A stretch of DNA of 64,000 bases from Bacteroidales bacterium (GTDB taxonomy: Bacteria > Bacteroidota > Bacteroidia > Bacteroidales > PUMT01): positions 13,811-77,810 of the forward strand of contig SLPB01000071.1 in the NCBI GenBank assembly GCA_007132225.1, written 5' to 3'. Positions 1-64,000 of the stretch are shown piece after piece. The translations under genes were made by a program, and so were the position numbers. Numbering within the stretch: position 1 is the stretch's first letter; each line of letters starts with the position of its first letter. The notes beneath the pieces are model-generated. The model did no database searches. It had not been told where the DNA came from and was given only the letters and a program-made list of their open reading frames with translations.

Positions 1-627
1 AAATATTATTACGAACATCCGCTTCCCTTTCAAATAATTTTTCATCCTGTGGGCTCAAAAAAAAAAGAACTGATCTACGAGGATGAAAAGCTTGAAATCA
101 TGACCATTCCCTTAAAACACAGGGTGCCTGCCTGTGGTTTCCTGTTCAGGGAAAAGCCCCCTTTATTAAACCTCAGAAAGGAAATGATTGAATATTATAA
201 AGTTCCCCTAAAAGAAATGGCTAAAATTAAGCTGGGGAATGATTACATTAACGAGAGCGGACAGGTTATTCCAAATAAATTACTTACCCTTCCCCCGTTA
301 ATACCAAGATCACTGGCATATTGCACAGATACAAAATACACCGAATCAATCCTGCCCCAGATTAACAGGGTAGATCTTCTATACCATGAAGCCACCTACC
401 TTCACAATATGGCAGGCAGAGCTTCAGAAACAGGCCATTCTACATCCAAACAGGCTGGTATAATTGCAAGAAAAGCTGGTGCGGGGAAACTTGTAATCGG
501 ACATTTTTCTGCACGTTATAAGACGACCGACATGCTGGTGGAAGAAGCCAGGAAGGAATTTCCTGAAACCTATGCAGCAAATGAGGGTGATTGCCATACT
601 ATTAAACAGGTAAGAGTTACTGAGTGA
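1..627 (+). CDS. rnz: Ribonuclease Z, C-terminal part (5' end outside window)
   Basis: Frame is open from base 1. Motifs PLKHRVPACGF, YCTDT, DLLYHEATY, GHST and LVIGHFSARY are typical of the RNase Z metallo-beta-lactamase C-half. Confidence 0.93.
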   Translation, partial: KYYYEHPLPFQIIFHPVGSKKKELIYEDEKLEIMTIPLKHRVPACGFLFREKPPLLNLRKEMIEYYKVPLKEMAKIKLGNDYINESGQVIPNKLLTLPPLIPRSLAYCTDTKYTESILPQINRVDLLYHEATYLHNMAGRASETGHSTSKQAGIIARKAGAGKLVIGHFSARYKTTDMLVEEARKEFPETYAANEGDCHTIKQVRVTE

Positions 628-638
628 TACTCCGGTTA

Positions 639-1121
639 TTAATAAATGATCTCATCAATCACTTCCCAGCGTATATTCCCGCCCTCTTCAATATCATATC
701 TCAGCAGCAGGCCTCCTGCAATGTGGCCGTCCTCAAAATAGGCGAACACCCATTTTTTATTAAGTATATGAATGCCGTCACGAAAATAAAAACCCATTTC
801 ACCACCCAACACAGGTGAGGTGCCAATAAGATCAGGATCAGATATCAAATCATTCCTTAAATCTTCAACAGGATTATTCAGGCCCTGCTTTTCAAGATCC
901 TCAACCTGCTTTTTATCAAGAAAAGGAGGTATAGCATTAGTTATCCGGATTTCCTGTAATAGTGCCGACAGACTGTCATTTCTTTCCAGGCAGGTTTCAA
1001 AAAGTTCCTCCATCACACCAACTTTTGTAGTGTCATCAATGGTAAGAACAAGGTAAACAAGCAACAGGGCAATTATAACCGATTGAACTGCAATAATTAC
1101 ATCCTTTAATTTTCGCTGCAT
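639..1121 (-). CDS. Hypothetical protein with one N-terminal membrane anchor
   Basis: 160-aa ORF with a hydrophobic N-terminus (VIIAVQSVIIALLLVYLVL) and a globular-looking C-terminus (VLGGEMGFY...KWVFAYFEDGH). Convergent with rnz. Confidence 0.75.
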   Translation of the reverse strand: MQRKLKDVIIAVQSVIIALLLVYLVLTIDDTTKVGVMEELFETCLERNDSLSALLQEIRITNAIPPFLDKKQVEDLEKQGLNNPVEDLRNDLISDPDLIGTSPVLGGEMGFYFRDGIHILNKKWVFAYFEDGHIAGGLLLRYDIEEGGNIRWEVIDEIIY

Positions 1122-1290
1122 TTCATATATTTTAATGAAAATTTTATTAATTTAACACAAAAGGCAAATCCTCTTTAAGACAGATATTCCGGATTTATTA
1201 AATTAGTTTTATACTTTTACCCGTTATCCATGTGCTAAGTGAGACGACTTTTTTAAAAAATTAAATAATAATTAATTTATCTGCTCAAAT

Positions 1291-2088
1291 ATAAAAATAT
1301 CTTCTGTTCTTCTGTTTCTTTCGTTAATTTTTCATTTAAGTTATGCCGAAGAATCAGGGCCCGGTTACCTGAGTATAGGGGCAGGATATTCCTATCTTGG
1401 AATGCGCGACAATGGATTATCTCCTCTTTACTATACCGGTAATCACGGACTTTTAAATATAAGCTACCAGAGTCGCACAGATAGCCGTACCAGTAATCTT
1501 GAAATTGAATTCCTGATTGGCGATATTACTCCTTCAAATTATCCTGAATTGTCCCTTTCTGAAATAAGAAACAATAAAACTGCAATCAGGTATTCTTATC
1601 AGAGGCTTGCACCAAATGTAATGGAACACGGGAAATTATTCCTTGGCGGTAAATGGGAAACACAATTTGCTTACTATATACATAATCAATTTGAAAACAG
1701 CTCGATGAATAATTTTTTCATTAACACGCTAAATTTATCGGGCTCGTTATCATATCCGTTAAAAACAAATGAACAAAAATACCTGATGATATTCCAGGCT
1801 GACCTGCCCATTGTCGCTTTTATAGTCCGGCCCTCCTATGCATATATTAAACCAAAAGGTTTTTTGGACCATAGCCAGCCTGACATACAAAAACTAATGA
1901 ACAGTATTGAGGTTTCTTCTTTTGACAGATTCTCGGGAATGAGTACTGGAGTATCATTTGAATACAGACTTAAAAACAACCATTCCCTGAGAATTGGTTA
2001 CAATTGGGAATATTGGAATCATCAGAATTCAAATCCTCTAAAATCTGCTACCCACGGAATAATGTTACAAACTATGTTTAACCTCTGA
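1291..2088 (+). CDS. Putative outer-membrane beta-barrel protein (DUF3316-like); start codon uncertain
   Basis: The ORF track starts at ATG 1402, but the frame is open back to a TAA at 1273-1275 and encodes a signal-peptide-like IKISSVLLFLSLIFHLSYA-EE. Alternating aromatic strands and C-terminal ...MLQTMFNL suggest a barrel. The stop is 8 nt before the S41 peptidase gene. Confidence 0.65.
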   Translation: MKISSVLLFLSLIFHLSYAEESGPGYLSIGAGYSYLGMRDNGLSPLYYTGNHGLLNISYQSRTDSRTSNLEIEFLIGDITPSNYPELSLSEIRNNKTAIRYSYQRLAPNVMEHGKLFLGGKWETQFAYYIHNQFENSSMNNFFINTLNLSGSLSYPLKTNEQKYLMIFQADLPIVAFIVRPSYAYIKPKGFLDHSQPDIQKLMNSIEVSSFDRFSGMSTGVSFEYRLKNNHSLRIGYNWEYWNHQNSNPLKSATHGIMLQTMFNL

Positions 2089-2096
2089 CTTTCAAA

Positions 2097-3122
2097 ATGC
2101 GAATTATATTTGCCATATCAATCACAATACTGATTCCGTTATTCATGGCTTGTGAAAAGCTCATGATAGAAAAAGACCCGGATAATAGTCCGGAAAATAA
2201 TTTTGAGCTTCTATGGAATATTATTGACAGAAATTATTCTTTTTTTGAATACAAGAATATCAACTGGGACTCAATAAAGCATATCTACCAGCCGAAAATA
2301 AATGACAGTATGACCAACCGTCAGCTTTTCGATGTCATGTCTGATATGTTATTTGAACTACGTGACGGTCATGTCAATCTTTATTGGGGAACCGAAAGAT
2401 CAAAAAACTGGGATTGGTATTCAGACTATCCAGCAAATTTCAACTATAACCTACTGGAAGCCAACTATATTAACAAGGAGACGGGAAGCATCGGCCCTTT
2501 TCAAACTGCTTCCTTAGACTCAATCGGTTATATCTATTGCGGAACATTTGCCGAAAGGATCAGGGAAAGCGAAATAGATATAATAATAGATAATTTTCAG
2601 GATATGAAAGGCATAATAATAGATGTCAGGAATAACACAGGGGGTTACAGTGTTAACGGAACAATTATCGCAAGCAGATTTGCTGATTCCATGCGCCTGG
2701 CTTCATATACTTTGTACAAAACCGGTCCCGGGCACGGCGACTTCAGTCAGCCCCAACCTAATTACATATCCCCCGAAGGTGAAAAACAGTTCCTGAAACC
2801 GGTAGTAGTGCTGACTAACAGGCGGACTTTCAGTGCTGCCAATGACTTTGTTTTGACTATGACCTCCCTGCCCGGTGTAAAGGTTATCGGCGATAAGACG
2901 GGGGGCGGCGGAGGTACTCCATACGATTATGAACTTTTAAACGGGTGGAGGTGCCGCTTTCCGCGGACCCAGACCCTGTCCCCGGATAAATTTAATGTGG
3001 AGAAAGGTATACCTCCTTTCATTCATGTTAATATGAATGTACAGGACGAAATCAGGGGTATGGACACAATTATTGAAAGGGCAATAAATTATTTAAAGAG
3101 ATCATTCTCAGAGTCCGTTTAA
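2097..3122 (+). CDS. S41-family peptidase, lipoprotein (tricorn C1-like + S41 domain)
   Basis: Lipobox LFMAC; NFELLW..IDRNYSFF; IIIDVRNNTGG; VVVLTNRRTFSAAN with the catalytic Ser; IGDKTGGG. Confidence 0.9.
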   Translation: MRIIFAISITILIPLFMACEKLMIEKDPDNSPENNFELLWNIIDRNYSFFEYKNINWDSIKHIYQPKINDSMTNRQLFDVMSDMLFELRDGHVNLYWGTERSKNWDWYSDYPANFNYNLLEANYINKETGSIGPFQTASLDSIGYIYCGTFAERIRESEIDIIIDNFQDMKGIIIDVRNNTGGYSVNGTIIASRFADSMRLASYTLYKTGPGHGDFSQPQPNYISPEGEKQFLKPVVVLTNRRTFSAANDFVLTMTSLPGVKVIGDKTGGGGGTPYDYELLNGWRCRFPRTQTLSPDKFNVEKGIPPFIHVNMNVQDEIRGMDTIIERAINYLKRSFSESV

Positions 3123-3163
3123 TCCGGAATATTCAAAATAAATCTGGACAAGACATCCGGCAA

Positions 3164-3835
3164 ATGCAAAATACGGAAAAGCAAATCATAATTACATCCG
3201 ATGGCTCCCCGACTATTTACATACCGGAACTGAATGAACATTACCACTCGGTTCACGGAGCAATACAGGAATCAGCATTCGTATACTTAAAAAATGCACT
3301 CAGTATTACAAAAAAAAAGAGAATCAGGTTATTTGAAGCAGGTTTTGGCACCGGATTAAATGCTTACCTCTCTTGCCTTGAATCTGCAAGAAAAAAAATA
3401 AATATTTGCTATCACTCAATTGAATTGTACCCGCTTGAAAAGTTGGAGTGGATCAGGTTTGCCGGTCATATCAAGGGTAAGCAGGGTGACATAAAGCTAT
3501 TTAAAGATATTCATGCATGTGAATGGGACAAAGAGGTTCAAATAACCGAATCGTTCATTCTTAAAAAGATAAAGGGTGATTTAAAAGAATATGATTTCCA
3601 TGAACGCTATGATGTAATATACTTTGATGCGTTTGGTCCTGAAGTTCAACAGGAAATGTGGACTGAAGAGATTTTCAGAAAAATATACGGCATTATGAAT
3701 AAGGGTGCAGTATTTTCAACATATTCAGCCAAAGGCCAGGTCAGAAGGAATTTAATATCAGCAGGCCTGCAGGTTAAAAGAATTTCCGGTCCCCCGGGAA
3801 AAAAAGAAATTTTAGTCGCATCAAAAATTGACTGA
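3164..3835 (+). CDS. mnmD: tRNA mnm5s2U34 methyltransferase, stand-alone MnmC N-terminal (MnmD-type) domain
   Basis: TSDGSPT, YHSVHGAIQES, FEAGFGTGLN, YFDAFGP, STYSAKG, GPPGKKE. Confidence 0.88.
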   Translation: MQNTEKQIIITSDGSPTIYIPELNEHYHSVHGAIQESAFVYLKNALSITKKKRIRLFEAGFGTGLNAYLSCLESARKKINICYHSIELYPLEKLEWIRFAGHIKGKQGDIKLFKDIHACEWDKEVQITESFILKKIKGDLKEYDFHERYDVIYFDAFGPEVQQEMWTEEIFRKIYGIMNKGAVFSTYSAKGQVRRNLISAGLQVKRISGPPGKKEILVASKID

Positions 3836-4085
3836 ACCTGAATATTTTTAATTCTTTAGCACCCGGAAATATTCGAAATTCATTTTATAGAATAAAATAA
3901 ATAACTTAAAATATTGTTTATTAACTTAGCTTTCTCAATATTTTAATTTACTTTCGCCAGTTAAATGTCACTAATTAATACATAGCACATTATCTCACCC
4001 TGCATAGAGTTTGTATCAGGCAGCAGAATAATTTTTCCTAATAAATAAATTAATATACTCTATTAAAAACGCAATTTATATCAGC

Positions 4086-4769
4086 ATGAGAACTAGAATC
4101 CTTATTTCCCTATTATTTGTAACAGCCGCAGTATTTTTGTCATGCGGACAAAACGACAAGATTAGTACAAACCTGGATACTGATCTGGACACCGTAAGCT
4201 ATGCCCTCGGGCTCACCTTTGGATCAAGCCTCCAGCAAGGCGGACTTGAAGATATAAACATAGAAGCTATGGCCATGGCCATACAACACCTTTTTGACGG
4301 CGAAGCTACTGAGATTGAGCCTCAAATGGCGAATTTAATCATAAACGATTATTTTTCCCGAATCCACTTTGGCGACAACCTCGAAGAGGGAGAAGACTTT
4401 CTTGCCGAAAACAAGTTGAGGGATGAAGTCACAACAACCGAATCCGGAATTCAGTACGAAGTGATCCAAATGGGTGACGGCCCGAAACCATCATCTGATG
4501 ATGAAGTTCTGGTACACTACGAAGGAACATTAATTGATGGTACTGTATTTGACAGCTCATATGAAAGAGGCGAACCTGCCCAGTTTGTTCTTAGTCAGGT
4601 AATTCCAGGGTGGACAGAGGTAATGCAACTAATGCCGGTGGGATCAAAATGGAAAGTATATATCCCCCAGGAGCTGGCATATGGAGCTAATCCAAGGCAG
4701 GGCGGAGCTATTGAACCATTTATGATGCTTATCTTTGAAATTGAATTGTTGGATATCGTTTCCGGGTAA
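4086..4769 (+). CDS. FKBP-type peptidyl-prolyl isomerase, lipoprotein
   Basis: Lipobox FLSC; SYALG dimerisation helix; VHYEGTLIDGTVFDSS; VIPGWTE; IPQELAYG. Confidence 0.95.
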   Translation: MRTRILISLLFVTAAVFLSCGQNDKISTNLDTDLDTVSYALGLTFGSSLQQGGLEDINIEAMAMAIQHLFDGEATEIEPQMANLIINDYFSRIHFGDNLEEGEDFLAENKLRDEVTTTESGIQYEVIQMGDGPKPSSDDEVLVHYEGTLIDGTVFDSSYERGEPAQFVLSQVIPGWTEVMQLMPVGSKWKVYIPQELAYGANPRQGGAIEPFMMLIFEIELLDIVSG

Positions 4770-4771
4770 TA

Positions 4772-5131
4772 ATGAGTATAGTATTAACAGGAAAACTATT
4801 AGAAACACTGCCCCAGCAGAGCGGTACAGGCAAAAACGGACCCTGGCTGAAACAGGATTTTATAATCGAAACGGCCGGAGAGTTCCCAAGAAAAATTTGT
4901 ATCAGTGCCTGGGGAGACAAAGCAAATGGAATTGCTGATTTTCAGAAAGGGGAGATGATTAAGGTCAGCGTTAATATTGAATCCAGGGAATTTAATGAAA
5001 GATGGTATACTGATGTTAAGGCCTGGAGAATTGAAAAAAATGTACCGGAGCAGAATATAGGCGATATTCCTCCACCTGTAACTCCTGAAGATATACCCCC
5101 CCCTGATGATGACGAACTATTGCCTTTTTAA
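4772..5131 (+). CDS. DUF3127-family protein (SSB-like, with acidic C-terminal tail)
   Basis: GKNGPWLKQDFIIET..FPRKI, SREFNERWYTDVKAW; ends PPPDDDELLPF. Confidence 0.85.
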   Translation: MSIVLTGKLLETLPQQSGTGKNGPWLKQDFIIETAGEFPRKICISAWGDKANGIADFQKGEMIKVSVNIESREFNERWYTDVKAWRIEKNVPEQNIGDIPPPVTPEDIPPPDDDELLPF

Positions 5132-5197
5132 TTATACTGGCACCCCTGTTTTCATATTTCGGCGTTTACCAAATATAAATTCATCAGGGCAGGAAAT

Positions 5198-5232
5198 AAA
5201 AAAAGTGATCCGGTTTACGGATCACTTTTTTT
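5198..5232. terminator. Bidirectional intrinsic terminator
   Basis: Perfect 15-bp inverted repeat AAAAAAAGTGATCCG-gttta-CGGATCACTTTTTTT with A/T tails on both sides, between convergent genes. Confidence 0.9.
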
Positions 5233-5251
5233 GCAGGATCAAATCCTCAGC

Positions 5252-5701
5252 TTATTTTCCTGCAAGTATATTCCGCGATCCGAAGAAAAAATCATTTAAC
5301 GTTGATGAATTAGTTTTATCAAACTCCACCATATAATTGCCATCACGGTAGACAAAAAATTTATCCTGCATATGGCTCGGACAATTATACCGGAATACTT
5401 TCAGATCATTCCTGTAAGACAGTAACTCCATAAAAGCATAGCGCCCGGTTTCCTGGTTATTCAAAAAAACAGGCATTCTTTCATAAATCCGGCCGTCTTT
5501 CCTGAAAGCTTTGACATCTTTTGCATTATACTTAACCCGGCCTGTATCATCAATACCAATCAGACTTGTGGTTAATCCGTAACGAACCTTTTCATAATAT
5601 TTTACATTGTCTTCAGTTATAATGTAGTCCTGTACTCCTGCCCTGACAACTGTTGTCAAGGATAAAAATGCGATTGCCAGTAATAAATTAAATTTTTTCA
5701 T
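5252..5701 (-). CDS. Hypothetical secreted protein
   Basis: 149 aa; signal peptide MKKFNLLLAIAFLSLTTVVRA; GGAGG 9 nt upstream of the ATG. Confidence 0.8.
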   Translation of the reverse strand: MKKFNLLLAIAFLSLTTVVRAGVQDYIITEDNVKYYEKVRYGLTTSLIGIDDTGRVKYNAKDVKAFRKDGRIYERMPVFLNNQETGRYAFMELLSYRNDLKVFRYNCPSHMQDKFFVYRDGNYMVEFDKTNSSTLNDFFFGSRNILAGK

Positions 5702-5747
5702 TTTTTGGTTCCTCCATATTTAGGTTATGATTTCTGAATATGGTCTT

Positions 5748-5763
5748 ACCAAACTCGTGCCAA
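5748..5763 (-). promoter_or_regulatory. Sigma54-like -24/-12 promoter
   Basis: Minus strand reads TTGGCACGAGTTTGGT. The -24 box TGGCACG is exact; the -12 box is GG-N10-GT instead of GC. It lies 46 nt upstream of the 5252-5701 start. Confidence 0.6.
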
Positions 5764-5849
5764 CCTTAGTTAAGCTCTGTGCCACTGCACTTTAGGCTAT
5801 TTAAAAATTAAGAATACCATTTACAATCAGTCTTGATTTATATGTTTAA

Positions 5850-5885
5850 TGCACGAATATGAACAATGCTGTCCATTACTGAACA
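5850..5885. promoter_or_regulatory. Tandem pseudo-palindromic sites, candidate enhancer (UAS) for a sigma54 activator
   Basis: TGCACGAATATGAACA (5850-5865) and TGTCCATTACTGAACA (5870-5885), 20-bp period, about 90-120 bp upstream of the sigma54-like box. Confidence 0.45.
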
Positions 5886-5995
5886 AATGGTATTAAAGTA
5901 CTGATTAGAATTTTTAATAACAGCCAGGCACATGCAGAAAAAACCTTTGCACATGGGGAAACAGATTATAACCTGTGGAAAACAGATGGAATGGC

Positions 5996-8155
5996 CTACT
6001 TAACGGCAGCTAAGTCTATCAGAAAAGCAAATTCCATTGCAATTTCACGGTAACGCTTGTAACGGCCGGCTGCCCCGCCATGGCCAGCATCCATATTTGT
6101 TTTAAGCAACAATACATTTTGGTCGGTTTTATAGTCCCGGAGCCTGGCAGCCCATTTTGCAGGCTCCCAATACTGCACCTGGGAGTCATGCAGTCCTGTT
6201 GTTATAAGTATAGCAGGGTAATCCTGACGTTTTACCTGATCATACGGGGAATATGACAGCATATATTCATAATAGACAGTATCATTGGGATTACCCCATT
6301 CATCATATTCGCCTGTTGTAAGAGGGATACTGTCGTCAAGCATAGTAGTAACAACATCAACAAAAGGAACAGCTGCAACTACACCACGGTAAAGCTCCGG
6401 ATTCATATTTATGGCAGCGCCAATAAGAAGTCCACCGGCACTTCCGCCCTGGGCAAAAAGTTTTCGCGGACTGGTATAGTTTTGATCAATTAGAAAACGG
6501 GCACAAGCATTAAAATCTGTGAATGTGTTCATCTTATTTAATAGCTTCCCATCCTCATACCAGTTACGCCCCATTTCCTGTCCGCCCCTTACATGGGCTA
6601 TGGCATATATAAAGCCCCTGTCCAGAAGACTCAGTCTGACAGAACTGAACCGGGGATCCATACTGTAGCCGTAGGATCCGTAGCCATATAAAAGCAATGG
6701 GTTGGATCCATCTTTTTTGATTCCTTTCCTGTGAACCAGGGAAACGGGCACCTTTGTTCCGTCCGGGGCAGTTGCATACACTCTTCTTGCCTGGTAATTA
6801 TCCGGTTTAAAATCGCCCAGCACCTCATCCTGTTTGAGTAACGTCATTTCCCTGGACTTCATGTTATAATCGAAAACAGAATTAGGGACTGTAAGAGAGG
6901 TGTAAGACAACCTGAAAATATCACTGTCAAAGTCCGCATTAACAGAAATACCAGCTGTATAAACTTCTTCGGGGAAGTCAAGATAATGCCCGGTTTTATT
7001 GTCCCATTCGTATACATACAGCTGGCGAAGACCATTTTTTCTTTCAGAAATAACCAGGTGATCATTAAAAATCTCAATATCACTTAGTAAAACATCATCC
7101 CTGTGAGGTATAAGCTCAACCCAGTTATCTTTTGAAGTGAGGCTTGTTGAAGTCTCCATAAGCCTGAAATTGGTGGCTTCCCAGTTAGTAAGAACATAAA
7201 ACTTTTCTCCGTGATGATCTACACGGTACTTCATGTCCTTTTCACGAGGATAAAACAAATTAAAAATACCTGCCGGATCACCAGTCCGCGCAAAACGGTA
7301 TTCATCAGATAAAGTGCTGGATGAAATGATCATAATGTATTCCCTGGATTTGGTTGTAAACACTCCCACCCTGAATGTCTCGTCTTCTTCATAATAAACA
7401 AGGTCACGGTCATCAGGCTCATTACCAAGCAAATGGCGGTACACTTTTTCTGATCTTAAAGTAATATCATTTTGAGTGGTATAATATATTGTCCGGCTGT
7501 CACCGGCCCATGCTACATAACCATCGGTTTCCGTAATATTATCTGGTAAAAACTCTCCGGTTTCCAGGTCCTTGAATGCAAGGGAATATTTTCTACGTCC
7601 CACAGAATCAACCCCAAAAGCAAGAAGCTTGTTATCCGGGCTCACATTAAGACCTGAAACATGATAGAAGCTGTATCCTTCAGCCATCTCATTAACATTC
7701 AGCAATATTTCCTCTTCACCATCGGGATTTCCCTTTTTCCTGCAATAAATAGGAAATTCACCACCTTCTTCATACCGGGTATAATAATAATAGCCATTAT
7801 CCAAATAAGGAACCGACTCATCTGTTTGCTTAATTCTGCCAATAATCTCGTCATACAGTTTCTCCTGGAGAGGTTCAGTATGCTCAAGCATAGCTTTGGT
7901 ATACTCATTTTCTGCCTCCAGGTACCTGATCACTTCAGGGTCTTCCCGCTCACGCAGCCAGTAATAATTATCAACCCTGGTATCGCCGTGTACGGTTATT
8001 TCGTGGGGTATCTTCCTGGCCCGGGGAGGCTCGATTTTTGCTTGTCCGGATAAGGGAGAAAAAGATAATAATGAAATGTATAACATAATTATAATTAATT
8101 CTGATAATGACTTTATCATTACTGTCAAGAATTTGAATTTTAAACAGTTTGCCAA
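5996..8155 (-). CDS. ptrB: Oligopeptidase B (S9A), probably exported; true start may be a downstream Met
   Basis: DNYYWLR, LLYGYGSYG, HVRGGQEMG, GGSAGGLL, EYDEWGNP, DSQVQYWEPAKW, AGHGG. Confidence 0.93.
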   Translation of the reverse strand: MANCLKFKFLTVMIKSLSELIIIMLYISLLSFSPLSGQAKIEPPRARKIPHEITVHGDTRVDNYYWLREREDPEVIRYLEAENEYTKAMLEHTEPLQEKLYDEIIGRIKQTDESVPYLDNGYYYYTRYEEGGEFPIYCRKKGNPDGEEEILLNVNEMAEGYSFYHVSGLNVSPDNKLLAFGVDSVGRRKYSLAFKDLETGEFLPDNITETDGYVAWAGDSRTIYYTTQNDITLRSEKVYRHLLGNEPDDRDLVYYEEDETFRVGVFTTKSREYIMIISSSTLSDEYRFARTGDPAGIFNLFYPREKDMKYRVDHHGEKFYVLTNWEATNFRLMETSTSLTSKDNWVELIPHRDDVLLSDIEIFNDHLVISERKNGLRQLYVYEWDNKTGHYLDFPEEVYTAGISVNADFDSDIFRLSYTSLTVPNSVFDYNMKSREMTLLKQDEVLGDFKPDNYQARRVYATAPDGTKVPVSLVHRKGIKKDGSNPLLLYGYGSYGYSMDPRFSSVRLSLLDRGFIYAIAHVRGGQEMGRNWYEDGKLLNKMNTFTDFNACARFLIDQNYTSPRKLFAQGGSAGGLLIGAAINMNPELYRGVVAAVPFVDVVTTMLDDSIPLTTGEYDEWGNPNDTVYYEYMLSYSPYDQVKRQDYPAILITTGLHDSQVQYWEPAKWAARLRDYKTDQNVLLLKTNMDAGHGGAAGRYKRYREIAMEFAFLIDLAAVK

Positions 8156-8236
8156 ACATACCCGAATTAGGCATCGGGTATATGTAAAAATCAGATTTAA
8201 AATTTTGGCCTGAGTATAAAATGGACCTGACTTCTC

Positions 8237-10105
8237 TTACCTTCTTGGTATGAGATCGGCATACTGATCCGTGTTGCCGTTTTCAAGACATGTTTCAATT
8301 ATTTGTCTGCCGAGATCCGATAATTCAGGAACAAGATATTGTGAAAGCTGTTCTTTAAAAAAAGCGTTCAAAATCTCCGATCCTTTGTCATATCCGTCGA
8401 AACCCACTAATTCCTGCCTGTATACTTTAAGAAATCTTGAAGGTATTTTCGCCCCCTCTATGGTAAGGTAATTAAGCTCATAACCCAGCAGGGTGCATCG
8501 TGCAGGCTGGTATTGATCCGAACGGAATTTTGCATTGCCACGGCGGGTCAGATATTCACGCATCAGTAGTTGAGGCTTAAACCCGACTTTCCATACGCCA
8601 ATATGCTGATTGGGTGTAAGAACATATTGGGTAACTGAATTATCCACGATCTGTTCAAGGAGAAGATTTGCATGCCTCACCTTCTTGCCCGTGGCAAAAG
8701 GCCAGTATGACCCTACGCCCTCGCTGCCCATCTTGTCAGACTCGGTTATACTTGGATTTGCATGCCCTCTGGGAGACACCAGCCTCCAGAGCCAGGCCAG
8801 GGCAGGAGGAAGAATGTGGAACAAGCCAATTATGCCGTAACTTGGCTGTTCAGCTGAACAGGGGGGGGTCCGGACCCCAAAGCTTCTTACATCTACCGAA
8901 ACAGGCTTGCTCACAACTCCGGGGAAAAGATTCCTGGGCACTACTACACGGGGGTTTGGGCACGGCTTACCCGGCTCATCTTCAGTATGGTTCCAGATCA
9001 GGGCTGTCCCTCCGGGGTTGGAATTAATATTCAAAAACAATAAAGGCTCTGTGGCATTTATTGTGAGTTTTTCGATTTGTGGTTCACAACCATAACTGGT
9101 GATATTATCAGTGCGGATAAACCAGCCGTTTTCAGCATCCATTATACGCAATCTCATTCCTCCTGTCTCGAAAGATGGATGAACAATGCCCATATCATCG
9201 CAAACGGGGTTAATCTTGCAAAACTGGGGAATAGTGGTGCTCCGTTTCTCGCCGGACGTAATATGTTCACCAATCAAAACAGAGCCTTCAGGCTCCCTAA
9301 CTATCATCTGAAGCATTTCGCTTTTTCCGCCCCCACTCGCACCCTCATGCATAAAAGTGGTCACGTTATCGTAGGGACTGATGGACTGAACGGCTGAACA
9401 ATGGGGAGCAGACCAGCCTTCTTCTTCTCCAATTGAAAGGAGAACTCCGTAAATACCTTTTTTTGCACTGGGACCGGGATAAAGGTTATAGGAAAAGATC
9501 TCATATACCTCATCCGTCCTGTTATGAACAACTACCTGTTTCCCGTCAAAATGTGTATGTCTGAATGTGGGTGCAACATAAACAACAGACTTTATATCTA
9601 TCTTCTCGTTAATCTCATCAGTGTTTACTATCTTTTGCAACAGCGACAATCCCATGCAAAAAAACGCAGCATTAGCAGGGGCTATGGCTATTCCGTAGTA
9701 AGCAAATTCAGGGGGGCCTATCTGGAAAATGAAATAACCCAGCTCCTGTTCTTCCAGCCACTTGAGGGAATCAGCTCTCAGGAAGTCAAATTCCTTTTTG
9801 AACCTGTCTCTGTACCTTGGTTTATCACTGGGTTTATTATCGGCAACTATCAGTGTGTCAGGATCCCTCCTGCGCATATAGGTTTCGGTATAATTAACAG
9901 ATATCCCATTTGTAACCCGGTGAACAACAGCTTCGGTTACCTCCCCTTTTCCTTCAACATTGTACTTTACGTCAAAGGAATTGTTATTTTTTCCGCCAAG
10001 GGCAGCTTCAGCAAGTTCAAGGGTTGTATTAAAGCATTGACAAGCTTTGCAATTATTTAACAAGGCCCTTGTGTCCGCCGGAATATTGATTTTATCTAAA
10101 GGCAT
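8237..10105 (-). CDS. DUF4914-family protein, PEP-carboxykinase-like fold (see findings)
   Basis: 622 aa; NLYPGPSAKKGIYG, HCSA, P-loop GASGGGKS, CDD, ENGWFIR, NPRVVVP. Confidence 0.85.
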   Translation of the reverse strand: MPLDKINIPADTRALLNNCKACQCFNTTLELAEAALGGKNNNSFDVKYNVEGKGEVTEAVVHRVTNGISVNYTETYMRRRDPDTLIVADNKPSDKPRYRDRFKKEFDFLRADSLKWLEEQELGYFIFQIGPPEFAYYGIAIAPANAAFFCMGLSLLQKIVNTDEINEKIDIKSVVYVAPTFRHTHFDGKQVVVHNRTDEVYEIFSYNLYPGPSAKKGIYGVLLSIGEEEGWSAPHCSAVQSISPYDNVTTFMHEGASGGGKSEMLQMIVREPEGSVLIGEHITSGEKRSTTIPQFCKINPVCDDMGIVHPSFETGGMRLRIMDAENGWFIRTDNITSYGCEPQIEKLTINATEPLLFLNINSNPGGTALIWNHTEDEPGKPCPNPRVVVPRNLFPGVVSKPVSVDVRSFGVRTPPCSAEQPSYGIIGLFHILPPALAWLWRLVSPRGHANPSITESDKMGSEGVGSYWPFATGKKVRHANLLLEQIVDNSVTQYVLTPNQHIGVWKVGFKPQLLMREYLTRRGNAKFRSDQYQPARCTLLGYELNYLTIEGAKIPSRFLKVYRQELVGFDGYDKGSEILNAFFKEQLSQYLVPELSDLGRQIIETCLENGNTDQYADLIPRR

Positions 10106-10275
10106 TTCTTAAAAAGTTATTTTATTAGAAATATTGAAAATAGTCTAAAAACATTTAAGTGTTCTATGAGTGGCACTATCACCACAAAAAATTAAACCGG
10201 GTAAAATTATAAATAAAATGTGTCAAACTGAAAGAAGAGGATATAAAATCCGATAATTCTTTAAAACAAGACCAC

Positions 10276-12411
10276 CTATAATTTATCTGAGTCTTTCATG
10301 CTCAGCTGTATTCGCTTTCGGGCAACATCCACTTCAATTACCCTAACCCTGACGGTGCTGTTGAGGCTCACCACATCATTGGGATTGGTTACAAACCTGT
10401 CGGCCAGCTGAGAAATATGAACCAGTCCGTCCTGTTTAACTCCAATATCTACAAATGCCCCGAATCTTGTAATGTTGGTAACTATACCGGGCAATATCAT
10501 ACCCGGTTTAAGATCTTCAATTTTGAACACATCACTGGAAAACTCAAAAACTTCAATTTTGCTACGGGGATCACGGCCCGGCTTAGCCAATTCCTCCATA
10601 ATATCATTGAGTGTAGGCAGTCCGGTACTTTCTGTGGTATATTTTTTTATGTCGATCTTTGTTCTCAGGCCCTCATTTTTTATCAGGTCATCAACGGAAG
10701 AACTCATATCTGCAGCCATCTGCTCCACAATCTTATATGATTCGGGATGCACAGCAGAATTATCCAGTGGATTTGAAGCTCCCTGTATACGAAGAAAACC
10801 AGCTGATTGTTCAAACGCCTTGCCGCCAAGTCTGGAGACCTTTTTTAACTCGGCCCTGGATCGAAAAGGGCCGTTTTGCTTTCTGTAATCAACAATATTT
10901 TGTGCCAGCTGCGGACCCAGTCCGGAGACATAATTAAGCAGGTGCTTACTGGCAGTATTAAGATTAACTCCCACCAGGTTTACGCAGCTTTCAACAACCT
11001 GATCCAGGCCCTCCTTTAGTCTGCCCTGATCCACATCATGCTGGTACTGTCCTACTCCGATTGATTTAGGGTCTATCTTGACAAGCTCGGCAAGCGGGTC
11101 TGCCAGCCGCCTTCCTATTGATACTGCTCCTCTAACGGTAACATCATAATCAGGGAATTCCTCCCTTGCAGTTTTCGAAGCAGAATAAACAGATGCCCCG
11201 TTTTCATTTACCATAAAAACCTGAATATCACGATCGAATTTAACCTTTTTGACAAAATATTCAGTTTCCCTGCTGGCAGTACCATTGCCAATTGATATAG
11301 CTTCTATTTTATACTGACTAACCAGTGATGCAATTTTTTTCGCAGCCTTTCCATAATCATTCTGAGGAGGATGAGGAAAGATGGTCTCATTATGAAGCAG
11401 GTTCCCCTCGGCATCCAGGCAAACAACCTTGCAACCCGTTCTGTAACCAGGATCAATGGCCAGTATACGTTTTTGTCCGAGTGGCGGTGCCAGGAGCAAT
11501 TGCTTGAGGTTATCAGCAAAGACAGATATGGCCTCACCATCAGCTTTCTCCTTTGAAGCAGCCCTGAACTCGGTTTCCAAAGACGGCCCCAGAAGTCGTT
11601 TATAGCAGTCCGCAACAGCAATATCCATATGATGGGACGATTCACCAGTTCCTTTAACGAATAATCGTTTTAGAATATCGAGTGCTTTCTCTTCTGAAGG
11701 TTCTATTGAAACCCTGAGAATGCCTTCATCCTCCCCTCTCCTAATGGCAAGAAGCCTGTGGGAAGGGCAACGATTAAGCTTTTCCGAAAATTCAAAATAA
11801 TCCTTGTATTTTTCTCCCTCATCCTCTTTTTTCTTAACCAGTCGTGAAAAAATATAAGCTTCCCGGTCAAAAAGATTCCTAGTGCGGTCCCTGGCCAGCT
11901 TATCTTCACTGATCCATTCAGCAACAATATCCCTTGCTCCTTGCAGCGCAGCATCTACATCAGGAATTTCGTCATTAATATAATTGTGAGCAACAATTCC
12001 GGGATTTTCTTCCTTTTGCTGCATAATGATTTCAGCAAGAGGTTCCAGCCCTTTTTCCCTGGCAACCGATGCCCTGGTTCTTCTTTTTGGTCTGAAAGGA
12101 AGATAGATATCCTCCAGTTCTGAAATACTCTGGGATGAATCAAGTAGCTGCCTTAATTCTGGTGTGAGCTTATCCTGTTCTTCAACAGATCTTTTTATAG
12201 CTTCCCGTCTCTTGTCAAGTTCGTCAAGGCGGACAGCATGCTGTTTTATATCACCAATTTGAACTTCATCAAGGCTTCCGGTCAGCTCCTTACGATAACG
12301 GCTGATAAAAGGTATGGTTGCCCCTTCATTTAATAATTTGAGAGTATTCTCAACCTGGCGTAACTGCAGGTTAAGAAGTCCTGAAATGATATTACTGTGT
12401 TGCCGGTCCAT
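10276..12411 (-). CDS. tex: Tex-family transcription accessory protein (YqgF, HhH and S1 domains)
   Basis: GATIPFISRYRKE, LAIDPGYRTGCK, VNENGASVYSAS, KIDPKSIGVGQYQHDV, C-terminal S1 domain (FGAFVDIGVKQDGLVHIS). Confidence 0.96.
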   Translation of the reverse strand: MDRQHSNIISGLLNLQLRQVENTLKLLNEGATIPFISRYRKELTGSLDEVQIGDIKQHAVRLDELDKRREAIKRSVEEQDKLTPELRQLLDSSQSISELEDIYLPFRPKRRTRASVAREKGLEPLAEIIMQQKEENPGIVAHNYINDEIPDVDAALQGARDIVAEWISEDKLARDRTRNLFDREAYIFSRLVKKKEDEGEKYKDYFEFSEKLNRCPSHRLLAIRRGEDEGILRVSIEPSEEKALDILKRLFVKGTGESSHHMDIAVADCYKRLLGPSLETEFRAASKEKADGEAISVFADNLKQLLLAPPLGQKRILAIDPGYRTGCKVVCLDAEGNLLHNETIFPHPPQNDYGKAAKKIASLVSQYKIEAISIGNGTASRETEYFVKKVKFDRDIQVFMVNENGASVYSASKTAREEFPDYDVTVRGAVSIGRRLADPLAELVKIDPKSIGVGQYQHDVDQGRLKEGLDQVVESCVNLVGVNLNTASKHLLNYVSGLGPQLAQNIVDYRKQNGPFRSRAELKKVSRLGGKAFEQSAGFLRIQGASNPLDNSAVHPESYKIVEQMAADMSSSVDDLIKNEGLRTKIDIKKYTTESTGLPTLNDIMEELAKPGRDPRSKIEVFEFSSDVFKIEDLKPGMILPGIVTNITRFGAFVDIGVKQDGLVHISQLADRFVTNPNDVVSLNSTVRVRVIEVDVARKRIQLSMKDSDKL

Positions 12412-12436
12412 GAGAAAAATTTACGTTATCAGGATT

Positions 12437-12444
12437 CAAAGTTA
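12437..12444 (-). promoter_or_regulatory. Bacteroidota sigmaA -7 element for tex
   Basis: Minus-strand TAACTTTG matches TAnnTTTG, 25 nt upstream of the start codon. Confidence 0.6.
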
Positions 12445-12571
12445 AATCATTTTTTCCAGGAACCTTAACCACCTCATACCGGTATAACATACAACACAAG
12501 AAATCAAACAACCGGGAATGGATATTCCCGGTTATCAGAGGGAGAAATAAAAATAAAATTTATAAATATGC

Positions 12572-12865
12572 TTAATAGCGTCTTCTGCTATCCTGGTCCC
12601 GTCCACCCGTTTTCTTGCGATCTTCCATAGGGCGGGCTTCGTTAACCACGATATTTCTTTCACCAAATTCACTGTCATGTAAATTTTCAATGGCCGCTTT
12701 TGCTTCCCCGTCATCTTCCATTTCAACAAAGCCAAATCCTTTTGACCGGCCGCTCATTTTATCCTTAATTATTTGCGCAGATTTAACACTTCCAAAATCT
12801 GAAAAAAGCTGGTTCAATTCCTCTTCAGTTGTCCTGTAATTGAGGTTACCTACATAAATCTTCAT
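12572..12865 (-). CDS. RRM-domain RNA-binding protein
   Basis: RNP2 KIYVGNL, RNP1 KGFGFVEM, VVNEAR, basic/RGG-like tail. Confidence 0.95.
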   Translation of the reverse strand: MKIYVGNLNYRTTEEELNQLFSDFGSVKSAQIIKDKMSGRSKGFGFVEMEDDGEAKAAIENLHDSEFGERNIVVNEARPMEDRKKTGGRDQDSRRRY

Positions 12866-13041
12866 ACTTACAAAAATTTGTTTTTTAATAAAATAAAAAA
12901 AATACCATAATCTTCAAGCCGGATTCCAGGAAAAAATTTTTTCCTCCAAATCAAAGAAACTAACCCGGCGCGGATTTAATCTGTAAAAGATCAAAGTTCA
13001 GACTTATTATAATAAAATAAGACACTACCGGATAAGTAAAG

Positions 13042-13049
13042 CAAAAGTA
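13042..13049 (-). promoter_or_regulatory. Bacteroidota -7 element, probably for the RRM gene (long 5' leader)
   Basis: Minus-strand TACTTTTG, about 176 nt upstream of the start codon. Confidence 0.5.
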
Positions 13050-13119
13050 CTTCTTTATTTCCAATAATGATTTATTATTCAGTTTTTTTCGGTAATATTT
13101 CCAACAAAAGATCTTTTTT

Positions 13120-13222
13120 TTAAAATTCAGGGTAAGTGACGCGAAATAAGCAACGGGTCAGAGGATGAAATTCAAGAGCAAAGTCAGCATAGAGATGCGA
13201 AGTTTGCCGGCCTGAATTTTAA
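13120..13222. repeat. 103-bp intergenic element with perfect 12-bp terminal inverted repeats
   Basis: TTAAAATTCAGG (13120-13131) and CCTGAATTTTAA (13211-13222) flank a more GC-rich, purine-skewed core. Confidence 0.5.
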
Positions 13223-13301
13223 TTATCTGTTTTCAAAACTGAAAGATTTCATGTAAATTTGATTTAGTATTCTATGATTACCATTCGCTAATAAAAATAT
13301 T

Positions 13302-13682
13302 ATGATGCGCACCATTACAAAATTTATTCTCATCGCCCTCTCTGTTATGGGTATAGCCTGGTTGATAACAGGGGTTGAAGTGGTCTCATTCACCTCGGCC
13401 CTGTGGGTCACCCTGGTTCTGTCGATACTCAACCTTATTGTTAAGCCCCTCCTTATTATTCTTACAATACCTGTTACTATATTTACCTTCGGATTGTTTC
13501 TTTTTGTGATCAATGGGTTGATGATTTGGATAGCAAGTGGCTGGATACGCGGCTTTTTCGTTGAAACATTCTGGAAAGCCATAGTTTTCAGCATACTGCT
13601 TTCAATCGCCACATACCTTATTGAAAGATTGCTGGGTCCCCCACGGAGCAGAGATTATCACAGTGAGATCCGTCATTATTAG
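13302..13682 (+). CDS. YvlD-like 4-TM membrane protein (so-called phage holin family IV)
   Basis: LNLIVKPLLIILTIPVTIFTFGLFLFVING signature. Confidence 0.9.
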   Translation: MMRTITKFILIALSVMGIAWLITGVEVVSFTSALWVTLVLSILNLIVKPLLIILTIPVTIFTFGLFLFVINGLMIWIASGWIRGFFVETFWKAIVFSILLSIATYLIERLLGPPRSRDYHSEIRHY

Positions 13683-13775
13683 GGACTGTTGATTTCTCCC
13701 CTTTTAAAATACAGTGTTTAAGTTAGCAGGAAATCCGGCACGGCTCTTACATTTTGGGTGTTAAGCAAAAAACAT

Positions 13776-14741
13776 TCAGGATGTTTGTTTGCTTCTGTAT
13801 ATTTCCTTTAACCTGTTAAACAATTTTATTTCCTCACCTGTCAGTTCTTTTGGCAAAACAACCTTCAGTTTTACGTACATATCACCAAATGTATCCTGTT
13901 TGCCACGAACGGGCATCCCCTTTCCCCTGAGCCTTAGTCTGCTCCCGGGTTGTGTACCGCCGGGAATATTAAGGTTAACCCTTCCTGCAAGTGTGTCAAT
14001 TTTAATTTTCTCCCCCAGCAGCGCCGTATAGAGATCAACGGAAACCTCCCTGATAAGATTATGTCCGTCAAGCTCATATTCAGAATCAGGTTTTATCCGG
14101 ACTTTAACATAGATATCACCTCTTTCACCTCCCGTGGAAGCTTTCCCTCCTTTACCCCTTATCCTCAACTCCTTGCCTTCAAAGGTGCCTGGGTCTATTT
14201 TAACTTTTATCTTTTCCCCATCCAAATTAAATGTCCTGGAAGTGCCGTGGTAGGCTTCATGTATCGACAATTCAATTTCCGTGCTCAGATCCTGCCCTTT
14301 AACCTTCCTTTGTGTCTGGCGGCTATTGCCTGTATATCCGCCCGTGCCACCAAAAAAAGTTTTAAAAAAATCAGAAAAATCACCACCTCCAAAAAAGACA
14401 TCATCCATGTCTTCAAACCCCGTTTCAAACCTGTATGAACGTCCCCTGCCTCCGGCTCCTCCAAAACCTGACTGGTCAAATCCGCCGGTGTCGGCAGTGT
14501 GTTTGTCATAATCATACTTATCCCAGTCAGAACCAAGCTGATCGTATTTCTTTCTTTTCCCTGGATCCCTGAGCACTTCATAGGCCTCACTCACCTGCTT
14601 GAACTTATCTTCAGCATTTTTGTTATCAGGATTCTTATCCGGATGGTATTTGACAGCCATTTTACGATAAGCCTTTTTTATTTCATCCTGTGTGGCATTT
14701 CTTGAAACTCCCAGTATTTTATAATAATCCTTATATTGCAT
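13776..14741 (-). CDS. cbpA: DnaJ class II / CbpA-like chaperone
   Basis: J-domain with HPD (KYHPDKN), G/F-rich linker, no zinc finger, DnaJ C-terminal domain (LRLRGKGMP). Confidence 0.85.
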
Positions 14742-15011
14742 CTCTTAATATTTTATTACCATTATCCAGACCATAAAATAGATTTAACCACAATTGATCT
14801 TAACAGGTATTCATCTTTGGGGGTTTACCTTTACCCTGTTAATTATTATAAACAAAATCAGGACCAATCCGCATAACTATACCAAAACAGTCAAAATGAC
14901 TTCAAAACTAACTGCATGAAAGACAAATTGACGCCCGGTTTTCATAAATTCACCATTTTTAACATCCACTTCACAATGTCTTTAAGTTAGATCATTTAAA
15001 ATATTAAAGGT

Positions 15012-15776
15012 ATGATCATAATTATATCGCCGGCAAAAAAACTGGATGTCAATAATGAATCCAAAACAGAAAAACACACCACACCTCAATTCCTGGATAA
15101 ATCGGGAGAACTTGCAGAGGACCTGCGCCGGTTTTCCCCTAAAGACCTGGCTGTCCTGATGAATGTAAGTAATGATATAGCCAGCCTGACTTTCGAACGA
15201 TATTCCAGGTGGAGGCCCCCTTTTAATAATGATAATGCAAAACAGGCCCTCCTTGCATTTAAAGGGGATGTCTACCGGAGCATGGATCCTGAAAGTTTTT
15301 CTTCAGAAGATATGGATTTTGCACAAAATCACCTCCGCATTATTTAAGGCTTGTACGGAATTCTCCGTCCGCTCGATTTAATACAACCCTACAGACTGGA
15401 AATGGGAATAAAGTTTAAAACTTCTGCGGGAAAAAACCTGTATGAATTCTGGTCAGACATCATTACAACAGCTCTCAACAAAGAGCTGAAAAAGCAAAAA
15501 TCCGGAACCATCATAAACCTCGCCAGCAAGGAATACTTTAAGGCTATCCTGTCCGCAAGGATCAAGGGGGAGATAGTGACACCAGTATTTAAGGAATACC
15601 GCAATGATAGTTATAAAGTAGTGGGTATTCTTGCCAAAAGGGCAAGGGGCATGATGTGCCGGTTCATTATTCAGAACAGGCCGGAGAAGGTACGGGATAT
15701 TAAATTGTTCAATGAAGGGGGGTACAGTTTCGATGACAACCGGAGCACAGAAACGGAATGGGTTTTCACCAGGTAG
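15012..15776 (+). pseudogene. yaaA: YaaA (peroxide-stress, DUF328) interrupted by one in-frame TAA at 15345-15347
   Basis: The 15012-15347 and 15351-15776 ORFs share one frame: IISPAKKL...AFKGDVY...[25 protein letters not shown]...NLASKEY...KRARG. Joined length 254 codons, normal for YaaA. Confidence 0.85.
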
Positions 15777-15782
15777 CAGGTC

Positions 15783-16961
15783 TTAATCAAGCTGTAATAC
15801 CAAACCCTTTAGATATTCTCCCTCGGGATGATATATGCTGACAGGATGATCGGGAGGCTGGGAAAGATGGTGAAGTATACGGATCTCACGTCCGGATTGA
15901 ATGGCAGCTGAATAAACAGCCTGCCTGAAACTTTCCCTGCTAACAACCTGTGAGCATGAAAATGTAAAAAGCAGTCCGCCGACCTCCACAAACTCCATAG
16001 CCTTGGCATTTAGGCGCTTGTAAGCCTGAAGCGCATTGTTTTTTGACCTGATGCTTTTGGCATATGCAGGGGGGTCAAGTATTATTATATCATGTTTTTG
16101 ATTACTTGCTCGGAAGTAATCAAAAACCTCACTGCAAAAGGATCTGTTTCGGCTATCCCCGGGAAAATTGAGAGCAATATTTTCACCGGCAAGCTCAATG
16201 GCCTTTTTTGAACTGTCAACTGTTTGCACCTGGCCGGCACCCCCGCTTAACGCGTATACAGAGAAACCCCCGGTATATCCGAACATATTCAACACCTTTT
16301 TACCTGATGCATAATGTTCTAAAAGTTTTCGGTTATCACGCTGATCTATGAAGAATCCCGTTTTTTGTCCCTCAACCCAGTTCACCATGAATTTTTTACC
16401 ATTTTCAAGAACAATAGTTTCGTCCTTATCACCTTCCAGGTGATCGGATACCCTTTTCACTCCGGATTTGGATTTAAGAGCGGGTGAACTTTTGTCATAA
16501 ATACTCACAGGATTATCGGGAAGAACATCTCTTATAACTCCTGCCAGCTGATCTATGATCCTGCACATTCCAACCGAATGCGCCTGGATAACCACAGAAC
16601 CATTATAAAAATCAACAATCAGACCGGGAAATCCATCACCTTCCGCATTAATAATTCGAAAAACATTCGTGTTTCCTTTCCCGTGCAGGCCTGCCATAGT
16701 CCTAAAATACAGAGCCTTTTCAAACTTTCTTTTCCAGAAACCGTCCACTGGTTCCGTATAGCTAAAATGGATCATTCTTACAGCTATAGTACCGGTTTGA
16801 TAATGCCCAATACCAAGGCAGCTGTTATTGCGGGAATAAACTGCCACACATTCACCCTCTTCGGGAGTTTCTGTCATACTGCCAATTGCGCCGGAGAATA
16901 TCCATGGGTGCCCGCGCTTCAGGGACTGCTCCTTGCCGGGACTTAAAATTATCTTTTTCAA
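15783..16961 (-). CDS. rlmI: RlmI-like class I SAM rRNA methyltransferase
   Basis: PUA N-terminus GHPWIFSG, AEGDGFPGLIVD, GQKTGFFIDQR, IILDPPAY, FSCS, EGEYLKG. Confidence 0.88.
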   Translation of the reverse strand: MKKIILSPGKEQSLKRGHPWIFSGAIGSMTETPEEGECVAVYSRNNSCLGIGHYQTGTIAVRMIHFSYTEPVDGFWKRKFEKALYFRTMAGLHGKGNTNVFRIINAEGDGFPGLIVDFYNGSVVIQAHSVGMCRIIDQLAGVIRDVLPDNPVSIYDKSSPALKSKSGVKRVSDHLEGDKDETIVLENGKKFMVNWVEGQKTGFFIDQRDNRKLLEHYASGKKVLNMFGYTGGFSVYALSGGAGQVQTVDSSKKAIELAGENIALNFPGDSRNRSFCSEVFDYFRASNQKHDIIILDPPAYAKSIRSKNNALQAYKRLNAKAMEFVEVGGLLFTFSCSQVVSRESFRQAVYSAAIQSGREIRILHHLSQPPDHPVSIYHPEGEYLKGLVLQLD

Positions 16962-17065
16962 AATTTATCAGTTAAATTACTTGTAATCATAAAACGTTAC
17001 TAACGGCCACCGGTTTTTAGCTAACCTTATAATCCGGCACCTATTCAATAAGAAAAGTTGCAAAA

Positions 17066-18439
17066 TTAATTCTTTTCCAGGACAATAACTGTGGCAACAG
17101 TATCCGGAGCATTTGCGGGAAGCTGTAAACTAACACCCGCTCCGTTATCCTCAAATGTAAGGGAAGAACGGCCGGGATCAGACAGTACCCAGGCCCGGTC
17201 TATTCCATTTATATCCTGAAGTGATAATTTCCCGTCTGCCGGCCAGTCAAATACATGAGCAAAAATACGGTTGTCCCTGACCGTATACCTTCCCCAATCC
17301 GGGCGGTCAACCGGACTGGGATCCACGCCATAAACAGATTCTCCGTTTACATTCAACCACTCACCCATAGTTTTCAGGCGTTCAACACTGGGTTCCGGAA
17401 TAATGCCCTCCGCGGTAGGTCCTACATTAAGAAGCAGATTGCCGCCTTTAGAGGCAATGTCAATAAGATTACGTATAAGGGTAGTTGATGATTTCCAATT
17501 ATGATCAAAATGCTTGTATCCCCATGTATCATTCATAGTCAGGCACGATTCCCATTTTAACCCGGGCATTCCCGTAGCCGGTATCTGTTTTTCCGGTGTG
17601 CCGAAATCCCCGGCGAAATCACCTTCTGCATCCATTCCCTCCATGCCCTGACGGCCTTTGTCAACGCGGTTATTAATAATTAAATCAGGTTTAATGTTTC
17701 TAAGGTAATTGTATATATCCCTTCCCATCTCAGAGGTATAATCAGGTATCCATTCACCATCAAACCATAGCACACCAATATCTCCATACCCAGTAAGCAA
17801 CTCTTTTAACTGGGGTTTCATGAATTCATCAACATAACGCGGGAAATTGGGATTTACATTTTCGCTGTCACGCCACTGATTATATTCCGGTTCAAAAATA
17901 GCCTGCGCATCAGGATGATGCCAGTCCATTATAGAATAATAGAACCCGAGCTTTATGCCTTCCTTTTCACAGGCATCGGCCAGTTCTTTAAGTATATCAC
18001 GGCGGAAGGGAGTTGCTTCCATTATATTCCAGTCAGTATATTCTGTATCCCACAGGCAAAAACCATCATGATGCTTTGAAGTTATTATTATATAATTCAT
18101 ACCTGCCTGCTTTGCAATTGAAACCCATTCATCTGCATCAAACTTAACAGGGTTGAATTGCGGGGCAAATTCCTCGTATTCAGAAATGGGTATCCGGAGA
18201 CTATTCATTATCCATTCCCCTATTCCCTCAATCTTTTCACCTTTATACTCACCGGCAGGAACAGCATAGAGTCCCCAATGTATAAACATGCCAAATTTGG
18301 CATCATCCCACCAGGCCATCCTGGCTTTCTTTTCCTCTTCAGATTCATTAAGATAATTAACCTGCGGCCGGGGATGGCTGCAGCCGGACATCAGCAGTAA
18401 TGAAATAATTACCAGGGTAATAATGGTTTTGGGATTCAT
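17066..18439 (-). CDS. Alpha-L-fucosidase (GH29), lipoprotein
   Basis: Lipobox MSGC; AKFGMFIHWGLY, TSKHHDGF, LWFDGEW (nucleophile Asp), WESCLTMNDTWGY, GGNLLLNVGP. Confidence 0.93.
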   Translation of the reverse strand: MNPKTIITLVIISLLLMSGCSHPRPQVNYLNESEEEKKARMAWWDDAKFGMFIHWGLYAVPAGEYKGEKIEGIGEWIMNSLRIPISEYEEFAPQFNPVKFDADEWVSIAKQAGMNYIIITSKHHDGFCLWDTEYTDWNIMEATPFRRDILKELADACEKEGIKLGFYYSIMDWHHPDAQAIFEPEYNQWRDSENVNPNFPRYVDEFMKPQLKELLTGYGDIGVLWFDGEWIPDYTSEMGRDIYNYLRNIKPDLIINNRVDKGRQGMEGMDAEGDFAGDFGTPEKQIPATGMPGLKWESCLTMNDTWGYKHFDHNWKSSTTLIRNLIDIASKGGNLLLNVGPTAEGIIPEPSVERLKTMGEWLNVNGESVYGVDPSPVDRPDWGRYTVRDNRIFAHVFDWPADGKLSLQDINGIDRAWVLSDPGRSSLTFEDNGAGVSLQLPANAPDTVATVIVLEKN

Positions 18440-18611
18440 AATTTTATATTTTATTACTGGTTTATAATTGGTTTATCATTAATCACATACCGCAAATAAT
18501 AAAAAACCTTATAAAACCGGCTAATTGCATTTAAAAATAAACTCGGAAAACTTATCTTCAATATATGAGTCGTTAACAAAATGGCAATGAATGATGAAAT
18601 CAAACTTCAAA

Positions 18612-19196
18612 TCAATCATGTGCAACAAGTTTCCTGTAAATCTCATGGCACACCCATGCATCAGTAGCAGCGTAAATCAGTTGCGAATCTGTAAGAACTT
18701 TCCTCTCCCAGTTGGATACCTGTTGTGATTTTGAAATCTGTATGCCAAGAACTATACCGGCGAGTTTTCTTAATCCACTATCTGAAATATGATATTTTTT
18801 TACCATCTCCTGTAATTCAATAAATCCCTCAGCCCTGAACTGGTTTAATTTCTGGAGTGATTTTATATCATCTCTGATAGCAGCTCCAACCTTTAAAATA
18901 TTTTTGTTTGAAAGCAATGAGGCAAGGGGTGCGGTAAATCCTGTTTTATTGAGCCTGAAAATAAAAACCCTGTCACGGGCGGCAAGCTGCAAAAGCGCAA
19001 CACCATTGACCACACCTTTTTTAAAAGCAGGTTTGGTTTCAGTATCAAAGCCAAGAAGATCATAAGATTCAAGCATCTTAACAGCCCGGGGAACGGTTTC
19101 CGGATCATCGACCACAACAATCTCTCCGGCGAAGGCAGATAAGGGAAGTGATTTTATTTCATCACTTGATATTGCTGGTGCATATGAGTTAATCAT
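18612..19196 (-). CDS. 3'-5' exonuclease (DnaQ/RNase D/WRN-like)
   Basis: LGFDTETKP, LLQLA, KVGAAIRDD, SNWE..LT..QLIYAATDAW. Likely start is ATG 19196, overlapping the upstream stop; the ORF track extends to 19301. Confidence 0.9.
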   Translation of the reverse strand: MINSYAPAISSDEIKSLPLSAFAGEIVVVDDPETVPRAVKMLESYDLLGFDTETKPAFKKGVVNGVALLQLAARDRVFIFRLNKTGFTAPLASLLSNKNILKVGAAIRDDIKSLQKLNQFRAEGFIELQEMVKKYHISDSGLRKLAGIVLGIQISKSQQVSNWERKVLTDSQLIYAATDAWVCHEIYRKLVAHD

Positions 19197-19815
19197 CCTC
19201 TTCATTCCATAGCTTTTGTCGTTGTGAAAAAATCCAGTCATCAGTATTCGTATTGTTAGCGGGATTATCTGTTTCTTTTTCTTCATCTTCAGGCAAAGCA
19301 TCTCCGTGCATCAGGTTATGAAGGGCACGCAGACTGTTAAGCAGTTTTTGTCCCCAGCTCTGTTCAAAATGCTGTACGCACTCCCATAAAGCATCGTTCA
19401 TCAGATCAACTGTCCCCACATGGTACCGCATCACAAAATCTTTAATATCCTGATATATATCTGCCATATTTTCAGCTATGCTTCCTCCAACCGCATCCTC
19501 TGTATCTTTTAATACCGGATCGATCGCCTCAGGATAATCATTAAACCTGCCAAGTTTTCCCAGCAAAGTATCATGAATTACCTGCCATTCCTCTTCACTA
19601 ACAAATTGTTCAGCACCCTCCTCAAAAACAGCTTCTGTCCCGGGCAGGAGAGTGGCCTTGTAATACAACAAAGGCAGTATCTTACGGCTTTTATCAATAA
19701 AATCGGTTCTGGCAAAACCTCCTGCCTGTTCAAGAAAACTGCACAATTCATTAGCCACTGCTACAAATTCTATCACAACACGGGAGTACACCAGGTCTTC
19801 TTTGGTTCTTTCCAT
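19189..19815 (-). CDS. DUF5063-family protein
   Basis: VIEFVAVANELC, LPLLYYKA, ENMADIYQDIKDF, WGQKLLNSLRALH. Confidence 0.85.
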   Translation of the reverse strand: MERTKEDLVYSRVVIEFVAVANELCSFLEQAGGFARTDFIDKSRKILPLLYYKATLLPGTEAVFEEGAEQFVSEEEWQVIHDTLLGKLGRFNDYPEAIDPVLKDTEDAVGGSIAENMADIYQDIKDFVMRYHVGTVDLMNDALWECVQHFEQSWGQKLLNSLRALHNLMHGDALPEDEEKETDNPANNTNTDDWIFSQRQKLWNEEDD

Positions 19816-19844
19816 AATAATTAAAACAAATTAAAATCCGCAGG

Positions 19845-19852
19845 CAAAATTA
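19845..19852 (-). promoter_or_regulatory. -7 element for the DUF5063/exonuclease operon
   Basis: Minus-strand TAATTTTG, 29 nt upstream of the start. Confidence 0.5.
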
Positions 19853-19903
19853 CTAAAACAAAACCACTATAAAAAAAAGTGTATGCCTTTGGTAATATTC
19901 TGG

Positions 19904-21808
19904 TTATACATTGAACCTGATTATATTACCGGTGCTTTTTATAATCTGTCCGTTATCAAGAAGCCAGCGAATTACCCTGAGTGTTTTATCAGGCGGGTAT
20001 TCAAGCATATCAACCAGTTCATCTGCCATAACATTGCTGTGCCCGATTACTTTCTTTATATTATCAGTAATCAGTTTGAATTCATGCTGACTCATCTCCA
20101 TGTGGTCAACATTGGCACAGACATCACAGTGACCACATCTTACCGCATTCTTCTCCCCAAAATATTCGAGCAGCAAAATACTCCGGCATCTGTTTTTTGA
20201 AGCTGCGTATGAGAGAACCGAATCCATCTTATTGACATAATGCTCCTTACGAGCACCATAGGCAGAAGATGAAATAAACAGGGAGCTTGCATCCAGTCTC
20301 TCGCTGTTCATAATAATAAGCGGTGATCTCCTTTGGGGCACATACTTAATTATCTTCATTTTATTTAACCTGACAAGATACTGATAAATAACTTCGCGGG
20401 TAGTTGAGGATTTCCTGGCCAGGAACATCTCATCTATAGCCTGAAACCCGCTAAAAATTCCGGAATATGAGCGTAAAAGAAGCTTAATAAAACCGTCAAA
20501 AGATGCATTTGCAACCTGGAACCTGTATAATTCATCCCGTCCTACAATAAAATGGATTTTCGAAGGATTGCTGATCTCATCGGTAAGCTCAAGGTAGTCT
20601 GCTGCTTCCAGGGCTTTAATTGAATAATAGCAAGTCATCACATTAAATTTGTACCTTGAAGCAAAATCCATAATATTAAAATCCAGCACTGCGCCTTTCC
20701 CTCCTCCAAAGGGAATCTGCAGATAACTTCCTAAAGCCTGATACACCTTCCTTATCATTGATATTTCAGGAAATCTCACTGTTCTCCTTCTATCGGAATT
20801 GACTTTGTCAGCTGAATTGAAAAGCAATATGGCAAATGAAGGTTTTCCGTCCCTGCCCGCCCTTCCAGCCTCCTGAAAATAACTTTCCAGGGTATCAGGT
20901 ATATCAAAATGCAGAACAAATCGAACATCTGACTTATCAATACCCATGCCAAAGGCATTTGTTGCCACAATAACACGGGTTTTTCCTGTCATCCATTCAT
21001 TCTGCTTCATTGTCCTGGTTTCCGTGCCCAATCCTGCATGGTAATAATCAGCCTTTACATTGTTATTGGAAAGAAACCTGGCTATTTCAGCAGTTTTCCT
21101 CCTGTTACGTGCATATACTATACCGCTGCCGGGAATTTTCTTTATGGTATTAATTAATTGTTTGTGTTTATCATCGGTAACACAGACCATATAACGCAGA
21201 TTTTTTCGCTCGAAGCTTGCACGTATGGCATTGGGTGATGAAAAACGAAGCTTTACCTGGATATCATCAATCACATCACTGGTTGCAGTAGCGGTAAGTG
21301 CAAGAACAGGGATCCCGGGTAGAATATCCCTCAATTCGGATATTTTCAGGTAGGCGGGTCTGAAATCGTATCCCCATTGAGATATACAATGTGCTTCGTC
21401 CACTGCGAGAAGACTGACATTCATCTTTTTAGCTCTTTCTCTGAAAATTTCTGTTCCAAGTCTCTCGGGTGAAACGTAAAGAAATTTATACCCGCCATAT
21501 ATACAATTATCAAGTGAAACATCAATTTCCTGCCTGCTCATTCCTGAATAAATTGCCATAGCCTTAATCCCCCTTTTTAGCAGATTATCCACCTGGTCTC
21601 TCATTAATGCAATTAAGGGGGTTACAACAATACAGATTCCTTCAGTTGCAAGTGCGGGAACCTGAAAAGTAATGGATTTACCTCCGCCAGTTGGCATTAG
21701 TGCAAGAGTATCACGTCCGGAGACAATGGAATTAATAATCTCCTCCTGCATGGGTTTAAAAGTGGTAAAACCCCAGTAACGGTTCAGTATTTTGTTATAA
21801 AGGTTCAA
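19904..21808 (-). CDS. recQ: RecQ-family ATP-dependent DNA helicase
   Basis: MPTGGGKS, VDEAHCISQWGYDFRP, ATNAFGMGIDK, QEAGRAGRDG, Zn site CR...CGHCDVC. Confidence 0.93.
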   Translation of the reverse strand: MNLYNKILNRYWGFTTFKPMQEEIINSIVSGRDTLALMPTGGGKSITFQVPALATEGICIVVTPLIALMRDQVDNLLKRGIKAMAIYSGMSRQEIDVSLDNCIYGGYKFLYVSPERLGTEIFRERAKKMNVSLLAVDEAHCISQWGYDFRPAYLKISELRDILPGIPVLALTATATSDVIDDIQVKLRFSSPNAIRASFERKNLRYMVCVTDDKHKQLINTIKKIPGSGIVYARNRRKTAEIARFLSNNNVKADYYHAGLGTETRTMKQNEWMTGKTRVIVATNAFGMGIDKSDVRFVLHFDIPDTLESYFQEAGRAGRDGKPSFAILLFNSADKVNSDRRRTVRFPEISMIRKVYQALGSYLQIPFGGGKGAVLDFNIMDFASRYKFNVMTCYYSIKALEAADYLELTDEISNPSKIHFIVGRDELYRFQVANASFDGFIKLLLRSYSGIFSGFQAIDEMFLARKSSTTREVIYQYLVRLNKMKIIKYVPQRRSPLIIMNSERLDASSLFISSSAYGARKEHYVNKMDSVLSYAASKNRCRSILLLEYFGEKNAVRCGHCDVCANVDHMEMSQHEFKLITDNIKKVIGHSNVMADELVDMLEYPPDKTLRVIRWLLDNGQIIKSTGNIIRFNV

Positions 21809-21931
21809 GACATTTGGTAAATATTTTGTATGGCAGTGTTAACAAAAATCATTCAGCTACTTAACTGTAAAAGAAACGAAAAATTATTTGCATCTGCTAA
21901 TTTTTCGTAACTTAGCGCAATTTAAATTTAA

Positions 21932-23410
<1,479 letters not shown>

Positions 23411-23535
23411 TCATCACAACTGCATTATCAATTTTTACGAATAATTAACTACTCATAATAACAATACCCGGGAATTATTATCAGTTATTAAACATGAGGA
23501 AATAAGTACTCAGTTAACTACATTAATTTTGTCTG

Positions 23536-25524
23536 ATGGATAGAACATTGATTACCAGAGTAAAGATTATAGCGGGGATGCTCTGTTTTTTCTTATTTGC
23601 TTTCTTTTCTTCCCCTGTTTCCTTTGCAGCCCGGGAAACAAAGAATAATGAGGTTATTATGGTAGTTCATGACAGGGAAATTACAAGATCCGAGTTTATC
23701 AGATACTGGAAGAAAAATGATTTATATGCAGAACCCAAGCCTGTTGACGATTATCTGGAGCTTTTCACAATTTTCCAACTGAAACTGGCACATGCAAGAG
23801 ACGTGGGTATTCATCTCAACACCTCCTTTCAGGATAAGCTTGAAAGCTTCAGGAGGGAACTGGCACAACCATACCTGACAGATACGGAGAAACAAGATAA
23901 ACTTGTTAAAGAGGCATATGAAAGGCTTTTATATGATGTAAATGCAAGCCATATCCTGGTAAAACTTTCGCCCGGATATAGTCCGGATGACACCCTTAAG
24001 GCCTGGAATAAAGCAATGCATATAAGGGATCGTATAATGATGGGCGAATCATTCGAAAAAGTCGCCACTGCCACCTCCGATGACCCGTCAGCAAAAATAA
24101 ATTCCGGAAACCTTGGTTATTTCACGGTTTTTCATATGGTATATCCGTTTGAAAATTACATATACAGGGCCAAACCCGGAGACTTAAGCATGCCGGTCAG
24201 GACCCGCTTCGGCTACCATATAATCAGGGTAAATGACATTCTGGAATCAAGGGGAGATATCAAAACTGCTCATATTATGATTGGTTTCGACCAATACAAT
24301 GAGCAGGATGCAAAAAAAAAATCGGCCGGGATATATGAAAAGATTATTGCCGGATCAAGTTTTGAACAGATGGCAAAAGAACATTCAACAGATATCAATA
24401 CAGCTCCCCGGGGGGGAGAGCTTTCCTGGTTTGGTTCAGGGGAGATTACACCTGAGTTTGAAGCTGCAGCCTTTGCTCTTGAAAAGCCCGGTGATATTTC
24501 AGAGCCCGTAAGAACAAGATATGGCTGGCATATAATAAAGCTGATAGATAAAAGAGAGATACGCCGTTTCGAAGAGGTGAAAAATTTACTGGCCGAAAGG
24601 ATAAGAGATTCAAGGGATGAAAGATCCATGAAACTAAGAGATGCCTTTGTGGAAAAACTTAAGGAAGAGTGGTCATTCTCCGAAAATCCCGGAGCACTTG
24701 ATATTTTTTATAATATTATCGATCAAAGAATATTTGACGGAAACTGGCAGATTCCGTCAAACAGGCAGTTAAACCAGGTTTTGTTCAGCGTAAGAGGGGC
24801 CAGCGTCACCCAAATGGATTTCGCAAATTTTATTTCAGAAAATGCATACAGCCGAAAACCATGGCCGGTTAATGAGTATATCTATAACATGTACAATGAA
24901 TATGTAAAAAAATGGCTGGTCAATTATGAGGATCACAACCTGGAAAATAAATATCCGGATTTCCGTTACAGGTTAAGAGAATATAAAGACGGCATGATGC
25001 TTTATGAAATCAACAAGCGCCAGGTGTGGTCAAAGGTTAATAAAGATAACAAAGGCCTTACTGAGTTCTATCAGAGAAACAAACATAATTACATGTGGGA
25101 GAAAAGAATATACGCAAGCATTTTCACCACAGAAGACAGGCGAACAGGAAGAAGGGCCTCGAGAAGGGCTGCAAGGAGCATGCGTTTTGACAGCCGGGAT
25201 AATGACTGGATTATTGATCGCCTTAACAGAAGGTCGGAAGAGGATGTAATAACAGTGGAAAATGGTGTTTTTTCCAGGGGGGATAACCATTTGACTGACC
25301 GGTTTAAATGGATTGAATGTGCATCAGAGGTCATTCAGGAGAATAACAAATACCATGTTGTGCTCATCCATGAGGTTCTTGACCCCGAGCCAAAACCCCT
25401 GGATAGCGCCAGGGCACAGGTCGTTGCAGATTACCAGGAACACCTGGAAAATGAGTGGATAAAAGATCTGCGGGGTAAATACAATGTTGTGATAAATAAA
25501 GACGTTCTACACAAGATAGATTAG
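23536..25524 (+). CDS. Parvulin-type peptidyl-prolyl isomerase (SurA/PrsA-like, two rotamase domains)
   Basis: ASHILVK, GNLGYFTVFHMVYPFE, TRFGYHII, AHIMI, GGELSWF, TRYGWHIIKL. Confidence 0.88.
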   Translation: MDRTLITRVKIIAGMLCFFLFAFFSSPVSFAARETKNNEVIMVVHDREITRSEFIRYWKKNDLYAEPKPVDDYLELFTIFQLKLAHARDVGIHLNTSFQDKLESFRRELAQPYLTDTEKQDKLVKEAYERLLYDVNASHILVKLSPGYSPDDTLKAWNKAMHIRDRIMMGESFEKVATATSDDPSAKINSGNLGYFTVFHMVYPFENYIYRAKPGDLSMPVRTRFGYHIIRVNDILESRGDIKTAHIMIGFDQYNEQDAKKKSAGIYEKIIAGSSFEQMAKEHSTDINTAPRGGELSWFGSGEITPEFEAAAFALEKPGDISEPVRTRYGWHIIKLIDKREIRRFEEVKNLLAERIRDSRDERSMKLRDAFVEKLKEEWSFSENPGALDIFYNIIDQRIFDGNWQIPSNRQLNQVLFSVRGASVTQMDFANFISENAYSRKPWPVNEYIYNMYNEYVKKWLVNYEDHNLENKYPDFRYRLREYKDGMMLYEINKRQVWSKVNKDNKGLTEFYQRNKHNYMWEKRIYASIFTTEDRRTGRRASRRAARSMRFDSRDNDWIIDRLNRRSEEDVITVENGVFSRGDNHLTDRFKWIECASEVIQENNKYHVVLIHEVLDPEPKPLDSARAQVVADYQEHLENEWIKDLRGKYNVVINKDVLHKID

Positions 25525-25579
25525 AGTCTGACGGATTTTAAATTAGCTTTAAAAACCCTGTTGCCGGGTTATGTTGTAA

Positions 25580-26431
25580 TTGTTACAAACTATGAGGATA
25601 TATATTATTATTGCATCAGTGTTACTTTTATCTTTGGAAGCCTGCACAAGTTTTAATAACAGGAATCAGGACCCCATTGCCAAGGTCAACAACAATTATC
25701 TTTTCAGGGAAGATATAGCCGGTATATTTCCTGCAGATGTCAGTTCTGCCGACAGTATTAAACTGGCCAGACAATATATTGACAAATGGATACGTAACCA
25801 GCTATTTCTCAGGCTGGCAGAAGCCAATCTGCCGGCAGATGAAATGAACCTGGATAAACAGATATCTGATTTCAGATCCTCGCTGTTAATATTTAAATAC
25901 CAACAGTACCTTTTAAATCAAAAGCTTGATTCAATTATCACTTCAAAAGAGATTGAAGAATATTACCAGGAGAATGCAAATAATTTTATCCTTGACAAAA
26001 CGGTAATCACGGGCATTTTCCTCAAGGTTCCGGTTAATGCCCCCAGTAAGAACCGGTTGCTCGAATGGTTCAGGAATGCAAATGATCTTTTACAGATTGA
26101 GAACTACAGCAGTCAGCATGCGGTTAATTATATCAGGTTTGACGAAACCTGGATATATCTTGATGATATCCTCAAGGAATTTCCTGCAGAATCGTCTATC
26201 GCCGTGGGTAATATATCCAATATTGATCATATTACTGCCGAAGATAACGATTACCATTACTTTCTGGGAATACTGGAGCACAAATCCCCAAGGAGCCAGA
26301 TGCCCCTTTCCCTTGCCAGCATCAGGATCAGGGATATAATACTGAATAAAAGAAAAATAGAATTTTTAAACGACCTTGAAAGAAAAGTCCTTACCGAAGG
26401 TTTAAGTAAAAATGCATATCAATATTTTTAA
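25580..26431 (+). CDS. Conserved lipoprotein in the surA cluster (PPIase-associated)
   Basis: Lipobox-like LEAC; IAKVNNNYLF, DSI..ARQYIDKW, NFILDK; sits between two SurA-like genes. Confidence 0.75.
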   Translation: MLQTMRIYIIIASVLLLSLEACTSFNNRNQDPIAKVNNNYLFREDIAGIFPADVSSADSIKLARQYIDKWIRNQLFLRLAEANLPADEMNLDKQISDFRSSLLIFKYQQYLLNQKLDSIITSKEIEEYYQENANNFILDKTVITGIFLKVPVNAPSKNRLLEWFRNANDLLQIENYSSQHAVNYIRFDETWIYLDDILKEFPAESSIAVGNISNIDHITAEDNDYHYFLGILEHKSPRSQMPLSLASIRIRDIILNKRKIEFLNDLERKVLTEGLSKNAYQYF

Positions 26432-27806
26432 TACCCCTATTACTATGTTAAAAAAGAGCTTTTATATATTATCATATTCAATAGTTCTGGCTTTTTTCGC
26501 CGGACAATTTCCCGCCTCTGCCCAGGAAAGAATTGTAGACCGGGTTGTTGCGGTAGTTGGCAACAACATAGTCCTCCAGTCTGAAATTGAACAAGAGCTT
26601 CTTCAAATGCAGGCTCAGGGTTATGTTCCCTCGGATAACTCGAGATGTAATTTACTTGATAACCAGATTGCACAAAGGCTATTGCTGAACCAGGCAATAA
26701 TTGATTCGATTGAAGTATCGGATGGTGAGGTTGAAATGGAATTAAACAGGAGGCTTCAGTTTTTTATTCAACAAATAGGATCTGAACAAAAGCTGGAGGA
26801 CTATTACAGTAAAAGCATCCTGGAGATCAAGGAGGACTTCCGCGAAATTGTCAGGGATCAGCTTATCACAGGGTACATGCAGGACAACATCATCGGTACT
26901 GTCAGGGTTACGCCTTCAGAAGTAAGACGGTTCTTTAATAATATACCCGAGGATGACCTTCCAATGATCCCTTCAAAGGTGGAATTAAGAAGAATAACAA
27001 TCTATCCCAAACACAGCGAAGCAGAGATCTTTCAGGTAAGACAAAGACTTAATGAAATAAGGCAAAGGATCATTGAAGGTGAAAGTTTCAGAACTATGGC
27101 GGTATTATATTCAGATGACCCGGGCTCAGCCCGCCGGGGTGGAGAGCTGGGATATATGTCACGCTCGGACCTGGTCCCTGAGTTTGCAAATGTTGCTTTC
27201 GCACTGAAAGAGGACAGGGTGTCACCGGTTTTTGAAACTGAGTTTGGCTTTCACATTGCACAGCTTATTGACCGCAGGGGAGAACAGGTCAATGTAAGGC
27301 ACATTCTTATGCGCCCCAGTGCTACCGATCAGGCCAAATTAGATGCAAGAAATTTCCTTGACAGCCTCGCTGTGAGAATACGGACTGATACCCTAAATTT
27401 CAGCAGAGCCGCAATGATTTATACAGAAGATAAAGATACAAGATTGAGCGGAGGGCTGGTAATTAATCCTGCAACAGGTGGTTCAAGATTTGAGCTTGAT
27501 CAGCTTAATCCGGTGCAATATGATGCGGTAAGGGATATGAAGGTGGGTGAAATAAGAGGTCCGCTCGAATCACGTGACAATAGGGGCAAAACCTTTTACA
27601 AACTGTTATATCTTAATTCCCAGACATCTCCTCACAAGGCAAATCTTAAGGATGATTATTCTGAAATCAGGGAGATGGCTTTGAATAATAAAAGGCAAAA
27701 AATCCTTGAAGAGTGGATTGAGGATAAAAGGAAACGAACTTATATCAGGATTGATCAGGCCTATAAAAACTGTGATGTTTCACTGGGAGTTACAGGGCAA
27801 AGATAG
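26412..27806 (+). CDS. surA: SurA-like periplasmic chaperone/PPIase
   Basis: VDRVVAVVG, SDDPGSARRGGELG, TEFGFHI, NVRHIL. The real start is probably a downstream Met (MLKKSF). Confidence 0.85.
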   Translation: MHINIFNTPITMLKKSFYILSYSIVLAFFAGQFPASAQERIVDRVVAVVGNNIVLQSEIEQELLQMQAQGYVPSDNSRCNLLDNQIAQRLLLNQAIIDSIEVSDGEVEMELNRRLQFFIQQIGSEQKLEDYYSKSILEIKEDFREIVRDQLITGYMQDNIIGTVRVTPSEVRRFFNNIPEDDLPMIPSKVELRRITIYPKHSEAEIFQVRQRLNEIRQRIIEGESFRTMAVLYSDDPGSARRGGELGYMSRSDLVPEFANVAFALKEDRVSPVFETEFGFHIAQLIDRRGEQVNVRHILMRPSATDQAKLDARNFLDSLAVRIRTDTLNFSRAAMIYTEDKDTRLSGGLVINPATGGSRFELDQLNPVQYDAVRDMKVGEIRGPLESRDNRGKTFYKLLYLNSQTSPHKANLKDDYSEIREMALNNKRQKILEEWIEDKRKRTYIRIDQAYKNCDVSLGVTGQR

Positions 27807-27906
27807 GGTATAACAAATCAAAGATGCAAATAAAGCCGGGAAACAGAAACCTGAATACCTCAGCTCAGCTCATGATTAAAATAATCACATTTGAAGCTGC
27901 ACAGGT

Positions 27907-29625
27907 ATGAACCTTCCATTAATATTCTGCATCATTGGCCTGATGCTAACTACCATCAGGCTCGGATCACAGGATAATAATCAAAAGCCTGCAATAATCA
28001 ACATACTTAATGCTGAAAGTATGGAGGCGCCCTATGCGGGGATGGATGCCGACGGTATCCGGCTCATTGATAATGTGCGATTAAAACATGAAGATGTAAT
28101 CATGCTTTGCGACAGCGCACACCGTTATGCAAACACCAATATAGTACATGCTTTTGGTAATGTGCACCTTAACCAGGGAGACACCCTCCATCTTTATGGT
28201 GATCATCTGATTTATTACGGAAATACCCGGTATGCTGAGGTTAGACACAATGTACGGCTGGAGGACAGGGAAACGTCCCTTACCACAGAGTACCTGAATT
28301 TTGATATTGAAAATAATTTTGGCTACTATCCCAAAAACGGAGTGGTTATCAATGGGGACAACAGGCTGGAAAGCAGGCAGGGCTACTATTATACTAAAGA
28401 GAAGCTGCTTTTTTTCAAAGATAGTGTGGTAATTACCAATCCTGATTATATTATGCTGTCAGACACCCTGAAATATAATACAGTGACAGAAGTGGCATAT
28501 TTTCTGGGCCCCACGACAATTAAAGGAGATGAAATAAATATATACTGCGAAAACGGCTGGTTTAACACGCAGACAGATATATCGCAGTTTAATGAAAATG
28601 CAAGGGTTAAAAACAACAATCAGGTTCTTATAGCAGACAGCATATACTATGATAACGGGAAAGGAAGGGGTGAAGCATTTATTAATGTTGAGATCACAGA
28701 TACCACGGAAAATATAATAATAAAAGGTAATTATGCCTGGTTTGTAAGGAATCCTGAGGAGATGCTTATTACTGACCGGGCACTGCTTATTCAGATGTCG
28801 GAAAACGACACTCTCTACATGCATGCTGACACTCTCCGTTCCTGGCTACAGGTAAGTACACCGGATATAACGATACCGGAAATTAATGATCAGGAACCGC
28901 CGGACAGCAATAACAAATATTTACATGCCGTCACCGATGCAAATCCCCTGAATAACCAGATTGATACCTTAACTGAGATTACTGGCAACCGGCTCTCCGA
29001 AAGCCGGCTGTCCGAATCACCTCCTGAAATCAAAAACATTCCGGAACAGGAAAAAGAGGATACTGTCAGAATCATGGTCGCATATTATGGGACAAGGTTC
29101 TTTAGCAATGACATGCAGGGTAAGTGCGACTCATTGTATTATAATATGAGAGATTCCATAGTCTATATGTTTGGGGAGCCGGTGGTGTGGTCGGAAACCA
29201 GTCAGTTAACTTCAGAATTCATGGAGATACATTCTAAAAATGGTGAGCCGGACCATATTATTATGAAAAATTCCGCACTTATTGTTTCAGAGGAAGAGCC
29301 GGGACTTTACAACCAGATCAAAGGAAATGATGTTGTGGGGTATTTTCGTGACAGCGAACTCTACAGGGTGAACGTATCCGGAAATGCGGAAACTCTTTAT
29401 TATCCGGTAGAAAATGAAGAAATCATCGGGGTTAACAAGGCTGAAAGTTCTCGCTTAATAATTTTTCTTAAAGATAGTAAACCTGATAGAATAAGATTTC
29501 TCAATCATCCTGTGGCCACTCTTCACCCATTGTCCGATCTTTCTGAAGAAGAAAGACTTCTAAAAGGTTTTCATTGGCTGCACGATATAAGGCCCCGAAA
29601 TCCCGAGGATGTTTTCAGGAAATAA
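27907..29625 (+). CDS. OstA/LptA/LptD-N beta-jellyroll protein (LPS transport)
   Basis: MLCDSA, AFGNVHLNQGDTL, MQGKCDSLYY, YNQIKG, V.VSGNAETLYY, LKGFHW. Confidence 0.85.
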   Translation: MNLPLIFCIIGLMLTTIRLGSQDNNQKPAIINILNAESMEAPYAGMDADGIRLIDNVRLKHEDVIMLCDSAHRYANTNIVHAFGNVHLNQGDTLHLYGDHLIYYGNTRYAEVRHNVRLEDRETSLTTEYLNFDIENNFGYYPKNGVVINGDNRLESRQGYYYTKEKLLFFKDSVVITNPDYIMLSDTLKYNTVTEVAYFLGPTTIKGDEINIYCENGWFNTQTDISQFNENARVKNNNQVLIADSIYYDNGKGRGEAFINVEITDTTENIIIKGNYAWFVRNPEEMLITDRALLIQMSENDTLYMHADTLRSWLQVSTPDITIPEINDQEPPDSNNKYLHAVTDANPLNNQIDTLTEITGNRLSESRLSESPPEIKNIPEQEKEDTVRIMVAYYGTRFFSNDMQGKCDSLYYNMRDSIVYMFGEPVVWSETSQLTSEFMEIHSKNGEPDHIIMKNSALIVSEEEPGLYNQIKGNDVVGYFRDSELYRVNVSGNAETLYYPVENEEIIGVNKAESSRLIIFLKDSKPDRIRFLNHPVATLHPLSDLSEEERLLKGFHWLHDIRPRNPEDVFRK

Positions 29626-29626
29626 A

Positions 29627-29854
29627 TCAGTATTCATCTTCATTAAAAAAAAAGTCATCCTTACTGGGATAGTCAGGCCATATATCCTCAATACTTTCAT
29701 AAATATCCCCTTCATCTTCAATCTCCTGAAGATTTTCTATAACTTCCAGGGGAGCTCCGGATCTCATGGCATAATCGATCAACTCATCTTTTGTTGCCGG
29801 CCAGGGAGCATCTTCCAGTTTTGAAGCCAATTCAAGCGTCCAGTACATAAACAA
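29627..29854 (-). CDS. DUF2795-family small acidic protein
   Basis: MYWTLELASKLEDAPWPATKDELIDY, a highly conserved Bacteroidota sequence. Confidence 0.92.
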   Translation of the reverse strand: MFMYWTLELASKLEDAPWPATKDELIDYAMRSGAPLEVIENLQEIEDEGDIYESIEDIWPDYPSKDDFFFNEDEY

Positions 29855-29889
29855 CTATTTGAATTAATTATCTTTTTCCTAAAGTGGTG

Positions 29890-29897
29890 CAAATGTA
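29890..29897 (-). promoter_or_regulatory. -7 element for the DUF2795 gene
   Basis: Minus-strand TACATTTG followed by CAC. Confidence 0.65.
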
Positions 29898-29914
29898 AAA
29901 AAATTAATGAAGTT

Positions 29915-30463
29915 TCACAACTTCGGACTCCATGGAATTTCCACTATTTTAAAATCTTTTCCCAACTTCCGGGACAAGACGAAAAAAAAGTCAGACAAAC
30001 GGTTAAGGTACTTTATAACCACACTGTCTGTAGAAACATCGCTTGAAAGCCTTAAAACATTGCGTTCTGCACGCCGGCAAACATTGCGTGCAATATGACA
30101 AAATGAGACAACAGGGTGACCACCAGGAAGTATGAAAGAAGACAGGGGCTCTGTCTCTTCCTCCATTTTATCAATTGCAAGTTCAAGTGAGTTAACATCT
30201 TCTTCACGTAATTCAGGAATACTTATATCGCAATCATCACAATCCACTGCCAGAATAGAGGCACAGGTCATAAGCCTGTCCTGCACACTGATCAGAAATT
30301 CAATAAGGTTTTCATCAATATCCTGATCACGTATCAGGCCTGTCCATGAAATAAGTTCGTCTACCGTACCGTATGCCTCAATGCGCATATCATACTTGGG
30401 AACCCTTTTGCCCCCGATCAAAGCAGTTGTTCCGGAATCCCCGGTTCTTGTGTAGATCTTCAT
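29915..30463 (-). CDS. PduO-type ATP:cob(I)alamin adenosyltransferase
   Basis: KIYTRTGDSGTT, IEAYGTVDEL, FILPGG, RNVCRRAER, YLNRLSDFFF. Confidence 0.95.
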   Translation of the reverse strand: MKIYTRTGDSGTTALIGGKRVPKYDMRIEAYGTVDELISWTGLIRDQDIDENLIEFLISVQDRLMTCASILAVDCDDCDISIPELREEDVNSLELAIDKMEEETEPLSSFILPGGHPVVSFCHIARNVCRRAERNVLRLSSDVSTDSVVIKYLNRLSDFFFVLSRKLGKDFKIVEIPWSPKL

Positions 30464-30521
30464 CTTTATTTATATTCTTAAGGTAAAAAGGCAAAATTAA
30501 TAGCATGAACGGCAGAACCGG

Positions 30522-31262
30522 CTATTTGTTCAGAGCCTGGTTACTATCAAAAACCTCTTCCGACATCTTAACCGGATCATCATTTAAGGTGTCAGATTCA
30601 ATCTGTCCGTCGCGGAGCCGGATTATCCTGTGTGCATGTCTGGCAATATCCTCTTCATGGGTTACAAGTATGATGGTATTGCCTTTTTTATGAATATCAT
30701 CAAAGAGATTCATAATATCTACAGAAGTTTTGGAATCAAGGTTTCCGGTAGGTTCATCTGCAAGTATTATCGAAGGATGGTTAACCAGAGCCCTTGCTAC
30801 AGCAACCCGCTGCCTTTGTCCCCCGGAGAGTTCATTTGGTTTGTGATGGCTCCTGTCACTGAGTCCGACACTTTCCATCACTTCTTCTGCACGGATAATC
30901 CTGTCAGCCTTGGCTTTACCTGCATATACAAGTGGCAGCATTACATTCTCAAATGCCGTATAGCGGGGTAATAAATTGAAAGTTTGAAAGACAAAACCAA
31001 TTTCCTTATTTCTTATCTCTGCCAGTTGATTGTCCTCAAGCTTGCTTACATCTGTATTGTTTAGAATATACTGTCCGCCGCTTGGTGTATCAAGGCAACC
31101 AATTATATTCATCAAAGTCGATTTACCAGATCCTGATGGTCCCATAATTGCAACGTATTCATTCTTTTTAATGTCAACAGAAACCGAATTCAATGCCCGG
31201 ACAATGATGGTGCCGATATTGTAATTCTTGGTCAGTTTCCTGATGCTAATCATGTTTTCCAT
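30522..31262 (-). CDS. ABC transporter ATP-binding protein (LolD/MacB-like), no cognate permease adjacent
   Basis: [39 protein letters not shown]. Confidence 0.95.
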
Positions 31263-31396
31263 AAAAAAACTATTAAATGGTTTTTAAAATGATCCGGAAA
31301 TGAAAACCCGAATTTATGCTTTAAATGCTTAAAACGAAAATCATTTAACAATATTTTTGATCTGCCTGTATAAAGCAGTTTTTGCCCTGACTAATT

Positions 31397-32191
31397 TCAG
31401 GAGAAACCCAGATTAAAATGTTGTTTAGCCATCCCCTTTCTGAAAAAAATCAAACCAAAATAAAACATATCAACTGAAAGTGAAACTTCCGGATCCTGGC
31501 AAATATCCATCCATGCGGCATTCATGCCATCCGACCAGTTGATGTCATCAACTATAAAAACAGTACCGGGATGGGCTTTTTTCCTGCATTGGTTAAATTG
31601 CCATAATAAAGCATCCTTTCTGTGGTCACCATCGAAATATACCAGGTCAATCTTTGTGAGGCGGTTTAACAACCGGGGAAGTTCATCCCTGAATGAACCC
31701 TCAATTAACACGACATTGCCGATCCCGGCTTTACTGAGTCCGTCTGAGGCAATTTTAATTTGCGAGGCACAGGCATCTATGCTGTATACCAGGCTCCCGG
31801 GCGCCCCGGCTGCAAGACAAAATGCACCAAAACCAAGGGAAGTGCCAATTTCAACAATCGTTTCCGGATTGGCATTCCTTGCAAGCCTGAACAAAAGTTT
31901 ACCCATCCTGGGGCTACTGCCGGCACAGTTAAGAATATCCTTTACTTTTCTGTTACCCGAGGAAAAAACAACAGACCCTGCCCCCGGATCATTAACATTT
32001 ATTCTCTGACTGTTATTTGCAAGCTTATTTCGGAAATTTTTTATCAGAAGGTACTCCGGATATTTTTTTTTGCTGTTCAGAACCCTCTGGTTAAGTTCAT
32101 ACACAAAGGGTGAATGAATACCATGCCCCTTTAAACCTTTACGCCGGATCCTATATAAGAAATATCTGATTAAAAGTTTAATTTTGCCCAT
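31397..32191 (-). CDS. Class I SAM-dependent methyltransferase
   Basis: GHGIHSPFVY, VEIGTSLG, YFDGDH, FIVDDINWS. Confidence 0.88.
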   Translation of the reverse strand: MGKIKLLIRYFLYRIRRKGLKGHGIHSPFVYELNQRVLNSKKKYPEYLLIKNFRNKLANNSQRINVNDPGAGSVVFSSGNRKVKDILNCAGSSPRMGKLLFRLARNANPETIVEIGTSLGFGAFCLAAGAPGSLVYSIDACASQIKIASDGLSKAGIGNVVLIEGSFRDELPRLLNRLTKIDLVYFDGDHRKDALLWQFNQCRKKAHPGTVFIVDDINWSDGMNAAWMDICQDPEVSLSVDMFYFGLIFFRKGMAKQHFNLGFS

Positions 32192-32301
32192 TTATAAATA
32201 TATTGACTGTGCGAATGTAAGCTTAACTTATCAAATTTTGAAGACAACCCGGACTTATTCCGGGAAAAACAGGCAGGTGATATATCAACCAATTCACAAA
32301 A

Positions 32302-34410
32302 ATGCAGGCAGATATTCTTGACAGGGACATTAAATTTCTTCCCGGCATGGGACCAAAACGGTCGGAGCTGTTTAACAAAGAGCTTGACATCAAGACCTTT
32401 CGCGATCTGCTATACTATTTCCCATATAAACATGTTGACCGAACGAGGTTTTACAAGATCTCCCAGGTATCGGGTGATTTGCCCTATATTCAACTGGAAG
32501 GACTTATAAAAAGGGTTGAGCTAGCCGGATCGGGCAGGAATAAAAGACTGACCGCCATTATCTCAGACGGAACCGGAAACCTGGAGCTTGTTTGGTTCAG
32601 GGGACTGCGATGGATCAATGACTTGGTCAAACCGGGGAAAAATTTTATAGTGTACGGTAAACCGACAATTTTTAACAATAAAGTAAACCTGGTCCATCCC
32701 GAGATGGAAGATCCGGATAAACAGGAAAAAACTATAAATGCCGCACTCCAGTCTTTTTATAACACAAGTGAAAAACTTAAAAACAGTTTTATTACCTCCA
32801 GGGTCATAAGTAAATTACAAAACAAATTATTAAACCTGATCTATGGAAAAATTGAAGAGTCACTTCCCGGTGAACTTATTAACAGGCTTGGATTATTGAA
32901 CATTAATGACGCATTGTTAAATATCCATTTCCCTCAGGGTACCGGGGAACTTAAAAAGGCAGAAGCCAGGTTAAAGTTTGAAGAGCTCTTCTATCTGCAA
33001 CTTAAAATATTGAGGCAAAAAACCGGCAGGAACCACAAAATAAAGGGATTCGTATTTACCAGAGTTGGCGAATTACTTAACAGCTTCTACCACAACCACC
33101 TTCCTTTTGAGCTGACATCAGCCCAAAAAAGGGTTTTACGGGAAATAAGGAAGGATATGGGTTCCGGGAAACAGATGAACCGCTTGCTGCAGGGTGATGT
33201 TGGAAGCGGGAAAACGCTTGTTGCAGTTATGAGTATGCTCATAGCAGTTGATAACGGATACCAGGCTTGCCTCATGGCTCCAACGGAGATACTGGCCAGC
33301 CAGCATTACAGCACACTATCAAAGATACTGAAAGAATTGCCTGTCACAACAGGCTTACTCACCGGCTCCACAAGGAAAAAAGCGAGAAAAATTCTCCATG
33401 AGCAATTAAAATCAGGTGAGCTTGACATGCTTATAGGTACACATGCCCTGATTGAGGAAGTGGTGCAGTTTAAAAAGCTTGGACTGGTGGTGATCGACGA
33501 GCAGCACAGATTTGGAGTTGCCCAGAGGGCAAGGATGTGGAAAAAAAGCAATAATCCTCCGCATATGCTGGTTATGACAGCAACACCCATACCCAGAACA
33601 CTGGCCATGACCGTTTACGGCGATCTTGAAATATCGGTGATCGATGAACTTCCTCCGGGCCGTAAATCCATATTAACTGCCCATTATTTTGACACCAAAA
33701 GAGAACGGCTTTTCGGCTTTATTAGAAAACAGATTGCCCTGGGGCGGCAAATATACATAGTTTATCCGCTTATTTCCGAATCGGAGAAAATGGACTATAA
33801 GGATCTTGAAGACGGATATGAAAGCATAAGCAGAGCCTTTCCCCCTCCCGACTATGTGGTGGCAATAGTTCACGGAAAGATGAAGCAGGATGTCAAGGAG
33901 ATCGGGATGCAGCAATTTATATCGGGAACAGCACAGATACTTGTAGCTACAACTGTTATAGAGGTAGGTGTTGATGTTCCCAATGCAACTGTAATGGTTA
34001 TAGAAAGCGCAGAGAGATTCGGCCTTTCACAGCTTCATCAGTTAAGAGGCAGGGTGGGCCGTGGTGCCGAACAATCTTATTGCATTCTTATGACTTCCCA
34101 TAAAATTTCAAATGAAGCAAGGCAAAGAATAAAAACATTGACAGGCACTACTGACGGTTTTGAAATTGCTGAAGCGGATCTTAAACTCAGAGGCCCCGGA
34201 GATATGGAAGGCACAATGCAAAGCGGATTTCCATTTGAACTTAAAATCGCCAATCTTGCCAGGGATAATAAGATCCTGGAATATGCCAGACAACAGGCAA
34301 TGTCAATTCTTGACCGGGACCCGCTTCTTGAAAAACCTGAAAACATTATGTTTTCACAGCAGTTAGAAAGGCTTCACCCTGAAATAGAGGACTGGAGTAA
34401 AATCAGCTAA
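32302..34410 (+). CDS. recG: ATP-dependent DNA helicase RecG
   Basis: RLKFEELF, RLLQGDVGSGKT, IDEQHRFGV, MTATPIPRT, QLHQLRGRVGRG, DLKLRGPG. Confidence 0.97.
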   Translation: MQADILDRDIKFLPGMGPKRSELFNKELDIKTFRDLLYYFPYKHVDRTRFYKISQVSGDLPYIQLEGLIKRVELAGSGRNKRLTAIISDGTGNLELVWFRGLRWINDLVKPGKNFIVYGKPTIFNNKVNLVHPEMEDPDKQEKTINAALQSFYNTSEKLKNSFITSRVISKLQNKLLNLIYGKIEESLPGELINRLGLLNINDALLNIHFPQGTGELKKAEARLKFEELFYLQLKILRQKTGRNHKIKGFVFTRVGELLNSFYHNHLPFELTSAQKRVLREIRKDMGSGKQMNRLLQGDVGSGKTLVAVMSMLIAVDNGYQACLMAPTEILASQHYSTLSKILKELPVTTGLLTGSTRKKARKILHEQLKSGELDMLIGTHALIEEVVQFKKLGLVVIDEQHRFGVAQRARMWKKSNNPPHMLVMTATPIPRTLAMTVYGDLEISVIDELPPGRKSILTAHYFDTKRERLFGFIRKQIALGRQIYIVYPLISESEKMDYKDLEDGYESISRAFPPPDYVVAIVHGKMKQDVKEIGMQQFISGTAQILVATTVIEVGVDVPNATVMVIESAERFGLSQLHQLRGRVGRGAEQSYCILMTSHKISNEARQRIKTLTGTTDGFEIAEADLKLRGPGDMEGTMQSGFPFELKIANLARDNKILEYARQQAMSILDRDPLLEKPENIMFSQQLERLHPEIEDWSKIS

Positions 34411-34560
34411 GCATAATTTCACCGACGATACATAAAATCTTCAATAACATATTGATTACTAAAGATATTTCAATGACCTGCACGTTATGTGGACCGGTTC
34501 TAAATTATAAATACCCTTTCAAAACATGACAAAAAACAACCTTTAAAACGTAAACATCAA

Positions 34561-34568
34561 TATTTTTG
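34561..34568 (+). promoter_or_regulatory. -7 element for the rseC-rnf operon
   Basis: TATTTTTG matches TAnnTTTG, 26 nt before the ATG at 34595. Confidence 0.5.
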
Positions 34569-34594
34569 TATTTTTCTTAATCCATATAACAATT

Positions 34595-35017
34595 ATGACT
34601 TCTTCGGAAAATATTGAGCATATAGGGATTATAAGTCATATTAGCGACAAGCTGGTAAAAGTCAGCATATTGCCAGAATCTGCCTGCGGAAATTGCAGGG
34701 CCAGGGGGTCCTGTTCGATCGGGGATACAAATGAAAAAACGCTTGAAGTATTCTGCTCATCCGGAGAAAACTATTCAGTAGGTGAACAAATAAAAGTGGT
34801 CATGGAGCATTCGCTTGGAATAAAAGCACTGGGACTGGGTTATCTGCTGCCGTTTCTTATTGTGCTGGTACAGTTAATCCTGCTGACAGCTCTTGGCATA
34901 AATGAAGGTATGGCAGGGTTGCTTTCACTTGCGATACTTGTCCCCTACTATATTACCCTTTCTTATTTCAAAGAATCTCTGAAAAAAGAATTTTCTTTCA
35001 GGTTAAAAAAATTGTAA
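34595..35017 (+). CDS. rseC: RseC/MucC-family membrane protein heading the rnf operon
   Basis: IEHIGII, SACGNCRARGSC, YSVGEQIKV, two C-terminal TM helices. Confidence 0.88.
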   Translation: MTSSENIEHIGIISHISDKLVKVSILPESACGNCRARGSCSIGDTNEKTLEVFCSSGENYSVGEQIKVVMEHSLGIKALGLGYLLPFLIVLVQLILLTALGINEGMAGLLSLAILVPYYITLSYFKESLKKEFSFRLKKL

Positions 35018-35029
35018 CAAATCTTAAAG

Positions 35030-35878
35030 ATGAGTGATGTTGTTATTAATTCAGTGATTATTGTTGGTGCGATGGGATTGGCGGCAGCCATAATTCTTTT
35101 CATGGTTGCCCAGAAATTCCACGTAGTCGAAGATCCCCGTATAGACCAGGTGGAGGAGGAACTGCCTGCTGCAAACTGTGGGGGCTGCGGATACCCGGGT
35201 TGCCGTGCTTTTGCGGAAGCACTTGTTAAAACAGATGATATATCAGATTTGCATTGTCCGGTAAGCGACAAAGATTCCATGGAAAAAATTGCCGCCATAT
35301 TAGGGAAAGAAATGGGAGAAATGAAACCACTGGTGGCAGTGGTACGCTGCGCCGGATCACCGGATAAGAGTCCCAGGACAAATATATACGACGGCACCCA
35401 TTCCTGTACAATCATATCTTCATTATATACAGGAGAAACAGGTTGTCCTTACGGCTGCCTCGGAATGGGCGAATGTGTTGATGCCTGTAATTTTGATGCT
35501 ATCCATATGAATGCGGATACTCAGCTCCCCGAGGTTACGGATGATCTGTGCACAGCCTGCAATGCATGTGTAGTGGCATGTCCCAGGGATATTATTGAGC
35601 TGCGAAAAAAGAATAAGAAAGATCGTAAAATCTTTGTATCCTGCATCAATGAGGATAAAGGAGGAGTAGCAAGAAAGAACTGCAAGGTGGCCTGCATCGG
35701 ATGCGGCAAATGTGTGAAAGTTTGCCCGTATGAGGCAATAACTCTGGAAAACAATCTTGCGTATATAGATCCTGATAAGTGCAGACTTTGCAGGAAATGT
35801 GCCCCGGAATGTCCCACGAATGCAATTCTGGAGATCAATTTCCCTGTAAAAAAGAAAAAGGAAGCAACAGCCGGGTAG
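35030..35878 (+). CDS. rnfB: Rnf complex subunit B (polyferredoxin)
   Basis: TM anchor, LPAANCGGCGYPGC, GCLGMGECVDAC, CTACNACVVACP, CIGCGKCVKVCP, CRLCRKCAPECP. Confidence 0.95.
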   Translation: MSDVVINSVIIVGAMGLAAAIILFMVAQKFHVVEDPRIDQVEEELPAANCGGCGYPGCRAFAEALVKTDDISDLHCPVSDKDSMEKIAAILGKEMGEMKPLVAVVRCAGSPDKSPRTNIYDGTHSCTIISSLYTGETGCPYGCLGMGECVDACNFDAIHMNADTQLPEVTDDLCTACNACVVACPRDIIELRKKNKKDRKIFVSCINEDKGGVARKNCKVACIGCGKCVKVCPYEAITLENNLAYIDPDKCRLCRKCAPECPTNAILEINFPVKKKKEATAG

Positions 35879-35984
35879 ATAACCCCAATAGCAAGTCAGG
35901 AAATTCCGGGAGCGATGGGTTGATTAAGATAAGATAAAGAACGGCAAATATTTATATAAATAAAAATCAGCAGGAGGTTAAAAA

Positions 35985-37316
35985 GTGATAAAAACATTTC
36001 CCAAAGGCGGCATACATCCCCCGGAGGATAAATTCTCGGCAGGCAGTCCTATTCAGGAACTCCCCCTTCCAAAATCCGTTATCATCCCTGTCTGCCAGCA
36101 CCTGGGGTCTCCCTCGGAGCCACTTGTAAAGAAGGGAGACCGGGTGAAGACCGGACAGATAATAGCTAAAAGCAGCGGTTTTGTCTCCACCAATATCCAC
36201 TCATCGGTAACCGGCAAGGTGGAAAAAGTCGACAAATTTACAGACAGCACCGGATACAGAAGGCTGGCAGTCTCAATTAATGTGGAAAAGGACCAGTGGG
36301 AAGATAATATTGACACCAGCAATACACTGAAAAAGCAAATAAATTCCAAGGCAGAAGAAATAATCAAAAAAATCCTGGATGCAGGGATCGTCGGAATGGG
36401 CGGGGCCACCTTTCCTTCACATATAAAACTGTCCGTGCCTAAAGGCAAAAAAGTCGAAGTGCTTATAATCAATGGTGTAGAGTGTGAGCCCTGCCTTACC
36501 TCAGACCACAGGCTGATGCTGGAAAAAGGAGAAGAGATGATGGTTGGGGTCCGGCTTATGATGACAGCCCTTGGTGTTAACAGAGCCGTAATTGGAATTG
36601 AAAACAATAAGCCCGATGCTATAAGCAACCTGAAAACAATTGCCAAAGATTACAAGACTATAGAAGTTCAGGTTTTAAAGGTGAAATATCCTCAGGGCGC
36701 AGAAAAACAGTTGATAAAATCCATCACCCGCCGGGAAGTACCTTCCGGAAAACTTCCAATTGAAGTTGGAGCAGTTGTCCATAACGTGGAAACTGCGTAT
36801 GCAGTTTATGAGGCAGTCCAGAAAAATAAGCCTCTTATAGAAAGAGTTGTTACGGTTACCGGGAAAAATATCGCCAAACCCTCCAATTTCATGGTAAGAA
36901 CAGGAACCCCGGTCGCATATCTCATTGAGGCGGCGGGAGGTCTCCCGGAAGATACAGGCAAAATAATTAACGGCGGACCGATGATGGGTAAGGCGCTCAA
37001 CTCCCTCGATGTGCCGGTAACAAAGGGAACATCTGGTATACTCGTTGTTCCCCAGTCAGAATCATTACGCAGGCCTGCACTTAACTGTATCAGGTGCGCA
37101 AAATGTGTAAGCATTTGTCCAATGGGGCTGGAACCCTACCTGCTCAGGGCGGCTTCCGAACATAAAAAATGGGATATTGTGGAGGAGGAGCGTTCGATGG
37201 ACTGTATGGAATGCGGATCATGCAGCTATGTTTGTCCCTCCGCCATCCCTTTACTGGATTATATCCGTCTGGGCAAATCAACGGTAAGTAAAATCATCAG
37301 GTCAAGGAAACAATGA
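35985..37316 (+). CDS. rnfC: Rnf complex subunit C
   Basis: GTG start; TFPKGGIHPP, GIVGMGGATFP, NGVECEP, KYPQGAEKQLI, GGPMMG, CIRCAKC..CP, CMECGSC..CP. Confidence 0.97.
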   Translation: MIKTFPKGGIHPPEDKFSAGSPIQELPLPKSVIIPVCQHLGSPSEPLVKKGDRVKTGQIIAKSSGFVSTNIHSSVTGKVEKVDKFTDSTGYRRLAVSINVEKDQWEDNIDTSNTLKKQINSKAEEIIKKILDAGIVGMGGATFPSHIKLSVPKGKKVEVLIINGVECEPCLTSDHRLMLEKGEEMMVGVRLMMTALGVNRAVIGIENNKPDAISNLKTIAKDYKTIEVQVLKVKYPQGAEKQLIKSITRREVPSGKLPIEVGAVVHNVETAYAVYEAVQKNKPLIERVVTVTGKNIAKPSNFMVRTGTPVAYLIEAAGGLPEDTGKIINGGPMMGKALNSLDVPVTKGTSGILVVPQSESLRRPALNCIRCAKCVSICPMGLEPYLLRAASEHKKWDIVEEERSMDCMECGSCSYVCPSAIPLLDYIRLGKSTVSKIIRSRKQ

Positions 37317-37443
37317 TATATCTTTTCAGCTTTCAGTTAACAGATCTAATAAACCTGAACCTTTAATGGTTCTGAAAATAAATTTACCAGATCACGACTT
37401 TGTAACTAAATGATAAATAATTTCAGAAATCCGATTCATACCA

Positions 37444-38445
37444 ATGGATAAATTAATTACCGTCTCTCCCTCACCCCATTATTACGGAGACACCACCGTA
37501 AAAAAACTCATGTACGGGGTTGTATTTGCCCTGCTGCCTGCATTTTTTGTTTCTGTATATTTCTTTGGGATCGGGGCATTGATTGTTACCGCAATTAGCA
37601 TACTATCCTGCCTGGCTTTCGAATACCTGATTCAGAAATACCTGATGAAAGCGGAGCCTTCTATAAGCGACGGATCGGCACTGGTAACGGGGCTCCTGCT
37701 GGCCTTCAATCTTCCCACGAACCTGCCCTGGTGGATAATAATTATCGGGGCCCTGGTTGCAATCGGGGTTGGAAAGATGACTTTCGGGGGACTGGGGAAT
37801 AACCCCTTTAATCCCGCACTGGTAGGCAGGGTGTTTTTGTTCATTTCTTTCCCTGTTCAGATGACCAGCTGGCCAACACCTATAGCCTCAAGACTTCAAT
37901 ACACCGATGCGGTTACCGGACCAACCCCGCTGGGAATTATGGAAGAAGGATTATCTCAACAAGAAACGGCGGCCCAGCTAATGGAACAGATCCCCGGATA
38001 TATGGAACTCTTCCTGGGCTCTATTCGTGGCAGCATGGGAGAAATATCGGCTATCGCCCTGATCGTGGGGGGAATATATATGCTGATAAGAAAAATTATT
38101 ACCTGGCACATCCCGGTATCCATTATCCTGTCGGTACTGGCTTTCACCGGGATACTCTGGTTGATGAATCCATATGATAATGCCGACCCTCTTTTCCACC
38201 TGCTTAGCGGAGGATTGATGCTGGGGGCAATCTATATGGCAACAGATTATGTAACTTCCCCAATGACGATAAAGGGTATGTGGATATTCGGTATCGGTAT
38301 CGGTGTGATAACCGTTGCCATAAGGGTGTTTGGAGCATATCCGGAAGGAGTATCGTTCGCTATACTGATAATGAACGCTTTTGTACCCCTTATAAATAAA
38401 TATGTTAAACCTAAAGGATTCGGAGAGGAGGTGAGAAATGGCTAA
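37444..38445 (+). CDS. rnfD: Rnf complex subunit D
   Basis: SPSPH, FGGLGNNPFNPALVGR, FMN-site DAVTGPTPL, MATDYVTSP, YPEGVSFAIL. Confidence 0.97.
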   Translation: MDKLITVSPSPHYYGDTTVKKLMYGVVFALLPAFFVSVYFFGIGALIVTAISILSCLAFEYLIQKYLMKAEPSISDGSALVTGLLLAFNLPTNLPWWIIIIGALVAIGVGKMTFGGLGNNPFNPALVGRVFLFISFPVQMTSWPTPIASRLQYTDAVTGPTPLGIMEEGLSQQETAAQLMEQIPGYMELFLGSIRGSMGEISAIALIVGGIYMLIRKIITWHIPVSIILSVLAFTGILWLMNPYDNADPLFHLLSGGLMLGAIYMATDYVTSPMTIKGMWIFGIGIGVITVAIRVFGAYPEGVSFAILIMNAFVPLINKYVKPKGFGEEVRNG

Positions 38446-39484
38446 AAGAGAATCTACCTTCATTAATATGGTAATGGCGCTGCTGACAATAACTCTTATT
38501 GCATCTGCTTCCCTGGGATTTATTTATGAGCTGACCAAAGAACCGATCGAAAGAGCCGCCCTGGCTAAAAGAAATGAGGCTATCGGCTCAGTAGTGCCGG
38601 AATTTGATAATGACCCTTTCGGGGAACAGTACACCATAGAGATACCCGAGGGAGAACTGGTGGTGTTTCCGGCTAAAAAAGACGGGGAGATCACAGGAGT
38701 GGCCATAGAAACATTTACCAACAGGGGGTTTAGCGGTGAAATAAGATTGATGGTGGGAATACTGCCCGATGGCACCATTCACGGCATTGAAGTCCTAGAA
38801 CACAGGGAAACACCCGGTCTTGGCGATAAAATTGAATCGGACAAGTCAGATTTCCATTTGCAGTTCGAAGGAGAAAATCCAAAAGAAGACTTCCAGATCA
38901 GGATCAGGCAGGATGGCGGGGATATAGATGCCATAACGGCAACCACAATAAGCTCCAGGGCATACTGTGATGCAGTGCAGCGTGCCTGGAACGCATATAT
39001 GGATGTGGATACCGGGAATGGACACGAACTGCCCTCAACAGAGGAAGCAATAAACAGTGTACTGCCTGAATATGGCAACAATCCGGTTAATGAAGAGTAC
39101 CAGGTAGTACATGAAGACAAAGTTTTTAATATTTACCCGGGCAGAAAGGGAAGAAGGTTTACCGGCATCGCAGTTGAGTCATATTCAGAATCAGGATATA
39201 TGGGACCAATAAGACTTTTGACAGGCTTTAATCCAGATGGAATTATAACGGGAGTTGAGGTGCTGGAACACCAGGAGACCCAGGGATATGGCGACCTGAT
39301 TGAAAATAGCAGATCGGACTTCTACAAACAATTCATAGGCAGGAATCCCTCTGAAGAAGTTCTGAATTTAAGGGAAGATGGAGGAGTAATTGACGGAATC
39401 AGTGGTGCAACAGTTACCTCACAGGCCTATTGTGAAGCGGTCCGCCTTGCATATGAGGTGTTTGAAAAGGAGGGAAAGAAATAA
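38438..39484 (+). CDS. rnfG: Rnf complex subunit G with two tandem FMN-binding domains
   Basis: One TM helix, then two homologous domains: H.ETPGLG...DAITATTISS and H.ETQGYG...DGISGATVTS; 348 aa. Confidence 0.93.
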   Translation: MAKRESTFINMVMALLTITLIASASLGFIYELTKEPIERAALAKRNEAIGSVVPEFDNDPFGEQYTIEIPEGELVVFPAKKDGEITGVAIETFTNRGFSGEIRLMVGILPDGTIHGIEVLEHRETPGLGDKIESDKSDFHLQFEGENPKEDFQIRIRQDGGDIDAITATTISSRAYCDAVQRAWNAYMDVDTGNGHELPSTEEAINSVLPEYGNNPVNEEYQVVHEDKVFNIYPGRKGRRFTGIAVESYSESGYMGPIRLLTGFNPDGIITGVEVLEHQETQGYGDLIENSRSDFYKQFIGRNPSEEVLNLREDGGVIDGISGATVTSQAYCEAVRLAYEVFEKEGKK

Positions 39485-39582
39485 TGGGACAGCCAAATAA
39501 TATAACAGGCTGACCTTCCGGAAAAAATAACGGGTTACAATGCATTACTGCATTTGAAATAAACACAACAGCTATAATTATT

Positions 39583-40158
39583 ATGGATCAGGTAAAAAAT
39601 TTCACCAAAGGGTTTATAAGGGAAAACCCGGTATTTGCCCTGATGCTGGGGTTGTGCCCGGCACTCGGTACAACAACCTCGGCATATAACGGAATGGGCA
39701 TGGGACTTGCCACATTGTTTGTGGTTGTAATGTCAAACATCGTGGTTTCCCTGATAAAAAATTTTGTTCCCAACAAGGTCAGAATACCCAGCTATATAGT
39801 TATAATTGCTTCCTTTGTCACGATCGTCGACCTGGTAATGGCAGGATACATGCCGGCATTGCATGAACAGCTCGGACTCTTTATTCCACTTATCGTAGTG
39901 AACTGCTTTGTCCTGGGACGTGCTGAAGCCTTTGCTCAAAAGAACACACTGGGCTCCTCAATAATTGACGGCACCGGAATGGGGCTCGGATTTACCCTGG
40001 CGCTTACCATGCTGGGAGCTGCCCGTGAGATCCTGGGTAGTTATTCCCTGTTTGGGTTTCAGTTTATCCGGGACGACGGAATGCTGATATTTATCCTTGC
40101 TCCCGGCGCATTCATTGCTTTGGGATACCTGATAGCACTGACAAATAGATTGAAATAA
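39583..40158 (+). CDS. rnfE: Rnf complex subunit E
   Basis: ENPVFALMLGLCPALG, KVRIP, FIPLIVVNCFVLGRAEAFA. Confidence 0.97.
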   Translation: MDQVKNFTKGFIRENPVFALMLGLCPALGTTTSAYNGMGMGLATLFVVVMSNIVVSLIKNFVPNKVRIPSYIVIIASFVTIVDLVMAGYMPALHEQLGLFIPLIVVNCFVLGRAEAFAQKNTLGSSIIDGTGMGLGFTLALTMLGAAREILGSYSLFGFQFIRDDGMLIFILAPGAFIALGYLIALTNRLK

Positions 40159-40176
40159 CAGAAAACAACAGCAGCC

Positions 40177-40749
40177 ATGGAATATATTGCAATTGTATTG
40201 TCAGCCATACTGGTTAATAACATAGTACTGGCACAATTTCTCGGACTTTGTCCCTTTTTCGGGGTATCAAACAAAATATCCACCGCCGCAGGTATGGGTG
40301 GCGCCGTCTTATTTGTAATGACAGTTGCCGCTATAGTCACCTACCTGATATCACACTACATTCTTATTCCCTATGACCTTATTTACCTGAGGACCGTTAC
40401 CTATATCCTGGTAATCTCTTCCCTGGTGCAGATGGTGGAGATCATCCTCAAAAAAGTCAGTCCCCCGCTCTACCAGGCACTCGGGATATTCCTGCCACTG
40501 ATGACCACCAACTGTGCAATTCTCGGTGTGGCGATACTGGTAATTCAACAGGAACACACTCTTATTAGCGGGGTGGTTTTTGCAATTGCACACGCCATAG
40601 GCTTTACCCTCGCACTTGTTATACTTGGAGGTATCCGCGAGCAGCTGGAGCTTCTGAATGTACCCAAAGGTATGAGAGGCAACCCGGTAATACTGGTTGC
40701 TGCCGGATTGCTGGCAATGGCTTTTATGGGATTTGCGGGTATTGTCTGA
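40177..40749 (+). CDS. rnfA: Rnf complex subunit A
   Basis: NNIVLAQFLGLCPFFGVS, LGIFLPLMTTNCAILG, GIRE, MAFMGF. Confidence 0.97.
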   Translation: MEYIAIVLSAILVNNIVLAQFLGLCPFFGVSNKISTAAGMGGAVLFVMTVAAIVTYLISHYILIPYDLIYLRTVTYILVISSLVQMVEIILKKVSPPLYQALGIFLPLMTTNCAILGVAILVIQQEHTLISGVVFAIAHAIGFTLALVILGGIREQLELLNVPKGMRGNPVILVAAGLLAMAFMGFAGIV

Positions 40750-40906
40750 CCGAAAAACTACTGTGTTTTCCATATAGCGATAAAAGTCTGTCGTCAATTA
40801 TTCAGGTTGGTTCCTGTATTTAAAGACTTCATTATATCAGGTTTGCCGGAATTGTTAGAATAATATTATTACCTTTATATTACCATATTAACAAAATCAT
40901 TCCGGC

Positions 40907-41626
40907 ATGCCGTTAAAAGTTATAAATATTGCAGCATTCGTGATTATGGTTTTTATGAACTACCTGGCAAACGCCATGCCCCTGGGTGGTAAAACCACCG
41001 GTGAGCTTTCAGCTCAGTATCCCAACCTTTTCGTGCCTGCAGGAATAACCTTTTCCATATGGGGAATCATCTATCTTCTGCTGCTTGGATTTGTCGTATT
41101 ACAGTTCAGAGAAGAAAACAGGGACATGGTAAATGCAATGGGCTGGTTGTTCGCCTTTAGCTGCATACTAAATTCTTTGTGGATACTGGCCTGGCACTAT
41201 GAAAACCTGGCTTTATCACTGATTATCATGCTGCTGCTGTTGTTAACGCTGATAATGATCAATTACAGGCTCACCCCGTATGAGGGGGGGGTAACCAAAG
41301 CTGCTTTCGGAATATACCTGGGATGGATATGCATAGCAACCATTGCCAATGTTACGGCCATTCTGGTATCGGTTAACTGGCAGGGATGGGGCATCTCCAA
41401 TGAGGTGTGGGCAGTGGTGATGGTACTGGCGGGAACGGTTATCACATTATTTATACTTAAAACCTACCGGAATCCCTTCACAGGCATTGCTGTAATCTGG
41501 GCACTTGCAGGCATTATGATTGCAAGGTGGCCCGACCACAAACCGATCCTGGTCATGGCAGGAATATCAATAATTGCTATTGCCGTTATCTCTTTTATTG
41601 TCACATTCCGTAATTTATCTGCCTGA
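40907..41626 (+). CDS. TspO/MBR-related multi-TM tryptophan-rich membrane protein
   Basis: NYLANAMPLGG, FVPAGITFSIWGIIY, IYLGWICIATIAN, about 8 hydrophobic segments. Confidence 0.75.
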   Translation: MPLKVINIAAFVIMVFMNYLANAMPLGGKTTGELSAQYPNLFVPAGITFSIWGIIYLLLLGFVVLQFREENRDMVNAMGWLFAFSCILNSLWILAWHYENLALSLIIMLLLLLTLIMINYRLTPYEGGVTKAAFGIYLGWICIATIANVTAILVSVNWQGWGISNEVWAVVMVLAGTVITLFILKTYRNPFTGIAVIWALAGIMIARWPDHKPILVMAGISIIAIAVISFIVTFRNLSA

Positions 41627-41699
41627 TATTATACATGTCATCAAAATAAAGCCTCATTATATTACCCGAAATTATTGCTTAATAAACAACTTTATTCTA

Positions 41700-43007
41700 A
41701 TGAGACATTCGTTAACTATTCCCTTTCTCTCTTTAATTGTTTTATTATATTCCTGTGACGGAAGTTTAAACACAAATACAGACGGTTCAGGACAACTTGC
41801 TGATATTTCTGCTGCAGATGCCGGCTTTAATGAGAAGAATATTTCTGCGCTGGACAGCCTTTTTAATGATTACATTGCCAGCCAGGCTATCGCTTCAGCT
41901 GAGATAATGGTAGTGAAAAACGGGGGCATTGCGTACCATAAATCCTTTTCCCCTGCAGGAGTATGCAAAGGGCGTGATTCGATATACAGGATAATGTCAA
42001 TGACCAAGGCCATAACCAGCGTGGCAGCAATGCAGCTTTATGAGCAGGGAAGATTTCTGCTGGATGACCACATAGAAAATTATATTCCCGAATTTAAGAA
42101 TATGCAGGTGCTGCAGTCTGTAAATCATTCCGACAGCACATACACTTCTGTCCCCGCTCAACGAAAGATCACCATACGTGATCTGCTGAGGCATACCAGC
42201 GGACTGGCTTACAGCTTCAGCTCTCCGGAGATGCAGATAATATATCCAAGGGAGGGTGTTGTGGAGGCATTTGCAGTTGGCGGGGAGGTTAATACCCTTG
42301 CCGATAATATGCGAGTACTTGGTAATGTACCTCTTGTTCATGAACCGGGCACCATGTATACATATGGAGTGAGCACCGATGTGCTTGGTTACCTTATTGA
42401 GGTGATTTCCGGTCAGAGCTTTGATGAATACCTTAAGGAGCATATCTTTGAACCCCTGGGAATGGAAGACAGCTACTTTTTTGTTCCTGAAGAGAAAGCC
42501 GGCAGACTGGCAAAAGTTTATGCAAACACTGAAGATAAACCAATCGTTAAAATGGAGCCTTCATTGATAACGGAGTACCAAACCATGACCGGAGGGAAAT
42601 TCTTTTCAGGCGGTGCCGGCCTTTGTACCACCGCCAAAGATTATGCGATCTTTTTGCAGATGCTCCTCAACGGTGGCAAATTTGGCGAAGCAAGGCTCCT
42701 GGGGACAAAAACCATAGACCTGATGGTTACAAACCAGCTGGCAGGCATCAATCCGCCGGCAGATAATGGCGGACCGGGTGAGAGAACATTTGCTTTCGGA
42801 CTGGGGTTCGAACTGGGCACAGACTATTCATACAGAAAAAGGCCTGGCTCACTCCAAAGATATTCCTGGGGGGGCGCACTTAGCACAACTTTCTGGTGGG
42901 ATAAAGAAAATGACCTGGCAGTGATCGGAATGATACAGATGCACCCGTTCTTCCATAGAGATATGTGGAGAAAAATGGAGGTGATCATCTACGGGGCAGT
43001 TATCTGA
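41700..43007 (+). CDS. Serine hydrolase, beta-lactamase class C-like, lipoprotein
   Basis: Likely start ATG 41700 (MRHS...LLYSC lipobox); SxxK motif SMTK, ITIRDLLRHTSG, EPGTMYTYG, WGGA. Confidence 0.88.
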   Translation: MRHSLTIPFLSLIVLLYSCDGSLNTNTDGSGQLADISAADAGFNEKNISALDSLFNDYIASQAIASAEIMVVKNGGIAYHKSFSPAGVCKGRDSIYRIMSMTKAITSVAAMQLYEQGRFLLDDHIENYIPEFKNMQVLQSVNHSDSTYTSVPAQRKITIRDLLRHTSGLAYSFSSPEMQIIYPREGVVEAFAVGGEVNTLADNMRVLGNVPLVHEPGTMYTYGVSTDVLGYLIEVISGQSFDEYLKEHIFEPLGMEDSYFFVPEEKAGRLAKVYANTEDKPIVKMEPSLITEYQTMTGGKFFSGGAGLCTTAKDYAIFLQMLLNGGKFGEARLLGTKTIDLMVTNQLAGINPPADNGGPGERTFAFGLGFELGTDYSYRKRPGSLQRYSWGGALSTTFWWDKENDLAVIGMIQMHPFFHRDMWRKMEVIIYGAVI

Positions 43008-43611
43008 CATAAAAATCCAGCAGCATCTCTTCATTCAGGAAAGCCTGCAGCCTGTCCCCCACCCTTACCGGTCCGACCCCGGCCGGAGTACCTGTAAATA
43101 TAAGGTCACCTATCTTAAGGGTAATAAATTTTGAGATATATGATATTATACGGTCAAAGGAAAATATCATCTCAGAGGAATTTCCTTTTTGAACGGTAGA
43201 ACCGTTTATATCAAGACGCATCGATATATTTCCGGGATCAGGAATACTCTTTACAGGAACAAATTTACCCAGGGGAGCAGAATTATCAAATGCCTTGGCT
43301 ATTTCCCAGGGCAACCCCTTTTTCTTACACTTCCCCTGGAGATCCCGTGCTGTAAAATCAATACCCAACCCTATCTCACTGAAATACCGGTGCGCAAACT
43401 TTTGGTCAATATGGCGCCCTAACCGATTTATCTTCAGCACTATTTCAACTTCATGATCTATTTCTTCCGAGAAGGCGGGGTAGAAAAAGGGTTTGTTGTT
43501 CAACACAAGGGCAGTGTCAGGCTTCAAAAAAAAAACAGGCTGCTCAGGAAGAGGGTTATCCAACTCCCTGGCATGATCGGCATAATTCCTTCCAATACAA
43601 ATTATCTTCAT
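43000..43611 (-). CDS. Fumarylacetoacetate hydrolase-family protein
   Basis: KIICIGRNYADHA, FFLKPD, DHEVE, DFTARDLQ, WEIAKAFD, GDLIFTGTPAGVG. Confidence 0.95.
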   Translation of the reverse strand: MKIICIGRNYADHARELDNPLPEQPVFFLKPDTALVLNNKPFFYPAFSEEIDHEVEIVLKINRLGRHIDQKFAHRYFSEIGLGIDFTARDLQGKCKKKGLPWEIAKAFDNSAPLGKFVPVKSIPDPGNISMRLDINGSTVQKGNSSEMIFSFDRIISYISKFITLKIGDLIFTGTPAGVGPVRVGDRLQAFLNEEMLLDFYVR

Positions 43612-43695
43612 TACCTGCCTGCTGTTATACCCAAAGCTCCGTGCCCGGGAGGATGTTCAATTGACAGAAACCGGGGGTGGAGGGTTGAACAAATA

Positions 43696-44463
43696 CTATT
43701 TATTGAACTTTCTTAATTTGATGCTGGTAAGCACTTTCTTGGTATACATGGGAAAGTCTGCATTCATTATCCAGCCGTAATAACCAGGATCCTTATCCAA
43801 CACAACCTCAACAGGAATCCCCTTGTATTTGCCGAAATTTATAACTTCCACATCCTGATCATTATAAATAATACGACCCATATAATCGACATTCCTGTTA
43901 TGAGATGAAAACATCGACAGACTGTCAACATCATTTTTCAGGTCATCATACCTGTCAAGCTGGGCCTGAAGCACCTCATAGGTTGCCCGGGTATCTGCCT
44001 CAGCGCTGTGGGCATTCTCAATATCCTTGTTGCAATAAAAGCGATAGGCGGCAGCAAGGTTACGCTGCTCCATTTTCATAAAAATGACCATCACATCAAT
44101 GAACTTGCGCTTTTTCATATCAAAATCAACACTTGTCCGCAGAAACTCTTCAGCCAGCAACGGGATGTCAAACTTATTGGAGTTAAACCCGGCAAAATCA
44201 CATCCCTCAAATTCATTGGCAAGAGTTTGTGCAATTTGCTGAAATGAGGGTTTATCCTTAATATCATCATCATAAATGCCATGAACAGCTGAAGCTTCCG
44301 GAGGAATGGGTATACCCGGATTCACCAGCCATGTTTTAGTTTCTTCCTTTCCCTCAGGAAAAACCTTAAGATAAGATAATTCAACAATACGGTCCTTGAC
44401 TACATCAATACCTGTGGTTTCAAGATCAAAGAAGATGATCGGGTTGTTAAGTTTGAGTTTCAA
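43696..44463 (-). CDS. DEDDh 3'-5' exonuclease (Pol III epsilon-like)
   Basis: ExoI FFDLETTG, ExoII GFNSNKFD, ExoIII HSAEADT. Likely start TTG at 44463; the ORF track gives 44505. Confidence 0.9.
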   Translation of the reverse strand: MKLKLNNPIIFFDLETTGIDVVKDRIVELSYLKVFPEGKEETKTWLVNPGIPIPPEASAVHGIYDDDIKDKPSFQQIAQTLANEFEGCDFAGFNSNKFDIPLLAEEFLRTSVDFDMKKRKFIDVMVIFMKMEQRNLAAAYRFYCNKDIENAHSAEADTRATYEVLQAQLDRYDDLKNDVDSLSMFSSHNRNVDYMGRIIYNDQDVEVINFGKYKGIPVEVVLDKDPGYYGWIMNADFPMYTKKVLTSIKLRKFNK

Positions 44464-44513
44464 AATAGACTGGGATTTAAAGGTCGTGTAATCTCGGAAT
44501 GACAATGAACTTC

Positions 44514-45644
44514 TCAGACATTAATCATCATGGGCATCAATAACATTAAAAGATCTTCATCATCACTTTCTTTTTCAAGCGGCAATAACAATCCTGCCCT
44601 GGAAGGATCACTAAGCTCCATAACAATCTCTCCGGAAGGCAAATTATTGAGAATTTCAATCAAAAAGGTTGATTTGAACCCGATTTCCATTTCATCTCCT
44701 TCATACTGACATTGCAGCTTTTCATAGGCGGATATGCTAAAGTCAATATCCTGTGCTGAAACATTAAGCTGATTTGATCCAAGTTCCAGCTTAACCAGGT
44801 TACTTGCCTGACTTGAAAAAACTGAAACACGGCGTAAACTGTTTATTATATCCAGCCGGTCAATTATAAGTTTGTTAGGATTGTCAGATGGAATAACCGA
44901 ACTGTAATTGGGATAATTGCCTTCAACCAGGCGGCTCACCAGATGGTAATCTGACAATGAAAAAATTGCATTCTTATCATCAAACTCGATAACAACATCA
45001 TTTTTTTCCCGGGCGAGAATATTTTTAAGAAGAGATGCAGGCTTTTTTGGTAATATAAATGATGACTCGGACTCGGTTCTAACATCAAACCTTTTATACC
45101 GTACAAGCTTATGCGCATCAGAGGCAACAAAAGTCATGTTTTCGGGAGAGAAATCCAGGAATATGCCATTCATCACAGGCCTGAGCTCATCATCGGCAGA
45201 AGCAAAGATAGTTTTGGAGATACCATTTAGCAGTACTTCCGCACTCATTCTGACGGTAACTTTAACATCATCCTTTAGCAACGGATACTGGGGAAAATCC
45301 TCTCCATTTTGACCGACTATGTTAAATTTACCATTCTCCGAGCTGATTACAACAGCATAATTCTCCAATGATATTTCAAAACTAAGGGGCTGTTCAGGAA
45401 ACTCTTTTAAGGTATCGGTAAGTATTTTGGCAGGAATGGCTATAAGGCCCTCACCGGATATATTATCAAGTTTCATCCTTGTTGTAAGAGTAGACTCCAG
45501 GTCAGAGGCGGTTATAACCAGCTCATTATCCTGAAGCTTAAATAAAAAATTATCCAAAATGGGCAAGGTGTTTTTACTGCTTATAACCCTGCTGACAGCC
45601 TGCAGGTGATTAAGCAGATCAGAGCTGGAGATAACAAACTTCAT
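44514..45644 (-). CDS. dnaN: DNA polymerase III beta sliding clamp
   Basis: KNTLPILDNFLF, ASDLE, DELRPVMNG, VASDAHKL, LVEGNYPNY, LLMPM. Confidence 0.98.
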   Translation of the reverse strand: MKFVISSSDLLNHLQAVSRVISSKNTLPILDNFLFKLQDNELVITASDLESTLTTRMKLDNISGEGLIAIPAKILTDTLKEFPEQPLSFEISLENYAVVISSENGKFNIVGQNGEDFPQYPLLKDDVKVTVRMSAEVLLNGISKTIFASADDELRPVMNGIFLDFSPENMTFVASDAHKLVRYKRFDVRTESESSFILPKKPASLLKNILAREKNDVVIEFDDKNAIFSLSDYHLVSRLVEGNYPNYSSVIPSDNPNKLIIDRLDIINSLRRVSVFSSQASNLVKLELGSNQLNVSAQDIDFSISAYEKLQCQYEGDEMEIGFKSTFLIEILNNLPSGEIVMELSDPSRAGLLLPLEKESDDEDLLMLLMPMMINV

Positions 45645-45820
45645 AGAAAATGATTTAGTTATATTAGTACATTATATAAGAAACATTTAACTTCTTTGTC
45701 TTTTAGCACTTTATGGCTGGAATTGCAAAGATCAATAATACGAAAAAAAATCAACCTGAACAATATAGAATGACCTGCAAATGATAATCAGTGGCCAAAA
45801 ATTTTTAAATTACTATCCGG

Positions 45821-46804
45821 CTACCGGTAAAAGTATGAATAAGTGCGTAATAGCAGGTCCACTGAATGATAAGTAACAACTATCATGTCGTTTTTATCAT
45901 TAATCAGGGCATGAAGTCTGAATATATCATAATCAGGAGCACCGGATCCTTCGCCGGCATCAAGTATAATCTTATGAAAAAACACTTCTGAAACTTCACC
46001 ATCCCTGTCGGTTACCCTTATCATATGATCAGCTTTGGATTTCTTCAGGGAATCCATTAGTAATATCTCTTCAGCCCTGGCAAGCCGTTCATAGGGAACA
46101 TAGAAAAAATTGGCAAGATACCTTATAGCCAGGGAATCATTTAATTTCTCACCGGGTTCACCTTCCGGGTAATCATACAGACTGAATTTGTTTTCCGGGG
46201 TCTGGCTTAGGAGAAAAGAACCTCCGGGATTATCCCTGTGTTTGACAAACACTTCAGCAATATCATCCGGTTTATAATTAAATAGCATATTGGTTCTCCA
46301 ATGCCCCTCATCTGAAACGAAAAGTGAGGCTACATGACCGCTGAACCCAATAACTTCTGCTTCAAAAGCCCGTGTCGAACCTTGTGCAATAATGTATGTG
46401 GGTGATGATTCATCTTCCGAATATAAATAATAGGTTCTGGACCGCCGGCCTTTATGAATATCGATCCGCACGGATTCATCACTTAATTTTTCAAGTAAAT
46501 CTTCCCGGCCGGAAAAGGGCGCAGGACCGCTGACCCGTATCCTTTGAAGTGTTTGCAACATCATATCCACAACCCGGGCACCTGCTTCATATTTGGAGTT
46601 TACCATCCATTTCCCATTCTCCCTTGTAAGCCTGACCTGATTATCATTATCTGTAATAATAATCGCACTTACCCTTTCACTACCGGTAATTGAAAAATCG
46701 GTACCGGTGCGCCCCAGTGTTGTCCATTCAGCCTGTTTCTGAAGGAATACCGCTAAAATAACCAGAAAGACAAACAGGATGATATGAAAACTGTACTTCT
46801 TCAT
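45821..46804 (-). CDS. DUF4340-like membrane-anchored protein downstream of gldG
   Basis: N-terminal TM; VRLTRENGKWMVNSKY; WRTNMLF; position after gldF-gldG. Confidence 0.6.
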   Translation of the reverse strand: MKKYSFHIILFVFLVILAVFLQKQAEWTTLGRTGTDFSITGSERVSAIIITDNDNQVRLTRENGKWMVNSKYEAGARVVDMMLQTLQRIRVSGPAPFSGREDLLEKLSDESVRIDIHKGRRSRTYYLYSEDESSPTYIIAQGSTRAFEAEVIGFSGHVASLFVSDEGHWRTNMLFNYKPDDIAEVFVKHRDNPGGSFLLSQTPENKFSLYDYPEGEPGEKLNDSLAIRYLANFFYVPYERLARAEEILLMDSLKKSKADHMIRVTDRDGEVSEVFFHKIILDAGEGSGAPDYDIFRLHALINDKNDMIVVTYHSVDLLLRTYSYFYR

Positions 46805-46839
46805 TTTAAACCACTTATTTTAACAAGCAAACAGGGTAA

Positions 46840-48546
46840 TCAGGAGAAAAAGAATTTTTTCCTGGTCCAATTATATAAAACACCAAAAAACAAAACAAGT
46901 GCTACCGGAAGAACCATGTTAATAATTTGCCACCTGGTACGCTGCTCCCTCACTTTCGACCTGTCAAGCAACCTTAGCTGCAGCTCCCTGGTCCTTAGCG
47001 CCATCAACCCCTCTTCGTCAAGCAGGTAATTTATCGCATTCATAATAAACTCGCTATTCCCGAATGTGCGGCCCGAATACCTGTCATACCCCAAAGGTAA
47101 AGGTTCAGGCCTGCCGCCGGCAACTGTAATGTCATTTCTTATTATGTCACCGTCTGCTACTACCAGCATCCGGGTTTCTTCACCACTCTCCCTGAAAGCA
47201 GGATCATCCATTCCAATTATGCCGGATATCATCCGGTTAGTAAATAATGAAGGGAACCTGCCTTCAAGAAGAACAGCCACCGGCTGACGGGACATATTGA
47301 AATCTGCAGGAGAAAGCTCCTTTCTTGCCATATCAAGACTAACCATAAGCGGAGCATTAAGCACCCGTGTATGCCTGGAGGAATGCAACAGCACTTCCCG
47401 GCTGACTGATGAACTGGTGGCAACAGTATCTATCACACTGGCAAATTCGGACTTAACATAAGTAAGTCCCTTTGTTACAGGATGGTTGTCGTTTCCGGCA
47501 AGAAGCGGAGAAAAATACCATGGTGCCGGCACAAATCTTGCCTCTTCGCCGGCAAGGGCAACATTAAGCGGGATAAGCAGGCAGTTCCTATCCATAACCA
47601 GGTTGGGATTAAGCCTTACTCCATAGCGGAAAAGCTGATCGTCGAGGTTCAGATCATTAATAAGTGCTATTGCCTCGCTTGCATAAGTAAGACTATCCAG
47701 GTCGATTGAAACCGGATCTATAAACCACATTACACGTCCGCCTTTCATTATGTACTGGTCTATGACATATTTTTCGACTTCAGAGAAGGGATGCAAAGGT
47801 TTTGCAATTATTAATGCATGATAATCATCGAGGCTCTGCAAATTCCTGCCGTCAATTTGTCCCCGATAAATATCATAAGAGCGGGAGATTACACTGCTTA
47901 TTCCCGAAACCAGAAGCTCATCAAGCTCCCCGTGACCTTCCAGGAAAGCAATTTTTTTTGTTTCCGGTTTTATTAATGACTGCAACGAGCTGATAAGTTC
48001 ATATTCGAGCCCCTGTACTGAATTGTTAAGATTCTCTTCAGCCTGCAGGGATGGATTGTTTCTGAGCAGGTTGACAGGCATCTCCATTCCTTTGTAGGAT
48101 ATGATAGCTCCCGGGAAAACAAGTTTTTGAGACCTGCCTCCTCCCCTTTCTGTAATATCAATATTGGTTGGCCTCAGGCCCTTATCATGCAATTGCACAA
48201 AAAGGTCTTCCCGGACTGCATTATCATCGATACCCGAGGGATCGATGAACTCATAATGAATATGGTGTCTGGATACCACCCTGAATTCATCAAGCATCTC
48301 CCTTATTGCGGTCCTCATCCTCCTGAACCCGACTGGAAGGTCCCCGTCCAGGTAAACTCTCACATAAACCACCTCGTCCAGATCTCCGAGTATATTGTGT
48401 GTGGCTGGTGACAGTGTATAACGTTTGTCAGAAGTCAGATCCAGTCTCAGGAAGAACTGATTGGAAATTATGCATATCAAAATAATTGAAGCCAGCAATA
48501 AAGCAAGTCTTATAATCTGTTGTTTTTTATAAACCTTTTTATCCAT
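46840..48546 (-). CDS. gldG: GldG, ABC transporter auxiliary component
   Basis: RLDLTSDKRYTLS, VRVYLDGDLP, LEYELIS, IAFLEGHGEL, IDQYIMKGG, PLGYDRY, N..FIMNAINYL. Confidence 0.92.
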   Translation of the reverse strand: MDKKVYKKQQIIRLALLLASIILICIISNQFFLRLDLTSDKRYTLSPATHNILGDLDEVVYVRVYLDGDLPVGFRRMRTAIREMLDEFRVVSRHHIHYEFIDPSGIDDNAVREDLFVQLHDKGLRPTNIDITERGGGRSQKLVFPGAIISYKGMEMPVNLLRNNPSLQAEENLNNSVQGLEYELISSLQSLIKPETKKIAFLEGHGELDELLVSGISSVISRSYDIYRGQIDGRNLQSLDDYHALIIAKPLHPFSEVEKYVIDQYIMKGGRVMWFIDPVSIDLDSLTYASEAIALINDLNLDDQLFRYGVRLNPNLVMDRNCLLIPLNVALAGEEARFVPAPWYFSPLLAGNDNHPVTKGLTYVKSEFASVIDTVATSSSVSREVLLHSSRHTRVLNAPLMVSLDMARKELSPADFNMSRQPVAVLLEGRFPSLFTNRMISGIIGMDDPAFRESGEETRMLVVADGDIIRNDITVAGGRPEPLPLGYDRYSGRTFGNSEFIMNAINYLLDEEGLMALRTRELQLRLLDRSKVREQRTRWQIINMVLPVALVLFFGVLYNWTRKKFFFS

Positions 48547-48560
48547 TATTTAAAATCTTT

Positions 48561-49292
48561 TTACCATTTTCTGCTCTGGAGTACAGTACGGGTGGAAACC
48601 AAAAAAACAGATATTAATGAAATGAAATAAACAACATCACGTGTATCCAATACCCCACGGCTTATAGAGTTGTAATGATCGTTAATACCCAGATACAATA
48701 AGAGGTTCTCCAGAAACAGATTTGCTGAAAGAGTACTTAATAGTTCAAAGCCGGTAAAAAAGAAAAAGGCAAGCAAAACAGCAACAATAAACGCAATAAT
48801 CTGATTTTCTGTAAGCGATGAGGCAAAAACCCCAATGGCAGCATAACTGCTTGCTAAAAAAAACAACCCTATATATGAACCCCATATAGCGCCTGTATCA
48901 AGGTTGCCCGGGGGACTGCCCAGCGTATAAACTGACCAGAAATACACAAGGGTCGGCACAAGGGAAATAAATACAAGTACAACGGCAGCTGTAAACTTTG
49001 CAATTACAATCTGAAGATCTGAAACAGGCCTTACAAAAAGAAGCTCCAGTGTACCAGACTTTTTCTCTTCGGCAAACATTCTCATGGTAACAGCAGGTAC
49101 TAGAAACAGGAAAACCCATGGAGCTATAATGAAAAGTGTGTCTAGAGTAGCATAACCACTGTCGGGAACATTCAGCTCACCTGGGAAAACCCAGATAAAA
49201 AGGCCATTGATGGACAGGAAAACAATAATAACAACGTAACCAATAAGTGAACTGAAAAAACTCCCGATTTCTTTTCTTATTAATGCAATCAT
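48561..49292 (-). CDS. gldF: GldF, ABC transporter permease
   Basis: MIALIRKEIGSFFSS.IGY, APWVFLFLVPAVTMR.FAEEKKSGTLELL, ISRGVLDTRD. Start taken as ATG 49292; the ORF track gives 49322. Confidence 0.93.
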   Translation of the reverse strand: MIALIRKEIGSFFSSLIGYVVIIVFLSINGLFIWVFPGELNVPDSGYATLDTLFIIAPWVFLFLVPAVTMRMFAEEKKSGTLELLFVRPVSDLQIVIAKFTAAVVLVFISLVPTLVYFWSVYTLGSPPGNLDTGAIWGSYIGLFFLASSYAAIGVFASSLTENQIIAFIVAVLLAFFFFTGFELLSTLSANLFLENLLLYLGINDHYNSISRGVLDTRDVVYFISLISVFLVSTRTVLQSRKW

Positions 49293-49323
49293 AGTAACCC
49301 TTATTATATAAAGAGACAGCATT

Positions 49324-49360
49324 GTGTTGCTGTCAGTAAAAAAGTGCTGCTGTCAGTAAA
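49324..49360. repeat. Tandem direct repeat, 17 bp x2 with a 20-bp period
   Basis: GTGTTGCTGTCAGTAAA (49324-49340) and GTGCTGCTGTCAGTAAA (49344-49360), one mismatch. Confidence 0.75.
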
Positions 49361-50510
49361 CTAAACTATCAATATCCCTCACTGAAATATCTGTGTAATA
49401 AAACTGCAAAATATCAAGAAAATTATACCCTCTGGCAGCCATTTCCATAGCACCCTCCTGGCAAAGACCTGCACCGTGCCCATAACCCTTACCCCGTATT
49501 ATAACCTCCTGGCCTGATTCTGCAATATCAATTTCAAAAAATGCGGATTTCAGGTTCCAGTCACTCCTGATCTGCCTGAGCGGAATAGAAGAATTCTCTA
49601 TCCTGTAAAAAACGCTTCTGCTTTGCTGACTGAAACAAAATATGGAAGGATCAGATAGATTGTGGCTGCCGGAAATACCCATGCTGCGGAGGTAAGACCT
49701 CCACTCATCAAGCCCGACATTTAACTTCCATTTAGCATTTTTACCGTACCGGCAATACGGGTCATGCACTGACCTGAGATATGGCCTGGATATGAGCCAG
49801 ATATCCTGCGAATTAACGGTTTGACCTCCACAGTTCGAATGAAAAGCTGCAGTGATAAGATCACCGTTTCCATAAGTAATAACTTTCCCGGAGGTTGAAC
49901 TAACCGCATCATTAATAATCCCGCTGGATGTCAGCCGGCCCTTATAAACCTGACAATGAACTTCATCACATAAATGAAAACCTTCATCCATATGCCTGTC
50001 AAGATTATTATACAAATAAGTGCGGCAAATAATTGAGTGAGCTTTATAAAACATTTCAGTTGAACTTGTTCCTGATTCAGCCTCAACCACACCCGCAAGA
50101 TAAATATCCTCATCCACTGCATTAATCATTTTAATCCGTTCATAATCCACGCTGAGATTCAGGTTTCCATAATAATACTTTTCCTGTGTTAAAGGAACCA
50201 CAGATCTGACGGTGAACCCTCCCCTGCCCTCAGCTGAAACAAGTGACACACTGGAGAAAATACCTGGGGACCCGGATAACTTGCTTAAAAACAGCTCCTC
50301 ACCTTTCATGGAAACATATAAAAGCTCATTTTTCTCTAAAACAAACAACTCCGCACCGTCAGCCTCCAGCCGGTAAGATCCTTTATCCGGAGAAATCAGA
50401 ATGGCCGAACAAGAGTGTTTATTTAAAATACTAACCAGAACAGTTTCAGAATGCAGTGAACCGCTTGTAGTCAGAAATAACAGTAACCCTAAAAAACCCT
50501 TCATTGACAT
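49353..50510 (-). CDS. SpoIID/LytB-domain protein (peptidoglycan lytic transglycosylase-like)
   Basis: YLAGVVEAE, CDEVHCQVY, AFHSNCGG, GKGYGHGAGLCQEGA, ILQFYY. Start is near MSMKG (50510/50504). Confidence 0.88.
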   Translation of the reverse strand: MSMKGFLGLLLFLTTSGSLHSETVLVSILNKHSCSAILISPDKGSYRLEADGAELFVLEKNELLYVSMKGEELFLSKLSGSPGIFSSVSLVSAEGRGGFTVRSVVPLTQEKYYYGNLNLSVDYERIKMINAVDEDIYLAGVVEAESGTSSTEMFYKAHSIICRTYLYNNLDRHMDEGFHLCDEVHCQVYKGRLTSSGIINDAVSSTSGKVITYGNGDLITAAFHSNCGGQTVNSQDIWLISRPYLRSVHDPYCRYGKNAKWKLNVGLDEWRSYLRSMGISGSHNLSDPSIFCFSQQSRSVFYRIENSSIPLRQIRSDWNLKSAFFEIDIAESGQEVIIRGKGYGHGAGLCQEGAMEMAARGYNFLDILQFYYTDISVRDIDSLVY

Positions 50511-50535
50511 AAACCATGAGTATAAATACAGTAAT

Positions 50536-51681
50536 TTACAGGGAGGCACCCATGTCATTATTTTTATAAGTAAGGTGCCCTATAATTTTTTTGGCTGCTC
50601 TCCGTGAAGCACCGGCTCCTCCAAGTAAACTTTTTAAATAATTAAACTCTTCTGCCATCATCTCTCTTACTTTCTTATCAAACAATAACCTGTCAAGCTC
50701 ATATTTTAGATTCTCAGTGCTTAATTCATTTTGCACAAGCTCCTTAACAACTTCCTTCCCAATAATGAGGTTAACCAGCGATATATATCTAACCTTTATA
50801 AATTTTTTTGCAATGGCATAGGATAAAAAGGATCCACGGTAACAAACAACAAGCGGAACGCCAAGAAGGGCAGTTTCCAGTGTGGCCGTTCCGCTGACCA
50901 CCATTGCTGCGGCAGATTGCTGCAATATTTCATAGGTCTGATTAAAGAGTACCGGAACCTTGCTTCGGGTATATTTTTCATAAATAGCAGGATCAACAGA
51001 AGGTGCGCCGGCAACAACAAACTGGTAGTCCGGGTAATGCCCGGTAACAGAAAGCATCAGGGGCAGGCATTTTTCAATCTCCTGCACACGGCTGCCTGCC
51101 AGAACAGCAATAACAGGCCTGGCAGAAAGTTTATTTCTTTTATTAAATTCAACAAAGCTCTCCCCTCTGCCGGGGCGGGATTCAATTGCATCAATCAGGG
51201 GGTTACCCACGTATTCCACTTTATACCCGAATTTTTTATAAAACCCTGTTTCAAAAGGAAAAATGGTGAGCATGTGGTCCACATATCTTTTGATTACCTT
51301 GACCCTGGATTGATTCCAGGCCCAAACCTTGGGAGAGATATAATAAAAGACTTTAGTATCCAGTTTGCTCGCAAATTTGGCAATACGCAGGTTGAAACCA
51401 GGATAATCTATCAGTATAAGGGCATCGGGCATAAATTGGCTAATATCTTTTTTACAAAGTCTAAAGCCGGATAAAATAGTTCCTGCATTTTTAACAACTT
51501 CCCAAAACCCCATAAAAGAGCTTTTATTGATATGCCGCACAATTTGACCTCCGGCTTCAATCATCAGATCTCCTCCCCAGAACCTGATTTCAGCCTCCCG
51601 GTCCGCCAGCTGCAATTCTTTTATCAGCCGCGATCCGTGAAGATCACCTGATGCCTCGCCGGCAATAATGTAGTATCTCAT
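50536..51681 (-). CDS. lpxB: Lipid A disaccharide synthase
   Basis: YYIIAGEASGDLHG, LIDYPGFN, YYISPKVWAW, YVGNPL, LAGSR..E, SGTATLE. Confidence 0.97.
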   Translation of the reverse strand: MRYYIIAGEASGDLHGSRLIKELQLADREAEIRFWGGDLMIEAGGQIVRHINKSSFMGFWEVVKNAGTILSGFRLCKKDISQFMPDALILIDYPGFNLRIAKFASKLDTKVFYYISPKVWAWNQSRVKVIKRYVDHMLTIFPFETGFYKKFGYKVEYVGNPLIDAIESRPGRGESFVEFNKRNKLSARPVIAVLAGSRVQEIEKCLPLMLSVTGHYPDYQFVVAGAPSVDPAIYEKYTRSKVPVLFNQTYEILQQSAAAMVVSGTATLETALLGVPLVVCYRGSFLSYAIAKKFIKVRYISLVNLIIGKEVVKELVQNELSTENLKYELDRLLFDKKVREMMAEEFNYLKSLLGGAGASRRAAKKIIGHLTYKNNDMGASL

Positions 51682-51685
51682 ATAG

Positions 51686-51982
51686 TCAGGAGGTAATCTT
51701 TATAATTAATACCAGGCCTGCAAAAACAAATGTAGCCAGCAACACTCCTCGTGCAGAAAACAGGTAATTTTTCCTGATGAACAGGTAAAAAAGCACCAGG
51801 TTGGGCAGTATATTAAGGCTTAACAAGGATGAAAGCACACCTCTGAAATATGTGTATTCCAGAAACTCTGTCAATGTAATATCCCTGTAGCGGAAAAGAT
51901 AAAAAATAATAAGCGAAACTACAGGAAGTATTAATCCTGAAAGAAAACCTGTCTTCTGGGAATTAAATGCTAACTTTTGCAT
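51686..51982 (-). CDS. Small 3-TM hypothetical membrane protein between surE and lpxB
   Basis: 98 aa, hydrophobic; abuts both neighbours on the same strand. Confidence 0.75.
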   Translation of the reverse strand: MQKLAFNSQKTGFLSGLILPVVSLIIFYLFRYRDITLTEFLEYTYFRGVLSSLLSLNILPNLVLFYLFIRKNYLFSARGVLLATFVFAGLVLIIKITS

Positions 51983-52754
51983 ATTCAGATTTGAGTTTGG
52001 CCATTGCAGTTATCTCCGAAAAATCTGTCCGTACCGGTACGACAGAAACATATTGGTTTTTAAGCGCCCATTCATCGGTGTCTTCAGCGTCAGACTCATA
52101 ATTTTTAAAATACCCGGTAAGCCAGAAGTACTCGCGGCGATGAGGATCGGTACGTTTGTCAAACTCCTCTATCCACACACCACGTGCCTGCCTGCAAATT
52201 TTAATGCCTTTTATATCATCGGGAGGAAGTTTGGGGAAATTAACATTAAGACATACACCATCAGGTAGTCCATTGAGTAAAGTGTTCTTAATAATTATCT
52301 CACCGTAAAGCACAGATGTGGCAAAATCCGGTCTTGATGAAAAATCAGTCAGTGACAAACCTATCGAGGGGATCCCGTGCAATCCTCCTTCAATCGCAGC
52401 GGCCATGGTTCCACTGTAAACAACTGATATTGACGAATTCGAACCATGATTTATTCCTGACAAAATAATGTCAGGTTTTCGATCAAGAATCTGATTTATA
52501 CCAAGTTTAACACAATCTGCGGGATTGCCCGAACATGAATACATAACAAAGCTGCCTTCATCCCTTATCTTGTTTACACGTAAAGGATACTTTATGGTTA
52601 TTGCATGCGACATCCCCGACCGACCCTCATCCGGGGCTATAACAACGACATCTCCAAATTTCCTGGCAAGTTCGTTCAGCGTCTTTATTCCCGGGGAATT
52701 TATCCCGTCATCATTGGTGACCAGTATGAGCGGTTTATTATTATTTGTTTTCAA
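51963..52754 (-). CDS. surE: 5'/3'-nucleotidase SurE
   Basis: LILVTNDDGI, SGMSHAIT, SGNPADCV, SGINHG.N, YSGTMAAA. Likely start TTG 52754; the ORF track gives 52814. Confidence 0.96.
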   Translation of the reverse strand: MKTNNNKPLILVTNDDGINSPGIKTLNELARKFGDVVVIAPDEGRSGMSHAITIKYPLRVNKIRDEGSFVMYSCSGNPADCVKLGINQILDRKPDIILSGINHGSNSSISVVYSGTMAAAIEGGLHGIPSIGLSLTDFSSRPDFATSVLYGEIIIKNTLLNGLPDGVCLNVNFPKLPPDDIKGIKICRQARGVWIEEFDKRTDPHRREYFWLTGYFKNYESDAEDTDEWALKNQYVSVVPVRTDFSEITAMAKLKSEYAKVSI

Positions 52755-52878
52755 TACTTTATCTTTTAAAATATTAGAATTTACAAATATATTTATTTGG
52801 CAGAGAGTTTCCATAGAATTTCTCTATTATAGTGAATGATTTATGCTGATTATACCAATGAATTTTTGATTTTATATT

Positions 52879-52886
52879 TACTTTTG
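52879..52886 (+). promoter_or_regulatory. -7 element for pheT
   Basis: TACTTTTG matches TAnnTTTG, 44 nt upstream of the ATG. Confidence 0.55.
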
Positions 52887-52930
52887 CGTACTTTGAAAAC
52901 AACAAAAATTGCCAAAAGCATAAATAAATA

Positions 52931-55387
52931 ATGAAGATATCTTACAATTGGCTGAAAGAATACCTGCCGACAAATATTAAACCTGGAAAAATATCCGAAA
53001 TACTAACCAGTATAGGCCTTGAGGTGGAAGGGACAGAACTTTACCAGTCCGTGAAAGGCGGACTCGAGGGCGTTGTTGCGGGAAGAGTGGTTTCATGTTT
53101 AAAACATCCTGATGCTGATAAACTGAGCCTTACAAAAGTAGATACCGGTATTGGCAGAAATCTTCAAATAGTTTGCGGAGCACCAAATATAGCTGAGGGA
53201 CAAAATGTTTTGGTTGCAACTGTGGGTACAACACTTTATAAGAATGACAAGAGTTTAACAATAAAAAAAACCAGAATCCGCGGAGAAACCTCTGAGGGAA
53301 TGATCTGTGCGGAAGACGAACTCGGACTGGGAGATTCCCACGATGGAATTATGGTGCTGGATGAAAATACCGAACCCGGGACTCCCGCATCTGAATATTT
53401 TAAACTTGAAAGTGATACTGTCTTTGAAATAGGTCTTACTCCTAACCGTATCGATGCTGCCTCTCATTACGGGGTTGCACGTGATCTTGCTGCCTGGCTT
53501 GGCCAGAATGAAGAAGTTAAATTACTCCGTCCGGATGTCGAAAGTTTTGAATCCGATAATAATGATTATCCCATTGAGATAATAATCCGCGACCCTGAAA
53601 ACTGTATACGTTACTCCGGGTTAACAATCTCGGGAGTTACCGTCGCTGCCTCACCGCTTTGGCTTCAAAACAGGCTGAAAGCAATAGGGCTGAAGCCCAT
53701 AAACAATATAGTGGATATAACCAATTACGTATTGCATGAAACAGGCCAGCCGCTGCATGCCTTCAATTCTGACAAAATCAAAGGAAACAGGGTAATTATC
53801 GGCCAGCTTCCCGGGGGGACTAAAATGGTTACACTGGATGAGCAGGAACGGGAATTATCCTCAGAAGACCTTATGATCTGCAACACAGAGGAAGGGATGT
53901 GTATAGCGGGAGTTTTTGGTGGTATTAACAGTGCCGTCGACGAAAATACTACCAGCATATTCCTGGAGAGTGCCTGTTTTAACCCCGTGTCGGTCCGAAA
54001 AACAGCCCGCAGGCATGCTTTAAGCACCGACGCCTCCTTCCGGTTCGAACGCGGCACTGATCCCTCGGCTACTGTTTATGCGCTTAAAAGGGCAGCAATG
54101 CTGATAAAGATGATAGCCGGAGGTAAGATATCATCAGAGATTACTGATATTTACCCGAACCCTGCAGAACCAGTAAAACTGGAACTTGACCTGGTTTATG
54201 TAAAAAGACTGGTCGGAGAGGAAATTCCTGCAGCCAAAATAAAAAGGATACTCAGCCTCCTGGATTTTCAACTCAGTAATGAAAAGCAAGGAAAACTCCA
54301 TCTGGAAATACCGCTTTACCGGATTGATGTGACAAGGCCGGCTGATGTTGTTGAGGAAATTTTGCGTATTTATGGTTACAACAAGGTTTCGATTCCCCAT
54401 ACAGTCCATTCAATACTTTCATATTCTAAAAAGCCGGATAAGGAAAAATATACACATGCTGTTGCTGATATGCTTACCAGTCTGGGATTTAATGAAATAA
54501 TGTCCAACTCCCTCACCAGTTCAGGTTATTACAGGGGCTTGTCTGTTCTTCCGGAAGAAAACCTGGTGCAAATCATCAATCCGCTTAGTAATGATCTGAA
54601 CAGCATGAGGCAAACATTGCTTTTCGGGGGACTTGAGGCTGTATCATATAATTCAAACAGGAAAAATTCTGATCTTAAGCTTTATGAATTCGGTAACGTT
54701 TACTCTCGTTCAGGCAATGATCAGGCTAAGGGAGATCTTCGTAATTACATGGAATCAGAACATCTGGCCCTGTTTGTTTCAGGGGCAGCCGGTGAGAATC
54801 TCTGGAACAGCAAAGAAAAAAAAGCAGACTTTTTTGACATCAAAGCTTATGTATCTCAAATATTTAAACGGACCGGCTGTGACCCCGAATTGTTTAAGGT
54901 TGAAGAGATACAAGATGATATCTACCTGTACGGACTGCAATTTTTTGCCGGAAACAGGATTATTGCTGAATATGGAGCTGTTCATCCTGAAATACTTGAA
55001 AAGGCAGGCATAAAAAATGAAGTTTTTTATGCAGATATAAGATGGGATGTTATGATAAGAGAAGCTTCCCAAACCAGTATTGTTTATTCAGAACTGCCAA
55101 AATATCCTGAAGTCAGAAGAGATCTGGCTATGGAACTTGATAAGGAGATAAAATTCCGGACTATAAGGGAAATCGCCCTTGAAACAGAAAAAAACCTTCT
55201 TCAAAGAATCAGTCTTTTCGATGTTTACCAGGGAGATAAAATAGAAAAAGGGAAGAAATCCTTTGCAATAAGTTTCTTCCTGCAGGATAGAAAAGGCACG
55301 TTAAAGGATAAGGAAATTGATTCAGTAATGGATAATCTGGCCAGGGCATTTGAAGATAAAGCCGGTGCGCGGATAAGAAAGCAATAA
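52931..55387 (+). CDS. pheT: Phenylalanine-tRNA ligase beta subunit
   Basis: MKISYNWLKEY, HPDADKL, IVCGAPN, LTPNRIDA, DASFRFERG, FDX-ACB domain KYPEVRRDLA. Confidence 0.98.
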   Translation: MKISYNWLKEYLPTNIKPGKISEILTSIGLEVEGTELYQSVKGGLEGVVAGRVVSCLKHPDADKLSLTKVDTGIGRNLQIVCGAPNIAEGQNVLVATVGTTLYKNDKSLTIKKTRIRGETSEGMICAEDELGLGDSHDGIMVLDENTEPGTPASEYFKLESDTVFEIGLTPNRIDAASHYGVARDLAAWLGQNEEVKLLRPDVESFESDNNDYPIEIIIRDPENCIRYSGLTISGVTVAASPLWLQNRLKAIGLKPINNIVDITNYVLHETGQPLHAFNSDKIKGNRVIIGQLPGGTKMVTLDEQERELSSEDLMICNTEEGMCIAGVFGGINSAVDENTTSIFLESACFNPVSVRKTARRHALSTDASFRFERGTDPSATVYALKRAAMLIKMIAGGKISSEITDIYPNPAEPVKLELDLVYVKRLVGEEIPAAKIKRILSLLDFQLSNEKQGKLHLEIPLYRIDVTRPADVVEEILRIYGYNKVSIPHTVHSILSYSKKPDKEKYTHAVADMLTSLGFNEIMSNSLTSSGYYRGLSVLPEENLVQIINPLSNDLNSMRQTLLFGGLEAVSYNSNRKNSDLKLYEFGNVYSRSGNDQAKGDLRNYMESEHLALFVSGAAGENLWNSKEKKADFFDIKAYVSQIFKRTGCDPELFKVEEIQDDIYLYGLQFFAGNRIIAEYGAVHPEILEKAGIKNEVFYADIRWDVMIREASQTSIVYSELPKYPEVRRDLAMELDKEIKFRTIREIALETEKNLLQRISLFDVYQGDKIEKGKKSFAISFFLQDRKGTLKDKEIDSVMDNLARAFEDKAGARIRKQ

Positions 55388-55649
55388 AAAATCATTAAGG
55401 ACAGACCATCAGGCATTCTGACATACCTTAATTGAGGGCTTGTAAAAATGCCGGCTGCCTGAACCAGTAACTATTTAACAATTATTTCCCCGGTAAGGTA
55501 AGATTTTTTTTTTCAGACCGTTTAACTAATGATAAAGCTTAAGTTAAAACTTATTTAAAAATAAACAGAAATTAATTACGTATATATCCAAAAACTTATT
55601 ATAAACATATTCGTGAAATCACGGGTAAAACCTTTAAAACTAAATTACC

Positions 55650-56075
55650 ATGAAAAACCTTCTCGCAATTTCAATTTTTGCCACTTTTTTCCTCTTGTTA
55701 GGCACTAACAATGAAGCAAATGCACAAAGACGCTATGTTGACCATTCTACTGTAGATGGAGTAGACATTCAATACAGATGGGCAAATTCAAAATGGCTGG
55801 ACAGAAACAGTCCACTTGAGCTAAGACTTAAAATAAAAAATAATAACGACTATCCGGTTGAAATCAGTTATGTTATCGAGTTTTATATGGGAACAACCAT
55901 GGAAGAAACCAGCGATGTTACAGAATTGTGCATCAACCCCAAGCTTGCAAAAACAGGCAGGATCAACGGAATGTATTACAGGAGCAGTTCGCTTAGCAAT
56001 CAGCAAATTGAATCCGATGACTTTTCATGGGAGATACATGATCTGGAAATAGAGAGAGTAGAGAGTTGTCAATAA
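55650..56075 (+). CDS. Hypothetical secreted protein
   Basis: Signal peptide MKNLLAISIFATFFLLLGT..ANA; 141 aa, beta-rich, two Cys. Confidence 0.75.
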   Translation: MKNLLAISIFATFFLLLGTNNEANAQRRYVDHSTVDGVDIQYRWANSKWLDRNSPLELRLKIKNNNDYPVEISYVIEFYMGTTMEETSDVTELCINPKLAKTGRINGMYYRSSSLSNQQIESDDFSWEIHDLEIERVESCQ

Positions 56076-56197
56076 GCCACTTGCCTGACTGACTGAAGTA
56101 ATTATATTACAAAAATATGAGGATCTTATTTGAGTATTTTGGTTTTTTTTATACTTTTAGCCTCTTCAAACATCAAATTATTTAATTAAATCACATC

Positions 56198-57409
56198 ATG
56201 GTTACAACAAAAAAAATAAAAGGAGTAATTGGCATCCTTACGGGTGGCGGAGATGTCCCTGGACTGAATCCTGCAATCAGGGCAGTAACGATCAGGGCGA
56301 TTCGTGAAGGCTACAAAGTTATTGGTATACGCCGTGGCTGGGCAGGCATAATGGAAATGAAACCCGACCCCAAAGCAAACAACAAAGCCTATTACATTGA
56401 GTTGACAGAAGAGATAGTTAACAGGGCCGGACGCACAGGTGGTACGTTTCTGCACAGTTCACGTACCAATCCGAGCAAAGTAAAAAAGATACATATACCA
56501 GATCATCTTAAGGATAAATACAAAGATGATATCAATGATCTGACTCCTGAGGTACTGAAGAACCTGGCATTTCTTGGTATAGATTTCATGATCCCTATCG
56601 GAGGAGATGACACCCTGAGCTATGGAGTTAGATTGTACAAGGAGGGAGTAAAGGTTATAGCTATTCCAAAAACAATGGATAATGATGTGCCCGGAACCGA
56701 CTATTGTATAGGATTCAGTACCTGCATCACCCGTACCATTATGATGACCCACATATTGCGCACCTCAGCGGGTTCTCATGAACGTTTTCTTGTTCTTGAA
56801 GTTTTTGGAAGGTACGCCGGATTCACAGCTATGCTTCCAACTATGGCAGGAGCAGCAAACCGCTGCGTAATACCTGAATACAAGTTTGATGTGGAGAAAC
56901 TTACCAAGCTGATGGTGGAAGACCGCAAGAAGAACCCCAGTAATTATTCAGTAGTTCTTATTTCTGAAGGAGCAATGTACCAGGGGGGGGAAATGGTTTT
57001 CCAGAGCCAGGAGAAAGATGCTTACGGGCATGCTAAACTTGGAGGAATAGGAGACCTTGTATCCAACGAGATGACGAAGATCTCATCAAAATTTAACGGA
57101 GGTACTCCAATAAACGTAATCAATCAGAAACTGGGATATCTTGTAAGAGGTGGCGATCCTGATGCCATTGACTCCATTGTACCTATGGCTTTTGGGAACC
57201 TTGCCCTTGACCTTATCCTTAAAGGTATACACGGAAGGCTCGTTGTACTTCAGAACGGACGCTACGATAATGTACCTATAGATGTTGTTACAAGTACCAA
57301 GAAACTGGTGGATGTCAAAAAGCACTACAATATCGAAAGGTTAAGACCCATTTACGAGAGTTTTGAAATGAAACCGCTTTTTTTGATGACCGGAGAGACA
57401 GATAACTAG
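56198..57409 (+). CDS. pfkA: 6-phosphofructokinase (PfkA family) with a PPi-type signature
   Basis: ILTGGGDVPGLN, GGTFLHSSR, GGDDT, PKTMDND, EVFGRYAGF, LGYLVRGG. Confidence 0.9.
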   Translation: MVTTKKIKGVIGILTGGGDVPGLNPAIRAVTIRAIREGYKVIGIRRGWAGIMEMKPDPKANNKAYYIELTEEIVNRAGRTGGTFLHSSRTNPSKVKKIHIPDHLKDKYKDDINDLTPEVLKNLAFLGIDFMIPIGGDDTLSYGVRLYKEGVKVIAIPKTMDNDVPGTDYCIGFSTCITRTIMMTHILRTSAGSHERFLVLEVFGRYAGFTAMLPTMAGAANRCVIPEYKFDVEKLTKLMVEDRKKNPSNYSVVLISEGAMYQGGEMVFQSQEKDAYGHAKLGGIGDLVSNEMTKISSKFNGGTPINVINQKLGYLVRGGDPDAIDSIVPMAFGNLALDLILKGIHGRLVVLQNGRYDNVPIDVVTSTKKLVDVKKHYNIERLRPIYESFEMKPLFLMTGETDN

Positions 57410-57441
57410 AGTTTGAAAGTTCAATGTTGCAATTGCAGCAG

Positions 57442-57500
57442 TTTCCGCTTTACAACAAAAGCCCTGCAGGAGATGCAGGGCTTTTGTTGTAAAGCGGAAA
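57442..57500. terminator. Long perfect hairpin between convergent genes (bidirectional terminator-like)
   Basis: 27-bp perfect inverted repeat TTTCCGCTTTACAACAAAAGCCCTGCA-ggaga-TGCAGGGCTTTTGTTGTAAAGCGGAAA. Confidence 0.85.
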
Positions 57501-57524
57501 AACTCACCAATTAAGTTTCCCTGC

Positions 57525-58883
57525 TCAAAACCTAAAATCCAGGCCTATGGCAAAAACCATTGCATCACGATTATAGATTTCCCTGATTGTTGGAAATACC
57601 TCTTTTGAGTCCTCCAGGTAAAACGTCCTCATAAAGCCCAGGTTAACGGCTACCATCTCATTAATTATATAATGTCCGCCCAAACCAAATGAATTGGTAG
57701 AAAGACTATGACTTAGATCATTGTGATAATCCTCGTTAACGCCTGTTTGGGTGCGAAGGTAGCCTGCACTTATAAGAAAGCTTTCTGTCAGGCTGTATTC
57801 CAGTCCCAAAGCCAGTTCAACGAAATTATTGTCGATGATATCCCTATTTGGCAGTTCCCTTCCATAATCGGCTGTTTTATCAAAGTAATAGTGCATACCA
57901 CCAGCAATATTAACCCTTGGTGTCACTTTATAGGCTGCGCCGAAAGAAAGCATAGCAGGCATGTCACTGCGGGTCTTTTGCCCATCGGGAAACATTCCGG
58001 TTCCGTCAATGGTAGTTTCATTTTCCAGCTCAAGCCTTGTAAGAAACTCATATTTAATCCCAAAGTTAAGCCGTTCATTGGGCTTAATGCTCAATCCAAA
58101 AACGGGTATGATGGTGCTGCCCTTCTGGACTGCCTCAACCTCTGCATCTGCTGTTATGTTATCAATTGCATCAGCAGTTGCGAGAGTCTCGGACCGGACC
58201 TCTTCTGGTTGTGTCGGGGCAACATAATCTCTCAAATAGGTTCCGGGCCTCATCCATCCAGCAGGTGTACTGACTTCTATGTTCCTGAGATATCCCTCAT
58301 AACTGTTGGAAGCTGTTACGTAGCGTGCGGCACCGGAAACCGACACAACATCGTTAATTTCATATGAGACACCTAACTGGCTTCCAAAAAATATAGAGCT
58401 GCCCTCAAAGTACACTTCATTTCTGTAACCGCTCACTCCAGTAGGCTCAAGAAGCGGAACCAGTCCGGCAACACTTGTGGCAAAAGAGGGTAATCCGTCT
58501 TCATATTCCGCTCCCCCACCACCACCAACAGGATTAAAGCCAAAAGAAAAAGTGAGGTTTCCGGTTTTATAGGCTGCATAAATACCGGGAAATAACGGAG
58601 CAGAAACCTCCCCTTGAAACTCATTTCGGTTCAGTAATGGAAGCTGGTTATCAATTTTGCGGATCTGGGAAATTACTTGGTTGTTGAGCGATAAATGAAA
58701 ACCATCAGAAAGACCGGTTAATCCGGCAGGATTGTAATATACAGCATCAATACCAAGTGAGGCACTACGCGCAGGCATCCTGACATAGGAAGCACTTTGA
58801 TTGGTATTGGTCATAATACCACCGGCATAGGCCATGCTTGCAGTAATCCCTAAAGAAACAAACAGAATAAAATATTTTTTCAT
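57525..58883 (-). CDS. FadL/TodX-family outer-membrane transporter
   Basis: Signal peptide, then GGIMTNTNQSASYVRMPAR..S..IDAVYYNPAG hatch motif; C-terminal GLDFRF. Confidence 0.85.
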   Translation of the reverse strand: MKKYFILFVSLGITASMAYAGGIMTNTNQSASYVRMPARSASLGIDAVYYNPAGLTGLSDGFHLSLNNQVISQIRKIDNQLPLLNRNEFQGEVSAPLFPGIYAAYKTGNLTFSFGFNPVGGGGGAEYEDGLPSFATSVAGLVPLLEPTGVSGYRNEVYFEGSSIFFGSQLGVSYEINDVVSVSGAARYVTASNSYEGYLRNIEVSTPAGWMRPGTYLRDYVAPTQPEEVRSETLATADAIDNITADAEVEAVQKGSTIIPVFGLSIKPNERLNFGIKYEFLTRLELENETTIDGTGMFPDGQKTRSDMPAMLSFGAAYKVTPRVNIAGGMHYYFDKTADYGRELPNRDIIDNNFVELALGLEYSLTESFLISAGYLRTQTGVNEDYHNDLSHSLSTNSFGLGGHYIINEMVAVNLGFMRTFYLEDSKEVFPTIREIYNRDAMVFAIGLDFRF

Positions 58884-59076
58884 AATTTAAGATTAATGTG
58901 ATGTGATTTTAAAAGATATTTACAAATAAACAAAAATTATTTCGACCCGTTTTGAGAAAAAATCCAAAACTCAGCACATAAAAACATCTATTAAAAAGAG
59001 TTAAATATAGTTGACCGGCGGGAAAAAATTCACTACTTTTATTGTTATTCTTTTTGCTTTTTTAAAGCCAGAGCCT

Positions 59077-59439
59077 ATGAAGCACCATTTTACCCTTTTA
59101 TTTACACTTTGTATAAGTATTTGTTTAACCGGTCAGTCATTGCAGCCGGACATGACTGTTGCAACGGATGAAACATTTAAACTTTCCGACTTTCGCCTGA
59201 AAGTTTATCCCAACCCCGCAACTGATTTTATTAGGGTGGAATGGGAAACAACTGATCCATCCGAGTTTATTGTTGAACTATATGATCTTGTCGGCAGGAG
59301 GATTATTCGAAAGAAATCGGAATATCCTGAAAATAGTGTACAAATACAAATGCAATCCCTGAAAAGGTCTGCATATTTGTTGAAAGTCTATACCAGCGAT
59401 AGCAAATATTCTCGTACCCTCCGGATAGTTAAATACTGA
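59077..59439 (+). CDS. Small T9SS type-A C-terminal-domain protein
   Basis: Likely start ATG 59077 (MKHHFTLLFTLCISICLTG); LKVYPNPATDFI..., LYDLVGR, YLLKV, terminal RIVKY. Confidence 0.8.
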   Translation: MKHHFTLLFTLCISICLTGQSLQPDMTVATDETFKLSDFRLKVYPNPATDFIRVEWETTDPSEFIVELYDLVGRRIIRKKSEYPENSVQIQMQSLKRSAYLLKVYTSDSKYSRTLRIVKY

Positions 59440-59441
59440 AT

Positions 59442-60461
59442 TTAAAAACTGAACCGGGCTTCCGGCACCACACTTTGCAGGGCAAAATCTTTTTTAATGT
59501 ATTTATAATAGGCATTTATGGCTATCATTGCGGCATTATCAGTTGTGTACACTGGTTTTGGGAGGAACACCCTCCAGTTATATTTTTCCCCGTAAACCTT
59601 TAAAGCTCTCCTCAGGCTTGAGTTAGCCGCTACACCCCCGGCAATAGCAACCTGCTTTATCCCTGTCTGCCCGGATGCAATCAGAAGTTTATGCATAAGT
59701 ATTTCAACTATTGTGTACTGCAATGAGGCACAAAGATCGTTAAGGTTTGATTTTATGAATCCCGGCTCCTTTTTTTCATTGTCCCGGATAAAATAAAGAA
59801 ATGAGGTTTTCAGCCCGCTGAAACTATAATCCAGCTTCCCAACCAGGGGTCTGGAAAAGGTAAAAGAATTGCAATCACCTTTACCGGCATACTTGTCTAT
59901 CCAGGGCCCGCCAGGATAGGGTAATCCCATTATTTTTGCGCATTTGTCAAATGCCTCACCAGCAGCATCATCAATGGTCTGTCCCAGGATCTCCATAACG
60001 AGATGCTCTTTTACCATCACCAACTGAGTATGGCCTCCTGAAACAAGCAGGCAAAGAAATGGAAACTCAGGAGTTCCGGAGTCTGAACCTGGCTCTTTGA
60101 TAAAATGCACCAGGATATGTGCCTGCAAGTGATTGACCTCAATAAGAGGTATCCCCATGGAAAGAGCAAATCCCTTGGAAAATGAAGTTCCAACAAGCAG
60201 TGACCCCATAAGCCCGGGACCTCGGGTAAAACCAACAGCTGAAACATCCCTCTTTGATATACCTGCTTCACGGATTGCCATATCAACAACGGGAACAATA
60301 TTTTGCTGGTGGGCTCTTGAGGCAAGTTCCGGAACCACTCCTCCATATTTCCTGTGAACATCCTGACCTGCAATAACATTGGACCGTATTTCACCATCAA
60401 CAATGACCGCGGAAGATGTATCATCGCATGATGATTCAATACCAAGTATTATTTCTGACAT
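59442..60461 (-). CDS. tsaD: tRNA t6A37 threonylcarbamoyltransferase
   Basis: ILGIESSCDDTS, GGVVPELASRAH, GPGLMGSL, VNHLQAH, LVSGGHT, DDAAGEAFDK, TDNAAMIA. Confidence 0.98.
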   Translation of the reverse strand: MSEIILGIESSCDDTSSAVIVDGEIRSNVIAGQDVHRKYGGVVPELASRAHQQNIVPVVDMAIREAGISKRDVSAVGFTRGPGLMGSLLVGTSFSKGFALSMGIPLIEVNHLQAHILVHFIKEPGSDSGTPEFPFLCLLVSGGHTQLVMVKEHLVMEILGQTIDDAAGEAFDKCAKIMGLPYPGGPWIDKYAGKGDCNSFTFSRPLVGKLDYSFSGLKTSFLYFIRDNEKKEPGFIKSNLNDLCASLQYTIVEILMHKLLIASGQTGIKQVAIAGGVAANSSLRRALKVYGEKYNWRVFLPKPVYTTDNAAMIAINAYYKYIKKDFALQSVVPEARFSF

Positions 60462-60517
60462 TATTCTTCATTAAATAAACTAATTAGAAACTTTTTTCTT
60501 TTATTTTACGTTCAAAT

Positions 60518-63500
60518 ATTAAACGCAAAACTATCAAAAATTTATACAAGATAGCAGCCATCCTCGGGCTGATTATAATAGTACTTCCGGTTGGAGTTTT
60601 TTTCCTGGCGCGGCTGCCTGCTATTCAAACATATCTTACGCAGCAGGTAGCAAAACAGGTGTCAGCTAAACTTAATGCAAGATTTGAGGTTGGAAGAGTG
60701 GATATCGTCTTTTTCAACAGGGTGTTATTAAAAAATATTTATATAGAAGATCAACAGGGTGATACTCTGCTCAAGGCTGACAGGCTTACTGCAACAATAC
60801 AATCCTTTAGCAGGAAAGAAAGAAACATCTTTTTTAATCAGATCATATTGCAGAATGCCCGGATAAATTTCCGCAAAGACCCGGACTCGTTATTTAATTT
60901 AAGATTTATTGCCGATGCCCTGGCATCTGAAGATACCACCAGGGTGCGCTGGGATTATGCCATAAATGGAATTCATCTGAAAGATTCCAGGTTTACATAT
61001 ACAAACCACAGTAATTCCAGGCAAAGAGAGGGGGGGGTAAACTTTCATGAAATAGACATCAACAATCTTAATTTGCTGGTTAACAAGATTCACACCACAA
61101 CAGACTCAATACATTTTAATATTAAGTATCTTAATTTTAACGAGAAAAGCGGCTTTTCACTAAATCACCTCGCATCAGAAAACAGCATTTCTTATACCGG
61201 CATCAATCTGGAAAAACTGAGGATAGTAACACCCCATACCATTCTTGACCTGGAACATTTTGATATGCTTTACAGGGAATTCGGGGATTTCAACGATTTT
61301 GTAAACCTCGTGAATATCCGGAGCTCCTTCAATTCCTCCGTGGTAAACATGAGGGATATTGCATATTTTGCCCCCGTCCTGGATGATTATGACATGGAAG
61401 TAACGATGTCGGGAAGCGTCAGTGGCAGAATTAATAACCTGAAAGGAGATAACATAAATCTCAAAAGTGTAAAGGAAACATCCCTGCTGGCCAATTTCAG
61501 CATGTTGGGTCTGCCGGATTTCAATGAGACATTTATGTTTCTCGATCTTAAACACTTCCATTCCACGGTAAAGGAGATTTTGGAATTTACCGAGCCTGGT
61601 TTTAAAAATAACGGCAGGGAGCTGCCATTAAACTTGTCTAACCTGGAAGAGATTTCATACAGGGGCAAGTTTACCGGGTTTATCAATGATTTTGTTGCAT
61701 ATGGTGAATTAACTTCCAATTTAGGTACCCTTACAACCGACCTTTCACTCCAGCCTGATTCAGACAACCTGCTTAACTTTAATGGCAGGCTAAGAGCAGT
61801 GCATTTTGATGCCGGATCACTTATCGGGACTGACAAGGTTGGTAAAATATCTTTCAATGCAGGGCTCAACGGACTTATATCCCCCAATAAGGGTGTGCAT
61901 GCTGACCTGGATGGAATTATAGATTCCGTACAAATACTTGATTATAATTATCAACAAATAGGTGTTGCAGGTAAACTGGCCGAAAGAAGATTCGAAGGTT
62001 ATGCAAATATTGATGATCCCAATATATCTCTGGATTTTTTGGGCATCATTGACCTGTCAAAAGAAATACCTGAATTTGATTTTGCCGCAGAAGTGGACAG
62101 GGCCCGTTTATTCGATCTCAATCTAGAAGATAAAATTCATGACCTGCAGCTTTCATTTACCTCCACCGCAAACTTTACGGGAGACAACCTTGATAATCTC
62201 AACGGAGAGATAAAACTGGTGGATGCTGTTTTGGAGAAGGCTGATCACATATTCAGGATTGATAATGCAAGTCTTGAGGCCGCAGGACAGGGAGACCAGA
62301 GATATTTGACATTTAATTCAGAACTTGCAGATGCAAGGATTGAAGGCAATTATGAATTTGCTACTATAGCAGGATCATTTAACCAGCTGATAAGCTTTTA
62401 CATCCCGTCATTTATCCAAGACCAAACCAACTTGTCAGAAACCAAGGGTAATAATTTTTCATTTAACATAGACCTGAAGGAGGTTTCAACTTTTACCCGG
62501 TTTTTTTTCCCGCAAATATATATTTCATCAGGAACAAATATTAAGGGAATTTTCAACCCTTCAGGTATTAACTCAAAAGTAACGGGTTTTTGTGAAGAAT
62601 TAAGAATAAGTAATCAAATATTCAAAAACTTAAGCATTAACACTCAATCAGCAGATTCAGTTTTTAAAATTAATTCAAATATTGGATATCTTCTTGCAGG
62701 CAATCATTTCAGACTGGAAAACATTAACATTAATACCGATATTTCCAATGACAGTTTAAGCTTTCATACCGAATGGAATAACAGGGATGAACAAAAATAT
62801 TTAGGCCAGCTGATTGCAGTCGCAGGTTTCGAGAAAAAGCCAGGGGGAAAAACACCGGCGGTCGACATTAATATTCTGCCATCCAATATCCTTATAGCAG
62901 ATTCTCTGTGGCACATCTCTGAAAGCCGGATCAGGATCGATTCGACCTCCTGTCATATAGACAATTTTATTTTCGGCCAAACAGACAGGCATTTAATGAT
63001 AGACGGGAAGCTGACTGAGTATCCTCATGATTCAGTTCATTTCAATTTTCATAATATGACTCTTGATCATATTGAACTGCTCACCACTTTAACCAATTTT
63101 CAACTAACGGGCATACTTGACGGGAATATCAGCATTTCAGACATACATAATAATCCATCATTCGAAACAGGGCTTAAAGTAAAAGACCTTGCCCTGAACA
63201 AGCAGGACTTTGGCAACATGAGTATTTTAAGCCGGTGGAACAGCGATACAAAAAGTATAGATATACATACATTCAGCGATCGCGGGCCGGACCGGATAAT
63301 AAATATTGAAGGCAGCTACATACCGGAAGGAGGCATCCTTGATTTTGACATTGATCTCGATAAAATCAACTTGCATACATTTGACGGATACCTGGAACAG
63401 GTTTTTGGCAATCTGAGAGGAGTTGCAAGCGCCGGACTTACACTTGAGGGGGATATCAGCCGGCCGCAGTTTAATGGTGAAGTCCTGCTGAAAGAGACAT

Positions 63501-64000
63501 TTTTTCATATTGACTATTTAAAAACCCAATACAATTTTACTCATGAAGTACTTATAAAAAATAACAACATTATATTTAATGACCTGCTTGTTTACGATGT
63601 CAATCATAACACCTGCCGTGCAAACGGAATTATTACAAATAACAACTTCAGGGACTTCAGCCTTAATATTTATCTTTACCCCGACAGGTTCATGTCTTTA
63701 AATACACTGGAAAGGGACAATGAACTGTTTTACGGCCGTGTAATTGCCAGTGGTCTGGTTCATATAACCGGTCCAACAGATAACATTTCAATGGATATCT
63801 CTGCACGGACCAACAGGAATACCCGGTTTTTTATTCCACTGACAAAAAGCAGTGAGTTAGAAGACTTTCACTTTATTAATTTCACAAAAAACAATGAATT
63901 CATCCCTGATGCAAATAAAGATGAAAATGATGCACAGAAAGATGAATCAGAACAGGAGGAAAGAAGATATGAAGTTGATCTGTCCGGCATACAGCTTAAT
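60518..64000 (+). CDS. tamB: TamB/AsmA-like translocation and assembly protein (3' end outside window; absent from the ORF track)
   Basis: N-terminal TM then LPAIQTYLT...VGRVDIVFFNRVLLKNIYIEDQQGDTLL. The same frame reads sensibly at spot-checked points (61442, 63962: RRYEVDLSGIQLN). I did not check every codon. The start codon is uncertain. Confidence 0.85.
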   Translation, partial: MKRKTIKNLYKIAAILGLIIIVLPVGVFFLARLPAIQTYLTQQVAKQVSAKLNARFEVGRVDIVFFNRVLLKNIYIEDQQGDTLLKADRLTATIQSFSRKERNIFFNQIILQNARINFRKDPDSLFNLRFIADALASEDTTRVRWDYAINGIHLKDSRFTYTNHSNSRQREGGVNFHEIDINNLNLLVNKIHTTTDSIHFNIKYLNFNEKSGFSLNHLASENSISYTGINLEKLRIVTPHTILDLEHFDMLYREFGDFNDFVNLVNIRSSFNSSVVNMRDIAYFAPVLDDYDMEVTMSGSVSGRINNLKGDNINLKSVKETSLLANFSMLGLPDFNETFMFLDLKHFHSTVKEILEFTEPGFKNNGRELPLNLSNLEEISYRGKFTGFINDFVAYGELTSNLGTLTTDLSLQPDSDNLLNFNGRLRAVHFDAGSLIGTDKVGKISFNAGLNGLISPNKGVHADLDGIIDSVQILDYNYQQIGVAGKLAERRFEGYANIDDPNISLDFLGIIDLSKEIPEFDFAAEVDRARLFDLNLEDKIHDLQLSFTSTANFTGDNLDNLNGEIKLVDAVLEKADHIFRIDNASLEAAGQGDQRYLTFNSELADARIEGNYEFATIAGSFNQLISFYIPSFIQDQTNLSETKGNNFSFNIDLKEVSTFTRFFFPQIYISSGTNIKGIFNPSGINSKVTGFCEELRISNQIFKNLSINTQSADSVFKINSNIGYLLAGNHFRLENININTDISNDSLSFHTEWNNRDEQKYLGQLIAVAGFEKKPGGKTPAVDINILPSNILIADSLWHISESRIRIDSTSCHIDNFIFGQTDRHLMIDGKLTEYPHDSVHFNFHNMTLDHIELLTTLTNFQLTGILDGNISISDIHNNPSFETGLKVKDLALNKQDFGNMSILSRWNSDTKSIDIHTFSDRGPDRIINIEGSYIPEGGILDFDIDLDKINLHTFDGYLEQVFGNLRGVASAGLTLEGDISRPQFNGEVLLKETFFHIDYLKTQYNFTHEVLIKNNNIIFNDLLVYDVNHNTCRANGIITNNNFRDFSLNIYLYPDRFMSLNTLERDNELFYGRVIASGLVHITGPTDNISMDISARTNRNTRFFIPLTKSSELEDFHFINFTKNNEFIPDANKDENDAQKDESEQEERRYEVDLSGIQLN
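60526..60533 (-). promoter_or_regulatory. -7 element for tsaD, overlapping the start region of tamB
   Basis: Minus-strand TAGTTTTG, 64 nt upstream of tsaD. Confidence 0.45.

What the first reader, a model, noticed from the sequence alone, without database searches (positions are those of the whole stretch)
8237..10105. DUF4914 protein retains the PEP-carboxykinase catalytic constellation: candidate unrecognised PEPCK-class enzyme
Seen in the sequence, compared by eye with E. coli PckA: R80 in RRRDPDTLIV (cf. GRSPKDKYIV, R65); K215/K216 in YPGPSAKKGIY (cf. YGGEMKKG, K212/K213); H235 in HCSA (cf. H232 in HCSA, with the same 19-residue K-to-H spacing); P-loop GASGGGKS 255-262 (cf. GLSGTGKT); D303/D304 in VCDD (cf. 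IGDD, D268/D269); AENGWFIR (cf. FEGGCYAK); R386 in PNPRVVVP (cf. ENTRVSYP, R333). Established: these residues bind Mn2+, Mg-nucleotide and PEP/OAA in ATP-PEPCK. Inference: this uncharacterised family is an active, divergent PEPCK-fold carboxykinase or kinase with unknown phosphoryl donor (ATP, GTP or PPi) and possibly a different substrate. It occurs in an anaerobe that also has Rnf and a PPi-type PFK. I cannot tell whether this link is already published.
Basis: partly seen in the sequence, partly recalled or inferred. Interest (0 to 1): 0.8.

Follow-up and report, generated by a model that had tools for sequence, protein, structure and literature searches.

The report
PEPCK-like enzyme of unknown reaction (DUF4914)
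This gene encodes a typical member of DUF4914, a widespread, very conserved and unstudied bacterial protein family that has the whole fold and every catalytic residue of the central-metabolism enzyme PEP carboxykinase, yet sits beside an ordinary PEP carboxykinase in the same genome, so it is very probably an active enzyme of that type whose exact reaction is still unmeasured.

Summary
Window 8237-10105 (-) is an intact 622-aa ORF and a full-length DUF4914 member (PF16260, 932 bits). Plain sequence searches find no PEPCK. Profile-profile comparison with ATP-PEPCK gives 98-99% probability (E 3e-13 local, 6e-19 global; shuffled and reversed controls E 0.07-0.87). An AlphaFold2 model (pLDDT 95.7) hits only PEP carboxykinases in the PDB (E to 3.5e-23, TM to 0.77).

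The alignment pairs R80, Y209, K215/K216, H235, S257, K261/S262, D304, R331, N384 and R386 with E. coli R65, Y207, K212/K213, H232, S250, K254/T255, D269, K288, N331 and R333. All but S262, which varies only Ser/Thr (15 and 2 of 17), are invariant or nearly so down to 27% identity. The adenine contacts R449/T455 are not kept.

The family matches neither the ATP nor the GTP Pfam model and scores about equally against both classes. It does not replace PckA: this genome has a canonical pckA, as do 35 of 41 other DUF4914 genomes. No operon is conserved.

Best reading: an active Mn2+/Mg2+-NTP carboxykinase-type enzyme, a fourth PEPCK class, with reaction and donor unproven. I found no publication on it. 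Other agents of this scan have reached the same reading repeatedly.

The parts
8237..10105 (-). DUF4914 coding sequence (622 aa), a full-length two-domain PEPCK-superfamily protein
   Evidence: ORF. PF16260 at 932 bits. hhalign to ATP-PEPCK, Prob 99.2%. AF2 pLDDT 95.7. Foldseek top hits are all PEPCK.
9866..9874 (-). R78-R79-R80. R80 is equivalent to E. coli PckA R65 (OAA/PEP/CO2-binding Arg of the N-terminal domain). R78 is a DUF4914-specific invariant (Thr in PckA).
   Evidence: R80 is 17/17 in alignment A2.
9458..9481 (-). YPGPSAKK 209-216. Y209 = Y207, G211 = G209, K215 = K212, K216 = K213 (Mn2+ ligand).
   Evidence: All are 17/17 in A2 and 32/32 in the PckA alignment.
9392..9403 (-). HCSA 235-238. 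H235 = H232 (Mn2+ ligand).
   Evidence: H is 16/17, with one Gln.
9317..9343 (-). P-loop GASGGGKSE 255-263. S257 = S250, K261 = K254, S262 = T255 (Mg2+ ligand). E263 is a DUF4914-specific invariant (Thr in PckA).
9200..9265 (-). Segment of about 22 residues (281-302) with no counterpart in ATP-PEPCK. It partly matches the strand that precedes GDD in GTP-PEPCK.
   Evidence: hhalign alignments. Predicted as beta strands 287-290 and 297-303.
9194..9199 (-). D303-D304, equivalent to PckA D268-D269 (D269 is a Mn2+ ligand).
   Evidence: Both 17/17. D304 = D269. VCDD aligned to IGDD of a GTP-PEPCK.
9113..9133 (-). ENGWFIR 325-331. E325 = E282, F329 = Y286, R331 = K288 (phosphate contact).
9083..9085 (-). 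E341, aligned to E297 (ribose contact in ATP-PEPCK). It is D or E in 15 of 17 family members.
8948..8956 (-). NPR 384-386. N384 = N331 and R386 = R333 (OAA/PEP-binding).
   Evidence: Both 17/17.
8696..8725 (-). SEGVGSYWPF 461-470, the most conserved family signature. E462 = E400 and F470 = F413, in the region that forms the active-site lid in PEPCKs.
   Evidence: (used as the search pattern).
8558..8572 (-). QLLMR 512-516, the region aligned to the adenine-binding motif of ATP-PEPCK. R449 aligns to Q512 and T455 to M515 (not kept). R456 aligns to R516 (kept).

Best explanation
The gene encodes an active enzyme of the PEP-carboxykinase superfamily. It belongs to a separate, uncharacterised sequence class (DUF4914) that is about equally distant from the ATP and GTP classes.

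Shown:
- It is homologous to PEPCK over both the N-terminal and the P-loop domains.
- A confident model has the PEPCK fold.
- The family keeps, invariant or nearly so, the counterparts of the Mn2+ ligands (K216, H235, D304).
- It keeps the P-loop Lys and Ser/Thr that hold Mg-NTP (K261, S262) and the phosphate contact (R331).
- It keeps every known oxaloacetate/PEP/CO2 contact (R80, Y209, S257, N384, R386).

Inferred:
- It binds Mn2+ and a Mg2+-nucleoside triphosphate. An acidic residue remains at the ribose-contact position, while the adenine-specific contacts are lost, so the base preference is open.
- It catalyses a carboxykinase-type reaction, most likely oxaloacetate + NTP <-> PEP + CO2 + NDP, or the same chemistry on a close analogue.
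- Because it nearly always coexists with a canonical PckA, its role is not redundant. It may differ in donor, preferred direction, regulation or substrate.
- In this window it is a stand-alone gene with no functionally linked neighbours.
For: - hhalign of DUF4914 against ATP-PEPCK: Prob 99.2%, E 5.7e-19 (global) and 98.0%, 3.1e-13 (local), with clean shuffled and reversed controls. With E. coli PckA as the reference row: Prob 98.9%, E 1.2e-16.
- AF2 model: pLDDT 95.7, pTM 0.93.
- Foldseek against the PDB: 118 hits at E <= 0.001, and the top 50 listed are all PEPCKs (1oen 3.5e-23; ATP-class TM 0.74-0.77).
- Of the 47 family invariants, 19 fall on PckA columns that carry the identical residue in >=31 of 32 sequences.
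- Strong purifying selection: the 120 best of at least 8000 homologues are >=64% identical.
- Relatives are present in at least 598 species-representative genomes.
- Links to the PEP/OAA/CO2 node elsewhere: a GTP-PEPCK lies directly upstream on the same strand in L114, a beta-carbonic anhydrase lies near DUF4914 in 3 of 90 loci, directly downstream in two of them, and PurE follows it in 5 loci.
Against: - No biochemical data exist for any member. The library holds no paper with DUF4914 or PF16260.
- The genome already has a canonical pckA (TIGR00224, 814 bits), and so do 35 of 41 other DUF4914 genomes. A second enzyme for the same reaction needs a reason.
- There are DUF4914-only invariants that could redefine substrate or donor: E58, R78, R182, Q190, H194, E263, R446, N450, S452.
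- Adenine contacts are not conserved.
- Gene context is heterogeneous, with no conserved metabolic operon.
Confidence: 0.6

Rival explanations
1. Same fold and phosphoryl-transfer machinery, but a different substrate. The enzyme would be a Mn2+/NTP-dependent kinase or carboxykinase acting on another 2-oxo or enol acid or a phosphorylated acid, not on oxaloacetate/PEP.
For: - It coexists with a canonical PckA in 85% of the genomes examined.
- It carries family-specific invariant charged residues absent from PckA (R78, R182, H194, E263, R446).
- It has extra segments such as 281-302.
- The recurrent neighbour is an HTH_3 regulator of the kind that often senses a small molecule: 25 of 81 loci, with a Cupin_2 domain in the L117 lineage.
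Against: Every residue known to contact OAA/PEP and CO2 in PckA is kept invariant (R80, Y209, S257, N384, R386). That would be unexpected if the substrate had changed much. In addition, no neighbouring genes point to another pathway.
Confidence: 0.27
2. A PEP carboxykinase that uses PPi/Pi instead of a nucleotide. This would be a compact PPi-type enzyme suited to the PPi-based energy economy of this anaerobe.
For: - The window encodes a PFK with the PPi-type GGDD/PKTMDND signature, and Rnf.
- The adenine contacts are lost.
- PPi-PEPCK structures give the highest query-normalised TM-scores (0.69-0.73, against 0.60-0.66 for the nucleotide classes).
Against: - A canonical GxxGxGK[ST] P-loop and an acidic residue at the ribose-contact position are conserved, which fits a nucleotide.
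- Sequence identity to PPi-PEPCK chains in the structural alignments is the lowest (10-12%).
- The higher TMq may only reflect the much larger target.
- The paper comparing the three classes could not be read.
This reading is a sub-case of the best explanation with a different donor.
Confidence: 0.1
3. A non-catalytic or regulatory PEPCK-fold protein, either a pseudoenzyme or an HPr-kinase-like protein kinase.
For: It is a second PEPCK-fold protein in the genome and has no operon context.
Against: - All catalytic and metal ligands are invariant down to 27% identity, which pseudoenzymes do not show.
- There is no Hpr_kinase_C match even at E <= 10.
- The N-terminal domain is PEPCK-like, with the R65 equivalent.
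- No HPrK structure is among the top 50 Foldseek hits.
Confidence: 0.03

Closest known systems
ATP-dependent PEP carboxykinase (PckA, EC 4.1.1.49; Pfam PEPCK_ATP PF01293; e.g. E. coli 1AQ2/1OEN/2PXZ, T. thermophilus 1J3B/1XKV)
   Same: - Two-domain fold (Foldseek E 3.5e-23, TM 0.74-0.77).
- Homology over about 500 columns.
- Identical Mn2+ ligands, P-loop Lys and Ser/Thr, and OAA/PEP/CO2 contacts, with the same K-to-H spacing of 19 residues.
   Different: - Only 14-18% identity, and no match to PF01293 or TIGR00224.
- About 80 residues longer, with inserted segments such as 281-302.
- Adenine contacts R449/T455 are replaced by Q512/M515.
- K288 becomes R331 and T256 becomes E263, and there is a family-specific invariant set.
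- It coexists with a true PckA in the same genome.
GTP-dependent PEP carboxykinase (EC 4.1.1.32; Pfam PEPCK_N PF17297 + PEPCK_GTP PF00821; e.g. 2QZY, 2FAH, 4R43)
   Same: - Fold (Foldseek E about 1e-22 to 1e-20).
- A hhalign score against a single GTP-PEPCK (58) close to that against single ATP-PEPCKs (62-65).
- VCDD aligns with IGDD, AENGWF with PEAGYF, and NPR with NSR.
   Different: - No Pfam match.
- TM normalised by target is lower (0.60-0.67).
- The guanine-binding residues were not examined.
- In L114 a true GTP-PEPCK sits next to a DUF4914 gene, so the two are distinct proteins.
PPi-dependent PEP carboxykinase (EC 4.1.1.38; 6K31, 8E1U)
   Same: PEPCK core fold. These structures give the highest query-normalised TM (0.69-0.73). 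Like PPi-PEPCK, DUF4914 mostly coexists with a canonical PEPCK (for PPi-PEPCK, as stated in PMC8100219).
   Different: PPi-PEPCK has about 1100 residues against 622 here. Identity is 10-12%. Donor use by DUF4914 is unknown, and its conserved P-loop and ribose-position acid favour a nucleotide.
HPr kinase/phosphorylase (Pfam Hpr_kinase_C PF07475)
   Same: A P-loop domain of the PEPCK-like superfamily (established knowledge of the fold class).
   Different: DUF4914 has no PF07475 match and also has the PEPCK N-terminal domain and the OAA/PEP-binding arginines. No HPrK is among the top 50 structural hits.

Membership tests
DUF4914 (Pfam PF16260) | Full-length match to the family HMM above the gathering score | tested here: met
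   932 bits against a cut-off of 25.7, profile positions 2-612 of 612. One copy in the genome.
PEP carboxykinase superfamily (fold level) | Two-domain PEPCK fold (N-terminal domain plus P-loop nucleotide domain) | tested here: met
   AF2 pLDDT 95.7. The Foldseek top 50 are all PEPCKs, E down to 3.5e-23, TM up to 0.77.
PEP carboxykinase superfamily (fold level) | Statistically supported sequence-profile homology | tested here: met
   hhalign Prob 98.0-99.2%, E 3e-13 to 6e-19; controls E >= 0.07.
PEP carboxykinase superfamily (fold level) | Catalytic constellation: Mn2+ ligands K/H/D, P-loop K and S/T, and the substrate Arg pair plus Tyr | tested here: met
   K216, H235, D304, K261, S262, R80, R386 and Y209 align to K213, H232, D269, K254, T255, R65, R333 and Y207. 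Seven of the eight are invariant or nearly so; S262 varies only Ser/Thr (15 and 2 of 17).
PEP carboxykinase superfamily (fold level) | The residues cluster into one active site in 3D | not testable with these tools
   Model coordinates are not exposed, and Foldseek output gives no residue-level superposition.
ATP-PEPCK (PF01293 / TIGR00224, EC 4.1.1.49) | Match to the family models | tested here: not met
   No PF01293 hit even at E <= 10, and no NCBIfam hit. The genome's real PckA scores 679 bits on PF01293 and 814 bits on TIGR00224.
ATP-PEPCK (PF01293 / TIGR00224, EC 4.1.1.49) | Adenine-binding residues (E. coli R449, T455) | tested here: not met
   They align to Q512 and M515, and neither position conserves Arg or Thr in the family.
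ATP-PEPCK (PF01293 / TIGR00224, EC 4.1.1.49) | OAA + ATP <-> PEP + ADP + CO2 activity | not testable with these tools
   Needs an enzyme assay.
GTP-PEPCK (PF17297 + PF00821, EC 4.1.1.32) | Match to the family models | tested here: not met
   No hit at E <= 10. The true GTP-PEPCK in L114 scores 553 and 347 bits.
GTP-PEPCK (PF17297 + PF00821, EC 4.1.1.32) | Guanine-binding aromatic residues | not tested
   The local alignment to the GTP-PEPCK ends at residue 408, before that region.
PPi-PEPCK (EC 4.1.1.38) | Protein of about 1100-1150 aa with the class-specific extra domains | tested here: not met
   This protein has 622 aa. TM normalised by the target is only 0.40-0.43.
HPr kinase/phosphorylase | Hpr_kinase_C domain match and an HPrK-type N-terminal domain | tested here: not met
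   No PF07475 hit. The N-terminal half aligns to the PEPCK N-terminal domain.

The most novel reading that the evidence does not exclude
DUF4914 is a fourth functional class of PEP carboxykinase, or a carboxykinase with a new phosphoryl donor or a new 2-oxo-acid substrate. It would work alongside PckA in anaerobic Bacteroidales and in scattered other phyla, for example as the CO2-fixing, PEP-to-oxaloacetate arm of succinate/propionate fermentation. That would add an unrecognised enzyme to the PEP-pyruvate-oxaloacetate node.
Probability: 0.5. Interest if true: 0.75.

Novelty: new variant of a known kind. Interest (0 to 1): 0.6.

Why it matters
The PEP-pyruvate-oxaloacetate node controls carbon flow between glycolysis, gluconeogenesis and the TCA cycle. 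The 2020 review of this node (PMC8100219) lists only ATP-, GTP- and PPi-dependent PEPCKs.

DUF4914 has relatives in at least 598 species-representative genomes. The listed best hits are mostly anaerobic Bacteroidales and Marinilabiliales from sediments, digesters and guts, and the family is also present in Thermotoga maritima. It is under very strong purifying selection. Metabolic models of these organisms ignore it.

If it proves to be a carboxykinase with its own donor, direction or substrate, models of CO2 fixation and of succinate and propionate production in these organisms would need revising. The claim is directly testable with one recombinant protein and standard coupled assays.

This particular copy is a typical, stand-alone member and adds no special context of its own.

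Tried and rejected
1. phmmer and a 20-sequence HMM against PDB sequences gave only noise, so the link needs profile-profile or fold methods.
2. The first AF2 run, on 20 close homologues, gave pLDDT 56, with the catalytic half below 50. I discarded it. A 150-row alignment with divergent representatives and fragments gave pLDDT 95.7.
3. BLASTP suggested that IMDAENGW pairs with PckA IGDDEHGW, so that D323 would be the Mn2+ Asp. I rejected this. hhalign puts D304 on D269 and E325 on E282, and the GTP-class alignment pairs VCDD with IGDD.
4. Anticorrelation with pckA is rejected. PckA is in 35 of 41 DUF4914 genomes against 36 of 61 in the background, and DUF4914 is in 3 of those 61, two of them with PckA.
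5. No operon is conserved across 81 loci. Only an HTH_3 regulator (25 loci), Sua5 (11) and PurE (5) recur. The contexts of divergent members differ from one another.
6. The beta-carbonic-anhydrase/CO2 lead from earlier notes holds in only 3 of 90 loci and not in this window.
7. The promoter and terminator scan around the gene was no better than shuffles, and Rfam found nothing in the window.
8. The search for related loci with the divergent alignment A2 failed because it has no conserved stretch. I used A1 instead.
9. The literature holds no paper with DUF4914, PF16260 or a relevant 'PEPCK-like'. The JBC 2019 paper comparing PEPCK classes is not held.
As a result I could not do a genome-wide carbonic-anhydrase search, whole-genome scripts or an expression check.
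Full report
**Observation**

Window 8237-10105 (minus strand) is an intact ORF of 622 codons, from ATG to TAA. Pfam places it in DUF4914 (PF16260) at 932 bits over profile positions 2-612 of 612. The only other listed hit, at E <= 10, is a sub-threshold FlhE match (E 0.024, 15.1 bits against a cut-off of 25), so no PEPCK or HPr-kinase model matches it. NCBIfam has no model for it.
- RRR 78-80
- YPGPSAKK 209-216
- HCSA 235-238
- GASGGGKS 255-262
- DD 303-304
- AENGWFIR 324-331
- NPR 384-386

The spacing from K216 to H235 is 19 residues, the same as K213 to H232 in E. coli PckA (sequence from NC_000913.3).

**Is the resemblance more than chance?**

Ordinary sequence methods say nothing. phmmer and a family HMM against all PDB sequences return only noise. 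BLASTP against the genome's own PckA is not significant (best E 0.19).

Profile-profile comparison is decisive. I aligned 17 DUF4914 proteins spanning 27-82% identity to the query (alignment A2). I compared them with 31 ATP-PEPCKs taken from this genome and from other genomes of the phylum.
- hhalign gives Prob 99.2%, E 5.7e-19 over 506 columns in global mode.
- In local mode it gives Prob 98.0%, E 3.1e-13, with columns 105-593 against 101-532.
- A reversed PEPCK profile and ten column-shuffled ones give E 0.07-0.87 and scores of 19 or less.

**Fold**

A first AlphaFold2 run on 20 close homologues was poor (pLDDT 56). A second run used a 150-row alignment of divergent representatives and fragments from the exhaustive search. 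It gave mean pLDDT 95.7 and pTM 0.93, with no segment below 50.

Foldseek against the PDB returns 118 hits at E <= 0.001, and the top 50 listed are all PEP carboxykinases:

| Class | Example entries | Scores |
|---|---|---|
| ATP | 1oen, 1aq2, 1xkv, 1j3b, 1ii2 | E to 3.5e-23; target-normalised TM 0.73-0.77 |
| GTP | 2qzy, 2fah, 4r43, 2rk8 | target-normalised TM 0.60-0.67 |
| PPi | 6k31, 8e1u | query-normalised TM 0.69-0.73 |

No HPr kinase appears among those 50.

**Residue map**

With E. coli PckA as the reference row (hhalign Prob 98.9%, E 1.2e-16), the equivalences are as follows:

| E. coli PckA | This protein | Note |
|---|---|---|
| R65 | R80 | |
| Y207 | Y209 | |
| G209 | G211 | |
| K212 / K213 | K215 / K216 | |
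| H232 | H235 | |
| S250 | S257 | |
| K254 / T255 | K261 / S262 | |
| D269 | D304 | |
| E282 | E325 | |
| K288 | R331 | |
| E297 | E341 | D or E in 15 of 17 members |
| N331 | N384 | |
| R333 | R386 | |
| R456 | R516 | |

By established knowledge of ATP-PEPCK structures, K213, H232 and D269 bind Mn2+, K254 and T255 hold the Mg-nucleotide, and R65, Y207 and R333 bind oxaloacetate/PEP and CO2.

The PDB entries in the Foldseek hit list include E. coli mutants at R65, Y207, G209, K212, K213, S250, K254 and D269. All eight positions carry the E. coli residue in DUF4914.

Across the family, 19 of 47 invariant or near-invariant positions fall on PckA columns that carry the identical residue in at least 31 of 32 sequences.

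The BLASTP alternative, with D323 as the metal-binding Asp, is rejected. The alignment to a GTP-PEPCK pairs VCDD directly with that class's IGDD.

The adenine contacts R449 and T455 align to Q512 and M515 and are not conserved.

A DUF4914-only invariant set exists: E58, R78, R182, Q190, H194, P210, E263, R446, N450 and S452. These residues are candidates for whatever differs in donor or substrate.

**Position within the superfamily**

Against single sequences, the DUF4914 profile scores 62-65 for ATP-PEPCKs and 58 for a GTP-PEPCK. The family is therefore about equally distant from both nucleotide classes, and it matches none of their Pfam or NCBIfam models. It is best described as a separate class of the PEPCK superfamily.

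**Distribution and selection**

- The 90%-clustered database holds at least 8000 homologues, and the 120 best are all at least 64% identical.
- At 50% clustering only about ten full-length clusters exist.
- Relatives occur in at least 598 species-representative genomes. The 80 best loci are mostly Bacteroidales and Marinilabiliales, with outliers labelled Verrucomicrobiia, Halieaceae and Ca. Edwardsbacteria.
- The family is also present in the Thermotoga maritima control genome.

**Relation to pckA**

This genome has one DUF4914 gene and a canonical pckA on another contig (PF01293 at 679 bits, TIGR00224 at 814 bits).

PckA is present in 35 of 41 other DUF4914-bearing genomes, against 36 of 61 in a phylum-wide sample. 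In that sample DUF4914 occurs in 3 genomes, and 2 of them have PckA.

DUF4914 is an addition to PckA, not a substitute for it.

**Context**

In the window the gene lies between an S9 oligopeptidase (5996-8155) and a Tex-like protein (10276-12411), all on the minus strand. The gaps are 81 and 170 bp, and the neighbourhood is housekeeping genes. Promoter-like and terminator-like sites are no more frequent than in shuffles. Rfam finds nothing in the window.

Across 81 loci the recurrent neighbours are:
- an HTH_3 regulator, in 25 loci and mostly directly upstream on the same strand; an HTH_3 + Cupin_2 protein also lies nearby in the 54%-identical L117 lineage
- Sua5, in 11 loci
- PurE, in 5 loci

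A true beta-carbonic anhydrase lies near DUF4914 in 3 of 90 loci, directly downstream (46-nt gap) in two of them. One divergent member follows a true GTP-PEPCK on the same strand. These are hints of a link to the PEP/OAA/CO2 node, but they are minority contexts and none is present here.

**Mechanism**

Shown: homology, fold and a complete, conserved catalytic constellation.

Inferred:
- an active enzyme that binds Mn2+ through K216, H235 and D304;
- a Mg2+-nucleotide bound through the P-loop, with the base preference open;
- a carboxylate substrate held by R80, R386, N384, S257 and Y209.

Because all known OAA/PEP/CO2 contacts are kept, I favour OAA + NTP <-> PEP + CO2 + NDP, or very similar chemistry, at about 0.6. 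The main rival is a changed substrate, at about 0.27. A PPi donor is possible: the organism has a PFK with the PPi-type GGDD/PKTMDND signature, and Rnf. It is disfavoured by the intact P-loop and the acidic residue at the ribose position. A pseudoenzyme is very unlikely.

**Novelty**

The library holds no paper that mentions DUF4914 or PF16260. The 2020 review of the node lists only three PEPCK types (PMC8100219).

I could not check whether Pfam's clan assignment or InterPro already places the family in the PEPCK superfamily. Any HHpred or Foldseek user would find the link.

Within this scan the same conclusion has been reached many times: 36 notes matched my word search, and the eight shown all describe DUF4914 as PEPCK-like. 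I formed my reading before seeing those notes, and I tested the parts of their claims that I could.

This copy is a typical stand-alone member. The interest lies in the family.

**Limits**

- Model coordinates are not exposed, so I could not measure 3D clustering of the residues.
That prevented a genome-wide carbonic-anhydrase search, whole-genome scripts and an expression check.

Noticed in passing
window 35030-40749 (+): A complete RnfB-C-D-G-E-A operon. The RnfG ORF (38438-39484) is long at 348 aa and has two FMN_bind stretches. This agrees with another first-reader note about a duplicated FMN-binding domain.
   Followed up: partly
window 56198-57409 (+): A 403-aa phosphofructokinase with GGDD and PKTMDND, the Asp/Lys signature of PPi-dependent PFKs. 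NCBIfam only just passes it as an 'ATP-dependent' subfamily (255.5 bits against a cut-off of 253), so automatic annotation would probably mislabel the donor.
   Followed up: partly
L001:1354-2988 (own genome, contig C128): The genome's canonical PckA is only 43-48% identical to the PckAs of 30 other genomes of the same phylum. PckAs of DUF4914-bearing genomes mostly score lower on PF01293 (643-741 bits) than those of the phylum sample (up to 769 bits). This could reflect a distinct PckA subclade, or simply taxonomy.
   Followed up: no
L114:5749-10004: In a MAG (GCA_028689495.1), a canonical GTP-PEPCK and a divergent DUF4914 (38% identical to the query) are adjacent on the same strand with a 395-bp gap, downstream of histidine-biosynthesis genes.
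   Followed up: partly
L098:7894-8544 and L110:7894-8544; L088:8729-9379: A beta-carbonic anhydrase (Pro_CA, 130 bits) lies 46 nt downstream of DUF4914 in a Proteiniphilum lineage. The third locus (L088) has one about 1.5 kb downstream.
   Followed up: partly
L039:837-1409 and 24 other loci; L117:12197-12778: A transcription regulator of about 190 aa (HTH_3; HTH_3 + Cupin_2 in the L117 lineage) recurs next to DUF4914, mostly directly upstream on the same strand. It is absent from this window. It may be a dedicated small-molecule-sensing regulator of the gene.
   Followed up: partly
G069:C8:78872-78994, G095:C34:15133-15315, G085:C253:2001-2195: ORFs of about 300 aa in three DUF4914-bearing genomes give weak PF01293 hits (about 24 bits) restricted to model positions 186-248, the region from KK through HCSA to the P-loop. 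They may be another small PEPCK/HPrK-like P-loop protein.
   Followed up: no
window 5252-5701 (-): A 149-aa ORF with no Pfam match, downstream of the oligopeptidase gene. Another first-reader note flags it as an orphan secreted protein with a possible sigma-54 promoter.
   Followed up: no

Follow-up and report, generated by a model that had tools for sequence, protein, structure and literature searches.

A two-domain RnfG in an uncultured Bacteroidales genus, with a candidate second flavin site

Why does the RnfG subunit of a complete Rnf complex carry two FMN-binding domains in an uncultured Bacteroidales genus, and which of the two does the usual work of RnfG? Rnf, an ion-pumping ferredoxin:NAD+ oxidoreductase, is central to energy conservation in anaerobes, and to our knowledge none of its redox centres other than RnfG is exposed beyond the cytoplasmic membrane. 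The simplest link from Rnf to periplasmic or extracellular redox chemistry would be a second tethered flavin, and we know of no experimental study of an RnfG that carries one. The genus lends itself to a clean natural comparison with its sister genera, which have a one-domain RnfG in an otherwise syntenic operon. The reading that we favour, and that we hold to be moderately probable, is that the protein is a genuine RnfG of a complete Rnf, that its second domain came from an old in-frame tandem duplication, that both acceptor threonines are flavinylated, and that domain 1 is the shuttle while domain 2 acts as a side port or buffer.

The rnfG gene and its operon

In the window, the whole stretch of 64,000 nucleotides that we analysed, the operon and the parts of RnfG are as follows.

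34595..35017, + strand: RseC/MucC-family gene at the head of the operon (PF04246, E 2.6e-25)
35030..35878, + strand: rnfB, polyferredoxin type, 282 aa (profile matches)
35985..37316, + strand: rnfC (TIGR01945, 573.7 bits)
37444..38445, + strand: rnfD, with its flavinylation motif D-A-V-T-G-P-T kept (profile match, sequence)
38438..39484, + strand: rnfG, 348 aa, two FMN_bind domains (ORF, PF04205, TIGR01947)
38459..38527, + strand: N-terminal transmembrane anchor of RnfG, about aa 8-30 (AF2 helix 8-52; K3/R4 before the hydrophobic stretch)
38543..39016, + strand: domain 1 of RnfG, aa 36-193, putative acceptor T170, codon 38945-38947 (orthology, motif D-A-I-T-A-T-T)
39008..39046, + strand: inter-domain linker, aa 191-203 (pLDDT, conservation)
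39020..39481, + strand: domain 2 of RnfG, aa 195-348, putative acceptor T325, codon 39410-39412 (added FMN_bind domain, motif D-G-I-S-G-A-T)
39583..40158, + strand: rnfE (TIGR01948, 255.6 bits)
40177..40749, + strand: rnfA (TIGR01943, 266.6 bits)

All six Rnf subunits score above their cut-offs, in the order B-C-D-G-E-A with rnfG between rnfD and rnfE, and the Pfam and TIGR profiles thus confirm the complete rnf operon of the original prediction, as rseC-rnfBCDGEA. The recG-rseC-rnfBCDGEA synteny is identical in the sister genera with single-domain RnfG, and the position of the RseC/MucC-like gene is syntenic in the genus and in the sister genera alike. The start of rnfG overlaps the stop of rnfD by 8 nt, with GGAGAGGAGG upstream of the rnfG ATG, and the gene (38438-39484, +) translates as a single stop-free frame of 348 aa. 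Comparing the neighbourhood in the genus with that in the sister genera, we find no redox-partner gene gained beside the operon together with domain 2. Downstream of the operon lies a gene for a 239-aa membrane protein, which also adjoins a single-domain operon. A genome search for FMN_bind proteins other than RnfG finds only NqrC. That domain 2 might replace a flavin lost from RnfD is ruled out, as RnfD retains its TG[A/P]T throughout the genus and also in 78 relatives with single-domain RnfG.

PF04205 (FMN_bind) matches RnfG in two stretches (E 5e-39, 133 bits against a cut-off of 22), the TIGR01947 rnfG profile again does so in two stretches (267.6 bits against a cut-off of 102), and the two halves align with each other over 146 residues at 45% identity (E 1e-47). 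Together with the translation, these matches agree with the earlier description of a 348-aa RnfG with one transmembrane helix and two homologous domains; the motif strings and residue numbers quoted there, D164-AITAT-T170 and D319-GISGA-T325, are exact. The AF2 model has a pLDDT of 84.4, with each domain well predicted. Its pTM is 0.50 and linker residues 191-195 have pLDDT below 50, and the mutual placement of the domains is not confidently predicted. K3 and R4 precede the hydrophobic stretch of the transmembrane anchor, which runs on as a linker helix to about aa 52, like that of the solved RnfG structures. T170 opens the predicted helix 170-191 and T325 the predicted helix 325-346. The best Foldseek matches are the RnfG chains 8ahx_G (E 1e-11, TM (target) 0.69), 9eri_G and 7zc6_G, and T170 aligns with the FMN-bearing Thr (AGAT) of Azotobacter vinelandii RnfG in 8AHX_G. 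The FMN attachment site of C. tetanomorphum RnfG is the reference for the placement of T170 and T325 (PMC9588780).

By AF2 and Foldseek, then, the protein has the single N-terminal transmembrane anchor and the RnfG/NqrC fold of an RnfG. It shares with canonical RnfG and NqrC the anchor, the linker helix and the alpha/beta FMN domain, and its candidate acceptors are placed as in 7ZC6_G, 8AHX_G and 9ERI_G, where FMN sits on the Thr that starts the C-terminal helix. Unlike canonical RnfG, it has an extra 150-aa domain copy after that helix, and the local motif T-A-T-T stands where the solved proteobacterial and clostridial proteins have S/A-G-A-T.

We give next to no weight to an assembly or annotation artefact, that is, a contig collapsed or duplicated in assembly, or two genes fused into one. 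The reading frame is uninterrupted, the halves are only 45% identical and share no repeat at the DNA level, and independent assemblies of the genus agree. We find the two-domain RnfG in 16/16 sampled genus genomes, at 68-83% identity (2 are cut by contig ends), and the same architecture in many metagenome contigs. The original prediction had deemed an assembly duplication unlikely, and this is borne out.

Origin and constraint of the two domains

The 193-aa RnfG proteins of the sister genera are 63-66% identical to residues 1-189 of the two-domain protein. In the domain trees, domain 1 nests among single-domain sequences with support 94/98; the domain 2 sequences come together with support 100/100, on a long stem that still falls within the Bacteroidales RnfG clade of domain 1, and apart from the second domains found in other lineages. 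Judged by sequence, the membrane-proximal domain 1 is the original and corresponds by orthology to the usual Bacteroidales RnfG with a single domain, and the C-terminal domain is what was added. Intragenic gene conversion may also have played a part, and would make domains 1 and 2 look like sisters.

Our frequencies for the order come from an even survey of 401 Bacteroidales genomes, and all of its figures hold among the roughly 150 matches listed; a scan of genome contigs, whose listed matches are mostly single-domain relatives, does not enter into them. In the survey, about 95% of the sampled Bacteroidales have single-domain RnfG and multi-domain RnfG is a scattered minority. Versions of RnfG with three to six domains exist as well. 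The original prediction had considered that a double-domain RnfG might be the common state of this clade, which is the case for the genus (all 16 genomes) but not at the family or order level. The domain trees do not support one common origin for all Bacteroidota second domains, and by these trees multi-domain RnfG is a state that arose independently many times in the order. The independent multi-domain lineages would number roughly 20. For the genus studied here, the duplication would have occurred at its base or before it.

The two domains differ in how strongly they are conserved. In the genus alignment, 45% of the columns are invariant in domain 1 versus 21% in domain 2, and the ETPGLGDK loop signature, invariant in domain 1 as part of HxETPGLGDK, is partly lost in domain 2. 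T170 is invariant across the 32 sequence clusters of the genus. The linker, aa 191-203, has zero invariant columns and a mean identity within the genus of 52%. The rate of evolution of domain 2 is 2-3 times that of domain 1; dN/dS lies at 0.12-0.22 in domain 2 versus 0.05-0.08 in domain 1, values that come from few pairs only, with dS near saturation for most genome pairs. By these measures, domain 1 is the more constrained half, and both domains are under purifying selection.

These results bear on an exchange of roles, in which the C-terminal domain with the canonical motif would be the working flavin and the membrane-proximal domain a spacer. For such an exchange one can cite that domain 1 deviates from the textbook S-G-A-T, with Thr at -1 (published motif, PMC12052999), and the original prediction had offered a degenerate membrane-proximal spacer as an alternative. 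We reject the spacer and regard the exchange as very improbable: domain 1 is orthologous to the working domain of the sister genera, its acceptor and its HxETPGLGDK loop are invariant, it has the lower dN/dS and the larger share of invariant columns, and its motif is typical of the clade. Among 163 single-domain relatives, T is at position -3 in 150 and A at -2 in 148, with S, A or T at -1, and TATT itself also occurs in single-domain RnfG proteins. By this count, single-domain RnfG proteins of the Bacteroidales clade normally have T-A-[S/A/T]-T as their motif. The description of DAITATT as non-canonical is therefore right with respect to the textbook SGAT, but not within the clade, where T-A-x-T is usual.

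Flavinylation of T170 and T325

Two covalent FMNs on RnfG are plausible, since the protein has two homologous domains with an invariant acceptor Thr in each, and both are under purifying selection. We know of no biochemical report of covalent FMN on either site of a Bacteroidota RnfG. The published ApbE motif is D-x-x-[S/T]-G-A-[S/T] (PMC12052999). Domain 2 matches it, with D319-G-I-S-G-A-T325; domain 1, with D164-A-I-T-A-T-T170, departs from it in having A at -2 and T at -1. By mutagenesis, a G-to-A substitution or an Ala-to-Val substitution at -1 merely halves flavinylation (PMC12052999). Domain 1 thus falls short of the strict motif, yet its function is probably kept, because T-A-x-T is the norm in the 163 relatives and such substitutions only halve flavinylation. 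One PF02424 match for ApbE (297 bits, G000:C121:15836-16669) is present in the genome, on the contig that also carries the nqrC match and about 3 kb downstream of that match. This one ApbE must also serve NqrB (SGAT), NqrC (SGGT) and RnfD (TGPT). Within the same RnfG, the acceptor motif is S-G-A-T in domain 2 versus T-A-T-T in domain 1, and the pairing of a proximal T-A-x-T with a distal S-G-A-T suggests that ApbE recognition in Bacteroidota is broader than the textbook motif. Broader rules for ApbE would matter for the prediction of flavinylated proteins from sequence.

It could also be that domain 2 is redox-inactive in vivo, either unflavinylated or with an idle flavin, and that it is a structural or protective cap, for example for the RnfG flavin or for the complex in an alkaline, saline periplasm. 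Its constraint is relaxed relative to that of domain 1, neither the genome FMN_bind search nor the operon neighbourhood shows a partner, and two named genus records, among the matches listed, are labelled 'CSSed...', which, to guess from the label, may stand for sediment or saline samples. Still, we find a cap unlikely. Across the 32 genus clusters, A324 and T325 never vary and S322 and G323 hardly do. In domain 2, conserved columns gather in the FMN-holding loops (18 of 30, versus 36 of 101 elsewhere), and the distal domains of multi-domain relatives retain the acceptor in 144 of 145 cases. A domain of purely structural use would need none of this.

Electron transfer and known multi-flavin proteins

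In the side-port reading that we favour, RnfG gained at its C-terminus a further copy of its periplasmic FMN-binding domain, and T170 and T325 would both receive covalent FMN from the single ApbE of the genome. As a mobile shuttle, domain 1 would link the iron centre of RnfA/E with the RnfD FMN by carrying electrons between them. Domain 2 would hang like a bead on a string from a flexible linker of about 10 residues after the C-terminal helix of domain 1, exchange electrons with the domain-1 flavin, and give a putative soluble or membrane partner a side port or buffer in the periplasm. The 150 extra residues on a swinging subunit could instead have a mechanical or regulatory meaning.

A different use of two flavins would be a relay with two stations, in which one flavin domain would stay by the iron centre of RnfA/E and the second by the flavin of RnfD, with electrons hopping between the FMNs. 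This would reduce or alter the large domain movement thought to gate ion pumping. The rotation of RnfG must bridge a blocked state at 29 Å and a conducting state at 8 Å (PMC9588780), a gap that a second flavin on the short tether of residues 191-203 could span. The recurrence of the duplication in many independent lineages suggests a benefit intrinsic to Rnf and not a lineage-specific partner, and the operon has no linked partner gene that we could find. Even so, we think the relay improbable. A domain docked on the conserved RnfA/E or RnfD would not be expected to evolve faster and to lose part of its ETPGLGDK signature, as domain 2 does. About 95% of the sampled Bacteroidales, among the matches listed, cope with one domain and near-identical partner subunits, and the versions with three to six domains are easier to reconcile with a wire or outlet.

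An added electron outlet or store, as the original prediction had it, is reasonable but not new. Méheust et al. (2021, eLife) already report multi-flavinylated RnfGs in RNF gene clusters, and propose for them a second electron path to extracytosolic acceptors (PMC8238504). Theirs is a bioinformatic description, without experiment on such an RnfG, and the words 'Bacteroidota' and 'Bacteroidetes' are absent from the main text (PMC8238504). The RnfG studied here has in common with theirs more than one FMN_bind domain and a gene inside the rnf operon; with a predicted flavinylation site in each domain, it would belong to this multi-flavinylated class. Unlike the case of Méheust et al., it has no cytochrome domain. 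What is new with respect to that work is the lineage-specific origin, the fixation throughout the genus, and the difference between the proximal and distal motifs.

A wider and rather doubtful conjecture is that the distal RnfG domains of Bacteroidota, having arisen repeatedly, each shifted from the in-complex motif T-A-x-T to the free-domain motif S-G-A-T. Rnf would thereby have been converted from a closed ferredoxin:NAD+ pump into one with a periplasmic flavin port, or else into one in which a fixed two-flavin relay replaces the swinging shuttle. If true, Rnf could exchange electrons with periplasmic or extracellular acceptors in anaerobes without multihaem cytochromes.

Proteins with several FMNs are known outside Rnf. 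The recombinant proteins SaFMN3 and CbFMN4, of the 3-FMN and 4-FMN types, carried covalent FMN when co-expressed with ApbE, and one such protein had three flavins attached (Tong et al. 2023, PMC10339131). These two proteins and the 'beads-on-a-string' FMN-bind1 proteins (Huang et al. 2024, PMC11334425) have tandem FMN_bind domains with an ApbE motif in each, as does the RnfG studied here. Unlike RnfG, the soluble multi-FMN proteins do not belong to the Rnf pump; they are secreted or at the surface, mostly in Gram-positive bacteria. Little contact between the domains is predicted both for this RnfG and for the FMN-bind1 proteins (PMC11334425).

The rnf operon and its two-domain RnfG

The rnfG gene at 38438-39484 (+) is an open frame of 348 aa, whose first 8 nt overlap the 3' end of rnfD. 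PF04205 (FMN_bind, Pfam) matches the product twice, TIGR01947 (rnfG, NCBIfam) matches it in two stretches with 267.6 bits (cut-off 102), and residues 42-187 align to residues 198-343 with 45% identity (E 1e-47). The family matches and the self-alignment bear out the original prediction of a two-domain RnfG, and the strings and residue numbers quoted there are exact. We name the membrane-proximal domain, with acceptor T170, domain 1, and the C-terminal one, with acceptor T325, domain 2; the linker is aa 191-203. The operon had also been described as complete, and rnfB, C, D, G, E and A are all located:

Genes of the rnf operon
34595-35017, RseC/MucC-like gene
35030-35878, rnfB
35985-37316, rnfC
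37444-38445, rnfD
38438-39484 (+), rnfG (PF04205 twice, TIGR01947)
39583-40158, rnfE
40177-40749, rnfA

We found no DNA-level repeat between the two rnfG halves; the duplication is therefore old, and an assembly artefact is ruled out as its source.

Origin and recurrence of the second domain

In a search of 41 related genomes, the two-domain form is present in 16/16 genomes of the uncultured Bacteroidales genus to which this genome belongs (68-83% identity; contig ends truncate two of the copies). In sister genera of the same family, the open frame has 193-208 aa and is 63-66% identical to residues 1-189 only. Retrieved homologues were split into domains by HMM before building trees with FastTree (173 rows) and IQ-TREE (69 rows). 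The genus's domain 1 falls within the single-domain Bacteroidales RnfGs (support 94/98), and domain 2 forms a 100/100 clade with a long stem (1.25 changes per site) within the same Bacteroidales clade (90/84). Because of this placement, the trees identify the C-terminal domain as the addition, built from RnfG's own domain and quickly diverged afterwards. Domain 2 joins weakly (87/93) with the second domain from a single relative of 412 aa, and second domains from the other two-domain lineages branch elsewhere.

The representative library, with one protein per 50%-identity cluster, gave 7525 matches. Amongst the 266 retrieved proteins covered by domain segmentation, two domains are found in 81 and three to six in 22, with a maximum length of 1019 aa. 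Three RnfG-like proteins of the metagenome library (P0124, P0157 and P0206; 858-1019 aa) have five or six FMN_bind-type domains, and in each the TM anchor and first domain at the N-terminus are of RnfG type. In an even sample of 401 genomes from 148 families of the order, 326 have RnfG, and among the matches listed those spanning both domains come from only five families, including the family studied here. In many proteins, a protein's own domains 1 and 2 are sisters with high IQ-TREE support (such as 100/99, 100/96, 100/97, 100/100 and 99/96), and the FastTree tree has roughly 20 such clades; the duplication therefore appears to have happened many times. Within-gene gene conversion could mimic the same sister pattern.

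Flavinylation motifs and constraint on each domain

The motifs are at 38927-38953 (domain 1) and 39392-39418 (domain 2). The domain 1 motif, DAITATT, had been labeled non-canonical, which does not stand as a sign of degeneracy. Amongst the top 120 homologues, single-domain Bacteroidales RnfGs have DAITASTIS or DAITAATIS, and one has DAITATTIS. With all 411 domains aligned to one HMM, sole domains (n=163) have T at -3 in 150 cases, A at -2 in 148, S, A or T at -1, and the acceptor T in every aligned one. First domains of multi-domain proteins have the same T-A-[A/T/S]-T. Distal domains (n=145) are S-G-A-T-like, with G at -2 in 126/145 and a Thr or Ser acceptor in all but one. The split is consistent across lineages with apparently independent duplications; leaving the genus out, TA occurs in 47/70 proximal domains versus SG in 67/112 distal domains. 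In A. vinelandii RnfG, the residue aligned with T170 is the Thr that bears FMN (AGAT). Given the T-A-x-T pattern of sole domains, T-A-T-T170 reads as the clade's normal RnfG motif with one conservative change, not as a degenerate site.

The genome has one ApbE, whose predicted sites besides RnfG are NqrB (SGAT), NqrC (SGGT) and RnfD (TGPT). In RnfD (D-A-V-T-G-P-T-P-L, 37906-37932) a Pro directly precedes the acceptor Thr, and in NqrC (DGISGGTIT; 1108-1842 of L014, the nqrC locus) a Gly does. If all these sites are flavinylated, their differing residues imply that the single ApbE must accept A, G, P, S or T at -1. RnfD position -1 varies between A and P across Bacteroidota, and G-to-A and A-to-V motif substitutions only halved flavinylation in mutagenesis (PMC12052999). 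The other sites, the RnfD variation and the mutagenesis argue that the domain 1 motif would be tolerated.

In alignment A1, which covers 32 sequence clusters from the genus, mean pairwise identity is 76.9% in domain 1 (45% invariant columns), 65.5% in domain 2 (21%) and 52% in the linker (none). Neither T170 nor T325 varies. dN/dS from the genome pairs with the least saturation is 0.05-0.08 in domain 1 versus 0.12-0.22 in domain 2, rough values as dS is >1 in most pairs. These patterns indicate that both domains are functional and that constraint is stronger on domain 1, evidence against the alternative, also proposed originally, of the membrane-proximal domain as a degenerate spacer; with T170 invariant and a motif normal for the clade, we reject it. 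A swap of roles between the domains is a less likely arrangement. In domain 2, columns at least 90% conserved are 18/30 in the three FMN-holding loops, placed by approximate offset from the C. tetanomorphum description, versus 36/101 elsewhere; that domain 2 is a redox-inactive cap is also less likely. Only domain 2 has the hairpin P-G-R-K-G-R (aa 234-239; 39137-39154), with R236, G238 and R239 invariant in the genus, where the matching domain 1 loop is P-A-K-K-D-G. This hairpin could be a docking surface.

Predicted structure, mechanism and gene neighbourhood

The AF2 model (76-row alignment; mean pLDDT 84.4, pTM 0.50) predicts both domains well, with pLDDT <50 at linker residues 191-195. Its best Foldseek matches are the RnfG chains of 8AHX, 8RB8/9, 9ERI and 7ZC6, followed by NqrC. 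T170 and T325 each start the long terminal helix of their own domain, and in 7ZC6 the FMN is bound at the start of such a helix (PMC9588780). The model resembles the "beads on a string" FMN-bind1 multi-domain proteins (PMC11334425). Its inter-domain geometry is not trustworthy.

RnfG acts as a mobile shuttle, swinging back and forth between the iron centre of RnfA/E and the FMN of RnfD (PMC9588780), and the RnfD flavin site is retained here. In the best-supported reading, domain 1 would keep this shuttle job, and domain 2, tethered where the terminal helix of domain 1 ends and bearing a second covalent FMN, would act as a side port or buffer. We infer both that the two sites are flavinylated and what domain 2 does. 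A two-station relay in place of the swinging motion is the main rival reading. We found no evident partner for the second flavin in the operon neighbourhood or among the genome's FMN_bind proteins, of which NqrC is the only other one. Tong et al. (2023) co-expressed 3-FMN and 4-FMN proteins with ApbE and found covalent FMN on the recombinant products; our literature search gave no experimental work on a multi-domain RnfG. The original interpretation is partly supported: two flavins are plausible, the spacer alternative is rejected, and the main idea is already published: Méheust et al. (2021, PMC8238504) describe multi-flavinylated RnfGs and propose a second electron path. The independent recurrence in Bacteroidota and the consistent proximal versus distal motif difference are small additions.

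The order recG-rseC-rnfBCDGEA is conserved in four genomes of the genus and also in two sister genera whose RnfG is single-domain. The RseC/MucC-family gene lies immediately 5' of rnfB; in E. coli, SoxR reduction involves RseC together with the Rnf-type Rsx complex (PMC12174285). Just 3' of rnfA, 40907-41626 encodes a polytopic membrane protein of 239 aa, rich in Trp and without a Pfam match at E <= 0.01. It occurs in some of the genus's genomes as well as in one sister genus with a single-domain operon, and is absent in others. Two records of the genus among the matches listed have names, both of them uncultured MAGs whose isolate labels have the form "CSSed...". At 41574-43007 lies a possible beta-lactamase-type serine hydrolase, a guess based on its sequence only. 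Its listed 477-aa TTG start overlaps the preceding gene, and translation probably starts some 42 codons further downstream, because an internal Met followed by ...LLYSC resembles a lipoprotein signal.
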